Shown here piece after piece: positions 1 through 64,000 of a stretch of DNA of 64,000 nucleotides. Positions within the stretch are counted from its first letter, which is position 1; every line of letters begins with the position of its first letter. The position numbers and the translations under genes were made by a program. The DNA is taken from NCBI RefSeq assembly GCF_988243305.1, contig NZ_OZ547136.1; one strand, given 5' to 3'. Below the pieces are notes generated by a model. It searched no databases. It had not been told where the DNA came from and saw only the letters and a list, made by a program, of their open reading frames with translations.

Positions 1-9700: not shown

Positions 9701-10824
9701 TATTGCATTTCCTCTTTCATTTTCAGGAACTCGGCTTCGGTTTTACCCAGCAGATGGGCGGCGGCGATATCTTCAGCCGACAGCGCAGCGGTGGCGGTCT
9801 TTTTATCCGGCACGGTTACGGTGTCGGTCTGAAGAGTGGTCAGAGCCGCAACCGGCTGGCGGGCGTCAAGCTGTGCAGAAAGTGCCGCAACACCAATCTG
9901 TTGTCCGAGTCCTTCCATGTATCCGCGTTCGCTTTTGAAAATGCGTCCTTCGGACTCGGCCTTATCCAGCAACTGCTCCAGCGTGGTGCAGCCGTGTTGT
10001 GCCGACAACGCGACATATTCGGTACGCAGGGCGTTATACGTCTCAACGGGCACGTATTTCGTCAGATCAATAGTGCCGCCAGTTGGTGTGCCTTTTGCGG
10101 TTTCCAGCTCTGCCGACAGGCTGGCAACCTGCGTTTTCAGGGTGTCGTGCGCATCCGCACGGGTTTTGAGCCCGGTAAGGGCAGACAGCGCCGCCGTGCC
10201 CAGTTCCGGTGTAAATTCGTCACCGTCGGCCACGGTCAGACCGAGCGCCGTCAGCAACTGGCGTAATTGCTCATTCATGGAGGTGTCCTTTAAAGGAGGG
10301 TTTAAGGCGTTATAAAGGTCATCCGCCGACAGTGCGGCGACAGGATTCATGCCAGTCAGACCGGGGTCACCGGTAATAGCCAGCATCCGAAGCTCAACAG
10401 GTTCACCGGTGATTTCGTCATAACCAATCACCGGGGAAAACCAGGGAAATTCGTTATTGCGCAGGTGTTCAATGGCCGGAGGGTTCCAGTCCGGACGCAC
10501 TTCAAAACCCCGCTCTTCACTGAAGCGGAAGTTTTCCGGTGAGGCCATGACAAAACCGGCAGCCGGTGCCGGATGCCCCTTAATCAGGGTCTGGTGGTTG
10601 TAGTCAATTTTTACCGGCTGATTGAGCGCCACAACCCGGGATACCATGCGCTCAACGGCCGCATGGTTAATCAGCCAGCCTTCCGCCGGTTTTTCCGGGC
10701 GACCGTCACGGGCCTTTACCCGACCGGCTGGCATGATCTGACACCAGTCACCGTCCCCGTCTGCGGACAGGCTGATGGCATTCAGAATGGCATAAGCAAG
10801 TTTGGGCGTGTTTTTCGTCTTCAT
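9700..10824 (-). CDS. head maturation protease / scaffold (Mu gpI-like)
   Basis: 374-aa ORF preceding the capsid gene, with Ala-rich coiled-coil-like C-terminal half typical of scaffold. Confidence 0.7.
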   Translation of the reverse strand: MKTKNTPKLAYAILNAISLSADGDGDWCQIMPAGRVKARDGRPEKPAEGWLINHAAVERMVSRVVALNQPVKIDYNHQTLIKGHPAPAAGFVMASPENFRFSEERGFEVRPDWNPPAIEHLRNNEFPWFSPVIGYDEITGEPVELRMLAITGDPGLTGMNPVAALSADDLYNALNPPLKDTSMNEQLRQLLTALGLTVADGDEFTPELGTAALSALTGLKTRADAHDTLKTQVASLSAELETAKGTPTGGTIDLTKYVPVETYNALRTEYVALSAQHGCTTLEQLLDKAESEGRIFKSERGYMEGLGQQIGVAALSAQLDARQPVAALTTLQTDTVTVPDKKTATAALSAEDIAAAHLLGKTEAEFLKMKEEMQ

Positions 10825-11001
10825 TCCGGCAGCATAAGCCGGTGTTTTTCGGGGCCGGTTTTGCGGGACTTCAGAAAGTGCTGACAGGGGAAAAATGAGA
10901 AAGGCGCTTCACGCAGATTTTAAAGCCCGTTAAATACAGGTTAGAAAATCACGACACGCGCCTGAAGAGGGTAAGGTAATGCGTTTGTATACCTTAAACC
11001 A

Positions 11002-11475
11002 TTACGGCGTTTCTGTGGCCTTTTTAAAGCGTTTTCTGATTTCGTCCATGATCTCCTGTTCTGCCACCTGATCAAAGCCCATATACGGACGTGCGCCAAT
11101 GGCCGCCGGTCCCGGTGGCATACCAGGCAGGCCACCCCACTGATGAATGGCCGCATAAGGTTCATTTGATCCAATCAGCGCCCAGGTATCGCCATAATCC
11201 GTGGTCAGGCGGCGGGCCAGATCGCCGTTCAGTGTCAGGATTTTGCCGGGCGTGTATCCCTTACGGGTACGCCACTTGCGGTAAGGATCTGACCAGTCAT
11301 GCCAGCGTTCGCCGTCCGGCTCTTTTTCCTGTTCAAACGCCATTTCTGACGATGACAGAAGACTCTCCGCCACACTGCGGGCCAGGTCTTTTCCGCCGCC
11401 CACAAACTGAAGCCGGGCAAACACCCGCTGGAGACGCGTAACGTCAACAACGACAGTGGCATCAATGGATGACAT
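11002..11475 (-). CDS. virion morphogenesis protein (Mu gpG-like)
   Basis: 157-aa ORF between F-like and I-like genes. Confidence 0.6.
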   Translation of the reverse strand: MSSIDATVVVDVTRLQRVFARLQFVGGGKDLARSVAESLLSSSEMAFEQEKEPDGERWHDWSDPYRKWRTRKGYTPGKILTLNGDLARRLTTDYGDTWALIGSNEPYAAIHQWGGLPGMPPGPAAIGARPYMGFDQVAEQEIMDEIRKRFKKATETP

Positions 11476-11596
11476 ATTGCCTCCGCATAAAGGATGAATA
11501 TAAAATAAACAGGCGGTCAGTGTACGCTTAACTGGTAAAGTCGGTGCCTGCCTCCGGGTGGATCATGTATGCGGGTTCGACCCCCGCCACTGACCG

Positions 11597-12928
11597 TTAA
11601 TCAATTTGTCCTTCCAGCACCTCAAGCATTCCGCCCCGGATATCCGATTTCAGCTTATCCATATTGATAACCCGGTAAGCATTCACAATCACATCCAGTT
11701 TGTCGGGCTGATGTTTCAGACTGTACGGTGCATTAACGGCAATCTGCACACTGCCATCCTTATTTTCCACGATATACATCAGATTTTTGTGCCGTTTGTC
11801 CCACAGCACCGCTTTTGGCTTTGCCAGCATTGCCGGTAAGCGCCCGAAGTCCTCTGGCATCAGGGCGATGCCGTCATTCTGATGTTTCACACTGTCTGCA
11901 TGGAGCACATTTTTACCGCTCATCGCCAGCAGGCGGGCCGGTGGCGTTCCCGTCCGGCTTTCCACTGCCTGCGCAATGCTTTCAGTCATAAAGCCCAGCG
12001 TGCGGATATCGTTACCACCTCGCCGGGTCTGCATGATGTTTTTTGCCCAGATGCGGAACGCCAGCTGCCGCTCCGGGCTGTTGTTCATCTCCTGAACCAC
12101 CATTTCCCGTAACGCCGGGCTTTTCACCTCGATCAGTTTGCGGATCAGCGCCTGGTCTGTGCCGAACGCTGCCGAGCCGGGGTTATATGACCAGCCCACA
12201 TCCGGTGTCATGGTTCTGGTGCCATCTGAATATGTGGTCACCGGCATTTCTCTGACTTCTCCGGTCTGTTTATCCACGCCAGCCTCAACATTGCGGGTGG
12301 AGAGATGATCCTCACCGGATGAAACGGATAACCCCATTGCATCCAGACGAGCCTGAGACAATGGCCGCACACGGCAGCGGCAGTTCCAGCCATTAGGTGG
12401 GTAGTGTGTTTTCCAGAACGGATCGTCATAGCGGAATACCAGACCGTTAAGGGCGGAATGCGACGGGCGGGTACGGCTGTCCATGACCGCCACATACTGC
12501 CAGAACGGATGCGTGTCCGTGTTGTTCATCATCTGCGTGTAACGCCCGGCATTGTAAGCCACACGGGTGTTCACGTTGTAAATCAGCGCCAGACGACGGG
12601 GACTGCCCAGTTGCACTTCTTCCGCGTTACCGTCGCTGTCCACCACAATCTGCTTTCCCCACCATCCCAGCTTTTGCAGGCGTGGCGTCAGCGTGCGGAT
12701 AAATGCTTTCTGTGAAATTCCCTCATCAATGGCCCGCTGCACTTCGGCCTGTAACGTGGTCACCACATCCAGGCGTGCCGCTTTTGCTGCCGTGAATGAG
12801 CGGGCATGAACATCCGCGGCTGTTTCGAACCAGTTCCAGCTGATATGCGCCCCTTTGACACGGAAGTATGCTACCGCCTCTTTTGAGGGAAGCGTGGCGG
12901 CATAACCTAAATCAATCCCCTGTGTCAT
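11597..12928 (-). CDS. head morphogenesis protein (Mu gpF/gp30-like)
   Basis: 443-aa ORF directly downstream of portal. Confidence 0.75.
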   Translation of the reverse strand: MTQGIDLGYAATLPSKEAVAYFRVKGAHISWNWFETAADVHARSFTAAKAARLDVVTTLQAEVQRAIDEGISQKAFIRTLTPRLQKLGWWGKQIVVDSDGNAEEVQLGSPRRLALIYNVNTRVAYNAGRYTQMMNNTDTHPFWQYVAVMDSRTRPSHSALNGLVFRYDDPFWKTHYPPNGWNCRCRVRPLSQARLDAMGLSVSSGEDHLSTRNVEAGVDKQTGEVREMPVTTYSDGTRTMTPDVGWSYNPGSAAFGTDQALIRKLIEVKSPALREMVVQEMNNSPERQLAFRIWAKNIMQTRRGGNDIRTLGFMTESIAQAVESRTGTPPARLLAMSGKNVLHADSVKHQNDGIALMPEDFGRLPAMLAKPKAVLWDKRHKNLMYIVENKDGSVQIAVNAPYSLKHQPDKLDVIVNAYRVINMDKLKSDIRGGMLEVLEGQID

Positions 12929-14501
12929 CCAGCATCCCCTTCATTTCCGCAGCAAACATGGCATCACTGAGCAGCGTCATCAGGCGGGAATCATCCATTT
13001 CACGATAAAGGGCAGGCAGGTCTGCCAGCGCATCCGCCAGCCCCCGCGTTCTGATGGCATCAATGACCGGCTCCAGTACCGGGTCGATGGCCTCCTGTAA
13101 GCGGCGGGCAGGCACCGCGTCCCCCATATCATCCAGTTCATCACGCGGCGTGCTTTTCGCTTCCGGCAGTCTGGCTGACAGCGCCGTCTGCTCTGTTTTT
13201 TCCTGTTTTTCCGGTGGTGTTTCCCTGTCGGTCTGAGCCGGTTCATTGCCACTCTGACGGACACGGAATATGGCTTCACCGGGCGTGGGCTGCGGAATAC
13301 CGGTCTGCTCCCGTATCCAGGGATCAGAAATATCCATCCCCGTACTGAGCTGCATCACCGCACTGGTGATTTTGGTGATATCACCTGGTTCTTTGGTCTG
13401 GAAGCAGATACGTGGCAGACGGCGGATATCAATAGTGTGCGTGGTGTTCAGGGCGTACAGCGGATACACCAGATCGCGGTTCAGGGTTGCAGCCAGCTGC
13501 CGTAAATCAGAATCCCTGATTTCCCGGCGCACCTCGTTATGCACCTCACCCAGCGAGCGCGCGCCTTTGTCTCCGGCTTCCGTGGTCAGCGTGCCGCCGA
13601 GTATTGCTTTGGAGATGGAACGCTCCCCCCACGAAATCATGGTTTCAAATGGATCGGCCTGACCGTTTGCTGCCGCCTGAAATTCCAGCGACATCCCGGC
13701 CGGGATGATCCCGCCTGTACGTCGCCCGATATCCATCACCGCCCGCATCAGGGCGCTTTTCTGCTCCGGTGTTGCCCCGGACGGGTATTTCCCGACCTTC
13801 ATCGGCAGTCCGTACACCTCCAGAAATTCGGCCAGATCGCGCACGGAATAGTTTTTGAAAATGAACGGCCAGATAAGCGTCCTGACAAGCCCCGTTGCGC
13901 CACCGTAACCGGTCCGTGAACGTGACTGATGCACTATCCAGCCAAAAGGCTGAAACGCCACCCCGGCATGGCTGCCGTCACGCAGCCGCAGTTCGCTCAA
14001 ATCATCCGGGTTAAGGCAGAAATGCCCGCTGTCACGCCAGCGGATGGCGCGGATGATGTGCATTTTACCGAGCATCCCGTGCTCAATTTCCATGCAGGAA
14101 TAGCCCTTCAGGATGGCATCCGTGGCGTCAAACAGCATGGCATCAAACCAGTCTGCGGAATGCAGATATTCGTCGAGCATTTCCGCGTCCTTTTTCTCAT
14201 TCGCGCTGGCGTTCGGTGGCGGCTCAATACTCCATGGCACCCCCTGAATGGCAAGACGTCGCTTGCCCAGCTCCGCAAAAAGGTGGGTGTCCTTTTCTTC
14301 AATATCAGCGGCCAGATCGGACTGGGCAATCAGATCGCCACGTTCAGCCCCGCGAAGGCACTGCGCCGCCCGGTTCGGGGTGATACCCGAAGCCGGATGT
14401 TCAATATAACGGCTGGCAATCTGCGGAATATCCAGCGCGGCACTCTGCATCTCCGGGTCAAAGGAGAAAGGTTTTCCGTCAGTATCAATGATGCGTCCCA
14501 C
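12912..14501 (-). CDS. portal protein (Mu gp29-like)
   Basis: 529-aa ORF directly downstream of large terminase. Confidence 0.8.
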   Translation of the reverse strand: MGRIIDTDGKPFSFDPEMQSAALDIPQIASRYIEHPASGITPNRAAQCLRGAERGDLIAQSDLAADIEEKDTHLFAELGKRRLAIQGVPWSIEPPPNASANEKKDAEMLDEYLHSADWFDAMLFDATDAILKGYSCMEIEHGMLGKMHIIRAIRWRDSGHFCLNPDDLSELRLRDGSHAGVAFQPFGWIVHQSRSRTGYGGATGLVRTLIWPFIFKNYSVRDLAEFLEVYGLPMKVGKYPSGATPEQKSALMRAVMDIGRRTGGIIPAGMSLEFQAAANGQADPFETMISWGERSISKAILGGTLTTEAGDKGARSLGEVHNEVRREIRDSDLRQLAATLNRDLVYPLYALNTTHTIDIRRLPRICFQTKEPGDITKITSAVMQLSTGMDISDPWIREQTGIPQPTPGEAIFRVRQSGNEPAQTDRETPPEKQEKTEQTALSARLPEAKSTPRDELDDMGDAVPARRLQEAIDPVLEPVIDAIRTRGLADALADLPALYREMDDSRLMTLLSDAMFAAEMKGMLDDTGD

Positions 14502-16168
14502 TACCAGCCCCCCCGATCAAATTCATGATATGCCTCATCGTCATCACGATAACCGCCCTCCATTGCCCGCGACCGCTCCGGTAGCGCCTGACAGGCTGAT
14601 TCATCCAGGATGAAGCCCTCCATGTATGACGCCCGGTTTGCCATACAGAGCGCCACGGCAAAATCACCATGGCGGCGGGCGTTCGCAGCCGTTGCGTTCT
14701 GGTCCTTCGTGCGCCCCTTGTCGATTTGCGGGATACCATTCACTACCTTCACATGGCGCAAATCATCAAGCGTGGTCTGATGGCGGGCGACGAGGATATT
14801 CTGATCTTCAAACTCGGCTTTCAGTTTTGGCATCCACTCGCCGTACCACTTCGGCGACAACATCACGCAGTCGATGATATCCGGGCCAAAGGCCAGCAGT
14901 GCGGCCTCTGCCAGATAGCCGCCGTTACCGGTGGCGTCGAACGCCGCACCGACCAGCGCCGGAACGCGGGTCAGGATGTACATCATCACCTGTTCCTGCT
15001 GGGCATACGGCAGGTTGCGCAGCTCCACGCGAAACACCTCGCGCTTTGCCAGGGATTCGGTGATTTCCAGCAGCACAAAGCAGGACAGGTCACCGGTGCG
15101 GGCAAAGTCTTCCCCGAAGCTGAAGCGGGAACGGGGATTTAATTTCTCTAAAAGCGGTTTTAAATGTTCTTCACACCAGGTTAAAACTTCCGATTCACGC
15201 AGCCATGCGGCACGGCTGATGAAGTTGTCCGGGGCTTCAAACGTCAGAATCGGGATGTCGCGGATCATCGCCATTTCAATAAGCGCGTGGGGGATATAGG
15301 CACCGCCGGATTTTTTCGGGATACAGCCGTATTCCTCGTCGGCATCCTCACGGGTCGGGGCGTTTTTGTAGAGATCATCACGCCATTTCTGCTCGCTTTC
15401 CGGTGACCATTCCTGATCGGTGACGTAACAGATACGACGGTACAGCCCGTCCGCAATGGCATCATCCAGGGTTATGCGGTGGACGCTGTAATCCTTGCGC
15501 CCCTCGCGGGCTTCCTGAATGTACTGATTAAACAGATTATCGACGCCGTTATGCGTGGAGATAATACGCACGCGCGCGCCCCACATAGTGAGCGCCATTG
15601 CCGCCTTGAGAAGCTCATCCAGTGACTCGTGGAACGCGGCTTCATCAATCACCACATCCCCCTGAAGGCCGCGCAGGTTTGACGGACGGGAAGACAATGC
15701 CTGAATTTTGAATCCACTGTTCGGAAAGCGGATCATGTAGGTCAAAATTTCTTCTTTTTTATCCCGATCCCAGAATGTCTGCTCATACACATCAGCATCT
15801 GCCAGCTGGTTAAAGGCACGGGAGAACAGCGCGCAGGCAGAAATATATTCCAGCGCCATCTCCTGCTTTGATCCCACATAAAACACATTGCGGCCACCAC
15901 GACGCTTCGGTTTTGCAGCAGTAATGACGTTACGCCCGGCTTCCGCCCAGGTAAGACCGGTGCGGCGGGATTTCTCCGCGATGCAGACCTGACTTTCATC
16001 TGCAAACCAGCGGGCCTGATAATCCAGAAACACCGGCATATCACCGGGCAAATCAAGGCTGTCCGGCACATCCACGCCCAGCAGGGCTTTTTCACCTGAC
16101 AGATCAATTTTGCGGGGAGGCGTCATTTGCATCAGTGAAGGCGACGTTTCTCTGGCTTTGTTCATCAT
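14501..16168 (-). CDS. terminase large subunit (Mu gp28-like)
   Basis: 555-aa ORF preceding portal. Confidence 0.8.
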   Translation of the reverse strand: MMNKARETSPSLMQMTPPRKIDLSGEKALLGVDVPDSLDLPGDMPVFLDYQARWFADESQVCIAEKSRRTGLTWAEAGRNVITAAKPKRRGGRNVFYVGSKQEMALEYISACALFSRAFNQLADADVYEQTFWDRDKKEEILTYMIRFPNSGFKIQALSSRPSNLRGLQGDVVIDEAAFHESLDELLKAAMALTMWGARVRIISTHNGVDNLFNQYIQEAREGRKDYSVHRITLDDAIADGLYRRICYVTDQEWSPESEQKWRDDLYKNAPTREDADEEYGCIPKKSGGAYIPHALIEMAMIRDIPILTFEAPDNFISRAAWLRESEVLTWCEEHLKPLLEKLNPRSRFSFGEDFARTGDLSCFVLLEITESLAKREVFRVELRNLPYAQQEQVMMYILTRVPALVGAAFDATGNGGYLAEAALLAFGPDIIDCVMLSPKWYGEWMPKLKAEFEDQNILVARHQTTLDDLRHVKVVNGIPQIDKGRTKDQNATAANARRHGDFAVALCMANRASYMEGFILDESACQALPERSRAMEGGYRDDDEAYHEFDRGGW

Positions 16169-16413
16169 GCTTTACCTGTCAGAATGCTTTTGATTCGGGA
16201 CTCAAGCTCTTCAGTCATCACGTCCACGCCGCTCAACTCATCAGTGGCAGCCTCTGCCAGCAGCGAATGCAGTTGTTCCAGGGATATTTCCCCGGCAATG
16301 CTGAGTTCAGTCAACTCACGACATACCTTTATGGTTTCAGGAGGTAACTGTGTTGCAAGACTGAATGCTTTCTGATGGGCACTGCTCATCAGTGAGCGGT
16401 TATCTGTTGCCAT
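16165..16413 (-). CDS. small protein whose C-terminus copies the C-terminal motif of the adjacent terminase small subunit
   Basis: 82 aa ending ...DELSGVDVMTEELESRIKSILTGKA versus upstream protein ending ...DELRGVDGMSEQIEFRIRQMLLGKA. Confidence 0.5.
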   Translation of the reverse strand: MATDNRSLMSSAHQKAFSLATQLPPETIKVCRELTELSIAGEISLEQLHSLLAEAATDELSGVDVMTEELESRIKSILTGKA

Positions 16414-16423
16414 GATTCACCTC

Positions 16424-17005
16424 CTACGCCTTACCCAGCAGCATCTGCCTGATACGGAATTCGATCTGCTCGCTCATGCCATCCACGCCGCGCAACTCAT
16501 CGGTGACCGCATTCGCCATCTCTTCAGCAAATGCGGCCCGGATTTCTTTTTCACGCTTAATGCTGCGCTCGGCGGCACTTTCTGCACGCTGTGCCGACAG
16601 GAGGATGTCCTTAATAAGGCGCATATCCACATCGCTGTCGCTGTTCAGGGATTCGGTGGCGGCACGCAGACGGCGGTACATCAGGGCACGGGACATCTCC
16701 AGAATCAGTGCCGTGGTTTCACCGGTCGGCTTATCCCCCAGTTCGGCCATCATGGCTTTTGTCTGCTCGCGTAAATCACGCAGATTACGGGCAATCAGCT
16801 CATTACGGGAGGCTTCCCGGCTGATGGCCGCCGGTGAGAGCTGCTGCTCTTCCGGCAGACCTGCTTCACGGATCAGACGGTTGATTTCCTCGCGGATCTG
16901 GACCTGCGTCAGACGTTTTTCACGCAGCATTTCCAGCAGCGGCTTACGGATGCTGTCGGGGAGCAAATCCACCTTGCGTACACGGCCACGCGTCGGCTTA
17001 TCCAT
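16424..17005 (-). CDS. terminase small subunit-like protein (Mu gp27-like)
   Basis: 193-aa ORF upstream of large terminase. Confidence 0.6.
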   Translation of the reverse strand: MDKPTRGRVRKVDLLPDSIRKPLLEMLREKRLTQVQIREEINRLIREAGLPEEQQLSPAAISREASRNELIARNLRDLREQTKAMMAELGDKPTGETTALILEMSRALMYRRLRAATESLNSDSDVDMRLIKDILLSAQRAESAAERSIKREKEIRAAFAEEMANAVTDELRGVDGMSEQIEFRIRQMLLGKA

Positions 17006-17007
17006 CG

Positions 17008-17298
17008 TTACCCCCTTGCGCGTGGTTTCTTCACACCCGGAACAGTGGCACGACCTTCCGCCACATCCTGACCCCGGCCGGTCAGTTCAGCGATGAAATA
17101 ACCGTTAACAAGCGTGCGCTTACGCACCAGTCCCTGCTCAGCAAGCCAGGCAATGTGGGTGTGAACGGTGTCGCGGGACACGCGGTGGCCGTAATCATCC
17201 AGGCAGTCCTGAAGCACGGATTCGCCCAGTTCGCCGTTGTAATCCGCCAGCGACCGCAGAATGACAAGACGCTGATCTTCAGTAATGAAATCACTCAT
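17008..17298 (-). CDS. hypothetical protein, possible winged-helix DNA binder
   Basis: 96-aa ORF tightly packed in late operon. Confidence 0.4.
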   Translation of the reverse strand: MSDFITEDQRLVILRSLADYNGELGESVLQDCLDDYGHRVSRDTVHTHIAWLAEQGLVRKRTLVNGYFIAELTGRGQDVAEGRATVPGVKKPRARG

Positions 17299-17602
17299 TG
17301 TGTTTTTTCCTTACAGCCTGCTCCAGCAGCAGTTCGTTCTGGTGGGAGACGGATTTCAGGGTGGCATTGGTGGCCTTAAGCTCACCGCGCAGGGTGGTGA
17401 TTTCGATATTGAGTCTGTTCACCTCCTGCTGCGTGGGCAGGCCGGAAATCCGGCTCTCCACCCGCTCAACCCGGTCGGAGAGTTTTTCAAAGGCCTCGCG
17501 GGGGACAAAGGTTTTGCGCATCAGCGCCATAAAGATCCCCCCGGCCGTGGCTGTTGCCGACAGGATCGGCACGACATAATCTTTAACGATGCTGACCCAC
17601 AT
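17291..17602 (-). CDS. hypothetical membrane/coiled-coil protein
   Basis: 103 aa with N-terminal hydrophobic segment followed by coiled-coil-like region. Confidence 0.45.
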   Translation of the reverse strand: MWVSIVKDYVVPILSATATAGGIFMALMRKTFVPREAFEKLSDRVERVESRISGLPTQQEVNRLNIEITTLRGELKATNATLKSVSHQNELLLEQAVRKKHNE

Positions 17603-17810
17603 GACCGGCCTCCATGATGCTCTGGCAGTTCACACAACGGATGGCATCCGGCACGGCAACCAGACGGGCGGCCGGAATGTCACCCCCGCAGTCTGCGCAT
17701 ACACGCCTGCCCGGAGTCTCCTCCACCCGGCACTTACGTGTCAGCCGGTCACAAAGGGCGCGTTCTGTTGCCCGCTCCACGACTGCCTGAGCACAATCTG
17801 AATCATCCAT
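17583..17810 (-). CDS. TraR/DksA-family C4 zinc-finger protein
   Basis: CxxC-(17)-CxxC motif (CADCGG...CVNCQ); start placed at internal Met (MDDSDCAQ) because the longer ORF overlaps the o-spanin gene. Confidence 0.6.
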   Translation of the reverse strand: MDDSDCAQAVVERATERALCDRLTRKCRVEETPGRRVCADCGGDIPAARLVAVPDAIRCVNCQSIMEAGHVGQHR

Positions 17811-17820
17811 ACCTTTTTCC

Positions 17821-18147
17821 TTACTTCGTCTTTCCTGCCGGAACAGCAGTCGTTCCGGCCATATCAGTAAATTCATGCTGTCGCTGTGCCTCCAGACGGC
17901 GGATGCTGGCCTTGTCCACGTTGCAGTTCTTAATCACCGCCAGCAGTTGCAGGTTGTAAGTGACCGATGCGCCAAACGTGAACGGCTGCGGCACAGGAGG
18001 AACCAGACAGTCAGCCAGCCATTCAGCGGGGATCGGCACCGGCTTCACCGGCACGTATTTCACAGACGGCCCGCCGCACCCGGTCAGCCACATCATCAGG
18101 CACAGGAACAGAGGCCGCAGGCACCGTTGCCAGCGACCGGCGGACAA
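17821..18147 (-). CDS. o-spanin (Rz1-like outer-membrane lipoprotein)
   Basis: Lipobox L-T-G-C after a hydrophobic stretch, proline-rich mature region; candidate TTG start; overlaps 3' end of i-spanin gene in another frame. Confidence 0.4.
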   Translation of the reverse strand: MSAGRWQRCLRPLFLCLMMWLTGCGGPSVKYVPVKPVPIPAEWLADCLVPPVPQPFTFGASVTYNLQLLAVIKNCNVDKASIRRLEAQRQHEFTDMAGTTAVPAGKTK

Positions 18148-18373
18148 TGCTCTGCTGTTCCTCGCTGTGCTGCATGTTCTGCTGTTTTTCATTCGTGGCC
18201 GCCTTACTGATTTGTGAAATGAGTTGCAGGGTACGTTGCTGGTTTGCCAGCACCAGACGGGCTTCGTCCCGTTCACGCACAAGCACATGATTATTGTCTT
18301 CAAGACGCTGTGTCTTCTGGTGCATTCCCCATACCACGGCAGCCAGCACGCTCATCACCCCCAGCGCCGCCAT
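18023..18373 (-). CDS. i-spanin (Rz-like)
   Basis: N-terminal TM segment (AALGVMSVLAAVVW) followed by Gln/Glu-rich coiled coil; start uncertain (ATG at 18373 or upstream GTG). Confidence 0.4.
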   Translation of the reverse strand: MAALGVMSVLAAVVWGMHQKTQRLEDNNHVLVRERDEARLVLANQQRTLQLISQISKAATNEKQQNMQHSEEQQSIVRRSLATVPAASVPVPDDVADRVRRAVCEIRAGEAGADPR

Positions 18374-18485
18374 ACACCCTCCGGCAATCAGGGCCGGTAA
18401 GGGATTATTCACCGCAGCCACAGCACACCCCGGAGCACCACAACGACACACAACAGCGCAATCATGAGTGGTCGCCAGAAGCGGT

Positions 18486-18986
18486 TCAGACTTTCGGCAA
18501 ATCGTAGCGACATAACCATTCATCCGCCGAACGGCGGGCCTCAAGACCGGGGAGTTTTACCCCCTTTGAATAAATCCAGCGGATATACTGCTTACAGGAC
18601 GCGGGCATCTGCCCGGCATTGATCAGGCGCAGAAGCGTGGAGTTGCGAAAGTTCGTTTCACCGGCCCAGAAGATCCACGAAGCCAGCGCCACCGTCTGAC
18701 CACGGGTAAGCGGCACCTGAACATGACGATCGATAGCCGCAAAGGCCCATTTCATGTCCTTTTCCAGCAGTTCCAGACATTCTTCATCGGTTTTTGTCAT
18801 ACCCGGTTTCACATCCGGGCCGGTATGGCCGTGGCAGATGGTGGGGGTGCCGGTGGGGTCGAGATACGTGGTGTTTTCTTTCCCTTCCCAGTAGCCGGTG
18901 TAGTGCGTGGCAATAGTGAACGTCCCGGCTCCGGCCAGAACAAGGGCAATCAGCTTTTTACGCAGTGGCGCGGGGAGTTTTGGCAT
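18486..18986 (-). CDS. endolysin, lysozyme-like with N-terminal signal-anchor-release (SAR) segment
   Basis: 166 aa; hydrophobic N-terminus LIALVLAGAGTFTIA then lysozyme-like body. Confidence 0.7.
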   Translation of the reverse strand: MPKLPAPLRKKLIALVLAGAGTFTIATHYTGYWEGKENTTYLDPTGTPTICHGHTGPDVKPGMTKTDEECLELLEKDMKWAFAAIDRHVQVPLTRGQTVALASWIFWAGETNFRNSTLLRLINAGQMPASCKQYIRWIYSKGVKLPGLEARRSADEWLCRYDLPKV

Positions 18987-19057
18987 TGTTACGCTGTCTC
19001 ATGGTGTTCTCTGAGCCAGCGTAACCGTGGGAAAAAGGGGGCAGGATTTGCGGAATA

Positions 19058-19480
19058 TCAGAAAAGCCGGGGCTGCGTGCGCTCCTGATGCAGGCGACGC
19101 TGGTTGCGGATAACGGAGTAAATCTGCGTCTCTGACATCTGGTAATGGCGGCGCAGGGTTTCAATTTTTTCGCCCTGGCTCCAGCGGGAAAAAATTTCAT
19201 TATTGCGCAGTTCGGTGAAAAGGGATTCACCGACCGGGAGATAATAACCACGCCCGCCCATGTACCCGGCCTGTGCGGCTGCAACCTTACGGGCAAGCAT
19301 TCCCGCCTGAGCAGGTTCAATCCCCTGACGGTGCAGTTCAGCACTGATCACATCAACCAGGTCCCGCAGCGTGCCGGGCCAGTTCTTTTTCAGCTCATCA
19401 TCAGGAATATCATCCAGACGGTCAATCAGCGCGTGCAGCTGTTCGCTGTCACCAAACATGCTCATCTGTGTTTCAGCCAT
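19058..19480 (-). CDS. Mor/C-family transcriptional activator
   Basis: 140 aa, C-terminal region resembles Mu Mor/C as I recall it; located between gemA-like gene and lysis genes. Confidence 0.7.
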   Translation of the reverse strand: MAETQMSMFGDSEQLHALIDRLDDIPDDELKKNWPGTLRDLVDVISAELHRQGIEPAQAGMLARKVAAAQAGYMGGRGYYLPVGESLFTELRNNEIFSRWSQGEKIETLRRHYQMSETQIYSVIRNQRRLHQERTQPRLF

Positions 19481-19550
19481 ACCCGCCTCCGGTCATCATT
19501 ACACAGGGCAAGTTTAAAATAAAAATCCCGCGCTGTGGCGGGATTTGGGG

Positions 19551-20063
19551 TTAAAAGGGGGAGGATTCTTCATACAGCCTGCAAACGCGCTCATAACTCA
19601 TCACTGTACGCGCTGACATCCCCAGCACATCCAGCATCTTGCGGCGGTGCCAGCGTTTGAGACGCTCCAGCACATCAGAGGCCAGCGCGGGGTGTTGTTC
19701 CAGCCACTGCCAGTTAGCCACACCTTCGCCGCCGTTCTGAGCGACCGTCTGCGATTTCACCCAGCGGTTAAGGGCTGTTTCCCCGCCATCAGAGATAAAG
19801 CCCTGCCGGTGCATCACCTTCCAGATGGCGCGAATTTTGGCGGTCACCGTACCCGGTTTTAAGGCCCGGTTAACCGGCTTCTGACGCACTTTAAAACCGC
19901 GTTTTTTGAAAACATCCAGCACGCGGGATAACTCATCCGGTGACATATCCCGGCAACTGGGTTTACCGGTGGCTGCCAGTAGTACGGATGTGTAGGTCTC
20001 ATGGTCAAGCTGTAGATCGCGTTTTGCGACATGTATTAAGGTAATCAGGGAAGCGCGATTCAT
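19551..20063 (-). CDS. GemA-like protein (Mu gp16 family)
   Basis: 170-aa ORF immediately upstream of the Mor-like gene, Mu order. Confidence 0.65.
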   Translation of the reverse strand: MNRASLITLIHVAKRDLQLDHETYTSVLLAATGKPSCRDMSPDELSRVLDVFKKRGFKVRQKPVNRALKPGTVTAKIRAIWKVMHRQGFISDGGETALNRWVKSQTVAQNGGEGVANWQWLEQHPALASDVLERLKRWHRRKMLDVLGMSARTVMSYERVCRLYEESSPF

Positions 20064-20127
20064 TATCGTGTCTCCGTAACAACAGGCGGCATGGCAACGC
20101 CGCCCGGATAAAACTAAAGGTATCGAT

Positions 20128-20475
20128 ATGAAAATAGATTACGATGAAGTATTAAGTATTCTCACAACTTTTCAGGATGCTGAAACACCTTTCCTTACAC
20201 TACAGGATCTGGGCATGGCTGAGGCAGAAGGAGAGGAAAAGGATAAAAAAGTTTTTCATCTTATGCTTCTCGCTGATAATGGCTCAATTGTTAATGGTGA
20301 TATGCAGTCAGAAACACCCAAATATATTGGTTTCTTTTTCCATTCTCTGGGCGTTGGTTTCAGAAACACGCCCATTATGCTTACCCAGCAGGGGCATGAT
20401 TTAGCTAACGCCCTGAGAAAAAACCAATCCTTGAAAGAATCAAAAAGGAGTTTACAGACGCACCATTTGATCTAA
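20128..20475 (+). CDS. hypothetical protein, opposite-strand AT-rich cargo gene
   Basis: 115-aa ORF with AAAGG ribosome-binding site 8 nt upstream of ATG; only plus-strand gene inside the minus-strand phage operons. Confidence 0.55.
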   Translation: MKIDYDEVLSILTTFQDAETPFLTLQDLGMAEAEGEEKDKKVFHLMLLADNGSIVNGDMQSETPKYIGFFFHSLGVGFRNTPIMLTQQGHDLANALRKNQSLKESKRSLQTHHLI

Positions 20476-20498
20476 TTAAAGAAGTTACCAAATCAATG

Positions 20499-20807
20499 TT
20501 AACCAGGTTCGTCAAAGAACGTATTGGGATTGACTGAACAACTTAATTCAGCCAGTAATCGCAGGGCGGCGACAGCCGCCTGCTTGTCACTTCTTTTAGC
20601 TATTTCCGCAAGAGTATGCACAATCCATAACGGACTTAACGCCACGGCTGAATCCAGAATCATGTCATCCATAATAATTTCTGGCATATCCCGCTTGTCA
20701 CATTCTTTATCCATAAAAGAAACGAATTTCTCTGCATCTTCCGGTTTCATGCCTCCGGCGATAAGGATTTTGCGATATTCATAAGACGATCTTAATTCAA
20801 TACTCAT
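20499..20807 (-). CDS. hypothetical protein (AT-rich cargo block)
   Basis: 102-aa ORF with AGGTGA RBS 5 nt upstream of ATG. Confidence 0.55.
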   Translation of the reverse strand: MSIELRSSYEYRKILIAGGMKPEDAEKFVSFMDKECDKRDMPEIIMDDMILDSAVALSPLWIVHTLAEIAKRSDKQAAVAALRLLAELSCSVNPNTFFDEPG

Positions 20808-20822
20808 TATTCACCTGCCTGC

Positions 20823-21215
20823 TTAATCTGTTTCCAGTGCTTTGCTACGGGCTATAGCCTCACATTCAAAAAATACCGACTCCGGCACGCGCTCTTTTAA
20901 TTCACGAACAAGGAAATCATTAACGCGTTCATGACGTCTTATATTTCTTTCCTTTTCCTCCTGGCGCAATACAGCAAGGCGGTATTCAACAGCCCGGCGT
21001 TGTTTCTGAAAGACAGCCAGTGCTTTTCTGGCAGCATTACGCCATGCATCATCGCCACATGGTGCGTATTCAAGCTGAAATTTAATCTCTTCAATAGTTT
21101 CTTTGATTTTTGCCAGCAAGCTAAGACAGTCGCTTATTGTCTCCAGCTTTTCATTATCAATATAACTTCTCACGCATTCACCTCCCGTAATTCCGGTAAA
21201 GCCGAAATATGACAC
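20823..21215 (-). CDS. hypothetical coiled-coil protein (AT-rich cargo block)
   Basis: 130-aa ORF; start may instead be GTG overlapping upstream stop. Confidence 0.5.
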   Translation of the reverse strand: MSYFGFTGITGGECVRSYIDNEKLETISDCLSLLAKIKETIEEIKFQLEYAPCGDDAWRNAARKALAVFQKQRRAVEYRLAVLRQEEKERNIRRHERVNDFLVRELKERVPESVFFECEAIARSKALETD

Positions 21216-21499
21216 CAGTGCGTCACCTGTCCGTCTTCATCTTCAAGGCAGGCTCCGGTTTCTTCATCAACAAAAAAGCCTTCATACCCCATATGGCCGA
21301 TGCGCAGCTCCTGACGGTGACCATACTGAACAATCAGCACGACAGCCTCCATATCAGGTGGGAAAGTATCATTCAGTGAATGCCAGGGATAACCGCGTAA
21401 ATCCCCGAAATAAACACCGGTCAGCGTTCCGCCACAGAGCGGCATTCCGGCGGCACACACAAGAGGTTCATCTGATTCAACAAATAAGGTCGTTATCAT
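21170..21499 (-). CDS. hypothetical early-region protein
   Basis: 109-aa ORF, start overlaps upstream stop. Confidence 0.5.
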   Translation of the reverse strand: MITTLFVESDEPLVCAAGMPLCGGTLTGVYFGDLRGYPWHSLNDTFPPDMEAVVLIVQYGHRQELRIGHMGYEGFFVDEETGACLEDEDGQVTHWCHISALPELREVNA

Positions 21500-22047
21500 G
21501 GCGTTAACTCCCGTAATACAGCGTCCTCGGCAGTCCGGCGACGGTAATAAACTGCGTGAGCAGAATGTTCAGATATTCCAAACTTTTCGCCAATTTCCCG
21601 GAATGACAGACGGCGTGGGTAATCGGAATCACGCAGCGCACGTATAAGACGTACATCATCATCAGATATGCGCGTGCCGGGGCGTAACTCTCCGCACTTT
21701 GTTAATCCAGCACCAATCATTCCTGCCCGACATCTGACAGAATCTTTATTACGTCCGAGATATTCTCCCATTTGCTGGCAGGTCATTGTTCTGGCATTTT
21801 TTCGAATAAACTTATCTTCATCAGGTGTAAATCTTGGGTGTTTATATTTCAGTAACTCCGGGTATGAACTGCGCAATACACCAGTCCGGTTATATACAGC
21901 CCAGACAGTTCTTTTTATTCTGGCAGCAATATCCTTAACCGGGGTGGATGAATAAAGCGCAATCAGCAGCGCATCTTCTTCAGGTGTCCACGGACGGACA
22001 TGAGCGGGGGCGCGACCTTTTAGTCCCATGGGTTGTAATTTCATCAT
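21496..22047 (-). CDS. hypothetical early-region protein with Myb/SANT-like WTPEEDxxL motif
   Basis: 183-aa ORF; motif resemblance only. Confidence 0.5.
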   Translation of the reverse strand: MMKLQPMGLKGRAPAHVRPWTPEEDALLIALYSSTPVKDIAARIKRTVWAVYNRTGVLRSSYPELLKYKHPRFTPDEDKFIRKNARTMTCQQMGEYLGRNKDSVRCRAGMIGAGLTKCGELRPGTRISDDDVRLIRALRDSDYPRRLSFREIGEKFGISEHSAHAVYYRRRTAEDAVLRELTP

Positions 22048-22050
22048 GCA

Positions 22051-22566
22051 TCACCCCCTGACTCGCTTTTCAGCAGCATAAAACTCATCAGACAGTATTT
22101 CGGTCATTTTCTGTTTTGCGGGTTTTACGCCGCACTGAAGGTAAATCACATCGTCAACGCAGAACCACTTCACAGGGCCAAACAGGATTGCCGAGAAATC
22201 AATACCCAGCCAGAACAACAGCGCATCGGTTCTGGCATACGTGACGGGCGAATATTCACGCCACAGACTGTTCAGTTCATCAGAGGCAACACGCAGGGTT
22301 TTAGGGATACGTGATGTGCGCGGTGTGCAGCTCCAGCCATTCGACGCAGTCGGTTTTCGCCATAAGTCGCGATGAAAAGGATATTTGTCCTCCGTAAAAC
22401 GCAGTCCCTTAAAGCAAAATCCACTGATACCGGATACAAATACCGACCGGCACGCAACATTCAGCACGGCCTCAAGGCGTTTTGCCTCATCCTTAACTTT
22501 CTGGCAGTCCTGCTGGTATTTTTGCCACGCAGCCAGCGCGGAAGGGTTTGATGTTTTAAAGAACAT
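22051..22566 (-). CDS. hypothetical early-region protein
   Basis: 171-aa ORF. Confidence 0.5.
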   Translation of the reverse strand: MFFKTSNPSALAAWQKYQQDCQKVKDEAKRLEAVLNVACRSVFVSGISGFCFKGLRFTEDKYPFHRDLWRKPTASNGWSCTPRTSRIPKTLRVASDELNSLWREYSPVTYARTDALLFWLGIDFSAILFGPVKWFCVDDVIYLQCGVKPAKQKMTEILSDEFYAAEKRVRG

Positions 22567-23099
22567 TACGCCACCTCCGCAGATATCCCGGCAGGCGCTG
22601 CTGTCCGGTCAACAATCAGGTAGCGCAGAACATGTTCAGTGATATTCCAGCCGCTTAAACCGCAGATAATGACGCCCAGGCGTATGTCGATATACGCCAT
22701 CACAAACTGGGGCACGCCTTCTTTCATGGCCTGCTCATCAACTTCAGCCACCACATAAACGGTTTCACAGGTCAGAACGCCCTGAGCAAATTCCCACGCC
22801 ATCGACGGAATATCATGCCCCTCAATCCATGGCAGGGATTTTCTGAAGCCGCACCACTGAACATCATCAGCCGCAGATTCCTGGCTGCATTTGCGACGAA
22901 CCGGCTGCACCGGGCGGGGGCGCGGAATATCATAAAAACCGTTACATTCCGTCAGCACGCCTGCATCAACCGCATCACGCAGAAAATAAACCATGGAGGA
23001 TGGCGGCATATTCATTTTTTCAGCCAGTACACCGCAGGTCAGGCGGCCATAAATACGCAGCCAGTTTTTAACCCCTTCAAGCACTTTTGCATCAATCAT
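22566..23099 (-). CDS. hypothetical early-region protein
   Basis: 177-aa ORF. Confidence 0.5.
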   Translation of the reverse strand: MIDAKVLEGVKNWLRIYGRLTCGVLAEKMNMPPSSMVYFLRDAVDAGVLTECNGFYDIPRPRPVQPVRRKCSQESAADDVQWCGFRKSLPWIEGHDIPSMAWEFAQGVLTCETVYVVAEVDEQAMKEGVPQFVMAYIDIRLGVIICGLSGWNITEHVLRYLIVDRTAAPAGISAEVA

Positions 23100-23244
23100 G
23101 ATTTATTTCCCCACCACATTATTAATGACGATATAAACGTATTTCATATTTCTTAACCCTTATTTTCTGTTTTCAGGCGCAAGCAGTCCCCTGACGCGAG
23201 CGCCATAATTAAAATGAAGTGATATTTAATTGATTAATGCGGTG

Positions 23245-23775
23245 TTATTTATTCAGTCCGGCGTCCTGTTCAAAAGGCTCGACATAAAAACTTTCAGCGC
23301 CTTTATTCACCTTGATACCGGCAATGCCTTTCACCGCATCCGGCTCCGCCAGGACGGCTTCCTTGTTCACTTCCTCTTTCGTGCGGATGAAACGCTCAAG
23401 CCCCATACGGCGCAGCATTTCAATCACACCTTCCACATCACGGCTGACGCTGCATGATGGCGTTCCCAGCCGCCATGACACCGTTCCGGTGGTCAGATTG
23501 GCTGTTTTGGTTTTGCCGCCGTTCGTCAGCTCATCACGGTTGGTTTTGCACCAGTCCTGAATCCCTTTAAAAAGCACTTTGATTTGCTTTTTAAGATTTT
23601 CAATCTGCGGCGTATAACGGGCGGTGATTTCTGCCACTTCGTCATTCATCGCCGTTTCCAGGCGCAGCGCCTCTCGCTGAATATCTCCCAGGGTGCGGAT
23701 ATCACGGCTGACTTCTTCCCGGGTCTGCGGTGCCGCCTCGGCTGCGGCCTTTAATTTTGTAACGCGTTTAGCCAT
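23245..23775 (-). CDS. gam: Gam host-nuclease inhibitor (Mu Gam-like DNA end-binding protein)
   Basis: 176 aa; translation closely resembles Mu Gam as I recall it (…DELTNGGKTKTANLTTGTVSWR…). Confidence 0.85.
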   Translation of the reverse strand: MAKRVTKLKAAAEAAPQTREEVSRDIRTLGDIQREALRLETAMNDEVAEITARYTPQIENLKKQIKVLFKGIQDWCKTNRDELTNGGKTKTANLTTGTVSWRLGTPSCSVSRDVEGVIEMLRRMGLERFIRTKEEVNKEAVLAEPDAVKGIAGIKVNKGAESFYVEPFEQDAGLNK

Positions 23776-23786
23776 TTTGTTTTTCC

Positions 23787-24080
23787 TTATTGCAGTGTGC
23801 CTGATGCTTTATGCACGCGGTGGCGTTTAATGATGGCATCCGCTCCAAAAGACTGTGCAGATGCCTGAAATTCCGCTGAGAGAAACTGAATAATTGCAGG
23901 ACTGTGATACTGGAGAATACTTGCATAAACGTCACAGAGTGACGTCGGCCTGTTATCCGTATCACGTTCTGTTTTCACATCCACTCCAATCTTTTCATGC
24001 ACTTCAACACAGTCATTGCCTGCCAACTTTTCGTCATGCGAAACATGATTAAATTCAAAAATAACGCGTACTTTGCTCAT
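23787..24080 (-). CDS. hypothetical small protein, paralog of adjacent ORF
   Basis: Starts MSKVRVIFEFNHVSH, adjacent ORF starts MSKVVHIIFEYKEHVIH; start set at internal Met. Confidence 0.5.
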   Translation of the reverse strand: MSKVRVIFEFNHVSHDEKLAGNDCVEVHEKIGVDVKTERDTDNRPTSLCDVYASILQYHSPAIIQFLSAEFQASAQSFGADAIIKRHRVHKASGTLQ

Positions 24081-24084
24081 GGAA

Positions 24085-24357
24085 TTACCCCTGTTGATTA
24101 AATTCATTACCGTTAATAACCCCGGAAGCCATGCCTCTGTCTTTCATGAATGCACTGGCTTTCATTGCCACAAGCTCTGCGAAGTTTCTGCTTTCCGCGA
24201 GCATAACCACCCCAAAAATCATGGCGGGTCCATCACCTTTCTGCTTTATCCCGGTTGAACGTATGTCCAGACTTACCCCCATGCGCACTGTTCCATCAGC
24301 GTTTTTATGGATAACGTGCTCCTTATATTCGAAAATAATGTGTACGACTTTACTCAT
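24085..24357 (-). CDS. hypothetical small protein, paralog of adjacent ORF
   Basis: 90-aa ORF, shared N-terminal motif with 23787..24080. Confidence 0.5.
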   Translation of the reverse strand: MSKVVHIIFEYKEHVIHKNADGTVRMGVSLDIRSTGIKQKGDGPAMIFGVVMLAESRNFAELVAMKASAFMKDRGMASGVINGNEFNQQG

Positions 24358-24635
24358 CCTCTGGTCCTCGTTCTGTTTGGATAACTGACCCGGCGTCTGA
24401 CCTCACGGCAGAACCGAATCATGGCATTAAAGGCTTCTTCCTCCGTCACCGCTTCCGGTATCCCCGGAACCAGTAACTGCTCCTGTTCATCACGTCCATG
24501 ACGCGCCATAACCTCAATCACATGCCGTACCGTGGCAGGCTTTCCGGCAACTATCGGCAATGCACCTTCCGGCAGGACGTAACCAAACTCAATAAGACCA
24601 CTCGACCACGCCCATGCAATGAGATTTTTTTTCAC
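24354..24635 (-). CDS. hypothetical early-region protein
   Basis: 93-aa ORF. Confidence 0.5.
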   Translation of the reverse strand: MKKNLIAWAWSSGLIEFGYVLPEGALPIVAGKPATVRHVIEVMARHGRDEQEQLLVPGIPEAVTEEEAFNAMIRFCREVRRRVSYPNRTRTRG

Positions 24636-24636
24636 C

Positions 24637-24903
24637 TCACACCTCCCAGTAAACCGTGCAGCCGCTGATGCGGGTGGCCTTCACACGGCGGCGCAGGCCG
24701 TTGGTCTGTATGGTGATTTCAATTTCACCGGTTCCCTGCACGTTGCCTACCGGCGGCGTGGTTTTCAGTGCAAAACGTTGCGGATAGCGCTTACTGCGTT
24801 CCAGTACCGCACCGGCAAGTTCGGTCAGACGGCGCGCGCTGTTCAGGGAGTCGAATAAATTCATTTTGTTACCGCAGGATTGCATATTCATATAACACCT
24901 CAT
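24637..24903 (-). CDS. hypothetical early-region protein
   Basis: 88-aa ORF. Confidence 0.5.
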   Translation of the reverse strand: MRCYMNMQSCGNKMNLFDSLNSARRLTELAGAVLERSKRYPQRFALKTTPPVGNVQGTGEIEITIQTNGLRRRVKATRISGCTVYWEV

Positions 24904-25131
24904 TTAGCTGACTTGTTTCGCACCAACAGAACGGCATATTCCGCTGTAAACTTCTGTCGCACCTTCGCGATCAAGTCCGGCAGATATCACCATTCGTGTG
25001 CGGTCATTAAATTCAAAAAGTAAATCGCCACATTCTTTATTTTCGGCCAGTGAAATCACCTTCACGTTATCGAAATTAACCAGGTAAAAGCGTCCGTAAA
25101 TATCAGGAATATTAAATACCGCCATAATCAC
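24904..25131 (-). CDS. hypothetical small protein in the Mu kil position
   Basis: 75-aa ORF immediately downstream of B; positional inference only. Confidence 0.45.
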   Translation of the reverse strand: MIMAVFNIPDIYGRFYLVNFDNVKVISLAENKECGDLLFEFNDRTRMVISAGLDREGATEVYSGICRSVGAKQVS

Positions 25132-26069
25132 ACCTGTGAGAGTAATTCAGGGTTGGTATAAACCTCTTTAAAGGCCGCATTAATATGTTTTTCTGTCAGC
25201 GCCGCGCCTTCACCGCTGGCGGTGAGCCACGCCTGGTTAAGCGTATGTGTCAGAACGCGTAACGCTCCCGGCTTTTCAGCGATAGCCTGCATGACGGCCA
25301 GCTCAGCCTCACCACTGATCCCCCACGCCATGGCAATGGCCAGCACATCCGCCTTTTTGGCCTTGCGAAGTTGTTTTGTACGGGCAAGACGGCTGAACAG
25401 GCGCGATAAATCATCAAAGGCGCGGCGTCCACCTTTAAACAATCCGCGCGGGTTACCAATAAGCACCATCCCGATCCCCGTGGCGTCCTGAATTGCCCGG
25501 AGTTGCTCCAGACCGTCAATACCAAGATGATCCGCCTCATCCACAATCACCAGTCCACGCGTTCCCATCAGGCGACGGCGGATGGCGCGGGATAATGCCC
25601 CTTTGTTCGCGCGGGTGTAATCAATCCCCAGCGCATCGGCCAGCTCCAGCAGACACTCCGTGACGCTGGAGTGCGCGGGTGACAGGGTGATCATCCAGGT
25701 GTTTGGTTGCTCCTGGCAGTAATTACGGGCAGTGGCCGTTTTACCCACACCCGGTACGCCCACAATAACGTTAATACAGCCCATCAGGCGAACCGCCTGA
25801 AACAGTGCGCGCAGCTCCTGGACTGTCTGAGTTTCCACAAACTGCGGCGGTTCCGGCAGTGCGCTTTGTTTATTCCAGTTCTCATACCAGGAGCGCAGGG
25901 AAGCAGCCACAGCAGCGTTATCGCCTTTATATTTTCCCTTACGGAAAGCCGATAATGTGCCGTCGGAAATTCCCGCCTCTCTGGCGATGGCATACTGCGT
26001 CAGTACGCCGCCATCAATAAGTTCATCAATGGTCTTGATTACATCGTTAATATCGGTCATATTATTCAC
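25128..26069 (-). CDS. transposition ATPase B (MuB-like AAA+ target DNA activator)
   Basis: 313 aa, Walker A GVPGVGKT, translation resembles Mu B. Confidence 0.9.
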   Translation of the reverse strand: MNNMTDINDVIKTIDELIDGGVLTQYAIAREAGISDGTLSAFRKGKYKGDNAAVAASLRSWYENWNKQSALPEPPQFVETQTVQELRALFQAVRLMGCINVIVGVPGVGKTATARNYCQEQPNTWMITLSPAHSSVTECLLELADALGIDYTRANKGALSRAIRRRLMGTRGLVIVDEADHLGIDGLEQLRAIQDATGIGMVLIGNPRGLFKGGRRAFDDLSRLFSRLARTKQLRKAKKADVLAIAMAWGISGEAELAVMQAIAEKPGALRVLTHTLNQAWLTASGEGAALTEKHINAAFKEVYTNPELLSQV

Positions 26070-26142
26070 CTCGCTTGAGACAGCATTCTCCGAGACTGAA
26101 ACCTCAAATAACCTGAGTCACTCCTCGGGTTATTTTTTTATT

Positions 26143-28233
26143 TCAGGCCAGCGGATCACTTTCTTTTAATTTCGCTTCGAGCAACTGCAATCCCCGCTGG
26201 AAATTACGCTCGTATTCTTCATCAGGTTCATCGTCAGCGACCGGTTGCTGAACGATCACCGTATTACCCACAGGGCGGTATATATTTTCCAGCCACGGCT
26301 CCTGTGGCTTGTGCTCCAGCACGTTGACAATCTCATCCTCGGCATCACGGATTTTTTCCTCTGCGCGTTTACGCATGCCTTTAAGGCGCTGCTGCTGTTT
26401 GTGGTATTCCGCGCTGACCGGGAAGGCTTCGCGTTTATTGCCGTCCCATACCGCCTCGCAAATCACGCTGCCATCCAGGCGACGTACGGTAATTCGTTCG
26501 GCATCATGAATGTCATAGCTGATAAGCACCTTACGACCATGCTCGTCACGCAGCTCGGGCGCGTAGTAAATATTATTCAGCCAGCGTATTTCACAGCGTC
26601 TTACAGGGCGCTCCACCATCGGCCGGAACATATCCCGCAGTTCAACATCGGACAGCCATTCAATTTCCGTGTCCTCTTCCGCCAGGCGTTTTTTTCTGAA
26701 CTCCGCCGGGCTGTAATGTTTACCGTTCGGCTTCATGGGTAATTCATCGTGCGGCCGGTTGTTGTACCACTCAACACCATCACGAATGGCATCAATCAGT
26801 TCAGCCCAGGACGGTGAATCACGCATCGCTGACTGCTGCCGGGCGTTCAGCCGTTTGCCCTGTTGCAGGGCAGTAAATGCCGAGCGTAAATCGCGGTTGG
26901 TTTTGCGTAACGTCTCGCGATCTGCACCTTTCCCGAAATAGGTGCGGTATTTACGGGCTATGCGCATCGGTAATGTGCGGTTAAGCCGTTCGATAATGCC
27001 TCGTCCCTGCGGATTACCGGCAATCCCGGTCGGGTGATTAATCCCCAGTCGCGGCAGTATCCCCACAACCTCCTTATCCAGGATGTCGGCGGTTTCCCCG
27101 GAGCCGTTATCCGAGTAATACAGAAACGGTTTGCCGTGATGGCGAATGCCGTGCTGTATGGCACCGGCTACGGCGAAAACATTTTCAGCCAGGTCAAGGC
27201 TCCAGCCCACCACAAAGCGCGTGCCACCGTCGATAACAAAGGTCACTTCCGGTGCAAATGGCCGACCGTGAACCGGGTGTGCGCATTTCAGCTTCATGCC
27301 GTGACCGTCACCAATCCAGACATAATTCACCGGCATTTTTGACCAGTCGCGGCGCGTGAATCCCTCAAGCTGGCGGTATTCACTGCCGGTCACCCGGCCT
27401 TTTTGTTTCACCACTTCCGGCAGTTTCTTCATTGCGCGGCGAATGGTGTCATAAGACGGCATGATATCGAGCATATAAGGCTCATCAGCGTGCCGGTGCT
27501 GCCATTCAGCGACAAAATCCTCGTAAGCCTCGGTCATTGGTCGGCCGTTTGACTGGCGATACTGCGCCAGAAATTCGGGCAGCCAGTTAATATCTTCGGC
27601 TTTTATTTCCTGGCGCTTACCCGGTGCCAGTAAAAGCAGGCGTTCAGCGGCGTTCTGCGCCTTGTTAAAGGCCGCAATCCAGCGTTTCAGCGTGATTTCA
27701 CTTAACGCGCGGCTGTTTCCCTTTTTGGCGTTCGCCGTCTCAACCATTGCCACAATGCGCTCGTCCAGCTGCGAACGTGCCAGGTTGTCAACGATAAACC
27801 GGATAGCCTTCGCACAGCTGAAACCAGGTTGTTGCGCGACTTTCAGAACTTCGCTGACGATCGCGATTCGTGCATCAGCCACCTGGCGCTGGTTTTCAGT
27901 CAGGGCATTAAGGCGTTCGACCATCAGTTGTGGTGATCCGCGATATGCCTCCACCGCATCAACCACGGCAGGCGAGCGTCTGGCCTTTGTCACCACTGGA
28001 GCCGGTGATTCATCGACTTTTTGAGTCATCAGTTGCAGGGCGTAGCGTTCACGTAATGCCTGCTGCGTCACTTCAGGTAAACAGTCGATGCTGTATTCAG
28101 TTGCTTTAGAGCCTGAGCGACGACGGGAACAACAGCTTTTCCCTTGTACGTAACGTTGTAATGCCTGGCGAATACCTTTTGTTGTAGCAGGCATTCCGGG
28201 CGCACCAATCAGTTCTTTTGCAATGACATACAT
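26143..28233 (-). CDS. DDE transposase A (MuA-like)
   Basis: 696-aa ORF between ner and B. Confidence 0.85.
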   Translation of the reverse strand: MYVIAKELIGAPGMPATTKGIRQALQRYVQGKSCCSRRRSGSKATEYSIDCLPEVTQQALRERYALQLMTQKVDESPAPVVTKARRSPAVVDAVEAYRGSPQLMVERLNALTENQRQVADARIAIVSEVLKVAQQPGFSCAKAIRFIVDNLARSQLDERIVAMVETANAKKGNSRALSEITLKRWIAAFNKAQNAAERLLLLAPGKRQEIKAEDINWLPEFLAQYRQSNGRPMTEAYEDFVAEWQHRHADEPYMLDIMPSYDTIRRAMKKLPEVVKQKGRVTGSEYRQLEGFTRRDWSKMPVNYVWIGDGHGMKLKCAHPVHGRPFAPEVTFVIDGGTRFVVGWSLDLAENVFAVAGAIQHGIRHHGKPFLYYSDNGSGETADILDKEVVGILPRLGINHPTGIAGNPQGRGIIERLNRTLPMRIARKYRTYFGKGADRETLRKTNRDLRSAFTALQQGKRLNARQQSAMRDSPSWAELIDAIRDGVEWYNNRPHDELPMKPNGKHYSPAEFRKKRLAEEDTEIEWLSDVELRDMFRPMVERPVRRCEIRWLNNIYYAPELRDEHGRKVLISYDIHDAERITVRRLDGSVICEAVWDGNKREAFPVSAEYHKQQQRLKGMRKRAEEKIRDAEDEIVNVLEHKPQEPWLENIYRPVGNTVIVQQPVADDEPDEEYERNFQRGLQLLEAKLKESDPLA

Positions 28234-28234
28234 A

Positions 28235-28483
28235 TCATGACGCCTTTCTCATATAGCTCTTAACCTGGTATCGACTGGGCCAGATTTCTTCAGGCGATAC
28301 CCCAAGAGCATCAGCAATTATTTGCTGATACGGTCGGCAAGGAGTACGTAATACGCTTTTCAGCGAATCCCTGCTGTAACCAGCCTTTAAAGATAAAGAG
28401 CGCAGTGATAAGCCAGCCATGTGTAAGCGCGCCTTGATGATTTCAGGCGGCCAATCGTGATCTGAAACTTCTCTTCTACTCAT
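28235..28483 (-). CDS. ner: Ner-like DNA-binding regulator
   Basis: 82 aa; ...SPEEIWPSRYQ matches Ner family C-terminal motif. Confidence 0.8.
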   Translation of the reverse strand: MSRREVSDHDWPPEIIKARLHMAGLSLRSLSLKAGYSRDSLKSVLRTPCRPYQQIIADALGVSPEEIWPSRYQVKSYMRKAS

Positions 28484-28650
28484 ACTTCCTCTATTCTAAA
28501 AAGTTACCCGCGCGGATATTCGTGCGGATATCTGTACGGGTAAATAATAGAACAAACAAAAGAACCAAATCAAGGTATTTTGTTCTTTTTATTCTTTGCG
28601 GTGTTTTTGTTATTAATATCAATAAGATAAATAAAAAGGAACCTGAGAGC
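28484..28650. promoter_or_regulatory. divergent promoter/operator region between ner and repressor
   Basis: Direct repeats GCGGATAT at 28512 and 28524; inverted repeat AAAAGAAC (28556-28565) / GTTCTTTT (28582-28590). Confidence 0.5.
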
Positions 28651-29235
28651 ATGAACATGAAAAACAGTTCTTTTCTCGACGAAGGAAAAGAACCAGTGAT
28701 CGAACGGATTTTTCGTCTTGCAGAGCGTTACAAATCGAGAAGTGAGGCGGCTAGAGCATGGGGAATAAACGTTCAGACATTGCAGAACTACTACAAAAGG
28801 AGAAACAATCAGCCGCCACCACAACCAAGAAAGCACCATCTCCAGAACATTGCAGAAAGAGAACATGTATCTATGGAGTGGCTGGTCAATGGTTATGGTG
28901 ATGAGCCAAGCATGAAAAAAGAACCAATTGAACAAACAAAAAGAACAAAAAAACAAAGAATTGATGATAGTGATTCCATCATCATGAGGGCGTGGGACTC
29001 GCTAACTTCATCTGAACAAGAGATTTTGTCCAACTTATTGATCAGAAAAGGGGCCGAACTACTAACCGTTTTGCTTGATACAGATATTCAAAAACTGCAC
29101 TCATTGAGCGGAGTCAAAAGAGCACTAGCATTGAGTCTACAAGAGTTACCCGATGATACTGTAAGAGAGATTTATGAAGAATGTGAAGCTAAGGTTAATC
29201 ATTTAAATGTAACCCAGAAAAAGGCTGGTGCGTAA
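28651..29235 (+). CDS. prophage repressor (Mu c position)
   Basis: 194 aa from ATG with AAGGA RBS; divergent from ner. Confidence 0.6.
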   Translation: MNMKNSSFLDEGKEPVIERIFRLAERYKSRSEAARAWGINVQTLQNYYKRRNNQPPPQPRKHHLQNIAEREHVSMEWLVNGYGDEPSMKKEPIEQTKRTKKQRIDDSDSIIMRAWDSLTSSEQEILSNLLIRKGAELLTVLLDTDIQKLHSLSGVKRALALSLQELPDDTVREIYEECEAKVNHLNVTQKKAGA

Positions 29236-29319
29236 GGGAGTGGTGCAATTTTTGTGCTGTAGTACACTCCTTTAAAGACAATCTGGAGAAAAACGTTTTA
29301 AGCCTTTTTAAGCGTCAAT

Positions 29320-31105
<1,786 letters not shown>

Positions 31106-31192
31106 ATTCACCCCGAATGTTGTTATGTCTGTTTGCAGTGTAGAGCCATTGTTTGTAAACACAAAAACAACTCCGCTACATCTTATTCTTAT

Positions 31193-31744
31193 TTAATATA
31201 TATCAGAAGCAGGCAGGCTGGAGGATTTCTGCACAAGTCCGGTACACGTTTGACGCTGATAGTGTTGATACTTCCGTAACGCAATGCGGTAATTGTTGGT
31301 GCTGGTGGTGGGCAGCCACGGGGCGAGGATTTCATCAAGGAAACCGTCCTGCAGCTGATCGAGGGAAATATTTTGCTCGTGTAGATGATTACCCAAACGG
31401 CGCAGACGAACGACATATTCACGCACCGTACCTGGGCTCATTTCAGTTTGTTCAAAAAGAAATTGCTTAAAGCCGATAATATCGAAAAAATCACTTTGCG
31501 TTTTGCAATGTAAATCACCGCAGAATCGGCACAATGCCGCCCATGATTTTTGTTCCACTTGCCAGCCATTTTCATCAAGCAGCATGTCCAGGCGGGAAAT
31601 CTCGATTTTATTCACTATTTTGCCGTCGCGAACGAGGGTAATGCGGTCGAGTAATTTACGGCAATGCGCGCAATGAGTCTGGCTGTGTTTAAAGTCTTTA
31701 AGATAGCGGCTTAATGGCCGTCTTTTCAGGTGCTGCACCATCAT
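31193..31744 (-). CDS. fliZ: regulator FliZ
   Basis: MMVQHLKRRPLSRYLKDF... 183 aa. Confidence 0.9.
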   Translation of the reverse strand: MMVQHLKRRPLSRYLKDFKHSQTHCAHCRKLLDRITLVRDGKIVNKIEISRLDMLLDENGWQVEQKSWAALCRFCGDLHCKTQSDFFDIIGFKQFLFEQTEMSPGTVREYVVRLRRLGNHLHEQNISLDQLQDGFLDEILAPWLPTTSTNNYRIALRKYQHYQRQTCTGLVQKSSSLPASDIY

Positions 31745-31789
31745 TAAGAACTCCTGGTAGTCAAAATTAAAGTGCGGCATTTACTGACG

Positions 31790-32509
31790 TTATAACTTAC
31801 CCAGTTTAGTGCGTAACCGTTTAATGGCCTGGCTGTGTAACTGACTGACCCGCGATTCCCCGACCTCCAGCACCGCGCCAATCTCTTTGAGATTCAGCTC
31901 TTCCTGGTAATAGAGGGTTAATACCAGTTTTTCGCGCTCCGGCAACGTTTCGATAGCTTCCATCACCCGCTGGCGCAGATTACTGTCCAGCAGCTGTTGT
32001 AGCGGGTTTTCTCGCTGATGATCATCAGTAACCAGTTCAATGCTATCGCCGTGCTCTTCGCGCCACTCATCGTAGGAGAAGAGCTGGCTGTTATTGGTGT
32101 CGAGCAACATTTGGCGATAATCGGCAATATCGATCCCTAAACGTTCCGCTACCTCAGTTTCCGTGGCGTTACGGCCAAGTTCCTGCTCCAGTTGCCCTAT
32201 TGCCTGTGCCACTTCACGCGCGTTGCGTCGCACGCTGCGCGGCACCCAGTCACGGCTGCGAAGTTCATCCAGCATAGCGCCACGTATACGCTGCACTGCG
32301 TAAGTTGTAAATGCCGTTCCTTGTAGGGCGTCATAGCGTTCGACGGCATTAAGTAACCCAATGCCGCCCGCCTGTAGCAGATCGTCAAGTTCCACGCTCG
32401 CGGGCAGTCGAACCTGCAGGCGCAATGCTTCGTGACGCACCAGCGGGACATAACGCTGCCACAGCGAGTGTTTATCCATTACACCTTCAGCGGTATAGAG
32501 TGAATTCAC
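31790..32509 (-). CDS. fliA: flagellar sigma factor sigma-28
   Basis: 239 aa. Confidence 0.95.
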   Translation of the reverse strand: MNSLYTAEGVMDKHSLWQRYVPLVRHEALRLQVRLPASVELDDLLQAGGIGLLNAVERYDALQGTAFTTYAVQRIRGAMLDELRSRDWVPRSVRRNAREVAQAIGQLEQELGRNATETEVAERLGIDIADYRQMLLDTNNSQLFSYDEWREEHGDSIELVTDDHQRENPLQQLLDSNLRQRVMEAIETLPEREKLVLTLYYQEELNLKEIGAVLEVGESRVSQLHSQAIKRLRTKLGKL

Positions 32510-32630
32510 GATAAACAGCCCTGCGTTATATGAGTTATCGGCATGATTATCCGTTTCTGCAGGGTTTTTAATCGGACGATTAGTGGGTGAAATGAGGGGT
32601 TATTTGGGGGTTACCGGTAAATTGCGGACA

Positions 32631-32657
32631 GAAAAAACCCCGCCGTTGGCGGGGTTT
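32631..32657 (-). terminator. intrinsic terminator downstream of fliC
   Basis: Hairpin ccccgcc/ggcgggg flanked by A6 and T-run. Confidence 0.75.
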
Positions 32658-32673
32658 GAGCGATAAGTGTAAA

Positions 32674-34134
32674 TTAACGCAGCAGAGACAGTACGTTCTG
32701 CGTGGTCTGGTTAGCCTGCGCCAGAACAGAGGTACCCGCTTGTTGCAGGATCTGCGCACGAGACATGTTAGACACTTCGGTCGCGTAGTCAGCATCTTCG
32801 ATACGGCTACGGGCAGAAGACAGGTTGTTTACGGTGTTGCCAAGGTTGGTGATAGCAGAGTCGAAACGGTTTTGTACTGCACCGAGGTCAGAACGCAGAT
32901 TGTCAACTTTAGCCAATGCCTTGTCGATGGTTTCGAGCGGGTTGGTAGTAGATTGCAACGATTTTGCTGCATCTTCTTTTACCAGAATCGGGCTACCACC
33001 TTCTGATTTGCTCAGATACATAGTTTTGCCAAGCCCAGTTACTGTCTTACCATCAGCGCTAACTTCATAATCAGCGCCATTTACAACTAAAGAACTACCC
33101 ACTTTTTTAGCGTTATTTAAGTCCAGATCCGATGCTGTAGCGGCTTTGTTTTCAACCTTAGTTGTAGTGAACTGACCTGCACTATTTTTGTAAACAGGAT
33201 CAGACGTTTTTAATGTTGCGTCCTTCCCTGTCGCATCAATAGTAAAGGTTACATCTTTGCCATCAATATTAGCGGTTAGAGTGCCGTTACCACTGCCATC
33301 AAATGCATCAGTGCCTTTGTTGGTGAAAGTAATACCTTGGTATTTAATTGAGGCATCTTTAGCTAAAGAAACTGCGGCTTTTGCAAGCCCAGTCGCATCA
33401 ATACCTGTACCACCGACTTTTGTATCACTCTTAGTAGTCAGAGAACCATCGGTAGCGCTAACAAAAATTGCGTCACCATCCTCATTTTGAACTGCTCCAC
33501 TATCTACATTAACAGTATAGTTATCAGTACCGTTAATTTGATAATTATCAGTACCTGTCGCTTTAAATTTAGAAATCAGGTCACTGCCAGTTGCTTTCTG
33601 CGCGCCATCGATATTAAAGCCGTCCAGGCCGAGAGTTTTCGCATCAATTTTTGCCAGATTGATAGTGATGGTTTCCCCATCATTAGCACCAACCTGAATT
33701 TTCATTTCATTATTTTCGGCAAGGACTTTCACGCCGTTAAACTGAGTTTGCTCAGATACACGGTCAATTTCTTCCAGACGTTGAGTAATTTCTGCCTGAA
33801 TAGAAGAAAGATCGCTGTCAGAGTTAGTACCGTTAGTTGCCTGAACAGTCAGTTCACGTACACGCTGCAGGTTGTTGTTAATTTCATTCAGCGCACCTTC
33901 AGTAGTCTGCGCAACAGAAATACCATCATTCGCGTTACGGGAAGCCTGAGTCAGACCTTTAATATTTGCCGTAAAACGGTTAGCAATCGCCTGACCTGCT
34001 GCGTCATCTTTAGCACTGTTAATACGCAGGCCAGAAGAGAGACGCTCAATAGCAGAGCTAAGAGAAGACTGAGATTTGTTCAGGTTATTCTGGGTCAACA
34101 GCGACAGGCTGTTTGTATTAATGACTTGTGCCAT
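32674..34134 (-). CDS. fliC: flagellin
   Basis: MAQVINTNSLSLLTQNNLNKSQ... conserved N and C termini, variable middle; 486 aa. Confidence 0.95.
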   Translation of the reverse strand: MAQVINTNSLSLLTQNNLNKSQSSLSSAIERLSSGLRINSAKDDAAGQAIANRFTANIKGLTQASRNANDGISVAQTTEGALNEINNNLQRVRELTVQATNGTNSDSDLSSIQAEITQRLEEIDRVSEQTQFNGVKVLAENNEMKIQVGANDGETITINLAKIDAKTLGLDGFNIDGAQKATGSDLISKFKATGTDNYQINGTDNYTVNVDSGAVQNEDGDAIFVSATDGSLTTKSDTKVGGTGIDATGLAKAAVSLAKDASIKYQGITFTNKGTDAFDGSGNGTLTANIDGKDVTFTIDATGKDATLKTSDPVYKNSAGQFTTTKVENKAATASDLDLNNAKKVGSSLVVNGADYEVSADGKTVTGLGKTMYLSKSEGGSPILVKEDAAKSLQSTTNPLETIDKALAKVDNLRSDLGAVQNRFDSAITNLGNTVNNLSSARSRIEDADYATEVSNMSRAQILQQAGTSVLAQANQTTQNVLSLLR

Positions 34135-34204
34135 GATCTTTTCCTTATCAATTACAACTTGATGTTATTGGGCTGTTGCCCACGGTTTCTCACCGTACCC
34201 CTTG

Positions 34205-34230
34205 TATCGGCACCTGAATTTCGAACTTTA
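34205..34230 (-). promoter_or_regulatory. sigma-28 promoter of fliC
   Basis: TAAAGTTCGAAATTCAGGTGCCGATA on minus strand. Confidence 0.8.
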
Positions 34231-34323
34231 GAAAATTTTAGTTTCTCTCCTGTTTTTTCTTAACGGCTGAAATATCCGTAATATACAACTCTACTCTGCG
34301 CATCATCTTCGTGAATCAACTAT

Positions 34324-34350
34324 TAAACTTTGCGCACAAATTGCCGATAA
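34324..34350 (+). promoter_or_regulatory. sigma-28 promoter of fliD
   Basis: TAAACTTT-N11-GCCGATAA. Confidence 0.8.
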
Positions 34351-34388
34351 CCCGCTTATCTACTGTTTGCAATCAAAAGGAATTAGGT

Positions 34389-35801
34389 ATGGCTTCATTT
34401 ACATCTCTTGGCGTTGGTTCGAATCTGCCGCTGGATACATTGCTAAACAACCTGACCATCGCTGAAAAAAAACGCTTAAACCCAATTACTCAGCAACAGA
34501 GTGACAACACCGCACGTCTGACAGCCTATGGCACATTAAAAAGTGCATTAGAAAAATTCCAGACTGCAAATACTGCGTTAAATAAAGCCGATCTGTTCAA
34601 AAGCACTACCGTTACCAGTAGCAATGAAGACCTTAAAGTTTCCACCGAAGCAGGTGCTGCCCCCGGTATCTATACCATCAGCGTAACCCAACTGGCGCAG
34701 GCGCAATCTTTACGAACTGATTCCCCGACAATCATTGCATCAACAAAAGATGCACTGGGTGATGAGTCATCAGATACACGCACAATAAAAATTACCCAAG
34801 ACGGCCGTAAAGAGCCGCTGGAAATCAAGCTCAATAAAGATCAGACGTCATTGGATGAGATCAGCAAAACCATTAACGATGCCGATAGTGGAATTTCCGC
34901 TAGTATCGTTAAAGTCAAAGATGGTGACTATCAATTGGTATTGACCGCCAGTGAAGGTCTGGCCAATAAAATGACCATATCTGTTGAGGGTGACAGTAAA
35001 TTAAATGATCTGCTGGCTTATGACAGCAAGACCAACACCGGGAATATGAAGGAACTGGTTAACGCGCAAAATGCACAGCTAAACGTTAACGGTATCGATA
35101 TTGAACGTTCAAGTAACAAAATTACCGATGCTCCTCAGGGAGTGACTCTCGATTTGACCAAAAAAGTCACTGACGTCCGGGTCACGGTGACAAAAAGCAA
35201 CGATAAAGCAACCGAAGCAATTAAAGGCTGGGTGGATTCATATAACTCCCTCATTGACACCTTTAACACCCTGACAAAATATAAAGAAGTAGACCCAGGT
35301 GCTGAAGCACAAGATAAAAATAATGGTGCACTTCTCGGAGACAGCGTTGTACGTACAATTCAAAGCGGCATCCGCGCACAATTTGCAAACGGTGCCAGCG
35401 ACGGTGCCTTCAAAACATTAAACGAGATCGGGATTAAGCAGGACGGCACGACGGGTAAGCTGAAAATTGATGATGATAAACTCAAAAAAGTCCTGAATGA
35501 AAATACAGCATCCGTACGTGAATTGCTGGTAGGCGATGGTAAAGAAACAGGAATTACCACCAAAATTGCCACCGAGGTAAAAGGTTACCTTGCCGATGAT
35601 GGCATTATTGATAGCGCACAGGACAGTATTAACGCCACACTGAAAAAACTAACCAAACAGTATCTATCCGTCAGTGCCAGCATTGATGACACCGTGGCGC
35701 GTTACACTGCACAGTTTACGCAATTAGATACCATGATGAGCAAACTGAATAACACCAGTACCTATCTCAGCCAACAATTTACTGCAATGAGTAATTCCTG
35801 A
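34389..35801 (+). CDS. fliD: flagellar filament cap protein
   Basis: MASFTSLGVGSNLPLDTLL... Confidence 0.95.
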   Translation: MASFTSLGVGSNLPLDTLLNNLTIAEKKRLNPITQQQSDNTARLTAYGTLKSALEKFQTANTALNKADLFKSTTVTSSNEDLKVSTEAGAAPGIYTISVTQLAQAQSLRTDSPTIIASTKDALGDESSDTRTIKITQDGRKEPLEIKLNKDQTSLDEISKTINDADSGISASIVKVKDGDYQLVLTASEGLANKMTISVEGDSKLNDLLAYDSKTNTGNMKELVNAQNAQLNVNGIDIERSSNKITDAPQGVTLDLTKKVTDVRVTVTKSNDKATEAIKGWVDSYNSLIDTFNTLTKYKEVDPGAEAQDKNNGALLGDSVVRTIQSGIRAQFANGASDGAFKTLNEIGIKQDGTTGKLKIDDDKLKKVLNENTASVRELLVGDGKETGITTKIATEVKGYLADDGIIDSAQDSINATLKKLTKQYLSVSASIDDTVARYTAQFTQLDTMMSKLNNTSTYLSQQFTAMSNS

Positions 35802-35815
35802 TCACGGAGGTCAGC

Positions 35816-36226
35816 ATGTATACCGCGAGCGGCTCAAAAGCCTATGCACAAATTGGCGTCGAAAGCGCCGTAATGAGCGCCAGCCAGCAGCAGCTGGTCA
35901 CCATGCTATTTGATGGAGTGCTGAGCGCACTGGTTAGAGCGCGCCTGTTTATGCAGGACAACAATCAGCAAGGCAAAGGCGTCTCTTTGTCAAAAGCGAT
36001 CAACATCATTGAGAACGGACTGCGGGTGAGTCTTGATGAAGAGAGCAAAGACGAATTAACCCAAAACTTGATTGCTCTTTATAGCTATATGGTCAGGCGC
36101 TTGCTGCAAGCCAATTTACGCAACGATGTCTCCGCAGTCGAAGAAGTGGAAGCATTAATGCGTAATATTGCCGATGCCTGGAAAGAGTCGTTACTCTCCC
36201 CTTCTTTGATTCAGGACCCAGTCTGA
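35816..36226 (+). CDS. fliS: flagellin chaperone
   Basis: 136 aa. Confidence 0.95.
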
Positions 36227-36591
36227 TGAACCATGCACCGCATTTGTATTTCGCCTGGCAACAACTCGTCGAAAAAAGCCAGCTCATGTTACGCCTGGCA
36301 ACGGAAGAACAATGGGAAGAACTCATCGCCAGCGAAATGGCGTATGTGAATGCGGTGCAGGAGATTGCACATCTGACTGAAGAGATTGACCCGTCCACCA
36401 CGATGCAGGAGCAGCTCCGCCCGATGCTGCGCCTGATTCTCGACAACGAAAGCAAGGTAAAGCAGTTATTACAGATTCGGATGGATGAACTGGCGAAACT
36501 GGTCGGTCAGTCATCGGTGCAAAAATCGGTGTTAAGTGCCTATGGCGATCAGGGCGGCTTTGTGCTGGCTCCGCAGGATAACCTCTTTTGA
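36226..36591 (+). CDS. fliT: flagellar export chaperone / anti-FlhDC factor
   Basis: 121 aa. Confidence 0.9.
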
Positions 36592-36668
36592 ATCTGAACG
36601 AGTCGATGGCTCGCGAATAATCCGATTACGGCTACGCTTCTAATGTTCCCCTTGAATGGAGTCGAAGA

Positions 36669-38156
36669 ATGCGTAATCCCACGCTGTTACAATGTTTTCA
36701 CTGGTATTACCCGGAAGGCGGTAAGCTCTGGCCTGAACTGGCCGAGCGCGCCGACGGTTTTAATGATATTGGTATCAATATGGTCTGGTTGCCGCCCGCC
36801 TATAAAGGCGCATCGGGCGGGTATTCGGTCGGCTACGACTCCTATGATTTATTTGATTTAGGCGAGTTTGATCAGAAAGGCAGCATCCCTACTAAATATG
36901 GCGATAAAGCACAACTGCTGGCCGCCATTGACGCTCTGAAACGTAATGACATTGCGGTGCTGTTGGACGTGGTAGTCAACCACAAAATGGGCGCGGATGA
37001 AAAAGAAGCTATTCGCGTGCAGCGTGTAAATGCTGATGACCGTACGCAAATTGACGAAGAAATCATAGAGTGCAAAGGCTGGACGCGTTACACCTTCCCC
37101 GCCCGTGCCGGGCAATACTCGCAGTTTATCTGGGATTTCAAATGTTTTAGCGGTATCGACCATATCGAAAACCCTGATGAAGATGGCATTTTTAAAATTG
37201 TTAACGACTACACCGGTGAAGGCTGGAACGATCAGGTTGATGATGAACTCGGTAATTTCGATTATCTGATGGGTGAGAATATCGATTTCCGCAATCATGC
37301 CGTGACGGAAGAGATTAAATACTGGGCGCGCTGGGTGATGGAACAAACACAATGCGACGGTTTTCGTCTTGATGCGGTCAAACATATTCCGGCGTGGTTT
37401 TATAAAGAGTGGATCGAACACGTACAGGAAGTTGCGCCAAAGCCGCTGTTTATTGTGGCGGAGTACTGGTCGCATGAAGTCGATAAACTGCAAACGTATA
37501 TTGATCAGGTGGAAGGCAAAACCATGCTGTTCGATGCGCCGCTGCAGATGAAATTCCATGAAGCATCGCGCATGGGGCGCGACTACGACATGACGCAGAT
37601 TTTCACGGGTACATTAGTGGAAGCCGATCCTTTCCACGCCGTGACGCTCGTTGCCAATCACGACACCCAACCGTTGCAAGCCCTCGAAGCGCCGGTCGAA
37701 CCGTGGTTTAAACCGCTGGCGTATGCCTTAATTTTGTTGCGGGAAAATGGCGTTCCTTCGGTATTCTATCCGGACCTCTACGGTGCGCATTACGAAGATG
37801 TCGGTGGTGACGGGCAAACCTATCCGATAGATATGCCAATAATCGAACAGCTTGATGAGTTAATTCTCGCCCGTCAGCGTTTCGCCCACGGTGTACAGAC
37901 GTTATTTTTCGACCATCCGAACTGCATTGCCTTTAGTCGCAGTGGCACTGACGAATATCCCGGCTGCGTGGTGGTCATGTCGAACGGGGATGATGGCGAA
38001 AAAACCATTCATCTGGGAGAGAATTACGGCAATAAAACCTGGCGTGATTTTCTGGGGAATCGGCAAGAGAGCGTAGTGACCGACGAAAACGGCGAAGCGA
38101 CCTTCTTTTGCAACGGCGGCAGCGTCAGCGTGTGGGTTATCGAAGAGGTGATTTAA
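36669..38156 (+). CDS. amyA: cytoplasmic alpha-amylase
   Basis: 495 aa, [21 protein letters not shown]... Confidence 0.95.
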
Positions 38157-38162
38157 ATTCAT

Positions 38163-38181
38163 CCCCGGCGGCAAGCCGGGG
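38163..38181. terminator. hairpin between convergent amyA and yedD (candidate bidirectional terminator)
   Basis: ccccggc-ggcaa-gccgggg. Confidence 0.45.
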
Positions 38182-38189
38182 AGATTTCA

Positions 38190-38603
38190 TTACGGCAGTG
38201 GCGTCGGTAACGGCGCTTTATCCAGCGCGGCGGCACACTCTGCCGTCGGGCGATCCACACGCTCCATCGTCATACCATCGTACTCAATGGTGTTACCGTC
38301 ACGCTCAACCTCGTACAGCTCACGTTTTACGGTAACGTTAGTGAGATCATCAGACATCAATGTCAACTTGCCCGGCACGGCAATCACCCGCTGCCACTGA
38401 CGGCAATCCAGGGTATCGCCCTCTTTAGTGACAATCAGGCTGCCTATCGCTTCCGGACTGACCAGCGCACGTTGCGGCCCTTTGGTCTGCCAGTAGCCCG
38501 CCAGCCAGTCCGGCGCGGGGGTTTTCACGACATTGTTATAGTTTTCGACTTCGGCACAGCCCGCCAGCAACATGAGCGCGCCTGCAATTGCGAGTTTTTT
38601 CAT
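38190..38603 (-). CDS. yedD: lipoprotein YedD
   Basis: MKKLAIAGALMLLAGC lipobox. Confidence 0.9.
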   Translation of the reverse strand: MKKLAIAGALMLLAGCAEVENYNNVVKTPAPDWLAGYWQTKGPQRALVSPEAIGSLIVTKEGDTLDCRQWQRVIAVPGKLTLMSDDLTNVTVKRELYEVERDGNTIEYDGMTMERVDRPTAECAAALDKAPLPTPLP

Positions 38604-38789
38604 CATTCGTCCTGCATGAGAAGAAAAGAGGATTGTGGCATTAAAGCCCTGATGTCGCCAGCCTTTCCAGGTTCAGAGAGAAATTTGATCTAACTATTAT
38701 TTTTGTGAATTATTACCCCGAAAATAAATTTGCATGATGTATGATTCGCGATTCTTGTTTCAAACCTTCTGAGTTCAGAGGCTACATTC

Positions 38790-57143: not shown

Positions 57144-58061
57144 TTAATGTGCCTGACCGCGCATTTTCGCTACGGCTTTCACTCCCAGCACCACGATGCC
57201 GCCGATGATAAATCCAAGAATCAGATTTAAAACAGTCGGTAATATCATCGCCACCACTGCACTTTGCTGCCCGGCGAAATGTTCAATGGCGTGATGCAGC
57301 GGCGCAATACCATGTACCACAATACCGCCGCCGACGAGGAACATCGCCAGCGTGCCGACAATCGATAACGCCTTCATCAACCAGGGCGCAATGATCAATA
57401 ACCCTTTACCTAATGCCTGCATCAGCGCGCTGGATTTTTCCGCCAGCCAATACCCCAGGTCATCAATCTTAACGATAACCCCTACCAGACCGTAGACGCC
57501 CACGGTCACTACCAGCGCGATGCCTGAAAGCACCAGCACCTGATTAAGCAACGGCGCTTCGGCCACAATCCCCAGCGTGATGGCGACGATTTCGGCAGAC
57601 AATATAAAATCGGTACGAATCGCCCCTTTTATTTTGTCCTTTTCAAACTTCAGCGGATCCTGCGCCGCCAGCTTCTCCAGACGCTGCTGGCTCTGCGCCG
57701 GATCTTCTTTATGTTTACGCGCCTCCAGCATATGCAGCACTTTCTCTACTCCTTCAAAGCAGAGAAACGCGCCACCAATCATCAACAGAGGCGTAATCGC
57801 CCACGGGATAAACGCACTGATGATCAGCGCCAGCGGCACCAGAATCACTTTATTAATCAGCGATCCTTTCGCCACGCCCCAGACCACGGGAAGTTCCCGG
57901 TTGGCCCGCACGCCTGAAACTTGTTGCGCATTGAGCGATAAGTCATCCCCTAATACACCGGCGGTTTTCTTCGCCGCCAGTTTGCCCATCACGGAGATAT
58001 CGTCCAGTAGTGTGGCGATATCATCGAGCAACGTCAGTAAACTACTCCCGGCCAAAAGCAT
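57144..58061 (-). CDS. yedI: inner membrane protein YedI (DUF808)
   Basis: 305 aa. Confidence 0.9.
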
Positions 58062-58233
58062 TCCCTCTCATTTTTATTGTTGAAGGGTGTAAGTATGAAG
58101 CAAAAACGGCAGCTCTGATACTTGCTTCACAGGTCAACATTTTTTTAACAATCAAGTGCAATTATATCTCTCGCCAGCAGAATGATTTTCACGTTTACTA
58201 TGAACCACCTTTTTATTTCCACCGTGAGGGATT

Positions 58234-59154
58234 ATGCGTTTCCGCCAGTTGTTACCGCTTTTTGGCGCGCTGTTTGCGTTGTATATCATTTGGGGCTCAA
58301 CCTATTTTGTCATTCGGATTGGCGTGGAAAGCTGGCCTCCGTTAATGATGGCAGGCGTTCGATTCCTGGCAGCCGGTATTTTATTGATGGCATTTTTGCT
58401 ACTGCGCGGACACAAGCTCCCCCCGCTACGTCCGCTGCTCAATGCCGCGCTGATTGGCCTGTTATTGCTGGCTGTCGGTAATGGCATGGTGACGGTTGCC
58501 GAGCATCAAAATGTTCCTTCCGGCATCGCCGCCGTTGTGGTTGCAACCGTGCCCCTCTTTACCCTGTGCTTCAGCCGCCTGTTTGGCATTAAAACGCGCA
58601 AACTGGAATGGGTGGGTATCGCCATTGGGCTTGCCGGAATCATCATGCTCAATAGCGGTGGAAATTTAAGCGGCAATCCGTGGGGCGCGATTCTGATTTT
58701 AATCGGCTCGATTAGCTGGGCGTTTGGCTCGGTTTATGGCTCGCGCATTACCTTACCTGTAGGGATGATGGCGGGTGCGATTGAGATGCTGGCGGCAGGC
58801 GTGGTGTTAATGATCGCGTCGATGATTGCAGGTGAAAAACTGACGGCGCTCCCTTCCCTTTCAGGCTTCCTTGCGGTCGGCTATCTGGCGCTGTTTGGTT
58901 CGATTATCGCCATCAACGCTTATATGTATTTAATCCGTAATGTCAGTCCGGCTCTCGCCACCAGCTACGCCTACGTTAACCCGGTGGTCGCGGTCTTGCT
59001 GGGTACGGGACTGGGCGGAGAGACGCTGTCGAAGATTGAATGGCTGGCGCTCGGCGTAATTGTCTTCGCGGTGGTACTGGTCACGTTGGGAAAATATCTC
59101 TTCCCGGCAAAACCCGTAGTTGCGCCAGTTATTCAGGACGCATCAAGCGAGTAA
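58234..59154 (+). CDS. yedA: EamA-family transporter YedA
   Basis: 306 aa, ten-TM profile. Confidence 0.9.
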   Translation: MRFRQLLPLFGALFALYIIWGSTYFVIRIGVESWPPLMMAGVRFLAAGILLMAFLLLRGHKLPPLRPLLNAALIGLLLLAVGNGMVTVAEHQNVPSGIAAVVVATVPLFTLCFSRLFGIKTRKLEWVGIAIGLAGIIMLNSGGNLSGNPWGAILILIGSISWAFGSVYGSRITLPVGMMAGAIEMLAAGVVLMIASMIAGEKLTALPSLSGFLAVGYLALFGSIIAINAYMYLIRNVSPALATSYAYVNPVVAVLLGTGLGGETLSKIEWLALGVIVFAVVLVTLGKYLFPAKPVVAPVIQDASSE

Positions 59155-59613
59155 ATGAATCCCCTGCGTGTCGATCTGCGCGCTGGCACCTTCGCCGCAG
59201 ATCCACTCTTCCAGACGCTCGGTAAGCGCTTCATCCGTCAGCTTCTCGCGCCCACGTAATGCACACTCCCAGACAATCAGTACGCGCCAGCCGAGTTCCT
59301 GCAAACGACTGATATCGCGGCGATCGCGTTCAACATTTTTACCTATCTTCTCCAGCCAGAACTCGGTTCGAGTCGCAGGCACTTTAAACAGATAGCAGTG
59401 ATGATGATGCCAGAAGCAGCCATGGGTAAATATCACGCAGCGATATTCATCAACGACAAAATCCGGGCTTCCGGGCAGACTGGCGTCCTGAACGCGAAAC
59501 GCCAGGCCCTGCCCGGTTAACAGACTGGCGAGGCGCTTCTCAATCGCCGTATCACGCGTGGCAATCGCGCGCATATTTTTGCTGCGAGTGGCCTTATCGT
59601 GAACGTCGGCCAT
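59143..59613 (-). CDS. vsr: very-short-patch repair endonuclease
   Basis: [17 protein letters not shown]..., overlaps dcm 3' end as in E. coli. Confidence 0.95.
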
Positions 59614-61012
59614 GTTGTGCCTCTTGCTGACGCAACGCCACCGCCTGTTTGATTTTTGGCTCAAGCAGTTTTGCCACCGCGGCAAAGACCGGCACGACCA
59701 CCGAGTTACCGAACTGGCGATAGGCCTGAGTGTCCGAAACCGGAATGCGGAATTTCGCTTCTCCCGGCGCTTCAAAACCCATTAAGCGCGCGCATTCCCG
59801 AGGCGTTAACCGACGTGGACGATGTTGCTGATTCAGCGGATCGTCAAAGTCTTTCTCACCTTTGGCCATATCCCAGCCGCGATCGATTAAAATTTCCGCG
59901 CCATCTTTGTAATAACGCGCAGACAGCGTACGCGTGACGCTTTGCGGATTGTTCGGATAAACCATTCCATAACCGAAGCCGTTACCGCGCGCCTGATGTT
60001 TTTTCGCATATCGATAGAGGTACTTCCACAGCACCGGCGTCAGGATATATTTCGCCTCGACCATCGGGTCCAACAGCTGCGCCAGCGTCACTCGCTGTGC
60101 AGGGAAACATTCGCTGATATCACGCAGAGTAAAATCGGCTTTCAGATTAAGATCGCGACGAAAACCCACCAGCACGATGCGTTCACGGTGCTGCGGCAGA
60201 AAATGTTTACCATCGATGATTTTCGGATCGTCCGGCCCGTTATCTTCTGCATCAGCCACGTCATAGCCCAGTTCGTCCAGCGTCTGCATGATGATGCGGA
60301 ACGTTTTACCCTGGTCGTGACTTTTCAGGTTTTTGACGTTTTCGAGCACAAACATCGCCGGACGACGCGCGTCGATAATGCGTACCACATCAAAAAACAG
60401 CGTGCCCTGGGTATCGCAGGCAAAACCGTGCGCCCGCCCGAGCGAGTTCTTTTTCGATACGCCAGCCAGCGAAAATGGCTGACAAGGGAAACCGGCCAGT
60501 AAAACATCGTGTTCAGGAATGTGTTGACGAATATGTTCCGCCGCCGCCTCATCACTCACGCCTTCTTTATGGCTGAGGGTGATATCGCGGATATCTTCAT
60601 TAAAATGATGCGTCGCCGGATCGCAATAATGGTTGGCTTTATAAGTGCGTACCGCATGTTTGTTCCATTCGCTGGTAAACACGCATTGTCCGCCAATCGA
60701 TTCAAAACCGCGACGGATGCCGCCAATTCCGGCAAATAGATCGATAAAGCGAAACGCATAATGCGGATGATGTGCCGGTGGTTTGGGTAACAACGTTTGC
60801 AGATGGGCGAACTCTTTCTCACTTAAACGGTGCCATGCCGAGTCATTCGCCAGCGCACGTTTTAAAATTGCCGCGCTCCAGTGATTCTCACCCACACCAT
60901 TAAGCTGCGCCACCAGCGTTTTAACATCATAAATTTGCAGCAGTTTCTCCAGCATTGCCTGTGCGGCATTCCCGGTGCTGTATGAATCGGTTACTGATAT
61001 ATTTTCCTGCAT
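59594..61012 (-). CDS. dcm: DNA-cytosine methyltransferase Dcm
   Basis: 472 aa, FAGIGG and PCQ motifs. Confidence 0.95.
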
Positions 61013-61078
61013 AGATTTAACCGGCCATCTGAGATGGCCGACAGGTTAACATAATTACAGCCATTTAGGGCCACGCGC

Positions 61079-61774
61079 TTATCCCGCGGGTGAAAACGCA
61101 TCTATCACCTTGTGATCGACACCTTCATTCTCCCCCGCCAGTTCGGCACTGAGCTTCGCCATAAACTCGACTAAAAAATGCGCGTTGTGCTGCGCCAGCT
61201 GCTTGCCTCTTGCGGTTTGCATGGTTTGCGGTAGCTTCAGCAACTTAGTCTGGAAATGATCCAGCGCGTAGCGTTTATCATCAAGCGGGCGATGCTGTGC
61301 GAACGGATCTTCACCATCAAACAGCGCCACGCCCAATGCCCCTGAAACGGCAAACACGCGCGCCAGGCCAATCGCCCCCAGGGCTTCCAGCCGATCCGCA
61401 TCCTGGACGATTTTAGCTTCCGTTGTTAAGGGGGCGATTTGCGCGCTGAAACTGTGAGCGGCAATGGCATGACAAACGGCCTCGATTTTCTCCGCCGGAA
61501 ATTGCTCGAACTCTTCACGGAGCAGGCGACGCGTCTCTTCTGCCGCCAGGATTGAAGAACGCTGCCTTTGCGGATGATTTTTCGCCAGGCTCACAATATC
61601 GTGAAAATAACAGGCGGTTAAAATCACCAGCATATCGACATCGTCATCTGCCGCCAGCTTCTGTGCCGTAGCCCAGACGCGGCGAAAATGACACACGTCA
61701 TGGGCCGCGTCCTGGTGCTGATGATGGTTTTTCAACCAGTTTTCGAACTGTGCCTGCCAGTGTTGTAAGTCCAT
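61079..61774 (-). CDS. yedJ: HD-domain phosphohydrolase YedJ
   Basis: 231 aa. Confidence 0.9.
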
Positions 61775-61813
61775 ACGCGCTCCGTTGCCAAAGAGTCGCC
61801 ACCTTAGCAGTTT

Positions 61814-62180
61814 TTATTCATAGCGTCTGCTACGTGCGGGACGAGGTCGGGTGTACCAGGCAATGCTGCCTAACAATGCCCCGACCAGAGCCATAAATAA
61901 AAATCCGACCAGTGCCCCTAACCACTTTCCCGCGGTAGAGCCTAAATCGCTTTTCAAATCCCGACACCGGGGCATCAGGGATCCGGCTCATCACCCAGAT
62001 GTAACGCGCCATTGCCCAGACGAAATAGCCACACCATGTATAGAAAGCCCACAAAGCCAATTTGCCGCCAGGGCTGCGAGAGAGTCTCTCTTCCATCTTT
62101 GTCGAACCGTATTCCATTTTGAGATAACCCGGAAAATTCAGACATAGTACTATTATGTGATAAAAGTCACATTTTTCCAC
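61814..62180 (-). pseudogene. yedR: yedR with apparent +1 frameshift in an A/T homopolymer (possible pseudogene or sequencing error)
   Basis: N-terminal part through ...PVSGFE is in one frame; the hydrophobic C-terminal helix SDLGSTAGKWLGALVGFLFMALVGALLGSIAW...RRYE* is in the +1 frame after tttt at 61951-61954. Confidence 0.6.
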
Positions 62181-62745
62181 ATTGGATGAGCCAGTCAAGA
62201 CTCAATCATTTTTTGAACAAATAGATAAATTTTGCGCAACGGCAATAATTACTGGAAAAACAGCAATAAAGATTTATTTATATCCTTGGTAATAGTTTTA
62301 TTAATTCACCCAAACAATATATTAGCACTGAATACAATTATACCTTTTTTGATTTCTGTGTCATGATAACCCCGTTATTAGCCTTTTATCGTCTTGTTTA
62401 TATTTTTTGGGCCGGCATGATGCCGGCTTTTTTTATACCTTCATTAATGTGCGCGTGATCACGCCTGCCGTTTGGCGCAACAATCATTGATACTCCCTAT
62501 CTTTCCATTCAACTCATAACATATTGATATACATTTATAATTTTCATGAATGTTTATATTTAGAATTCATAATTCTGAATTATATTAAATAGATTAGAAA
62601 CATTTTGAAATCTTTTAAATACATTTGTTACATGTAATCCTTAAAATAAAATGAACTTCATAGAATAGTATCCAAATGTGCTTTTTTTTGGATAACGGCA
62701 CTTATTGATATATTCATGAAGATTATAATCACAAGGGAATACATA

Positions 62746-63933
62746 ATGAAAAGAAAAGTTCTGGCAATGCTGGTCCCGGCGTTATTAGTTGCTGGCGCAG
62801 CAAATGCGGCTGAAGTCTATAATAAAGATGGTAATAAACTGGATTTGTACGGAAAAGTAGCGGGCCTGCACTACTTCTCTGATGATGCTGGCAGCGATGG
62901 CGACATGTCATATGCCCGTATCGGTTTCAAAGGTGAAACTCAGATCGCTGACCAATTCACTGGTTATGGTCAGTGGGAATTTAACATTGGCGCAAACGGT
63001 CCTGAAAGCGACAAAGGTAATACCGCAACGCGTCTGGCATTTGCAGGTTTAGGCTTTGGTCAGAATGGTACTTTCGACTATGGTCGTAACTACGGTGTCG
63101 TATATGACATCGAAGCATGGACCGATATGCTGCCAGAATTTGGTGGCGATACCTATGCTGGTGCCGACAACTTCATGAACGGTCGTGCTAATGGTGTTGC
63201 AACCTACCGTAACAATGGCTTCTTTGGTCAGGTCGATGGCCTGAACTTTGCTCTGCAATATCAGGGTAATAATGAAGATGATGGATTATTCGGTCAGGAA
63301 GGTTCTGGTAACGGTAATGGCCGTAAGTTAGCTAAAGAGAACGGCGACGGCTTCGGTATGTCCACTTCCTATGACTTTGACTTTGGTTTAAGTCTGGGCG
63401 CTGCTTACTCTAACTCTGACCGTACCGACAATCAGGTTCACAAAGGTACTCATAACACTCGTTATGGAGATCGCTTCGATGCAACTGCTGGCGGTGAAAC
63501 AGCAGAAGCATGGACCGTTGGTGCTAAATACGACGCTAATAACGTTTACTTAGCAGCTATGTATGCTGAAACCCGTAACATGACTGGTTACGGTGATGCT
63601 GATGCGATCGCTAACAAAACCCAAAACTTTGAAGTTGTTGCTCAGTATCAGTTCGACTTCGGTCTGCGCCCGTCCATCGCTTACCTGCAATCTAAAGGTA
63701 AGGATTTAGGCGGTGTAAATAGTGATAACTTCGACAGCCAGGGCAATCATCATTACACCAACAAAGATCTGGTTAAATATGTTGATATTGGTATGACCTA
63801 CTACTTCAACAAAAACATTTCCACCTACGTTGATTACAAAATCAACCTGCTGGACAACGACGACGACTTCTACAAAGAAAACGGCATCGCTACCGATGAT
63901 ATCGTAGCTGTGGGCTTAGTCTACCAGTTCTAA
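62746..63933 (+). CDS. yedS: outer membrane porin, OmpC/OmpF/PhoE family (yedS position), intact
   Basis: Signal peptide [21 protein letters not shown] then [17 protein letters not shown]..., C-terminal ...VGLVYQF; AT-rich upstream region. Confidence 0.8.
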
Positions 63934-64000
63934 TCAGCCAACGCGCCGCGGCGTGTTACTGTAAAACTTAACAATAGCCTGAGTTCGTCCCTCATCGAAC

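Follow-up and report, generated by a model that had tools for sequence, protein, structure and literature searches.

Identification and genetic setting of the flagellin gene

Which H antigen does the flagellin gene of this Escherichia coli locus encode, and which part of the protein carries the type? Both questions were addressed in a 64,000-nucleotide stretch of contig NZ_OZ547136.1 (assembly GCF_988243305.1), analysed as a whole and hereafter called the window. The gene, at 32674..34134 on the minus strand, is a single ORF of 486 aa plus stop, free of frameshifts and premature stops. Its product matches RefSeq WP_000079825.1 exactly and lacks Cys, His and Trp altogether. Pfam analysis detected Flagellin_N (PF00669) at residues 5-142 (E=1.6e-45; 155 bits, cut-off 26.6), Flagellin_C (PF00700) at residues 400-485 (E=1.2e-31; 109 bits, cut-off 23) and the FliC-like_3rd beta-sheet domain (PF22370) at residues 288-384. 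The protein passed the NCBIfam FliC/FljB subfamily model NF005294 with 533.5 bits (cut-off 387), and scored 592.8 with the longer model NF005953, slightly below its cut-off of 619.

The gene lies at the standard E. coli site in flagellar region III, and the gene order fliD / fliC-fliA-fliZ-tcyJ is that of both K-12 MG1655 and the O128:H27 strain 90-9281. On one side of fliC, and on the same strand, are fliA, fliZ, tcyJ and dcyD; on the other, divergently transcribed, are fliD, fliS, fliT and amyA. Directly downstream of fliC is an intact fliA (31790..32509, minus strand), encoding the 239-aa sigma-28 factor (363 bits with NCBIfam NF005413, whose cut-off is 201). The filament cap gene fliD (34389..35801, plus strand, 470 aa) was identified by Pfam FliD_N and FliD_C and by the NCBIfam FliD equivalog model at 662 bits, and is followed by intact genes for the flagellin export chaperone FliS (136 aa) and for FliT (121 aa), which together occupy 35816..36591 on the plus strand and both exceed the cut-offs of their models (NCBIfam TIGR00208 and NF007836). 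From fliF to fliR, the ORFs have the sizes expected from K-12 throughout, as does fliZ.

Upstream of fliC, the sequence reads as a putative sigma-28 (FliA) class-3-type promoter, TAAAGTTC-N11-GCCGATAC, at 34204..34230 on the minus strand. The sigma-28 promoter consensus is TAAAGTTT-N11-GCCGATAA; the motif is near this consensus and would serve as the promoter of fliC. Its mirror image is a putative sigma-28-type promoter of fliD at 34324..34350 on the plus strand, TAAACTTT-N11-GCCGATAA, proposed from its match to the consensus. A terminator scan predicted an intrinsic hairpin for fliC at 32635..32657 (minus strand), 17 nt past the stop codon, with a 10-bp stem containing 7 GC pairs followed by the T-run TTTTCTG; the hairpin is also kept in the K-12 and O111:H8 loci. 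A sigma-70 promoter scan near fliC gave 3 sites, against 3.4 expected in shuffled sequence, and since this count is no higher than that of shuffled sequence the sites were disregarded. An Rfam scan of positions 31000-36000 at E up to 0.1 gave no matches, and so no catalogued RNA was found in or around fliC. Given its ORF, domains, neighbours, sigma-28-type promoter and terminator, fliC is therefore intact and fully equipped.

Elsewhere in the window, downstream of dcm/yedJ, an intact gene for an OmpC-family porin of 405 aa was observed at 62716-63933 on the plus strand (Pfam Porin_1, E=1e-141), with a stretch of 36% GC ahead of it. The K-12 counterpart of this site is presumably the porin pseudogene yedS.

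Assignment of the allele to H27

To assign the H type, the whole of fliC was compared by megablast with 5,426 complete E. coli genomes. Identity of at least 95% was found in 37 of these, corresponding to an allele frequency of ~0.7%, and 20 genomes were 100% identical over all 1461 bp. The exact matches include a record entitled 'Escherichia coli O128:H27 strain 90-9281' and the strains JE86-ST02 and JE86-ST05, which are Stx-producing EAEC of serotype O86:H27, their H type having been taken from the fliC sequence (PMC7366661). A further exact match is strain E7476, isolated from human stool in South Africa; by isolate name and South African origin it matches the ETEC strain E7476A, which is given as O166:H27 from South Africa, citing McConnell 1989 (PMC5149512). 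The exact FliC protein is recorded on at least 1000 contigs in public data.

Comparison of the central 663 bp of fliC revealed a clear separation from other types. Identity of at least 95% was found in 33 genomes, followed by a gap: the band from 80 to 90% holds one record, and among the matches listed the sole entry in this band is a 172-bp partial alignment at 89.5% (H100). The next full-length central match is the L004 type, which includes NCTC9041, at 75.3%, followed by H8-labelled (73.7%), H21-labelled (72.4%) and H11-labelled (70.9%) alleles. Over the whole of fliC, the next-best full-length allele is 88.6% identical. We take NCTC9041 to be the O41:H40 reference strain, and the L004 allele is hence probably H40. 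Identity to the fliC of H27 strains, together with the gap to other H types, therefore identifies the allele as H27, and the gene in the window is almost certainly the chromosomal E. coli fliC carrying the H27 flagellin allele. H27 itself is defined by serology, and the assignment made here is genotypic.

Four complete genomes carry a sub-variant of H27 (L003, NZ_CP146667.1) with a fliC of 1473 bp that is 98.8% identical to that of the window. It differs by an ASSA insertion after residue 296 and by the substitutions D276G, K309T, K386N and T396A.

Three other readings of the gene were weighed. The strain could be H27 by sequence and yet non-motile (H-), with a defect elsewhere in the regulon, so that the antigen is not displayed. 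The presence of fliC is no proof of expression, because all JE86 O86 isolates with the identical gene are non-motile (PMC7366661), and the window covers flagellar region III only, flhDC, flg, flh and mot/che lying outside it. Within the window, however, fliA, fliC, fliD, fliS and fliT are intact by family models, the fliZ and fliF-fliR ORFs are of K-12 size, promoter and terminator motifs are present, and the Mu-like prophage described below hits dcyD and no flagellar gene. On this evidence we consider an H- strain unlikely, though it is a possibility to be reckoned with.

Far less probable is that we are dealing with some other, rare H type whose sequence nearly coincides with that of H27, in which case the H27 labels could not be carried over from the matching genomes to this strain. 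A few residues can separate H types, as with H1 and H12, which are serologically distinct yet 97.5% identical (PMC4753304), and the ASSA sub-variant with its four substitutions is present in four genomes. Against this, fliC is 100% identical across three independently labelled H27 backgrounds (O128, O86 and O166), one of which had already been so described in a 1989 reference. It is just as hard to credit that a second, non-fliC flagellin locus of the flkA, fllA, flmA or flnA type sets the antigen while the H27 fliC is silent or phase-variable: such loci are reportedly (Wang and colleagues in 2003, and related work) responsible for a minority of the H types of E. coli, namely H3, H17, H35, H36, H44, H47, H53, H54 and H55, but tblastn of FliC against the whole 64-kb window found no second flagellin or further flagellin-like sequence, and H27 is fliC-encoded in the matched strains.

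Extent of the variable region and the H27-specific core

With the allele assigned to H27, its divergence was mapped along the protein. Comparison with the K-12 FliC (H48, 498 aa) revealed an identity of 90% over residues 1-61, 84% over residues 62-173, 22% over residues 174-396 and 71% over residues 397-486. These values bear out the preliminary description, in which the N- and C-terminal regions were taken to be conserved and the centre to be distinct from K-12 flagellin. The conserved N-terminal part (residues 1-173; 33616..34134, minus strand) is 86% identical to K-12 FliC and 98-100% identical to the H8, H11 and H21 flagellins, and from its alignment to Salmonella FliC would form the D0/D1 helices and a beta-hairpin. 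The conserved C-terminal part (residues 397-486; 32677..32946, minus strand), which contains Flagellin_C and is assigned to the D1/D0 helices, is 100% identical to H8, H11 and H21. Between them, the region that is variable relative to K-12 comprises residues 174-396 (32947..33615, minus strand) and probably corresponds to the D2/D3 surface domains that determine the H antigen.

The divergent part relative to K-12 thus amounts to ~223 aa and not to the central ~330 residues first proposed. Of the span 32950-33950 given for it (residues 62-396, ~334 aa), the lower boundary holds and the upper does not: the upper third (33616-33950, residues 62-173) is the conserved D1 helix, with the 84% identity to K-12 noted above. 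The span nevertheless lies in fliC and contains the central, antigen-determining domain, in support of the interpretation placed on it. Its characterization as Thr/Asp/Gly-rich was correct as far as it went, residues 174-396 containing 13.0% T, 10.3% D and 11.7% G, but was incomplete, Ala, Lys and Ser being equally abundant (A 11.2%, K 9.9%, S 9.0%). The GC content of the fliC centre is 40-43%, whereas fliA, amyA and the conserved fliC end reach ~50% or above.

Comparison with the nearest other H types narrowed the region further, to an H27-specific core at residues 199-376 (33007..33540, minus strand). Over this core, FliC shares 64-71% aa identity with the H8-, H21- and H11-labelled alleles and L004, and outside it 98-100%. 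Because these nearest relatives are near-identical elsewhere, the type specificity of H27 must sit in residues 199-376. Within the variable region, Tandem Repeats Finder detected a 24-bp tandem duplication (33509..33555, minus strand; period 24, 2.0 copies, 78% matches), which encodes GTDNYQIN/GTDNYTVN.

Structure and proposed working of FliC

To place these regions in the structure, FliC was aligned with Salmonella FliC (9gnz/1ucu), giving a single continuous alignment with E=2.7e-126, and it also aligned over its full length to solved E. coli flagellins. Because the Salmonella alignment runs end to end and the proteins are of near-equal length, the layout of a D0/D1 core with D2/D3 at the surface applies. 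An AlphaFold2 model built from a 7-sequence alignment has a mean pLDDT of 60; residues 181-370 are beta-rich with pLDDT of 72-89, and D0/D1 lie below 50. Domain boundaries were taken from the Salmonella FliC alignment, since D0/D1 are poor in the model. A Foldseek search of the PDB with the model returned flagellins only. The model does not place the domains reliably relative to one another, which kept the TM-scores low, and the search was used solely to confirm the fold class. In the conserved N-terminal part, the segment LQRVRELTVQ aligns with LQRVRELAVQ in Salmonella D1, a segment which we take to be part of the TLR5-recognised surface.

A working scheme for FliC can be drawn from the filament structures of Salmonella and E. 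coli and from the TLR5-flagellin complex. In this scheme, FliC would be made late in flagellar assembly from a FliA-dependent promoter. Binding of FliS to its C-terminal helices would keep it unfolded for export through the flagellar type III apparatus, and polymerisation would follow beneath the FliD cap, both filament formation and export being proposed from homology to the solved structures. The partners FliA, FliS and FliD are all intact in the window. The conserved helices (residues 1-173 and 397-486; D0/D1) would form the filament core and the TLR5-recognised surface, and residues 174-396 would fold as beta-rich D2/D3 domains on the filament exterior, the likely target of H antisera. The information separating H27 from H40-like, H8, H21 and H11 would be located in residues 199-376.

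Mosaic structure of the locus

The divergence from K-12 extends beyond fliC. Across the block 32655-35839, containing fliC and fliD, blastn against K-12 gave patchy matches of 72-86%, in contrast to the flanks, which are 98.0-98.7% identical. By this sequence comparison, the filament and cap genes vary as one cassette relative to K-12. The fliD gene is identical to that of the O128:H27 locus. Alignment with strain 90-9281 (L001) revealed no mismatches from 32172 to ~37000 and two up to 40500, whereas 29500-32171 and 41000-42000 each diverge by ~2%. The pattern points to breakpoints of recombination within fliA and close to yedK/fliE; homologous recombination carrying the H27 segment from one lineage to another would be expected to leave such a mosaic. 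Variation of the fliC-fliD cassette and mosaicism of this kind are known phenomena.

The spacer between fliC and fliA (32510-32673) is 164 nt long, compared with 320 nt in K-12. Missing here and in the O111:H8 locus are 156 nt that in K-12 contain two REP elements; what remains in common with the K-12 spacer is limited to the terminator hairpin and the fliA promoter region. The K-12 REP segment makes up most of the sigma-28-dependent sRNA FliX/FliX-S (PMC10578931), and FliX represses flagellin and ribosomal-protein mRNAs. One could speculate that the fliC-fliD cassette brings its own short 3'UTR, so that more than an antigen is exchanged, an idea that we regard as improbable. Should the missing segment contain the FliX seed, FliX regulation would be lost in strains of the H27/H8/H11/H21 allele group, and exchange of H type would then also rewire post-transcriptional flagellar control. 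Specialists may already be aware of this variation in the 3'UTR.

A Mu-like prophage interrupting dcyD

A Mu-like transposable prophage of 55-60% GC occupies positions 1-29496, with a junction at 29496/29497 and its other end beyond the window start. It encodes homologues of MuA (26143-28233) and MuB (25128-26069), a repressor (28522-29235) and a tape-measure protein (2534-4591), and is ~92% identical to Mu-like insertions annotated inside two Stx-converting phage records. Its TG-terminal end abuts dcyD, and on the minus strand the phage end reads 5'-TGTAACCAGGTGAATC. The D-cysteine desulfhydrase gene is left as a remnant (29497-30200, minus strand), cut after ~234 of 328 codons. The prophage/dcyD junction was found in none of the 5,426 complete E. 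coli genomes. An influence of the prophage on the H antigen was considered and rejected, because it lies 2.4 kb from fliC, downstream of fliA-fliZ-tcyJ, and interrupts only dcyD.

Within the prophage, a low-GC island (~42%) was observed at 20128-21215. Of its three small ORFs (PHROGs 585, 1988 and 6158), one runs in the opposite direction, and the island may represent accessory or moron genes.

Comparison with known flagellins

The H27 fliC is an already known type, and its domain plan and recombinational spread are established, so that nothing in it is new; the understanding of flagellin biology is unchanged, and what is gained is a completed annotation. H27 is known from ETEC (O128:H27 and O166:H27) and from Stx-producing EAEC (O86:H27), and the genotype aids serotype and epidemiological labelling of the source genome.

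The closest known systems are the H27 strains themselves. In 90-9281, JE86-ST02/05 and E7476, the fliC DNA is identical over 1461 bp, and hence so is the protein, and the architecture of the locus is the same. The chromosomal background differs from that of 90-9281, the ~2% divergence starting inside fliA and again near fliE.

At the next remove are the H8, H21, H11 and L004 flagellins, which at 487-492 aa are similar in length to the 486 aa of the window. Their loci have the same 164-nt fliC-fliA spacer and the same FliD length, and they share 98-100% identity with the H27 protein over the N-terminal 198 and the C-terminal 90 residues; the central DNA, in contrast, is only 70.9-75.3% identical.

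The K-12 FliC (H48, b1923, 498 aa) shares with the H27 protein the gene, its position, the domain plan and the predicted sigma-28 regulation. It differs in sequence, the ends being 71-90% identical and the centre 22%, and fliD is strongly divergent too. Salmonella enterica FliC (PDB 1UCU, 9GNZ, 3V47) is of comparable length (494-495 aa, compared with 486 aa), but its centre is alignable with low confidence only, and its antigenic specificity differs. Over the N-terminal 175 residues, FliC of the window is roughly equally close to Salmonella and to K-12, whereas over the C-terminal 89 residues (398-486; 32677-32943) it is closer to Salmonella (79/89 identical, 89%) than to K-12 (63/89, 71%).

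Follow-up and report, generated by a model that had tools for sequence, protein, structure and literature searches.

Insertion of one base into drpB (yedR) leaves a frameshifted pseudogene on a rare Escherichia coli haplotype

Introduction

The cell division protein DrpB of Escherichia coli K-12, formerly YedR, is a bitopic-hairpin protein of the divisome with a length of 100 amino acids (Yahashiri et al. 2020, PMC7648144). Its two transmembrane helices flank a periplasmic loop of ~20 residues, both termini lie in the cytoplasm, and conservation is strongest where transmembrane helix 2 ends (PMC7648144). Translation starts at an ATG counted as codon 22 in the older annotation; this start is experimentally supported, and the promoter was mapped between this codon and the old GTG start at codon 1 (PMC7648144). 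Deletion of drpB alone causes little or no phenotype, and the gene is non-essential (PMC7648144). Residues 48–57 are required for suppression of an ftsEX deletion, and T89 is required for activation of the Rcs response (PMC11709261).

Here we describe a drpB locus with a frameshift in a 64,000 nt stretch (in the following called the window) of contig NZ_OZ547136.1 from RefSeq assembly GCF_988243305.1. In window coordinates, the ATG at codon 22 (ATG-22) lies at 62117 and the old GTG start (GTG-1) at 62180, with the gene on the minus strand. A first-pass annotation made from the sequence had noted an apparent frameshift in yedR here and left open whether it was a pseudogene or a homopolymer sequencing error.

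Results

The drpB locus and the position of the insertion

Among 5,426 complete E. coli genomes, 4,910 match a segment of 601 bases around the site. All of these have it annotated as drpB, “cell division protein DrpB”, adjoining yedJ, which agrees with the first-pass assignment of the gene to yedR. The gene order of a yedS-type porin gene, drpB, and yedJ-dcm-vsr is common to strains JE86-ST05, K-12 J53, and W619, and the window is collinear with it. The window and K-12 have drpB at the same locus, flanked by the yedS-type porin gene and yedJ, with the same promoter region, the same first 55 residues and 98% identical DNA. They differ in a short run of A residues on the coding strand, which consists of three bases (A3) in K-12 and of four (A4) in the window, and in the C-terminal part including transmembrane helix 2, which is intact and in frame only in K-12. 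The features of the locus are as follows.

62152–62179, minus strand: predicted promoter-like site TGGAAA-16-CATAAT, between GTG-1 (62180) and ATG-22, in the region of the mapped promoter (PMC7648144)
61814–62117, minus strand: drpB (yedR) pseudogene from the ATG-22 start (62117–62115, PMC7648144) to the ancestral TAA (61816–61814); 304 nt compared to 303 nt in K-12; the identical allele is called “frameshifted” by the annotation pipeline PGAP
61953–62117, minus strand: intact 55 N-terminal codons (MEYGST...PVSGFE), encoding the cytoplasmic N-terminus, transmembrane helix 1 and most of the periplasmic loop
61951–61954, minus strand: A4 run with the one-base insertion (ancestral A3), spanning codon 55 (GAA) and codon 56, from the alignment with K-12
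61830–61952, minus strand: tail of 40 out-of-frame codons (KRFRLYRGKVVRGTGRIFIYGSGRGIVRQHCLVHPTSSRT) and the stop codon TAG at 61832–61830, from translation, composition and hydropathy
61814–61951, minus strand: ancestral C-terminal 45 codons (SDLGSTAGKWLGALVGFLFMALVGALLGSIAWYTRPRPARSRRYE, then the stop codon) with transmembrane helix 2 and T89, which the insertion has moved to the +1 frame and separated from the N-terminal part

The first-pass extent of the gene, 61814–62180, ends at the ancestral stop codon, but its start is the legacy GTG-1; the supported start is ATG-22 at 62117 (PMC7648144).

The minus strand reads gatttgaaaagcgatttagg from 61960 to 61941, which places the four-base run, T on the plus and A on the coding strand, exactly at 61951–61954. 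The coding strand of drpB in the window has GGATTTGAAAAGCG at this point, compared to GAAAG in K-12. When the window was aligned with K-12 J53, this extra A (GAAAAG instead of GAAAG) was the sole indel in 400 bases. The four-T run had been proposed as the junction between the two frames, and the alignment confirms this position.

Translated in a single frame, 61814–62180 on the minus strand gives VEKCDF...MEYGSTKMEERL...PVSGFE, followed by KRFRLYRGKVVRGTGRIFIYGSGRGIVRQHCLVHPTSSRT and a stop. The hydrophobic C-terminus, ending in ...GKWLGALVGFLFMALVGALLGSIAWYTRPRPARSRRYE before the stop codon, is found in the +1 frame within an open reading frame (ORF) of 53 codons at 61814–61975. Both the translation and the list of ORFs thus agree with the earlier observation that the N-terminal part up to PVSGFE and the hydrophobic C-terminal helix lie in separate frames. 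Starting from ATG-22, 55 authentic residues are followed by 40 out-of-frame residues and the TAG stop at 61832–61830, yielding a product of 95 amino acids. When one A was deleted in silico, the exact full DrpB of 100 amino acids was recovered, so the in-frame continuation is an out-of-frame translation, as had been suspected.

Parts of DrpB kept and lost in the shifted product

We compared the different translations to the DrpB equivalog profile NCBIfam NF038392, which has a curated cutoff of 50 bits (PF28000:DrpB is the Pfam family listed in the contig index). The shifted product scores 81.4 bits, above the cutoff, but matches profile positions 1–58 of 86 only, whereas DrpB repaired in silico reaches 151.6 bits over positions 1–85. 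The 53 amino acid ORF in the +1 frame (61814–61975) scores 64.1 bits over positions 46–85.

In a Kyte–Doolittle profile with a window size of 19 residues, the wild-type protein shows a peak of 2.35 at residue 77, while the C-terminal half of the shifted product does not exceed 0.38. The shifted tail is rich in arginine, with 10 arginine or lysine residues among 40, has a GRAVY value of −0.47 and lacks a hydrophobic peak. Judged by this hydropathy profile, the shifted product does not have the two transmembrane helices of functional DrpB (PMC7648144). Because transmembrane helix 2 is missing, we consider the locus to be a pseudogene of the DrpB family rather than a functional member.

The predicted product lacks transmembrane helix 2 and T89, and its periplasmic loop is missing the last residues. 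The A4 allele therefore most probably causes loss of function, likely of both known DrpB activities, as judged from the residues that are missing. The shifted product keeps transmembrane helix 1 and loop residues 48–55, so that it may have some residual or altered activity.

Occurrence of the A4 allele

The A4 allele is rare, restricted to one haplotype and present in independent data sets. A query of 78 bases across the site, representing the K-12-like local haplotype, matched 3,679 complete genomes. Three of these, JE86-ST05, JE86-ST02, and W619, contain an exact match to A4; 3,674 matches fall into the 95–99% identity band, and every match listed there is one base shorter. On the divergent B2-type haplotype, a query with the A4 inserted yielded no exact match in 1,230 genomes. 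In total, A4 occurs in three of ~4,909 complete genomes, and many of the ~4,900 others are long-read assemblies. The comparison with reference yedR orthologs that had been proposed thus gave a clear outcome: about 4,900 complete genomes have A3, the three with A4 all carry the haplotype of the window, and all three are annotated as “frameshifted” by PGAP (JL003_RS12480 in JE86-ST05, JLZ98_RS12295 in JE86-ST02 and QC808_RS09440 in W619).

[quoted passage not shown] JE86-ST02, from 1999, was assembled from PacBio RS II data and polished by Pilon with MiSeq reads, and JE86-ST05, from 2014, is a hybrid Unicycler assembly of MinION and Illumina data (PMC7366661). W619 is an isolate from a pig in Guangdong, China. 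In all three strains, drpB is like that of the window in its A4 run and in the surrounding 3.1-kb haplotype, which is identical save for a SNP at 62144.

We also searched a protein collection and metagenome assemblies. The shifted product of 95 amino acids is identical to BCA74418.1 and is the only version of the window’s ORFs in the protein collection; alternative gene calls of 122, 116, 88, and 53 amino acids had no exact match there. Three short contigs, each from a different ENA metagenome assembly, carry a gene call of 116 amino acids for the shifted protein, which departs from the corresponding call in the window at the SNP at 62144. Two of these contigs differ from the window at 62144 only, the third also by a few distal SNPs. 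A scan of metagenomes for the A4 pattern found a single contig, OAQU01000001.1 (481 kb), which matches the window with 100% identity over 4.3 kb, the SNP at 62144 included. Because this SNP is otherwise private to the window, the contig is probably the window’s own source, and we left it out as independent evidence.

A one-base difference in the length of a homopolymer is a classic type of sequencing error, and the true sequence might accordingly be A3 with an intact drpB. We judged this question on assembled sequences, including the window itself. The run is, however, just 3–4 bases long, and the same allele was obtained in a PacBio assembly polished with Pilon, in a MinION and Illumina hybrid, in an unrelated pig isolate from China and on three ENA metagenome contigs. 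Moreover, all A4 carriers have the haplotype of the window, which random errors would not follow, and none of the ~4,900 other complete genomes, many of them long-read assemblies, has A4. Because A4 recurs on one haplotype across platforms and laboratories and is absent from these other assemblies, we reject the error reading with high confidence and regard it as very unlikely; of the two possibilities raised at first, the pseudogene stands and the sequencing error does not.

Origin and spread of the allele

The strains sharing A4 differ in how far their similarity extends to either side. From 60585 to 64000, W619 has the same sequence as the window apart from 62144; from 60584 downwards, it is 1–2% divergent. 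On the other side, W619 and JE86-ST05 are ~99.8% identical for 30 kb upstream, into the ybt/irp genes. Their common block is longer than 30 kb and includes dcm from a point within the gene, drpB, the yedS-type porin gene, hchA, hprRS, msrPQ, zinT, mtfA, and tRNA-Asn, and extends into the yersiniabactin island. The window represents a further genome, distinct from the JE86 strains: it differs from JE86-ST05 by the private SNP at 62144, by nine further SNPs at 32.2–64 kb, by a patch of 48 SNPs and by a Mu-like prophage at 29497. Further carriers of the 3.1-kb haplotype, including a version with A3, were not found among complete genomes; the next-best match is 98.5% identical.

A shared block of more than 30 kb next to a flank that is 1–2% divergent points to a single origin, after which the allele spread by descent and recombination. 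Recombination of the flanking regions is a known route by which the yersiniabactin island spreads in E. coli. The simplest reading of the haplotype sharing is a single mutational origin of A4, and we infer recombinational spread of the A4 block from the same pattern.

Taken as a whole, the observations are very probably explained by a heritable, fixed drpB pseudogene that stems from one A3 to A4 insertion and was spread by descent and recombination. In this scenario, a single A would have been inserted into the AAA run at codons 55–56 of drpB in an ancestor of the haplotype. Translation from ATG-22 would since then yield the 55 authentic residues and the 40 out-of-frame residues up to the premature stop, without transmembrane helix 2 and the cytoplasmic C-terminus. 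The loss of drpB would be tolerated because the gene is non-essential. The allele would have arisen once; later carriers would have obtained it by descent and through homologous recombination involving a large block that includes the yersiniabactin island.

Other natural frameshifts in drpB

Other frameshifted drpB alleles exist, and several of their products fall into the same protein cluster as the shifted product of the window. The most frequent one has a deletion of 8 bp at codons 42–47 (around window positions 61975–61995), changing TGGGTGATGAGCCGGATTCCCGATG to TGGGGGTGAGCCGGATG and yielding a product of 42 amino acids and a downstream ORF of 72 amino acids. It is present in 74–82 complete genomes (about 2%), for example in strain W2-5, and accounts for 1,920 blocks in the index of the protein collection. 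PGAP annotates it as two “DrpB” coding sequences and not as a pseudogene. Like A4, it is a natural frameshift that inactivates drpB between transmembrane helices 1 and 2; unlike A4, it results from another mutation on another haplotype and is much more common. Its existence shows that wild strains can dispense with drpB.

In addition, we found the insertion of a G (G3 to G4) at CGCGGG of drpB in one draft genome and the deletion of a G (G4 to G3) in the O157:H7 strain FRIK804. A frameshift as a lineage trait of O157:H7 was considered and rejected: another O157:H7 strain, TR01, differs from the window by A3 versus A4 only, so the change in FRIK804 is specific to that strain or an error. Recurrent independent frameshifts fit a dispensable gene under weak constraint.

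Alternative interpretations

Rare AGG codons promote frameshifting in E. coli. In the shifted frame of drpB, the rare arginine codon AGG is codon 59 and directly follows UUU, three codons after the insertion, and the downstream +1 frame is fully intact. Programmed or leaky +1 frameshifting by the ribosome at UUU-AGG would give GFE-KRF-GSTAGKW... in place of GFE-SDL-GSTAGKW..., with the predicted junction peptide GFEKRFGSTAGK, and would restore a near-normal DrpB. However, the context GGA UUU GAA AAG CGA UUU AGG offers no re-pairing of the P-site codon after a +1 slip, since tRNA-Phe would be mismatched on shifting from UUU to UUA, and there is neither a stop codon at the site nor an AGGGGG-like or clear Shine–Dalgarno-like stimulator. 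Nor is the arrangement conserved, with more than 99.9% of orthologs in frame (shifted in three of ~4,909 complete genomes). The combination that defines a programmed +1 frameshift of the prfB type, a shift conserved among orthologs at a slippery codon beside a stop or hungry codon, with a Shine–Dalgarno-like stimulator upstream, is thus absent from the drpB site. A recent mutation is a simple explanation for the intact +1 frame, and we consider frameshifting highly improbable.

Two further readings deserve next to no credence in our view. One regards the A run as a contingency tract, in which slipped-strand mispairing would turn drpB on and off. The change indeed sits in a homopolymer, and other drpB frameshifts also occurred in short runs (the G3 to G4 change in the draft genome and the G4 to G3 change in FRIK804). 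Phase-variable homopolymer tracts are typically ~7 nt or longer, though, and a tract of 3–4 bases is far below this. Only two states are seen, with A4 confined to one haplotype and unchanged between the isolates of 1999 and 2014. A contingency locus has a long tract that varies in length among close relatives; here it measures 3 or 4 nt. The other reading is a split gene, in which the N-terminal fragment and the 53 amino acid ORF starting at ATG 61975 are both made and form a functional DrpB in two pieces. This ORF begins with an ATG in the +1 frame, encodes the complete transmembrane helix 2 and C-terminus, reaches 64 bits with the DrpB HMM, and has a parallel in the two DrpB coding sequences given by PGAP for the 8-bp-deletion allele. 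Yet the internal ATG is preceded by a weak GGA only, six bases upstream, its position inside the upstream ORF precludes coupling of termination and reinitiation, and an arrangement of this kind follows automatically from a frameshift. A more speculative view, which we think has a slim chance of being correct, combines several of these elements: A4 would not be a null allele, as low-level +1 slippage at AGG or the separate halves would supply some DrpB activity, and the recurrent disruption of drpB (A4, the 8-bp deletion and the indels in G runs) would reflect selection for a lower DrpB dosage instead of neutral decay. Such selection is conceivable because overproduction of DrpB triggers the Rcs and Psp envelope-stress responses.

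The A4 version of drpB is an ordinary lineage-specific pseudogene, and the same allele is already flagged in RefSeq genomes. In the window, drpB should be labeled as a pseudogene (frameshifted) and not be “corrected” as an assembly error. Natural strains, including Shiga toxin-producing enteroaggregative O86:H27, thus lack an intact DrpB; they are natural knock-outs, consistent with the non-essentiality seen in the laboratory. The A4 allele tags a recombination block with a link to the yersiniabactin island and might be useful as a marker for the lineage or haplotype. Beyond annotation, its significance is small.

Further observations in the window

At 62144, the window has A on the plus strand and T on the coding strand, a SNP that neither K-12, the JE86 strains and W619 nor the three ENA contigs share. 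With respect to the predicted −10 hexamer of the drpB promoter, it is located ~8 nt downstream, near the expected start of transcription, and it creates an ATG that opens an ORF of 56 amino acids at 61975–62145. We considered it as a promoter mutation and rejected this, as it is located just downstream of the predicted hexamer and outside of it.

The porin gene upstream of drpB (window positions ~62830–64000, in a minus-strand context) is annotated as “ompC” by PGAP. The JE86 strains and W619 have an intact copy of it (WP_000824408.1), while the K-12 J53 copy is a pseudogene that contains both a frameshift and an internal stop codon. We take it to occupy the position of yedS in K-12.

At the other side of the window, a Mu-like prophage with genes for the Mu transposase, a DUF935 protein, head morphogenesis and others fills positions 8000–29497. 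The collinearity with JE86-ST05 ends at 29497. In that genome, the corresponding position lies within dcyD (D-cysteine desulfhydrase), a gene that the prophage thus appears to interrupt. A 98.8% similar prophage is present in the JE86 strains at another chromosomal site. Next to the junction, on the dcyD-tcyJ-fliZ side, the segment of ~2.6 kb from 29600 to 32200 contains 48 SNPs relative to JE86-ST05, compared to nine in the following 32 kb. From its density and position beside the prophage junction, this cluster looks like a small recombination patch.

Follow-up and report, generated by a model that had tools for sequence, protein, structure and literature searches.

The 64,000-nt stretch of DNA analysed here (the window) carries an intact allele of yedS, a porin gene that is a pseudogene in E. 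coli K-12. The observation made in an earlier note on this DNA is thereby confirmed. The gene has been described before, and the intact state seen here is the usual one among the natural E. coli sampled. Our joint reading, to which we assign a probability of about 85%, is that the gene is an intact yedS allele and a chromosomal paralogue of ompC, ompF, phoE and ompN, that it would encode a general diffusion porin forming a trimeric 16-stranded β-barrel, that it would be silenced by H-NS under laboratory conditions and expressed conditionally, and that the intact state is common.

The gene is contained in an open reading frame on the plus strand (62716..63933), in which the ORF list and the sequence show neither an internal stop nor a frameshift. 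The second in-frame ATG, at 62746, is a credible start, as it is preceded by a porin-type Shine-Dalgarno sequence and opens an OmpC-like signal peptide. A start at 62716, which yields the 405-residue form found in some database entries, was rejected; it has no Shine-Dalgarno sequence and places 10 extra residues before the canonical signal peptide. The YedS precursor of 395 residues ends in ...AVGLVYQF and matches the Pfam profile Porin_1 (PF00267) from end to end (profile positions 1-337 of 337, 472.9 bits, E = 9.2e-142). It also matches the whole of NCBIfam NF007841, the OmpC subfamily (profile positions 1-368 of 368), with 539.7 bits against a cutoff of 484, this being a subfamily model and not an equivalog. 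With the NCBIfam equivalog models for OmpF and PhoE the protein scored below the cutoffs (444.8 vs 583 and 440.3 vs 599, respectively).

Comparison with public genomes revealed that positions 62200-64000 match E. coli JE86-ST05, a Shiga-toxin-producing enteroaggregative O86 isolate from Japan, with 100% identity, and that one base differs between the window and this genome over 7.8 kb. At the same coordinates, PGAP has annotated an intact CDS in JE86-ST05, WP_000824408.1. The earlier note had claimed a full-length porin with a signal peptide and a C-terminal Phe, which is borne out by the ORF, by the full-length Pfam and NCBIfam matches and by the alignments. It had also allowed for a disruption missed by eye; none was found, the ORF being uninterrupted and the identical CDS in JE86-ST05 being annotated as intact. 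A scan of the longer JE86-ST05 locus identified an intrinsic terminator of yedS, the full element of which corresponds to window positions 63976-64007. The features of the region are collected in Table 1.

Table 1. Features of the yedS locus, in window coordinates.
Feature	Position	Strand	Basis and remarks
drpB (yedR), frameshifted	61814..62117	-	One extra A in the run 61951-61954; alignment with K-12 and EC4115
rseX small RNA gene	62345..62434	+	Rfam RF01401, 97.8 bits vs gathering score 50, E 1.1e-13; MG1655 has b4603 in this position
yedS regulatory region and 5' leader	62435..62745	+	21-32% G+C; ~98% conserved across all allele classes
Weak promoter candidates	62559-62586 and 62625-62652		Consensus scan
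TGTWACAW, candidate OmpR-type site	62625..62633	both	TGTTACAT / TGTAACAA; ~115 bp upstream of ATG
Shine-Dalgarno-like AAGGGA	62733..62738	+	8 nt 5' of ATG; layout as in ompC/ompF initiation regions
yedS CDS, intact	62746..63933	+	1188 nt, 395 codons + TAA; ORF list, Pfam/NCBIfam, identity to WP_000824408.1
Signal peptide, 21 codons	62746..62808	+	Cleaved before AEVYNKDG; aligned with K-12 OmpC/OmpF/PhoE/OmpN precursors
Loop L3 (constriction loop), residues 113-150	63082..63195	+	PEFGG, D127, E131; alignment invariants; flanked by strands 5 and 6 in the AlphaFold model
Codon 162, CAG (Gln) here, TAG (amber) in K-12	63229..63231	+	Pairwise DNA alignment with MG1655 yedS
Base deleted in O157:H7 EC4115 and strain 115 (1-bp frameshift, gene nt ~606)	63351	+	Alignment; PGAP 'frameshifted'
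Base deleted in K-12 and LD27-1 (1-bp frameshift, gene nt ~663)	63408	+	Alignments
Intrinsic terminator of yedS, first part	63976..64000	+	12-bp stem AGCCTGAGTTCG...CGAACTCAGGCT then TTTTT; cut by the window end

Alignment of the window gene with yedS of MG1655 (b4496) was collinear over the whole gene, with 1047 of the 1169 aligned nucleotides identical (89.6%). The two copies are separated by four indels, three of which are in frame; the remaining one is the K-12 frameshift. The statement in the earlier note that the K-12 copy is disrupted proved correct, since K-12 carries both an amber codon and a 1-bp deletion and the window has neither. When the K-12 gene was repaired in silico, 349 of 389 aligned residues (89.7%) were identical between the two proteins, and 50 of the 53 amino-acid differences were located in predicted external loops, mainly L4-L7.

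An intact yedS is the usual state among the E. coli sampled, with K-12 as the exception. For this sample, 40 matches were listed at even steps through the 4891 matching genomes, and 15 of these 40 were examined. The locus contained an intact CDS in 10 of the 15, a pseudogene in four (two of the O157 type, K-12 and LD27-1) and an IS1 insertion in one (strain 2018-11-3CC). LD27-1 has the same deletion as K-12 and lacks the amber codon. The allele of EC4115 and strain 115, frameshifted at another position (Table 1), is 96% identical to that of the window. A census of 5426 complete genomes, using exact 61-mers spanning each lesion, identified the K-12 amber codon in 357 genomes, the K-12 1-bp deletion in 371 and the O157 1-bp deletion in 298. 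The exact window protein is present on at least 1000 public contigs, where it is named 'porin OmpC', 'outer membrane protein N' or 'Porin OmpN'. The lesions show that yedS has been lost in K-12/LD27-1, in O157:H7 and in the IS1 strain by at least three independent routes, and this recurrent loss shows that the gene is dispensable. The intact state is probably ancestral.

Other E. coli encode intact genes of 397, 387, 371, 357 and 352 residues at the same locus, with 59-91% identity to the window protein. The shorter of these alleles (352-371 residues, ~60% identical) have the L3 motif LVEWGGDSW as opposed to LPEFGGDTY, and the nearest relatives of the LVEWGGDSW alleles, at ~80%, are unnamed porins of Enterobacter, Citrobacter, Leclercia and Klebsiella. 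The signal peptide of the divergent alleles is the same as in the window, and their promoter region is ~98% identical to that of the window.

Several deeply diverged classes of allele occur at the locus behind a single conserved promoter region, and a search of the literature, which was not exhaustive, found no description of them. A role of the drpB-hchA interval as a 'porin cassette' site could be imagined, in which a conserved H-NS-type promoter, leader and signal would drive porin segments that are exchanged by recombination, maintained by purifying selection and repeatedly lost. We regard this speculation as rather unlikely. If true and undescribed, it would amount to a natural system for the replacement of surface-porin alleles, with phages, colicins, immunity or antibiotics as the driving pressure.

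The origin of the window allele itself might lie outside the species, as a recent import from other Escherichia, e.g. E. albertii, by homologous recombination and not by vertical descent. The window protein belongs to a 90%-identity cluster represented by an E. albertii sequence, to which it is 95% identical, and identity of at least 99% over the locus was found in only 4 of the 5426 complete E. coli genomes. Furthermore, the flanks are conserved with the coding core replaced, and dS between alleles ranges from 0.07 to 2.3, which looks large for alleles within one species. On the other hand, the names attached to the contigs encoding the exact protein are all E. coli. We consider such an import unlikely; it is compatible with the main explanation, an intact and conditionally expressed yedS, and not opposed to it.

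Selection on the protein was estimated from dN/dS (Nei-Gojobori) between the window gene and six other intact alleles of the yedS locus. For the whole gene the ratio was 0.06-0.22, for the barrel with its turns 0.03-0.13, and these low values indicate long-term purifying selection on the protein. The estimates bear on another explanation, that the frame is open and the gene functionally dead, i.e. never transcribed, decaying and not yet lesioned. This would fit the H-NS silencing of the yedS region in K-12 and the independent origin of at least three types of lesion (the K-12/LD27-1 deletion, the O157 deletion and the IS1 insertion). It would also fit the frameshift in the neighbouring drpB and the rarity of serum antibodies to YedS, found in just one of 141 healthy individuals (PMC11242715). 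However, the barrel ratios were obtained at dS values from 0.07 to more than 1, and the concentration of differences from the repaired K-12 protein in the external loops is typical of a surface protein that is exposed and expressed. The ~98% conservation of promoter and leader, and the functional YedS reported by Warner (2013) according to citing papers, likewise argue against a dead gene, which we consider very unlikely. The preferred reading remains an intact gene that would be normally silent and conditionally expressed.

The interval of ~310 bp between rseX and the ATG is ~98% conserved in eight strains, including strains with a very different coding class. This promoter region, AT-rich and of the H-NS type, speaks for a gene that is silent in the laboratory. 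Mutation of hns de-repressed RseX 'and surrounding areas' in K-12 (PMC8313858). In a published table of sigma-E effects, 'yedS (ompS1)' appears as 2.5-fold down (PMC2731931), and the K-12 yedS locus therefore yields some measurable transcript. The outer-membrane proteome of STEC has been reported to include a porin with '50% homology' to K-12 YedS (PMC9731836). We infer that YedS would be a conditionally expressed, normally silent 'quiescent' porin, silenced by H-NS under laboratory conditions. Its measurable contribution to the permeability of the outer membrane would come mainly upon de-repression, or when OmpC and OmpF are lost.

A consensus scan for promoters upstream of yedS gave 9-of-12 matches only, in a number that did not exceed that of shuffled sequences (9 vs 5.6 +/- 2.5). 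The motif TGTWACAW was derived from OmpR ChIP-seq in S. Typhi, where two copies are found upstream of ompS1 (PMC3586657). It has only 3 matches in the 64-kb window, two of which are the site upstream of yedS. As an OmpR-type site this is suggestive only, and it could be due to chance in DNA of 22% G+C. An imperfect 30-nt tandem direct repeat (62572-62631, 73% identity) ends at the TGTWACAW site. Like the short palindromes of AT-rich sequence in the promoter region, this repeat could not be told apart from chance.

The abstract of Warner et al. 2013 is said to describe MicF-dependent control of YedS. Pairing of the 5' 33 nt of MicF with the yedS initiation region gave -7.7 kcal/mol, and 473 of 500 shuffles were as good or better, whereas the ompF control gave -27.1 kcal/mol with 0 of 500 shuffles as good. 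Given this weak pairing, direct binding of MicF at the initiation region is not supported, and the link between MicF and YedS is not confirmable from sequence. In a run with full-length RNAs, which gave whole-length duplexes devoid of meaning, RseX did not pair with the leader of yedS any better than shuffled sequences did.

The signal peptide of YedS was identical in all six yedS-locus alleles compared, and 18 of its 21 residues match those of OmpC, with the same cleavage site. Alignment of the precursors revealed a cleavable signal with an Ala-X-Ala site, and the solved chains of mature porins begin at query residue 22. At the other end of the protein, Y393, Q394 and the C-terminal Phe of the β-signal, F395, are invariant in all alignments. 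The residues of the OmpF constriction (K16, R42, R82, R132, D113 and E117) correspond to K37, R58, R96, R147, D127 and E131 of YedS. All six charges, as well as the PEFGG motif (P130-E131-F132-G133-G134), are invariant in the alignment of YedS, OmpC, OmpF, PhoE and OmpN.

An AlphaFold2 model based on a 14-sequence alignment has 16 strands and predicts an antiparallel β-barrel with moderate confidence (mean pLDDT 64.8, pTM 0.67). Long low-confidence segments were found at L2, L3, L4 and L5, and the loops have pLDDT < 50. By sequence, the best solved relative is OmpK37 of Klebsiella (PDB 6v78, E 5.7e-145). By fold, Foldseek likewise ranked OmpK37 first (E 2.4e-43, target-normalised TM-score 0.84), with the two proteins 63% identical in its alignment, and the target-normalised TM-scores to OmpK37, OmpK36, OmpC and OmpF were 0.83-0.86. 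From what is known of the family, the precursor would depend on Sec for export and lose its signal peptide after ANA, BAM would insert the protein in response to the ...YQF signal at the C-terminus, and trimers would form. Small hydrophilic solutes, including β-lactams, would then diffuse passively through a pore narrowed by L3, the acidic side of which (D127/E131) would face a basic ladder of K37, R58, R96 and R147.

The gene order in JE86-ST05 is dcm, yedJ, drpB, porin, hchA, hprS and hprR. The same order is found in NEB Turbo, a K-12 derivative whose porin gene is flagged 'frameshifted; internal stop', and in MG1655, where rseX (b4603) and then the pseudogene yedS (b4496) are located between drpB and hchA. 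In the window, the porin gene lies 3' of drpB (yedR) and rseX; hchA is past the window end and follows in the 100%-matching JE86-ST05. The porin does follow yedR, as had been stated in the earlier note, in the order drpB-rseX-porin-hchA known from MG1655. Since drpB is frameshifted here, the landmark 'yedR' is itself a pseudogene in this DNA.

This cell-division gene has a 1-bp insertion relative to K-12 and is also marked 'frameshifted' by PGAP in JE86-ST05, and an independent 1-bp deletion in drpB is present in O157:H7 EC4115. The rseX gene is arranged in tandem with yedS, 311 bp upstream, and a terminator scan assigned it a terminator of its own (stem 62409-62429). The 5' part of rseX in the window differs from that of seven other strains (TGATT for ATTAT, and AACC for GCTT in the loop). 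About 55 bp located some 45-100 nt upstream of rseX (62244-62300) are strongly divergent in the window only. Downstream, E. coli LR4 has an extra opposite-strand ORF between the porin and hchA, annotated as 'hypothetical protein', which is unannotated in the other strains examined. The intergenic region between yedS and yedR has been employed as a host-source marker (PMC11267920).

In alignments with the K-12 porins, the window protein was 74% identical to OmpN, 66% to OmpC, 62% to OmpF and 61% to PhoE. JE86-ST05 has a separate, intact ompC of 367 residues (2776346-2777449) located between apbE and rcsD. The window gene is not an orthologue of ompC (b2215), as it is found at a different locus and its closest K-12 paralogue is OmpN, not OmpC. 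That it is nevertheless ompC or ompF, relocated, was a possibility allowed for in the earlier note, and a relocated or duplicated copy is suggested by the PGAP product name 'porin OmpC'. The score above the NF007841 cutoff and the RefSeq label 'ompC: porin OmpC' on the gene in thousands of genomes would favour it, but NF007841 works at subfamily level, identity to OmpC is lower than to OmpN, the K-12 yedS pseudogene is collinear with the window gene and so is its surrounding DNA, and a relocated ompC, barely credible, is ruled out by synteny and by the true ompC that JE86-ST05 keeps at the canonical apbE-ompC-rcsD position.

The RefSeq name of the yedS-locus gene arises because the gene passes the subfamily-level model. 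In the JE86-ST05 record (NZ_AP022815.1), the symbol ompC and the product 'porin OmpC' have been given both to 2446116-2447303, the yedS locus, and to 2776346-2777449. As a result of this naming, genomes like JE86-ST05 seem to have two ompC genes, which could mislead screens for porin loss in carbapenem resistance if these count 'ompC'.

The earlier note had also proposed that an extra porin in this strain may have consequences for antibiotic permeability. This is plausible, and there is a published precedent in the active yedS of a carbapenem-resistant clinical isolate (Warner et al. 2013, Antimicrob Agents Chemother 57:1935, as paraphrased in PMC4048246 and PMC11267920). A yedS-intact strain is predicted to possess a reserve channel, which could partly restore the entry of β-lactams, or be selected against, upon loss of OmpC/OmpF. 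As K-12 is the exception, inventories based on K-12 underestimate the range of porins in natural E. coli. The practical value of these findings is modest, and they contain nothing new in kind.

Among known systems, YedS of K-12 (b4496, formerly b1964-b1966) has the locus, signal peptide, leader and promoter region in common with the window allele, which differs from it by in-frame indels and by substitutions concentrated in loops L4-L7. The resemblance to OmpC, the major osmoporin, extends to family, fold, a nearly identical signal peptide, the PEFGG motif and the charged constriction residues, whereas ompC has micF upstream and yedS has rseX instead. OmpN of E. coli and OmpK37 of Klebsiella pneumoniae are minor or 'quiescent' porins that share with YedS the length of L3, one residue longer than in OmpC, as well as long L4 and L7 loops. 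However, ompN adjoins uspF at another chromosomal locus, the insertions in L5 and L7 are longer in YedS than in OmpK37, and both porins are paralogues of YedS and not orthologues. OmpS1 of Salmonella (STY2203) is a quiescent porin; H-NS and StpA repress it, LeuO relieves the repression, and its expression depends on OmpR. The yedS gene resembles it in having AT-rich DNA and TGTWACAW upstream and a neighbourhood silenced by H-NS, and yedS has been equated with ompS1 in the table of sigma-E effects cited above (PMC2731931). By analogy, the regulation of yedS may be OmpS1-like.
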